Shown: positions 1 to 6,059 of the stretch, in pieces
Position numbering within the stretch: the first letter of the stretch is position 1
Layout of the letters: each line of letters starts with the position of its first letter
Origin: a virus
Lineage: Duplodnaviria > Heunggongvirae > Uroviricota > Caudoviricetes
DNA length: 6,059 bases
Reading direction: 5' to 3' (one strand)
IMG/VR virus record: IMGVR_UViG_2660238548_000015
Notes under the pieces: model-generated
Seen by the model: only the letters and a program-made list of their open reading frames with translations
Told to the model about the DNA's origin: nothing
Database searches by the model: none
Program-made: the position numbers and the translations under genes

Positions 1-584
1 TTCTGCAGCTGGTCCGAGGTGCTGTCCGCCGTCTCCCTGACCATCCGGATGTTAAAGGGGCGGGGAGGCAGATTATCCAGAATCACCGACGCCAGAAACT
101 GCGAGGTGGTCTTGCCGTTAATGGTGACATCCTTTTCCGTCACCCATTTACCACCACGCTCAAGCTGAATCAGCAGGCGGACAGACGTCGGGTTACGGTC
201 ACCCTTTGAGGTGGTCTCCACCAGTGACTGCACCCCGAAGGTAACCCGCAGGCGGTCAATGTTCGCGGACGTAATGGTGCGCGTCACCGGCTTTGCCTTC
301 GTCACTTCCACGCCCAGTCCGGTTTCAGCTCCGGAGGACTCAAAGCCTTCCGGTGGTGTCTGCTCCTGCTCCCCGGCACGCCAGACCGCAGTCACACCGT
401 GTATCACGGGATTACCGTCCGTGTCCATCAGCGGGGTTTTGTTCACCAGGATACTCTGCAGCCCCTTCACCGGGCCTTCTATCGGTCCCTCACCAATCGC
501 ATCAATCACACTCATCATCTGCGTGGATTTGAGATTATCCTTCGCCTCTCGAGGCGTGTGCGCCCTGCCGCCACCTTTGCCCAT
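1..584 (-). CDS. J: Host specificity protein J (central tail fibre), N-terminal ~194 codons; 3' end lies beyond the left edge
   Basis: Minus-strand ATG at 584..582 preceded by GAGAGG Shine-Dalgarno (revcomp of 590..595). Hand translation [38 protein letters not shown]...[11 protein letters not shown]...DQLQ is collinear with the lambda gpJ N-terminus ([38 protein letters not shown]...) as recalled. No stop before position 1; not in the ORF track because it is open-ended. Confidence 0.9.
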
Positions 585-717
585 AATGTTCCTCTCAATT
601 GGTATTATTAATCGCAGTGATAGGATATTGCACAGCTATTGCGCGATATCATCAGAACGCTGTTTGTTACCCTGTAACCAGCAAGCTCAGTCTGTTAACG
701 GAATTAATGAGGGTTTT
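585..717. promoter_or_regulatory. Divergent intergenic region between the J start and the sodC start; likely holds the sodC promoter and RBS (GAGGG at 709..713, 4 nt before the ATG)
   Basis: 133-bp non-coding gap between divergent start codons. The RBS is read directly. Weak sigma70-like elements (TTGCAC at 628..633 with a poor -10) and an imperfect dyad GTTAC-CCT-GTAAC at 666..678 were found by eye; no promoter is confidently placed. Confidence 0.3.
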
Positions 718-1245
718 ATGAAATGTAAAATCATTGCTGCCATTGCCATGCTGACAGCAGCATCATGCGGATACGCAGCAGAACAGGAAGTCCCAATGAA
801 CCTTGTCAGTGCTGACGGAAAAGAAGTCAGCATTGGAAAAATAACCATTCAGGAGACCCCCTACGGTCTGCTGTTCACACCAGCCCTTCACTCTCTGTCT
901 GAAGGCATTCATGGTTTTCATGTGCACGAAAAAGGAAATTGCGCCCCGGCACTGAAAGACGGAAAACCGGTCGCAGCATTATCGGCTGGCGGTCACTTTG
1001 ACCCGAAAAACACCGGCAAACATCTTGGCCCCTGGTCTCCGGATGGACACCTGGGCGACCTCCCTGCGCTGTTCGTGACGCATGACGGAAAAGCGAACTA
1101 CCCGGTCCTGGCCCCGAGACTGAACTCATTAAAAGAGATTAAAGGGCGTTCTCTCATGCTTCATGCTGGCGGTGATAACCATCATGACCATCCGGAGCCC
1201 CTGGGCGGTGGTGGTGCGAGAATGGCCTGCGGCATCATTCAATAA
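718..1245 (+). CDS. sodC: Periplasmic copper/zinc superoxide dismutase (SodC family) with N-terminal signal peptide; prophage cargo ('moron') gene
   Basis: ATG at 718 with GAGGG RBS; 175 aa, stop TAA at 1243..1245. Hydrophobic N-terminus [21 protein letters not shown]. Cu,Zn-SOD hallmarks are present: [11 protein letters not shown] (Cu-ligand His, disulfide Cys), GGHFDP, GKHLGP, GHLGDLP (Zn-site His/Asp), LMLHAGGDN (Cu His), [12 protein letters not shown] (Arg and second Cys). Collinear with enterobacterial SodC proteins as recalled. The upstream part of track ORF 211..1245 is antisense to J and is not part of the gene. Confidence 0.92.
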
Positions 1246-1252
1246 TCAGTCA

Positions 1253-1280
1253 GGTAAGGGGCGGGCCCCTTACCTTTATT
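1253..1280 (+). terminator. Rho-independent terminator for sodC
   Basis: Perfect inverted repeat GGTAAGGGG (1253..1261) / CCCCTTACC (1266..1274) with 4-nt loop, followed by TTTATT (1275..1280), 8 nt after the sodC stop. Confidence 0.7.
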
Positions 1281-1393
1281 CCTCAGGACGATAAATCCTT
1301 TCTCCCTGAAAAGAACGGCACATCCTCCCTCTCTGAGTTAATGTTTTTGTCGTGACATAAGAATAATTCCTTACACTCAATCTTCGTAACGCT

Positions 1394-1438
1394 CCCGCAG
1401 TTCCTGTCCGTGAGCACTGCGGGATTTTTTCGCTTTTA
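1394..1438 (+). terminator. Second terminator-like hairpin with a T-tract, possibly a backup terminator insulating the phage genes from sodC read-through
   Basis: Inverted repeat CCCGCAGT (1394..1401) / ACTGCGGG (1416..1423) with a 14-nt loop, then ATTTTTTCGCTTTTA (1424..1438). The loop is long, so stability is uncertain. Its 3' end overlaps the stop codon of the I remnant on the other strand. Confidence 0.4.
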
Positions 1439-1582
1439 TGCCTGCCGCCCGATAACCACCACCTTCCCGTCACCGCCTTCATCACGGGTACTGATGTCCT
1501 GGGAGATTCGCCGTGAGCCAACCAGCATTTCACCGTAAGGCACCGGCATCGGGTTCCCCTGGGCAATCATGTTATCCAGCGG
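1436..1582 (-). pseudogene. I: 3'-terminal remnant of tail assembly protein I gene (last ~45 codons), left by an internal deletion
   Basis: Minus-strand frame reads ...FPLDNMIAQGNPMPVPYGEMLVGSRRISQDISTRDEGGDGKVVVIGRQA*, matching the lambda gpI C-terminus (...SLDNMVAQGNVLPVLYGEMRVGSRVVSQEISTADEGDGGQVVVIGR) as recalled. Stop TAA at 1438..1436. Homology is lost upstream of ~1582, where the H remnant ends in another frame. Confidence 0.75.
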
Positions 1583-1763
1583 AAATCCCGGCTTTTTGTG
1601 CAGCCAGCGCCTGACGACTCAGGTTCTGCTCAACGACACCGACGGTTTTTCTGGCGTCAGTCTCCAGTCCGGAAAAATGACGCCTTACCCGGCTCATCTG
1701 CTCATCGAAACGGACCGCATCCAGACTCAGGTCAATAACAAGATCACCAACCGGCTGGGACAT
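1572..1763 (-). pseudogene. H: 5' remnant of tail tape-measure protein H gene (first ~61 codons, then premature stop)
   Basis: ATG at 1763..1761 with GGGAGGTG Shine-Dalgarno. MSQPVGDLVIDLSLDAVRFDEQMSRVRRHFSGLETDARKTVGVVEQNLSRQALAAQKAGIS matches the lambda gpH N-terminus (MAEPVGDLVVDLSLDAARFDEQMARVRRHFSG...AAQKAGIS) as recalled, then ends AG* at 1574..1572; lambda H is ~850 aa. No continuation of H homology in any frame downstream. Confidence 0.85.
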
Positions 1764-2208
1764 ATCTCACACCTCCCGGAATCCCCGCTGAAGCCATCAT
1801 TAATGCGACATCATCCTCGCTGACATCCGCCACATCCGCAGACGATAAAATCTCACGCCCTCCGTCCCCACCAAACCGTACGCCTCCGGCAAGTCCTGCC
1901 GCTTTCTGCATCAGCATTTTTTCCTCATCCGGCATCTCCGTCTGCGCTTTCTCACGCCGGGGGGCAAGCAGACTGAAATCAGAGGGATGCATATCCGGAT
2001 CGCAAAAAAACAGGCTGAGTACGGCGTACGTCAGCCCGGAAAAATGCATATCCAGTTGGGTATCGTGAAAATAATGCGTACGGTAAAAATGTCGCCAGTC
2101 GGCATATTCGGTGGATGTCATCCCGGCAAGCATGGCGCGCCAGTCAGGCCTCCCCATCTCACGCGCCAGTCTGAGGGCAAAATTCAGCTCGCCGTCGAAG
2201 ACTTTCCC
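1744..2208 (-). CDS. T: Tail assembly chaperone T region, expressed only as a G-T fusion by -1 programmed ribosomal frameshift (no independent start)
   Basis: The -1 frame relative to G is open from the slippery site (2208) to stop TGA at 1746..1744, reading GKVFDGELNLPLRLAREMGRPDWRAMLAGMTSTEYADW... Track ORF 1744..2157 is the part after the first in-frame Met. Coordinates describe the shifted frame, not an independent gene. Confidence 0.8.
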   Translation of the reverse strand, partial: GKVFDGELNFALRLAREMGRPDWRAMLAGMTSTEYADWRHFYRTHYFHDTQLDMHFSGLTYAVLSLFFCDPDMHPSDFSLLAPRREKAQTEMPDEEKMLMQKAAGLAGGVRFGGDGGREILSSADVADVSEDDVALMMASAGIPGGVRYVPAGW

Positions 2209-2615
2209 GCAGAAAAATCATCATCAGTCAGCGCGTTATATTTCGCCACTTCGGTGCTGTCAGTATCCGGACGAACAGCTTCGCTCATCCCGGACAGACG
2301 CAACACCACATCTTCCGCCCGGGCAATGGCATCCGCAGGCCAGGTGGTGAGCACCTCCTGTTCGATCTGCATCACAGCCTCATTCATTGACGGTGATGCC
2401 GTTTTCTGCGGATGGTTATGCCACAGGGACATCGCCACCAGAAACGCGCCGGTTCTGACGAGATCTTCCACGCTTACCTGCAGGTTGCCGCTGGATTCTG
2501 CCTGTTCTGCACGCCGTTTCAGGAGGGCAAGATGCTCAATACGCTGCAGCGCAGACAATTCGGAAAGCGTGACGGACACACCGTTATATTCAAATTGTTC
2601 TGTTTTCAGAAACAT
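2184..2615 (-). CDS. G: Tail assembly chaperone G
   Basis: ATG at 2615..2613 with GGAGGT Shine-Dalgarno (revcomp of 2621..2626). 143 aa, MFLKTEQFEYNGVSVTLSELSALQRIEHLALLKRRAEQAES..., closely matching lambda gpG as recalled; stop TGA at 2186..2184. Confidence 0.93.
   Translation of the reverse strand: MFLKTEQFEYNGVSVTLSELSALQRIEHLALLKRRAEQAESSGNLQVSVEDLVRTGAFLVAMSLWHNHPQKTASPSMNEAVMQIEQEVLTTWPADAIARAEDVVLRLSGMSEAVRPDTDSTEVAKYNALTDDDFSAGKSSTAS
2202..2208 (-). other. Programmed -1 ribosomal frameshift slippery heptamer G GGA AAG for the G to G-T fusion
   Basis: Plus-strand CTTTCCC at 2202..2208 is GGGAAAG on the coding strand, in the zero frame as G-GGA-AAG (Gly-Lys of ...SAGKSSTAS*), 6 codons before the G stop. 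Same heptamer and position as the lambda G/GT site. Confidence 0.8.
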
Positions 2616-2628
2616 GTATTACCTCCGT

Positions 2629-3381
2629 TTACCCTGCAGCGCCCGCTTCAGTAACGGTGACTTCAGCCACTGCGGCGAACTGACCATTTCCGCTCACCAC
2701 AGGGATCTGCACCTTACCTGTCGCCACGCCGTTTACCGTAATTGTCATATCTTTCACACTAATGGTGGCTTTCGACGGATCGGCGGAAACCACTCTGAAC
2801 GTCTTGTCGGTTGCACTTTCCGGCTCAAAAGAAACCGTCAGGGTGGTTGTTTTCCCTTTTGCCACCGTACCGGATGTCGGCGTCACCTTAATCGCAGTGA
2901 CCGGCGTAATTTTGCTGCGTTCTTCCGCTACAGAAGGTTTGCCCACGTTGGTCACTTTCACCGTGCGGGTGATCACTTCTTTCGCCGTCACGGCCTTACC
3001 GATACTGCTGACCCAGCCACGAAACACATCCACCGTGCCGTTCGGAAAACGGATTTTATAGGCCCGCACATCCCCGCTTTCAAACCAGCCTATAAGCCCT
3101 TTCTGACCTTCTTCTCCCGGTTTCCAGGCCAGCGTAAAACTGGTATCTCCTGCAGACTTCTGCCCCTGCCCGGTCGCGGTCCAGTCCGCGTCTTCATCAT
3201 CCAGGTAGTTATCATCGTAGGGTTCTGCCGTCATCTCGCCCGGCGTCAGATCCTTCACCTTAGCCAGTCGCAGCCAGTCATCGTCTGACAACGGGTTTGC
3301 ATAGGCGTCACCCTGACCGTTATAAACCCACAGGGTGGTACCGGCACCTTTTACCGGCTCAAGGGGATTTGGTGTTGCCAT
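2629..3381 (-). CDS. V: Major tail tube protein V, with C-terminal Ig-like (Big_2-type) domain
   Basis: ATG at 3381..3379 with GAGGA Shine-Dalgarno. 250 aa, [36 protein letters not shown]...[42 protein letters not shown]..., near-collinear with lambda gpV as recalled. The C-terminal ~90 aa ([23 protein letters not shown]...[37 protein letters not shown]) has the Ig-like pattern known for gpV. Confidence 0.95.
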
Positions 3382-3388
3382 ATCGTCC

Positions 3389-3784
3389 TCACATCTCGTA
3401 TGTAATGGAATAAGTCAGATCCGCAGAACTCCATAACGCCATATCGTCATCACGACGATACTCATAGCCCTGCGTAACCATCGTCGTAATCAGGTCTGCC
3501 AGTGCCGGGATCGCAGTCATCGCCGGATAAATCCGGCTTTCCATCCACGAATCCAGCTCCGAATCCGGTACCTGTGCTGGTAAAAACACCTCAATATGCA
3601 GTGTGGCCCGCCAGGTATCTGCATCCAGCTCTTCACCGGTATACTCTGCATCCGTCAGATAAACCGCGACGGCCGGAAAATCCTCTTCGTCAAAAACAAC
3701 GGGGCGACCATCAAACAGCGTCGCCCCGTGTTCATGCAGCTCCAGTGCATCCAGCACTGCCGCACGGATATCAGTATGTTTCAT
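3389..3784 (-). CDS. U: Tail terminator protein U
   Basis: 131 aa, [87 protein letters not shown]..., closely matching lambda gpU as recalled. Start ATG overlaps the Z stop as ATGA. Confidence 0.95.
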
Positions 3785-4314
3785 CGTTTTATCGCAATCC
3801 TCAGTTGTTGTTTCAGCGCGTATGCCAGTTCTCCGGGCAGACGTTCACGCCGGATACGGTCAACATTCTCATCAAACGCCTGTTTCAGTGGGGCCGCCAT
3901 CGGGATTTTCACCACATCAATGGGGTAACGGTTTTTCCCGGCCACACGCTGCATGACATGCCAGCGACCATTTTTTAATCGCTGAATAAATGCCCGCTGA
4001 TAACGATGCTGACCGGCTTTGAGTATGCTGTCCGGACGACGCCCCGGCATCCTGATCCCCAGCTTAATCACCGGGAGATCACCGCGGTTAACGATAATTC
4101 TGGCATTCGGATTTCTGACCGTGGCCCGTTTCAGTCTGGACCGTTCCTTTACCAGTTTCCGGCGAACCTTTGTCTCCCGGGCAACCTGTGATGAAGACTG
4201 ATTAATCGCCGTTGTGGCCACGCGGTTAATGGCCATTGCTGAAGCCGCCGGAATGGCGTTTTTACGAACCCGGCTCAGATTTTCAATCGTCTGATCAAGC
4301 CCTTTTATCGCCAT
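3781..4314 (-). CDS. Z: Tail completion protein Z
   Basis: ATG at 4314..4312 with AGGGTGA Shine-Dalgarno-like sequence. 177 aa, MAIKGLDQTIENLSRVRKNAIPAASAMAINRVATTAINQSSSQVARETKVRRKLVKERSRLKRATV...AFIQRLKNGRWHVMQRVAGKNRYPIDVVKIPMA...RERLP, matching lambda gpZ as recalled. Confidence 0.93.
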   Translation of the reverse strand: MAIKGLDQTIENLSRVRKNAIPAASAMAINRVATTAINQSSSQVARETKVRRKLVKERSRLKRATVRNPNARIIVNRGDLPVIKLGIRMPGRRPDSILKAGQHRYQRAFIQRLKNGRWHVMQRVAGKNRYPIDVVKIPMAAPLKQAFDENVDRIRRERLPGELAYALKQQLRIAIKR

Positions 4315-4328
4315 AATTCACCCTGCGT

Positions 4329-4682
4329 TTATCGTCGCCGGTTAACGGCGGGTGGTTGACCACGGTTGAGCCAGAGATAACAGCTGCCCCCGTCATCCGG
4401 AGAAACACGATCCACCCAGAATATCTCACCATTAATGGTCAGCGTGTCACCACGCCGCACGGCACGAACCGTATCCGTCCGCACAAATAATGACGGGCTG
4501 CTTCCTTCAATACGGACCCCGCCACCGGCAAACCCCAGCGACTCCGGATCGTCAAAAACCCCCTGAACTTCGCTGCCACACTGTGCCCCCGAGGTGAACT
4601 GCGCACAGAGCCCCATCACTTCAACAATCGTGCTGTCCACCCCGGCAAGGGCAGCATCAAAGGCATTCTGAAAATCACGCAT
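4329..4682 (-). CDS. FII: Head-tail joining protein FII (head completion)
   Basis: Homology to lambda gpFII (MADFDNLFDAAIA...GVFDDPE...GVRVEGSSPSLFVRTDEVRQLRRGDTLTI...FWVDRVSPDDGGSCHLWLGRG.PPAVNRRR) begins at MRDFQNAFDAALAG. Start chosen at ATG 4682..4680, giving 117 aa, the lambda length as I recall it. In-frame ATGs at 4700 and 4718 are alternative starts. Stop TAA at 4331..4329. Confidence 0.85.
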   Translation of the reverse strand: MRDFQNAFDAALAGVDSTIVEVMGLCAQFTSGAQCGSEVQGVFDDPESLGFAGGGVRIEGSSPSLFVRTDTVRAVRRGDTLTINGEIFWVDRVSPDDGGSCYLWLNRGQPPAVNRRR

Positions 4683-5049
4683 AAACAGCCATTCCGCCAT
4701 CAACGTGTGTTTTTGCATCTGAGGACATAATCAGAATCACCCGACCAACATCCGCAATCTCAACGGATTCCCCTGTTTCACCATCAATGCCACAGAGATG
4801 GAGGCAGGTCAGAACTCTGATGCGCGTTAACGCACCGGATGTATCCTCACGAACATCATGAGCCGCGGTTTCCCGCTCCCGGATCACCGTATCCCCAACC
4901 TGAACATCCTCGCCGGATGACTGTATTTCCTCTTCCCATTCCGCCACCCGCTGCGCTATCTCTGCGGCACTCCCGGATATATCCGGCTCACGCCCCAGAA
5001 TCAGGGCCAGTTCATCAAGCCGTTTCAGATTTTGCTCTTTCGTTGCCAT
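4675..5049 (-). CDS. FI: DNA-packaging / head assembly protein FI
   Basis: ATG at 5049..5047 preceded by AGGGGG Shine-Dalgarno (revcomp of 5055..5060). MATKEQNLKRLDELALILGREPDISGSAAEIAQRVAEWEEE... resembles lambda gpFI in its N-terminal region and acidic middle. The track's longer ORF to 5097 begins at a GTG with no RBS and is not preferred. Stop TGA at 4677..4675. Confidence 0.8.
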   Translation of the reverse strand: MATKEQNLKRLDELALILGREPDISGSAAEIAQRVAEWEEEIQSSGEDVQVGDTVIRERETAAHDVREDTSGALTRIRVLTCLHLCGIDGETGESVEIADVGRVILIMSSDAKTHVDGGMAVYA

Positions 5050-5100
5050 ATCAGCCCCCTGTGAAAAAAGACACGGGGGCATTTCGCCCCCGCTCACGGA
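5050..5100 (-). promoter_or_regulatory. E-FI intergenic GC-rich hairpin with U-tract (terminator/attenuator-like), with an alternative pairing that sequesters the FI Shine-Dalgarno
   Basis: On the minus-strand mRNA: CGGGGGC-GAAAU-GCCCCCG (plus 5092..5074, 7-bp GC stem) followed by UGUCUUUUUUC, just after the E stop. The same GCCCCC segment (plus 5075..5080) can instead pair with GGGGGC in the FI Shine-Dalgarno (plus 5054..5059). Seen directly in the sequence; function is inferred. Confidence 0.5.
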
Positions 5101-6059
5101 TTATTTCACCTGTACCACCACAAACTCATCCGGGTCCGGCAACACCATCAGCGGCGCGGACTGCGTCATGGTAAATTCACGGGCGGGATCCCCCACCGTC
5201 AGCCAGTGTTTCGGATAACGGGAAGAGGCCACCACACCTTCGGACAACGCCTGCGCATCCTGAATGGCACCGTAACAACGGATCCCATCTGCAGCAGTAT
5301 TCCCCAGAACCAGCATGCCCTCCGGCAGATAACGTTTTTCGATACCGTCTTCTGCTATATAAGACGTTTTCGCCACCACAATGGCCAGATCGCCGTAATA
5401 CCCCTTGAAGGACACCACTGCGCCCAGATCTTTCACTGCCGTTTCGAGTTGAGAATTTGAACCGCGACGGGTATCCAGTTTTTCGCGGAACAGCTTAAAA
5501 CCATTCAGAAGACGCCAGACGGTACCGTCCATAATGGCAATATTCACAAGACCGCTGGCCTGGTCGCAGTAGAGGTCAAGATCATGTGTAGGATCGAACG
5601 TGTCACGATCCTGTTTTGACCACTCCTTACCACTACCCTGAGTGATGTTATTCTTCGTCGACCTGCCAAAATCGACCTCAATTTTCTCGAACTGGTCTCC
5701 TTCCATCGTATATTTGCCATACAACACAGCATTTACCGCCTGTATTTCTTCCACCTGGACAATCGCGTGCTCTTCCTGTTTGAGGTTATCGGTAATGATA
5801 CGCAGACGGCGGTAAGCCGGATCGTTCAGTTGAGCCGGATCTTCACCAGGAAGGCGCTCAACCGCCTGCTGGTAATTAAATTCGTGTTTCGGCTTGACGT
5901 AGCCCGGACGTAACACGCGGGTTTCACCACCACGATGACGCAGCACTTTTCCTTCAACAACCGGGGAGACATAGGCCGCCACCGGCGTTTTTCCGGTAAT
6001 TTTGTCCAGCATCACCTCTTCGGTATGGAAATTCACCGTACGGCGGAAAAACAGCTCCA
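5101..6059 (-). CDS. E: Major capsid protein E; 5' end (~20-40 codons) lies beyond the right edge
   Basis: Stop TAA at 5103..5101. The frame is open to the window edge and reads ...ELFFRRTVNFHTEEVMLDKITGKTPVAAYVSPVVEGKVLRHRGGETRVLRPGYVKPKHE...KLDTRRGSNSQLETAVKDLG...GDPAREFTMTQSAPLMVLPDPDEFVVVQVK, collinear with lambda gpE from about residue 25 as recalled. The track's 'M' at 6036 is an internal GTG (Val), not the true start. Confidence 0.95.
   Translation of the reverse strand, partial: ELFFRRTVNFHTEEVMLDKITGKTPVAAYVSPVVEGKVLRHRGGETRVLRPGYVKPKHEFNYQQAVERLPGEDPAQLNDPAYRRLRIITDNLKQEEHAIVQVEEIQAVNAVLYGKYTMEGDQFEKIEVDFGRSTKNNITQGSGKEWSKQDRDTFDPTHDLDLYCDQASGLVNIAIMDGTVWRLLNGFKLFREKLDTRRGSNSQLETAVKDLGAVVSFKGYYGDLAIVVAKTSYIAEDGIEKRYLPEGMLVLGNTAADGIRCYGAIQDAQALSEGVVASSRYPKHWLTVGDPAREFTMTQSAPLMVLPDPDEFVVVQVK

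Follow-up and report, generated by a model that had tools for sequence, protein, structure and literature searches.

Gene organization of the contig

The window, by which we mean the whole stretch of 6,059 nt analyzed here, is the entire contig JZDV01000026.1 of the STEC strain St. Olav40 (phylogroup B1, O-untypable), which came from a patient in Trondheim. Its minus strand carries a lambda-type late gene block, and sodC lies on the opposite strand between the tail genes I and J; the coordinates of the features are collected in Table 1. The gap between I and J is 851 bp long, with the I stop codon at 1438-1436 and the J start at 584 on the minus strand, and the segment 585-1438, on which the original prediction had focused, corresponds to this intergenic region plus the I stop codon. 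When a wider segment (1-2300 of the window) was matched to annotated genomes, the features lying beneath the match were gpJ, sodC and a tail assembly protein.

Table 1. Features assigned in the window, in order of position, with the residues predicted to be functional in SodC given last
Feature	Position	Strand	Remarks
J, 5' end	3-584	-	194 codons, cut by contig end; PF24801 FNIII-A_GpJ, E=2.1e-34; gpJ annotation
sodC 5' region	585-717	+	Likely promoter-bearing; 39.8% GC; RBS GAGGG at 709-713, 4 nt ahead of ATG
sodC coding sequence	718-1245	+	175 aa + stop; ATG 718-720, TAA 1243-1245
Hairpin 1	1252-1275	+	Perfect palindrome, 10-bp stem, 4-nt loop; 7 nt past sodC stop, followed by TTATTCCT
Backbone segment	1330-1438	+	109 bp, adjoins I stop codon; holds hairpin 2; common to sodC-less lambdoid phages
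Hairpin 2	1393-1424	+	9-bp stem, followed by ATTTTTTCGCTTTT, a long T-tract; terminator-like; ahead of I stop
I remnant	1436-1579	-	Last 47 codons + stop; annotated "tail assembly protein" in matching genomes
H, truncated (tape measure)	1572-1763	-	61 H codons, 2 out-of-frame codons, stop
T	2157-1744	-	Intact tail chaperone; Pfam
G	2615-2184	-	Intact tail chaperone; Pfam
V	3381-2629	-	Pfam
U	3784-3389	-	Pfam
Z	4314-3781	-	Pfam
FII	4682-4329	-	Pfam
FI	5049-4675	-	Pfam
E, major capsid gene		-	Cut by window end; Pfam
SodC, predicted Cu/Zn ligands	His66, His68, His93, His102, His111, Asp114, His150		From motif positions
SodC, other residues	Cys75 + Cys171; Arg168; Cys17		Predicted disulphide pair; active-site Arg; Cys in lipobox-like AASC; from motif positions

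In the region of G and T, the lambda G/GT -1 frameshift heptamer GGGAAAG was found at 2208-2202 (minus strand) in the frame G GGA AAG, and a simulated slip at this heptamer gave a continuous G-T fusion protein. An ORF of 433 codons on the plus strand (1987-3288) lies opposite the coding sequences of T, G and V and is most likely spurious.

The sodC gene and its product

The ORF of 175 codons on the plus strand encodes a full-length Cu,Zn superoxide dismutase of the bacterial SodC type. The original prediction had proposed this identity and a comparison of the product with PF00080 as its check, and the product did match this family: the match to the Pfam Sod_Cu profile scored 111.9 bits (E=3.9e-32; cut-off 28.9) over profile positions 3-133 of 133, and the SodC equivalog model NF007628 of NCBIfam gave 218.4 bits against a cut-off of 165. 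SodC proteins of solved structure matched at E-values from about 1e-62 to 1e-56, with PDB 1z9n at E=8.8e-63, and because these structure-level matches were so strong (E of about 1e-62) a structure prediction was unnecessary. The characteristic motifs are present, namely HGFHVH (65-70), GNC (73-75), GGH (91-93), GKH (100-102), DGH (109-111), GD (113-114), LHAGGDN (148-154) and ARMAC (167-171), and the ligand motifs align with those of 1z9n and of the Gifsy-2 SodCI. The assignment of single residues to Cu or to Zn follows what is established for this family. The hydrophobic N-terminus resembles an export signal, and the motifs AASC and AYAA-E can be read in it.

Boundaries of the cassette in the I-J slot

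The lambda genes I (14773-15444) and J (15505-18903) have 60 bp between them, and the overlap of I stop and J start that had been supposed for lambda is therefore incorrect; the corresponding gap is 71 bp in Gifsy-2. In the Stx2c phage PV98-693, which has no sodC, the gap is about 240 bp and geneless, and comparison with this phage gave precise boundaries for the cassette. The homology of PV98-693 to the window breaks off precisely where the J start codon lies (584/585) and restarts at 1330, and an unrelated filler of 131 bp takes the place of window positions 585-1329. From these breakpoints, the sodC-specific segment is 585-1329 (745 bp), and the minus strand of its 585-717 part also provides J with its ribosome-binding site (GAGAGGAA, shortly before the ATG at 584).

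The remaining segment, 1330-1438, is about 98% identical in Stx1a and Stx2c phages that lack sodC. It was found in 629 complete E. coli genomes, some having sodC and others lacking it, the whole cassette being present in 547, and the alternative I-J filler was found in 612 genomes. On the basis of these distributions, we regard the I-J gap as a mosaic slot.

Two small ORFs near this boundary were considered and rejected. One is a minus-strand ORF of 68 aa (1276-1482) contained in a public gene set; it has no family match, and its frame, which differs from that of the overlapping I, is shifted in the sodC-less phage by a difference of 1 nt in a T-run. The other is a short minus-strand mini-ORF after I (MSRQK...), which is not conserved between the window and PV98-693.

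We observed separately that the late-operon strand of lambda, of Gifsy-2 and of the sodC-less Stx2c phage has a GC-rich hairpin followed by a T-run shortly before the ribosome-binding site of J (positions 1446-1505 of our lambda locus L005, 2695-2765 of the Gifsy-2 locus L004 and 2370-2500 of the PV98-693 locus L002); the lambda element is AAACCGCCTGCGGGCGGTTTTGTCATTT. The sodC-bearing version, i.e. the minus strand of window positions 585-724, does not have this element.

Predicted terminators and promoter candidates

A terminator scan of 400-1800 called six sites against 1.2 expected, and both hairpins of Table 1 were called on the plus strand only, in accordance with the original prediction that they face the direction of sodC transcription. 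Neither hairpin has a T-tract on the minus strand, the minus-strand tail of hairpin 1 being GACTGATT, which is not T-rich. The 48-nt stretch 1243-1290, which contains hairpin 1, folds at -17.9 kcal/mol (z=-2.5), and hairpin 1 is predicted from its sequence to be the intrinsic terminator of sodC; its termination efficiency is uncertain because the T-tract that follows it is poor. The original prediction had treated both hairpins as parts of one sodC unit. This holds for hairpin 1, which directly follows sodC, but not for hairpin 2, which lies in the backbone shared with sodC-less phages. A search of Rfam over 400-1900 (E<=1) gave sub-threshold chance matches only; the best, to STnc400, reached 23 bits against a gathering score of 80 and lay over a terminator hairpin, and an annotated small RNA was accordingly rejected.

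A strict scan of 400-1800 for the sigma-70 consensus returned no promoters. In a relaxed scan, two candidate promoters appeared in the sodC 5' region: an extended -10 element TGgTATTAT at 600-608, and the pair TTGGTA (599-604) and TAGGAT (621-626) with a 16-nt spacer and an upstream TG. The sodC promoter likely lies within the AT-rich 133 bp upstream of the gene, where these candidate sites may mark its position. The base composition differs modestly along the window, GC content being 39.8% in 585-717, 50.5% in 585-1329, 59.1% in the part of J and 54.3% in the rest of the window.

When intact relatives grow lytically, transcription of the late operon has to traverse the cassette in antisense before it reaches J; as is well established, this transcription is Q-antiterminated in lambdoid phages.

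Identity with SodC-F and distribution in E. coli

The sodC of the window is an already known and characterized gene. Copies of the 854-bp stretch 585-1438 that are 100% identical were found in hundreds of E. coli genomes, and at least 80% of the stretch was present in 547 of 5,426 complete E. coli genomes, invariably in the order J, sodC, tail assembly protein, the carriers including O157:H7, O103:H2, O111:H8 and O145. It also occurs in two Stx2a-converting phage records, so that the recurrence of the I-sodC-J arrangement, for which a search had been proposed at the outset, is evident. The SodC protein is the same, residue for residue, as that of the O103:H2 12009 prophage and that of the Stx2a phage Stx2_EH2201, both of which keep the intact order H-M-L-K-I-sodC-J, and it agrees with one copy of O157:H7 EDL933 at 174 of 175 residues, the sole difference being L112P. 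Six apparent mismatches in one further locus (L088) proved to be N characters, and divergence of that copy was ruled out.

D'Orazio et al. (2008; PMC2569942) described SodC-F1 and SodC-F2 as two EDL933 prophage proteins that are one amino acid apart and called the two prophages CP-933R and CP-933V, and the one-residue difference that we found fits this description. The cassette is 99.9-100% identical to that of O157:H7 genomes, and the I-J position, the antisense orientation and the AASC lipobox are all the same, so that the gene is the same gene; the window differs from the EDL933 loci in that its host is a non-O157, O-untypable STEC of phylogroup B1 and that its tail module has a 4.6-kb deletion from H to I.

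The published work on SodC-F concerns the EDL933 copies, and hence a strain different from St. Olav40. In that work, 299 bp upstream of the ATG served as the promoter region in a lacZ fusion, the expression of which was rpoS-independent (stated as "data not shown"), and tagged SodC-F proteins accumulated in uninduced cultures; the proteins were made in log phase, in stationary phase and under anaerobic conditions, and relatively more of them inside Caco-2 cells (PMC2569942). An own promoter for sodC had been expected in the original prediction, and this reported rpoS-independent upstream region, together with the expression in uninduced cultures, agrees with the expectation. The AASC lipobox was found to cause partial membrane anchoring, with dual SpI/SpII processing and the protein occurring in soluble and membrane fractions (PMC2569942). 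SodC-F1 was a stable dimer, and its specific activity of 19,380 U/mg was about threefold that of the chromosomal SodC; the resistance to H2O2 was reduced in sodC mutants (PMC2569942). The chromosomal SodC of E. coli differs from the dimeric, rpoS-independent SodC-F in being a monomer and in depending on rpoS (PMC2569942).

Relatives of the cassette outside E. coli prophages

The chromosomal SodC proteins of Enterobacterales, such as those of E. coli (PDB 1eso) and Serratia, belong to the same family and have the same fold and ligands. In a protein scan of species-representative genomes, the closest SodC among the best 80 loci were chromosomal ones of Serratia and other Yersiniaceae, with about 63% identity for Serratia, and a few of Pseudomonas (range 62-68%; Serratia and Pseudomonas are our loci L006-L018). 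Chromosomal SodC of E. coli or Salmonella was absent among these best 80 loci, all of which had a chromosomal SodC from another genus with an identity of at most 68%, and the scan yielded no further I-sodC-J loci. The comparison hints that the phage sodC may have been captured from a genus other than that of the present host.

The Gifsy-2 sodCI of Salmonella, with which the original prediction had drawn a parallel, is no more than an analogue, being likewise a prophage-borne gene for an exported, dimer-type Cu,Zn SOD placed in antisense within the tail gene block, and it is a known virulence or accessory gene that is highly expressed in lysogens. It occupies, however, a different slot, between M/lom and L, as opposed to I and J in the window, and the identity is only 59% for the protein and 65% over 424 nt for the DNA. 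With another insertion site and such low identity, it was rejected as an orthologue carrying the same cassette and must have been acquired or placed independently.

Deletion in the tail genes and the survival of sodC

Relative to the O103:H2 12009 prophage, the window is 99.3% identical over 1-1579 and 99.6% over 1580-5976, and these two parts align to positions that are 4,603 bp apart. The large tail-module deletion noticed in the original reading is thus confirmed and sized: the lost 4,603 bp take in M, L and K entirely, the greater part of H and the 5' portion of I. Codon 61 of H is thereby fused, out of frame, to the 47 codons that remain of I, and the junction lies between 1579 and 1580 with essentially no microhomology. 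With H, M, L, K and I lost or damaged, the St. Olav40 prophage cannot build tails. The deletion spared sodC and its flanks, and it looks recent, because both flanks are more than 99% identical to the intact prophage and the other genes of the window are of full length.

The arrangement had originally been read as cargo that is kept while the phage decays. This is plausible, and a decayed prophage of EDL933 fits it: in its sodC locus (L090, 12208-16640 of NZ_CP124741.1) the tape-measure gene is frameshifted, and the capsid gene is truncated and directly adjoins the tail tube gene, FI to U being missing, yet sodC is intact. One locus, on the other hand, cannot show selection. It should be mentioned that NZ_CP124741.1 is recorded as a 287-kb "plasmid" and has chromosomal genes such as hyaA, so that the assembly or its label is doubtful. 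The independent damage to the EDL933 prophage beside an intact sodC fits a general pattern of cargo outliving phage functions.

The strongest competing explanation, to which we give even chances, is that sodC sits beside the deletion by chance, without selection, a recent deletion having happened to end 141 bp short of the I stop codon. The high identity of the flanks and the full length of the other genes, which suggest one recent event, favor this explanation, and since the sodC copies are 100% identical no measure of selection can be computed; the presence of the deleted allele in at least three independent samples and the independent damage in EDL933, where sodC was again spared, speak against it. 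Two more far-reaching readings appear improbable at present. According to the first, the prophage of St. Olav39 and St. Olav40 deleted from H to I would be a remnant that has become domesticated, selection keeping sodC, and probably cargo downstream of J, while tail genes are lost; according to the second, the segment 1330-1438 would be functional in itself, either by giving a small antisense RNA its 3' end or as a recombination joint for the exchange of I-J cargo.

We also considered whether the H-I junction (1579/1580) is a chimera, produced in short-read assembly from two similar lambdoid prophages. The window is a 6-kb contig of a fragmented draft assembly, and the junction was found in none of the 5,426 complete E. 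coli genomes and gave no match in an exact-pattern scan of species-representative genomes. The identical junction, encoding the same 63-aa truncated H product, was found in four assemblies, namely St. Olav40, St. Olav39, an unrelated assembly of 2024 (GCA_045756045.1) and a metagenome scaffold, all of them giving short contigs (1.3-6 kb). Such a recurrence, the colinearity of both flanks with one and the same prophage, and the lack of any repeat or microhomology that could mislead an assembler make a chimera very unlikely, and we take the junction as a real and rare allele, known from short contigs only.

Least credible of all is the view that sodC is silent or decaying passenger DNA yielding at most antisense noise: no consensus promoter was detected, the prophage is defective and the GC content of sodC is only modestly distinct, but the ORF is intact with all catalytic motifs, its DNA is 100% identical in hundreds of genomes, including those of O157:H7 whose genes were expressed experimentally, and its upstream region has been used as a lacZ promoter, with tagged proteins accumulating in uninduced cells (PMC2569942).

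The cassette as a moron and its proposed mode of action

We conclude that the region is almost certainly the sodC-F moron gene of EHEC/STEC lambdoid prophages, located at its standard place between I and J and opposite to the late operon. An antisense sodC moron in the I-J gap of a lambdoid prophage, belonging to a known class, was the central claim of the original prediction, and annotation, protein families and hairpins support it. The gene sits between genes that are adjacent in relatives (separated by 60 bp in lambda and 71 bp in Gifsy-2), it has a predicted factor-independent terminator of its own (the hairpin at 1252-1275), with a second predicted one at 1393-1424, and its base composition differs, modestly, from that of the neighboring phage genes. 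Morons of lambdoid phages, for example bor and lom of lambda, are reportedly described in work of Juhala et al. from 2000 and of Cumby et al. from 2012. The sodC cassette resembles such morons in being an extra gene between genes adjacent in relatives and in its distinct composition, and probably also in having own expression signals, prophage expression and a benefit to the host; nothing essential is unlike, except that the sodC promoter would be a poor match to the sigma-70 consensus.

As a moron of this kind, sodC would most likely have its promoter in the AT-rich 133 bp ahead of it; this promoter would work while the prophage is repressed and would not require RpoS, and the mRNA would end at the palindromic hairpin 7 nt past the stop codon, with the backbone hairpin and its T-tract beside the I stop codon serving as a possible second barrier. 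The product would be exported by means of its N-terminal signal and act in the periplasm as a dimeric Cu,Zn superoxide dismutase, a fraction of which would probably be lipid-anchored via Cys17 of the AASC lipobox. It would then remove exogenous superoxide and contribute in this way to resistance against oxidative stress. In this scheme, we infer where exactly the promoter lies, that transcription stops at the hairpins, and whatever selection may keep sodC in place, and we rely on the literature for the activity of the promoter, the pattern of expression, the dimeric state, the partial lipidation and the H2O2 phenotype.

Prophage-borne SodC is an established oxidative-stress factor associated with virulence in EHEC and Salmonella, and to this knowledge the copy in the window adds little. 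What is new is local: a rare allele with a 4.6-kb tail-gene deletion in one STEC lineage, and precise boundaries of the cassette, with 585-1329 specific to sodC and 1330-1438 belonging to the common backbone. The deletion allele and these boundaries are useful for prophage typing, and they add one more case of cargo outliving phage functions.

Follow-up and report, generated by a model that had tools for sequence, protein, structure and literature searches.

The locus described here lies on a 6,059-bp stretch of DNA, referred to throughout as the window, that corresponds in full to contig JZDV01000026.1 of assembly GCA_000965575.1 from the STEC strain St. Olav40. This strain belongs to phylogroup B1, is O-untypable, and has the same profile as strain St. 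Olav39 (PMC6033998). Its draft genome was assembled from MiSeq (2x300) reads with SPAdes 3.5.0 at a coverage cut-off of 20, and the accompanying genome paper describes many small contigs and an abundance of phage repeats (PMC4432327). The contig consists of phage DNA only, and its two ends, which fall inside genes E and J, are likely repeat boundaries; if so, other near-identical copies of J and E exist in the genome. A contig of St. Olav39 (JZDU01000009.1) ends at most 6 bases from the same position in J (codon 194).

The minus strand of the window encodes a lambda-type late operon in the order E, FI, FII, Z, U, V, G, T, H′, ′I and the start of J, where H′ and ′I are what remains of genes H and I. 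The cargo gene ("moron") sodC is located between ′I and J and is read from the plus strand, opposite to the others. Genes were assigned from Pfam matches on the window and from the precomputed Pfam families of the called genes. An Rfam scan of the window returned no match, and a promoter scan of positions 560-2200 found no sigma-70-like site. By this layout the element would be a lambda-type prophage, i.e., one with a long, non-contractile tail, known here from one 6-kb contig. The bacterial isolate from which the contig comes and the integrated state of its counterpart in strain WL1277 suggest that it is integrated in the bacterial chromosome. That counterpart, a prophage of an O121 strain (NZ_CP193494.1, ~2.006-2.056 Mb; loci L009, L020 and L021), has the same J-sodC-I arrangement with identical sodC and spacers, but retains H, M, L, K and I in full. 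It serves as the main reference below and in Table 1, under the name L009.

Table 1. Genes and other features of the 6,059-bp window, with the strand of each and the comparison on which its assignment or condition is based.
Feature	Position	Strand	Evidence and condition
E, major capsid protein	5101..6059	-	PF03864; 3′ 959 nt, runs off contig end; 100% DNA identity to L009
FI, DNA packaging protein	4675..5049	-	PF14000; intact; identical to L009
FII, head-tail joining protein	4329..4682	-	PF05354; intact; identical to L009
Z, tail completion protein	3781..4314	-	PF06763; intact; 2 amino-acid differences from L009
U, tail terminator	3389..3784	-	PF06141 on called gene; intact; identical to L009
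V, major tail tube protein with C-terminal Ig-like domain	2629..3381	-	PF16461, PF02368; intact; 1 amino-acid difference from L009
G, tail assembly chaperone	2184..2615	-	PF06894, E 4.5e-51; intact
T reading frame, tail assembly chaperone (G-T fusion)	1744..2157	-	PF06223; intact; protein identical to L009
H′, truncated tape-measure gene	1572..1763	-	Lambda gpH homology; DNA 100% identical to H 5′ ends of L009 and L002
Deletion junction	1580..1581	.	CG is the sole dinucleotide assignable to both parental sides; three-way alignments
′I, 3′ end of tail-tip assembly gene I (~146 nt; 48 codons + stop)	1436..1581	-	gpI homology
Terminator-like G+C-rich hairpin just 3′ of sodC, retained	1252..1275	+	Consensus scan only
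sodC, periplasmic Cu,Zn superoxide dismutase	718..1245	+	PF00080, E 3.9e-32
J, tail tip/host specificity protein, first 194 codons	3..584	-	PF24801, E 2.1e-34; runs off contig end

The late genes that remain are well preserved. All have the same lengths as in L009, are free of internal stops, and differ from it by 0-3 amino acids, in agreement with an earlier note on this sequence, which had judged the upstream head and tail-tube genes to be intact. Close to its 3′ end, G contains G GGA AAG, a -1 slippery heptamer of the lambda type (minus strand, 2208..2202), in register with T, and T overlaps the start of H′ by 20 nt, just as it overlaps H in intact relatives. The G-T chaperone could still be made from these frames, even though its client, the tape measure, is gone. 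At the DNA level, identity to L009 is 100% in H′, T, U, FII, FI, E, sodC, and both spacers that flank sodC, and 98.6% in ′I. The differences from L009 are clustered, with 11 in Z (3781-4314) and 5 in G (2184-2615). Such clusters suggest small patches swapped by homologous recombination among related prophages, and the true parent of the element would be a mosaic relative rather than L009 itself.

Phage lambda itself offers a more distant comparison. In its V-G-T-H-M-L-K-I-J region (NC_001416, 8955-18903), gene order, orientation, and the G/G-T -1 heptamer are the same as in the window, and the Pfam families of V, G, T and J agree as well. Compared with lambda, however, the window has no M, L or K, H is missing from codon 62 onward, I has lost its first three quarters, and a sodC cargo gene between I and J is found in the window only.

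What remains of the tape-measure gene is its 5′ end. A total of 184 nt of H is retained (61 codons plus 1 nt), down to window position 1580, and the resulting open reading frame (1763..1572, minus strand) comprises 63 codons. Its product shares 81% identity with lambda gpH over residues 1-63 (E 2e-34) and matches the tape-measure chain of the lambda tail structure (PDB 8iyk_H) at E 4.9e-28. Against the tape measure of an intact relative, the agreement extends over exactly 61 residues. It is followed by a foreign Ala-Gly, encoded by the codons GCT GGA, which are ′I DNA read out of frame, and then by the stop codon TAA at 1574-1572. Full-length relatives, with tape measures of about 850 aa, carry the TMP_2 (PF06791) and Tape_meas_lam_C (PF09718) families, in regions that determine how long the tail is and extend to the tip; the 63-codon frame has no TMP match in Pfam, and a sub-threshold match to RmuC was the sole hit.

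The remnant of gene I is its 3′ end, of which 144-146 nt are retained. The frame that ends at 1436 is 73% identical to residues 179-223 of lambda gpI (E 6e-21) and coincides exactly with the C-terminal end (…LDNMIAQGNPMPVPYGEML…VVVIGRQA) of the gpI homologue, 193 aa long, that intact relatives encode. In lambda, gpI consists of an N-terminal domain, the hydrophobic helices H1 and H2, a plug (residues 159-175), and C-terminal beta-strands that thread gpJ; three copies of gpI are, together with gpH, parts of the tail tip, in which gpI from residue 167 on remains bound to gpJ (PMC11101478). The ′I remnant is without the N-terminal domain, both helices, and the plug, and keeps only the C-terminal beta-strand segment. 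It has no Pfam match, Lambda_tail_I (PF06805) included.

Near the join lies the sequence TAACATG, in which the H′ stop codon is followed, one nucleotide on and in a different frame, by an ATG at 1570-1568 that opens a 44-codon reading frame (1570..1436). The TAA-C-ATG spacing would allow reinitiation, and there is no evident Shine-Dalgarno sequence in the 30 nt before the ATG. A 44-aa peptide made by such coupling is a prediction that is unlikely to matter. The same 44-aa frame is called wherever gene I is broken, be it by frameshifts, IS elements, contig edges, or another deletion, and since gene finders call it at many broken I genes, an internal Met codon accounts for it as a mere by-product. 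For instance, at about locus position 6001 of three relatives (L011, L014 and L015), gene I is called as a product of 148-182 aa plus the same 44-aa frame, with an ATGA overlap, a split that indicates frameshifts or sequencing errors. In the first of these relatives, L011, K and I are moreover separated by an IS (rve-family transposase).

Alignment to intact relatives, a check that the earlier note had proposed, maps the junction exactly. Nucleotide homology on the I side runs to 1581 (or to 1579, depending on the relative) and homology on the H side begins at 1580, such that the two abut at 1579-1582. Against the prophage of O157:H7 TW14359 (L001), blastn paired window positions 1-1581 with 8442-10022 and 1580-3376 with 14629-16425; the two segments are collinear and 4,606 bp are missing between them. 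Against L009, positions 1-1579 correspond to 2819-4397 (98.8% identity) and 1580-6059 to 9001-13480 (99.6%, gapless), with 4,603 bp missing. The missing interval is annotated as containing I (582 nt), K (C40 peptidase), L, M (330 nt), and the tape-measure gene H (2,580 nt). What the window has lost amounts to 93% of H (codons 62-859), M, L and K in their entirety, and ~75% of I (its first ~145 codons).

The earlier note thus stands in its account of the locus. It had seen an H frame that resembles the lambda tape-measure N-terminus for ~61 codons before ending in AG*, the last ~45 residues of gpI in another frame downstream, and two homologies that abut within a few bases (about 1575..1583). 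From these it had proposed one deletion of roughly 4-5 kb that took away M, L and K completely and H and I for the most part, and it had pointed to the TAACATG arrangement with its 44-codon frame, now located as given above. The homology of the two frames to H and I, on which it had made its reading depend, is likewise upheld by the E values of both comparisons with lambda.

The sequence at the join is informative as to mechanism. At most, the two parental sides have CG in common (1580-1581), and 0-1 nt if the I-side parent is L009. Because of this, illegitimate recombination is favored over either homologous exchange or assembly collapse, and the junction would be the signature of an essentially homology-free process, i.e., illegitimate end joining or replication slippage. 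A chance resemblance is excluded, since the flanks are 98.6-100% identical in DNA to an intact relative. Moreover, L009 contains both flanks in the same order and the same orientation, and because it does so at 98.6-100% identity, one prophage type suffices to supply them both.

Given this collinear intact counterpart, a simple deletion would be much the most economical reading. The preferred explanation, to which a probability of about 0.9 is assigned, is a single intra-element deletion of ~4.6 kb that arose by illegitimate recombination inside the tail operon of the St. Olav40 lambda-type prophage and left an element unable to build its own tail, a defective member of the prophage pool. The event would have joined H at codon 61/62 to I at a position where 146 nt of that gene remain, both genes being on the same strand. 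On the H side it would have spared E, FI, FII, Z, U, V, and G/G-T, and on the I side sodC and J. With the join out of frame, H′ would come to a stop after two foreign codons, and the leftover H′ and ′I frames would be non-functional debris.

Alternatively, the two flanks could have come from different elements, through illegitimate recombination between two co-resident lambdoid prophages or phage genomes that produced a hybrid, perhaps together with a larger rearrangement of the chromosome. STEC genomes contain many similar prophages among which recombination is documented (PMC2669165), and the flanks do differ somewhat in their closest relatives: ′I is marginally nearer to the O157 type, with 1 mismatch to O157:H7 prophages and 2 to L009, whereas H′-E is closest to the O103/O121 type. 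A difference of 1-2 mismatches in 146 nt is nevertheless ordinary allelic noise, and with both flanks collinear in the single intact L009 a second partner is not needed. A larger rearrangement cannot be read either way from a 6-kb contig. An exchange between elements is therefore regarded as unlikely.

A second alternative is that the junction arose in the assembly, as a chimeric join of two lambdoid prophages or a collapsed repeat, and that the real locus is intact. The contig is short (6,059 bp), it belongs to an Illumina/SPAdes draft of a prophage-rich STEC genome with many small contigs, and the best matches of its flanks differ slightly between relatives, all of which are circumstances in which such errors may be suspected. 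Collapse of a de Bruijn graph, however, requires a shared k-mer, and the join shares no more than 2 nt; reads that span the junction must consequently exist, and the draft was made with a coverage cut-off of 20. The junction also recurs outside this assembly. The 63-aa H′ product and the junction are found in JZDU01000009.1 from St. Olav39, in JBBUZD010000229.1 (GCA_045756045.1), and in a metagenome scaffold from ENA (ERZ28634129), so that four assemblies, one of them from a different NCBI project and another a metagenome, contain it. The three additional contigs align without gaps across the junction and are identical to the window apart from six N in JBBUZD010000229.1. St. Olav39 and St. Olav40 share phylogroup, virulence profile, hospital, and sequence and are probably one clone, for which reason the number of independent observations is about three rather than four. 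Mis-assembly, which the earlier note had named as the finding that would overturn its reading, is very unlikely with 0-2 nt shared at the join and four assemblies from at least three sources.

The six N of JBBUZD010000229.1 all lie in ′I, at positions equivalent to 1505, 1508, 1511, 1514, 1532 and 1556 of the window. They had at first the appearance of mismatches, and thus of divergence that followed the deletion, a reading rejected on the grounds that they are N characters and not substitutions. The cluster looks like masked mixed bases, e.g., from reads of other gene I copies that piled up there.

That H′ (63 aa) and/or the 44-aa gpI peptide is expressed and has a selected role, such as interference with tail assembly, is extremely improbable: the upstream late operon is undamaged, as are the G-T slippery site and the TAA-C-ATG spacing, gpI from residue 167 stays with gpJ in the lambda tip (PMC11101478), and the junction is unchanged in several assemblies, but the plug (159-175), both helices, and the N-terminal domain of gpI are missing, the peptide has neither a Pfam match nor an evident Shine-Dalgarno sequence, the 44-aa frame accompanies broken I genes in general, and the junction is very rare (see below) with no sign of selection. 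There is equally little chance for a more specific version, in which the H′ or ′I peptides would poison the tail assembly of co-resident or superinfecting lambdoid phages through G/G-T or through the gpI-binding gaps of gpJ; if true, it would make a decayed prophage an assembly-interference element.

Heads and tails of lambda-type phages are assembled separately. In the absence of a tape measure, the scaffold for tube polymerization is missing, and in the absence of M, L, K and I there is no tip complex. At least one virion-essential gene is lost, as in other defective prophages, with H, M, L, K and I all deleted or truncated. There is no complete M, L, K, I set between H and J, and the locus is a deleted derivative of the lambda-type module. 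Neither a full-length tape measure nor a complete gpI is encoded, although gpH N-terminal and gpI C-terminal homology is present. Because the tape measure and the tip genes M, L, K and I are lost, the element is predicted to be unable to form a tail autonomously.

On this point, the earlier note had called the prophage tail-defective and cryptic for particle production. The first part of that description holds, as the element cannot encode its own tail. The term "cryptic", on the other hand, is too strong, because tail proteins can come in trans from other members of a STEC prophage pool. Several lambdoid prophages with near-identical tail modules coexist in STEC genomes, and defective lambdoid prophages of O157 Sakai are released as particles, with some of these prophages also being transferred; Asadulghani et al. 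(2009) explain this release and transfer by complementation and recombination in the prophage pool (PMC2669165). The St. Olav40 element would persist as a defective member of its host's lambdoid prophage pool, still carrying sodC, and particle formation, if any, would need tail proteins or recombination from co-resident prophages.

The Sakai prophages are also a parallel to the window as regards decay. Like the window element, Sp3-Sp15 of O157:H7 Sakai are lambdoid and have lesions in morphogenesis genes (deletions, frameshifts, and IS insertions), including those for tail functions; they carry virulence-related cargo, and their morphogenetic modules are near-identical to those of co-resident complementing prophages (PMC2669165). 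In contrast to Sakai, the window comes from an O-untypable STEC of phylogroup B1, and its H′-′I junction occurs in no complete genome searched. Such prophage defects, and their rescue by interactions between prophages, have already been described for O157 Sakai (PMC2669165). The H′-′I deletion is accordingly ordinary prophage decay, well documented in STEC, and the junction is new only as a private allele.

The junction is a rare, lineage-restricted allele. A search of 5,426 complete E. coli genomes did not find it, and scans for the exact junction returned nothing from the GTDB species representatives, IMG/VR contigs, or JGI metagenome contigs. The earlier note had raised the question of whether the same junction is fixed across related strains; the further occurrences identified are those in the three other assemblies named above. 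The two sides taken separately do have matches. Among the 5,426 genomes, the right-hand part has 100% matches in many O103, O121, O45 and other genomes, although only from window position 1580 on, and the left-hand part (560-1581), comprising J, sodC, and a gene annotated as "tail assembly protein", has a 99.8% match in O157:H7 and O55:H7 genomes. Two complete genomes that resembled carriers of the junction were discarded. In strain N25, the only one that seemed to cover at least 80% of the junction query, the search had joined parts of a tandem duplication of the tail block. Strain E2, with 94% of the whole window, proved to consist of three joined pieces spread over 9.3 kb, the tape measure and L among the genes covered, and its locus is intact.

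The duplication in N25 (L003, NZ_CM165897.1) occupies positions 1255-13378, where two copies of G-T-H-M-L-K-I are separated by a partial V. The duplication may be genuine or may be due to the assembly of that record.

The practical significance of the locus is small, and it does not open a new question. For annotation, the "tail protein" KJW37780.1 can be recognized as a 61-residue stump. The junction may also serve as a lineage marker for what would be a small lineage of B1 STEC, with the 30-mer CATGTTATCCAGCGGAAATCCCGGCTTTTT as the marker for the junction allele. Finally, the locus adds one more example of J-side cargo genes such as sodC being kept while morphogenesis genes decay.

Other deletions with this general outcome are present among the relatives. 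For example, the prophage of O157:H7 TW14359 (L001) resembles the window in having an internal deletion of the late operon with the sodC-J side intact, but differs in end points and extent: at 16403-16666, a partial major capsid gene (E′) abuts V, and FI, FII, Z and U are missing. A Logan contig (L017, SRR36098301_543) likewise has a late-operon deletion and keeps the sodC-J side, while the other end of its deletion lies in the terminase gene. There, at 2620-2635, gene A, for the large subunit of the terminase, runs directly into the 3′ end of I, with sodC and J coming next, and ~12.8 kb are missing relative to L009. The I-side end point of this deletion is 36 bp from that of the window. A hotspot for breakage on the I side was considered on account of this proximity and rejected, since a lookup with the exact 44-aa frame finds only end points that lie just upstream of its ATG; the proximity is probably an ascertainment effect of that lookup.

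The sodC gene of the window encodes the same protein, WP_000649829.1, as those of L009 and L001. Prophages of O157:H7, O55:H7 and O121 have sodC at the same location, as do two Stx2a phages with deposited genomes (LC567829 and LC567840), and it is missing from lambda and from a relative in O103:H2 12009. An origin of the module from an Stx-converting phage is unsupported, as the deposited Stx2a phages show 97.6-97.7% identity and the best counterpart is a non-Stx prophage that carries effector genes. In the phage collection searched, nothing exceeded about 94% identity across H′-E.

That counterpart, the non-Stx prophage of WL1277, is located at tRNA-Ser/mtfA. Beyond J it carries lom and tail fibres, followed by the type III effector genes nleB2, a partial nleC (nleC′), a frameshifted nleH, and nleF, and frameshifts are annotated in its integrase and gpC (S49 peptidase) genes. 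The closest counterpart with an intact tail region is thus also in decay. The same frameshifted gpC is seen in RM13322 (L010).

Follow-up and report, generated by a model that had tools for sequence, protein, structure and literature searches.

The boundary between the major capsid gene E and its downstream neighbour FI in a lambda-type late operon raises the question of what the RNA made from this short intergenic region does: whether a stem-loop formed there acts on the transcribing polymerase, on the RNA of the capsid genes or on the translation of FI. We addressed this question for a 6,059-nucleotide stretch of viral DNA, hereafter the window, and for the E-FI junctions of its relatives.

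Genes and source lineage of the window

The minus strand of the window carries lambda-type late genes: the 3' part of E, then FI, FII, Z, U, V, G/T and the start of H. The E coding sequence (5101–6036, minus strand; Pfam Phage_cap_E, 9e-58) starts outside the window and ends with a TAA stop codon at 5103–5101. It is followed by the gene for the DNA-packaging chaperone FI (4675–5049, minus strand; Pfam Packaging_FI, 7.8e-17), whose ATG at 5049–5047 agrees with the phage 21 and RefSeq annotations. This part of E is 98.5% identical to phage 21 gene 7 and 100% identical to its counterpart in the E. coli O145 RM9872 prophage. The E-FI region shows the same relationships, with 98.5% identity to phage 21 (M81255, OL657228) and 100% identity to prophages of E. 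coli O145 RM9872 and O103:H2, and 95 of 95 bases around the junction are shared with phage 21.

The remainder of the window has several features of its own. Near the end of G lies a lambda-type G-T slippery sequence, GGGAAAG (2208–2202, minus strand), as expected for a programmed −1 frameshift. The tape-measure gene H ends at 63 codons, at about 1570–1583, where it is fused to the last ~48 codons of the tail assembly (I-type) gene; relative to an intact relative, the prophage copy lacks M, L and K as well as most of H and most of I. Judging from this gene content, the prophage copy in the window is probably defective. A Cu/Zn superoxide dismutase gene, sodC (712–1245, plus strand; Pfam Sod_Cu, 4e-32), lies on the strand opposite to the tail genes, has a strong terminator-like hairpin of its own on its 3' side (1252–1275, plus strand) and is located between tail genes I and J in other EHEC-type prophages.

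A terminator-type stem-loop directly after the major capsid gene

The top terminator-like match returned by a terminator scan of the window is a GC-rich stem-loop directly after E (5073–5093, minus strand). Its 5' arm GCGGGGGC (5093–5086), loop GAAAU (5085–5081) and 3' arm GCCCCCGU (5080–5073) form a stem of 8 bp, made up of seven G-C pairs and an outer G-U pair, around a loop of 5 nt. The hairpin begins 7 nt past the E stop codon, and the FI ATG lies 23 nt beyond the stem. Downstream of the stem, a U-rich tail, GUCUUUUUUC (5063–5072, minus strand), can be read directly from the sequence; it contains a run of six U residues (5069–5064) that is separated from the stem by the spacer GUC. Folded alone, the hairpin has a predicted free energy of −16.8 to −17.3 kcal/mol and a pair probability of 0.99. 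The sequence-only reading of this locus had proposed a hairpin followed by U6 after the E stop, to be examined by folding, and the proposal is borne out by the sequence itself, by the stable predicted fold and by a shuffle test.

For that test, we counted hairpins with at least 7 Watson-Crick pairs, at least 6 of them G-C, a loop of 3–8 nt and at least 6 T residues in the next 10 nt. One such hairpin is present in the window, compared with 0.0033 per dinucleotide-shuffled window (300 shuffles, both strands counted). Together with the control windows described below, this result rules out a chance origin of the hairpin. The fold z-score of the whole region (−1.0) is uninformative because the runs of G and C fold well in shuffled sequences too, and the case for the hairpin rests on the local shuffle test and the comparative data.

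An intrinsic-terminator architecture on the late-gene strand, as had been suggested, is supported: the hairpin is GC-rich with a short loop and lies on the transcribed strand in the proper sense, and an imperfect U tract follows it after the spacer. On the plus (reverse) strand the hairpin has no T tail, and a bidirectional terminator was rejected on these grounds. The tail of the window element scores 3.08, which corresponds to the 95th percentile of the late-strand background, with a d-type score of ~16, and most relatives have better tails. Given the spacer and the middling tail score, the window element may therefore be a weak terminator. As far as its sequence allows it to be classified, the element is an intrinsic-terminator-type stem-loop, consisting of a GC hairpin and a U tract directly after E, with putative termination activity. 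Term-seq data from EHEC Sakai are available under GEO GSE143631 (PMC7547250).

The hairpin has no match among the curated RNA families of Rfam 15; the only match in the window is a sub-threshold one to STnc400 at 1209–1285. Neither GenBank nor RefSeq marks an E-FI hairpin in the records of phage 21, lambda, HK630 or 434, and no description of it was found in the papers searched.

Hairpins of unrelated sequence at every sampled E-FI junction

We gathered E-FI junctions from collections of genomes and viral contigs, using as queries the E protein, an E protein alignment and a degenerate pattern of the conserved E C-terminus. The survey yielded 286 loci, with some contigs fetched repeatedly, which reduced to 69 distinct junction sequences. 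A GC-rich hairpin lies just after the E stop codon in 69/69 of them. A hairpin of −9.6 kcal/mol or lower is predicted in 68/69 junctions (98.6%) as compared with 5.8% of 45-nt control windows taken from these loci, and a T-rich tail is present in addition in 81% of the distinct junctions versus 2.4% of the controls. The T-rich tail spans nearly all independent hairpin classes.

The stems themselves fall into at least seven unrelated sequences among the 69 distinct junctions: GCGGGGGC/GCCCCCGU, GCGGGAGC/GCUCCCGU, the (A/G)UGGCCC/GGGCCA(U/C) family, AAAGGCCUG/CAGGCCUUU, AGGCGGGA/UCCCGCCU, CGGCGGG/CCCGCCG and GCACCACGG/CCGUGGUGC. A single MAFFT alignment of all hairpin classes was discarded, as it misaligned the arms of classes that have no common sequence. 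The classes were instead compared by a loop-anchored tally, with a formal pair count for the lambda-type class only. Counted outward from the loop, pairs 1–5 are standard in each of the 34 distinct hairpins, and several pair types occur at every one of these positions. Covariation was seen at the two outer pairs of the lambda-type class (AU/GU/GC and UA/CG), with a score that none of 500 shuffles attained; shifting the partner lowers pairing from 94% to 30–57%. The covariation that a comparison with lambda and its relatives had been proposed to reveal is thus found in the hairpin stem of this class. All stem substitutions in the phage 21 class retain pairing. Three C-to-U changes, two of them on the 3' side of the stem and the third on the 5' side, produce G-U pairs, and one double change, G-to-A together with C-to-U, is compensatory. 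At every sampled E-FI junction, then, the structure is kept and its sequence has been replaced many times.

Two variations on the common layout stand apart. In Trabulsiella guamensis (L009), E is followed by an 11-bp hairpin of −21.7 kcal/mol that runs up against the GGAGG belonging to the next gene and lacks a T tract, which makes this the one sampled junction with no U-rich tail; a strong hairpin of this kind makes a hairpin-only role possible. Five viral contigs with lambda-type hairpins (L176, L188, L191, L226 and L230) have a pyrimidine-rich spacer before the hairpin, for example CUUUCCCCAG or CUCCCCCCCU, which in predicted folds pairs weakly with the downstream CUGGAG ribosome site to give a short outer helix.

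Counterparts in lambda, HK97, P22 and other phages

In lambda (NC_001416), the hairpin between E and FI, AUGGCCC-UUCG-GGGCCAU at 7163–7180, is followed by UGUUUCUCU, so that hairpin and U-rich tail together span 7163–7190. It resembles the window element in its position 2–7 nt past the stop codon of a homologous capsid gene (62% amino-acid identity) and just before the FI ribosome site, in its combination of a GC hairpin with a U-rich tail and in its strand. In contrast, its stem is unrelated, its loop is a UUCG tetraloop, its predicted stability is lower (−12.3 versus −16.8 kcal/mol in the window), and its G-rich 3' arm is not complementary to the FI ribosome site. The sequence-only reading had considered the hairpin possibly specific to this phage lineage; the lambda analogue and its presence in all 69 distinct junctions argue otherwise.

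Comparable elements are marked in the records of two phages whose capsid genes have no recognisable sequence kinship to E and whose downstream gene is not FI. The HK97 RefSeq record lists a 'terminator, putative' at 5192–5213, directly 3' of the major head gene gp5, and the P22 RefSeq record a stem_loop at 6102–6119, directly 3' of coat gene 5, with the remark 'similar in location to stem-loops in phage HK97 and phage lambda'. Both share with the window the order of capsid stop codon, hairpin, T-rich tail and start of the next gene within a late operon antiterminated by a Q-type mechanism. Phage L has an intra-operon terminator at the end of its procapsid module, the equivalent of that in P22 (10.1101/2020.10.05.325894); here too a hairpin with a T-rich tail directly follows the major capsid gene. 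The window element has the layout of these lambdoid capsid-distal stem-loops, being located after the E stop codon, in the late operon and before the FI start. On the basis of this layout we regard it as the phage-21-lineage counterpart of the stem-loops in lambda, HK97 and P22, itself unannotated.

HK97 shows a further arrangement (L296, 5186–5221): the sole GGAGG-like sequence lies upstream of the terminator hairpin, and the ATG of gp6 lies 6 nt past the T tract. The hairpin may thus bring together a split ribosome site.

On its 3' side, gene D likewise has a GC hairpin with a T-rich tract, a feature of the 21-type phages, lambda and most relatives. In a 21-type relative (L290) the D-E hairpin occupies 1881–1902, a position upstream of E that corresponds to DNA outside the window, and in lambda (L294, ~6100–6125) it reads AAAGGCCGC-CUGU-GCGGCUUUUUUU. 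With hairpins after both D and E, the E gene is therefore bracketed by terminator-like elements.

Leaky terminators after major capsid genes are known from lytic phages, examples being T-phi after gene 10 of T7, the terminators of phiX174 and that after gene VIII of f1. Inefficient terminators in T7, as well as read-through terminators, have been described (10.1101/2022.03.18.484859). The likeness to the window lies in a terminator-type hairpin placed after the most-needed structural gene, with read-through feeding the downstream genes. The difference is that in T7, phiX174 and f1 the polymerases are not antiterminated and partial termination has been measured, whereas here Q should suppress a putative termination activity.

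The alternative helix with the FI ribosome site is a minor state

The FI ribosome-binding site, AGGGGGC, lies at 5054–5060 (minus strand), and its G-run is so annotated in both phage 21 records. Within it, GGGGGC (5059–5054) is complementary at 6/6 positions to GCCCCC in the 3' arm of the hairpin (5080–5075), with 15 nt between the two. From this the sequence-only reading derived a mutually exclusive second hairpin that would occlude the ribosome site. As an account of how the locus works, this would mean that the terminator hairpin alternates with the hairpin formed by the 3' arm and the ribosome site, the two together holding FI translation low relative to E. The complementarity is real, but the switch is not supported, since the second helix is a minor state and is not conserved.

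A comparison of the free energies of the two conformers, which had been proposed together with the second hairpin, gave −17.3 kcal/mol for the terminator hairpin and −13.2 kcal/mol for the alternative helix, each folded alone. The alternative is thus weaker by ~4 kcal/mol, and the two helices are not comparably stable. At equilibrium, its predicted probability is 0.2–0.6% in contexts of 71–86 nt, 6% in 141 nt and 11% in 251 nt, as against 0.89–0.998 for the terminator hairpin across all unconstrained folds. The value of 11% in the 251-nt context arises because the 5' arm pairs inside the E coding sequence, where its partners would be covered by ribosomes in vivo. During transcription, moreover, the terminator hairpin forms first, and the alternative helix would form later.

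The sole candidate input that could shift this equilibrium is a ribosome at the E stop codon. When mRNA past the UAA was blocked in the folds, the probability of the alternative helix rose to 5% with 6 nt blocked, to 28% with 9 nt and to 99% once at least 12 nt were blocked and the 5' arm was held single-stranded. A terminating ribosome covers ~6–9 nt beyond the stop codon, a range in which the alternative helix reaches 5–28%. As the hairpin starts at nucleotide 8 past the stop codon, a terminating ribosome therefore need not open it.

The alternative helix is also poorly kept in evolution. Across the 21 lineage, the ribosome-site hexamer occurs in eight forms (GGGGGC, GGGGGA, GGAGGC, GGGAGC, GAGGCC, GAGGGC, GGGGAU and GGGGGGG); all seven forms other than GGGGGC weaken the alternative helix, and none is compensated, the 3' arm still being GCCCCC. 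The ribosome-site variants track FI sequence types and the hairpin tracks E, as expected for separate modules. In lambda, Providencia, Trabulsiella and the other hairpin classes, complementarity between arm and ribosome site is just 2–5 nt. The one suggestive case is a variant class (L005/L006) in which both arms of the hairpin have changed together with the ribosome site and 5 bp of the alternative helix are retained. However, when C/U-rich arms of the GCUCC type are paired with ribosome-site regions irrespective of lineage, ~19% of cross-pairings match over at least 5 nt and 71% over at least 4 nt. The three-way covariation of L005/L006 is accounted for by chance matching at this rate, and we rejected it as evidence. 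In junction-only folds, roughly half of the FI ribosome site is paired on average, and its partners vary; among them, the 3' arm is predicted in only four single variants, all with weakened stems. Sequestration of the ribosome site as a theme across lineages was rejected for this reason, the partners being mixed and almost never the 3' arm.

We conclude that the complementarity between arm and ribosome site arises incidentally from a C-run close to a G-run and is not a selected switch, and an alternation of the two hairpins that restrains FI is very improbable. The locus shares with attenuators and riboswitches a 3' arm with two possible partners, one of them a ribosome site; it differs from them in that its states are unbalanced, its only candidate sensor is a ribosome at the E stop codon and its second helix is not conserved. 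It is also highly unlikely that, in the 21 lineage, the C-run of the 3' arm serves, besides its terminator function, as an anti-ribosome-site sequence under the control of E translation. If it did, opening of the 5' arm, held open either by a ribosome 12 nt or more beyond the E stop codon or by upstream pairing within E, would free the 3' arm to clamp the FI ribosome site, and E and FI would be under negative translational coupling.

A putative role at the end of the head-shell genes

The lambda late genes are expressed as a single 27-kb transcript from PR' in a Q-dependent manner (PMC10695390). A search of both strands of the window and of 10 kb from the intact relative (L290) found no sigma-70-like promoter sites, whereas shuffled sequences contain 4.0 and 4.9 such sites, respectively, which suggests a depletion of promoter-like sequences across the late region. 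Because no promoter was found and the late transcript is single and Q-dependent, the genes from FI to H appear to be expressed by read-through alone. The element after E would therefore not be an efficient stop in late transcription.

The role that we consider likely is that of a terminator-type stem-loop closing the head-shell genes, which would trim stray or un-antiterminated polymerases and protect the 3' ends of E RNA. RNA polymerase modified by Q would largely read through the hairpin into FI, FII, Z, U, V, G, T and H. As a leaky terminator, the element would remove incompletely antiterminated polymerases, including those engaged in stray transcription in the lysogen, and the RNAs ending after E would be left with a 3' hairpin that may resist 3' exonucleases. 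Both effects would favour D and E, which are needed in very high copy, over the downstream genes. The near-universal T tail argues for a role at the level of the polymerase rather than for a hairpin-only role, and the hairpin and T tract that also follow D support the leaky-terminator account. Published structures lead one to expect that a Q-loaded polymerase suppresses terminator hairpins, and attenuation during lytic growth may therefore be small.

The same expectation, that a Q-modified polymerase ignores terminators, lends some appeal to a purely post-transcriptional function, in which the hairpin would act as a barrier to 3' exonucleases that stabilises D/E mRNA, or as a block to ribosomes sliding from E to FI, with no termination involved. 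It would agree with the placement of hairpins after D and E, the two capsid genes of highest copy, and with the Trabulsiella hairpin, which reaches its −21.7 kcal/mol without any T tract and abuts a ribosome site. Yet a hairpin that only stabilises RNA or blocks ribosomes would have no need of a T-rich tail, which 81% of the distinct junctions have as compared with 2.4% of the controls, and we regard such an exclusively post-transcriptional role as unlikely. A pure insulator of the lysogen, which would stop polymerases that have entered the head genes without Q, shield the host from leaky expression of the genes downstream and leave lytic gene dosage unaffected, is among the two possibilities raised for the phage L/P22 terminator (10.1101/2020.10.05.325894), and the canonical terminator anatomy and strand specificity of the element fit it. 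This reading leaves unexplained the constant place of the element right after E (and D), while tR' already insulates the operon at its start. Insulation and leaky termination are not separable on sequence data; as the whole explanation, we give insulation only a small chance.

Leaky termination with protection of E RNA remains our preferred reading, and the observation on which it builds is a firm one: the comparative data show strong structural selection on a sense-strand-specific hairpin and U tract at the end of the head-shell genes.

Implications for lambdoid late operons

For the window alone, the finding carries little weight, as it adds a further example of a feature already marked in the HK97 and P22 records. 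Its broader meaning lies in the operon: the late operon, itself dependent on antitermination, has retained a terminator-shaped element behind the major capsid gene at all sampled junctions, and in most cases another behind D. The repeated rebuilding of this element from unrelated sequence points to strong selection for a putative function, for which dosing of transcription, stabilisation of the capsid mRNA and insulation of the lysogen are the candidate roles.
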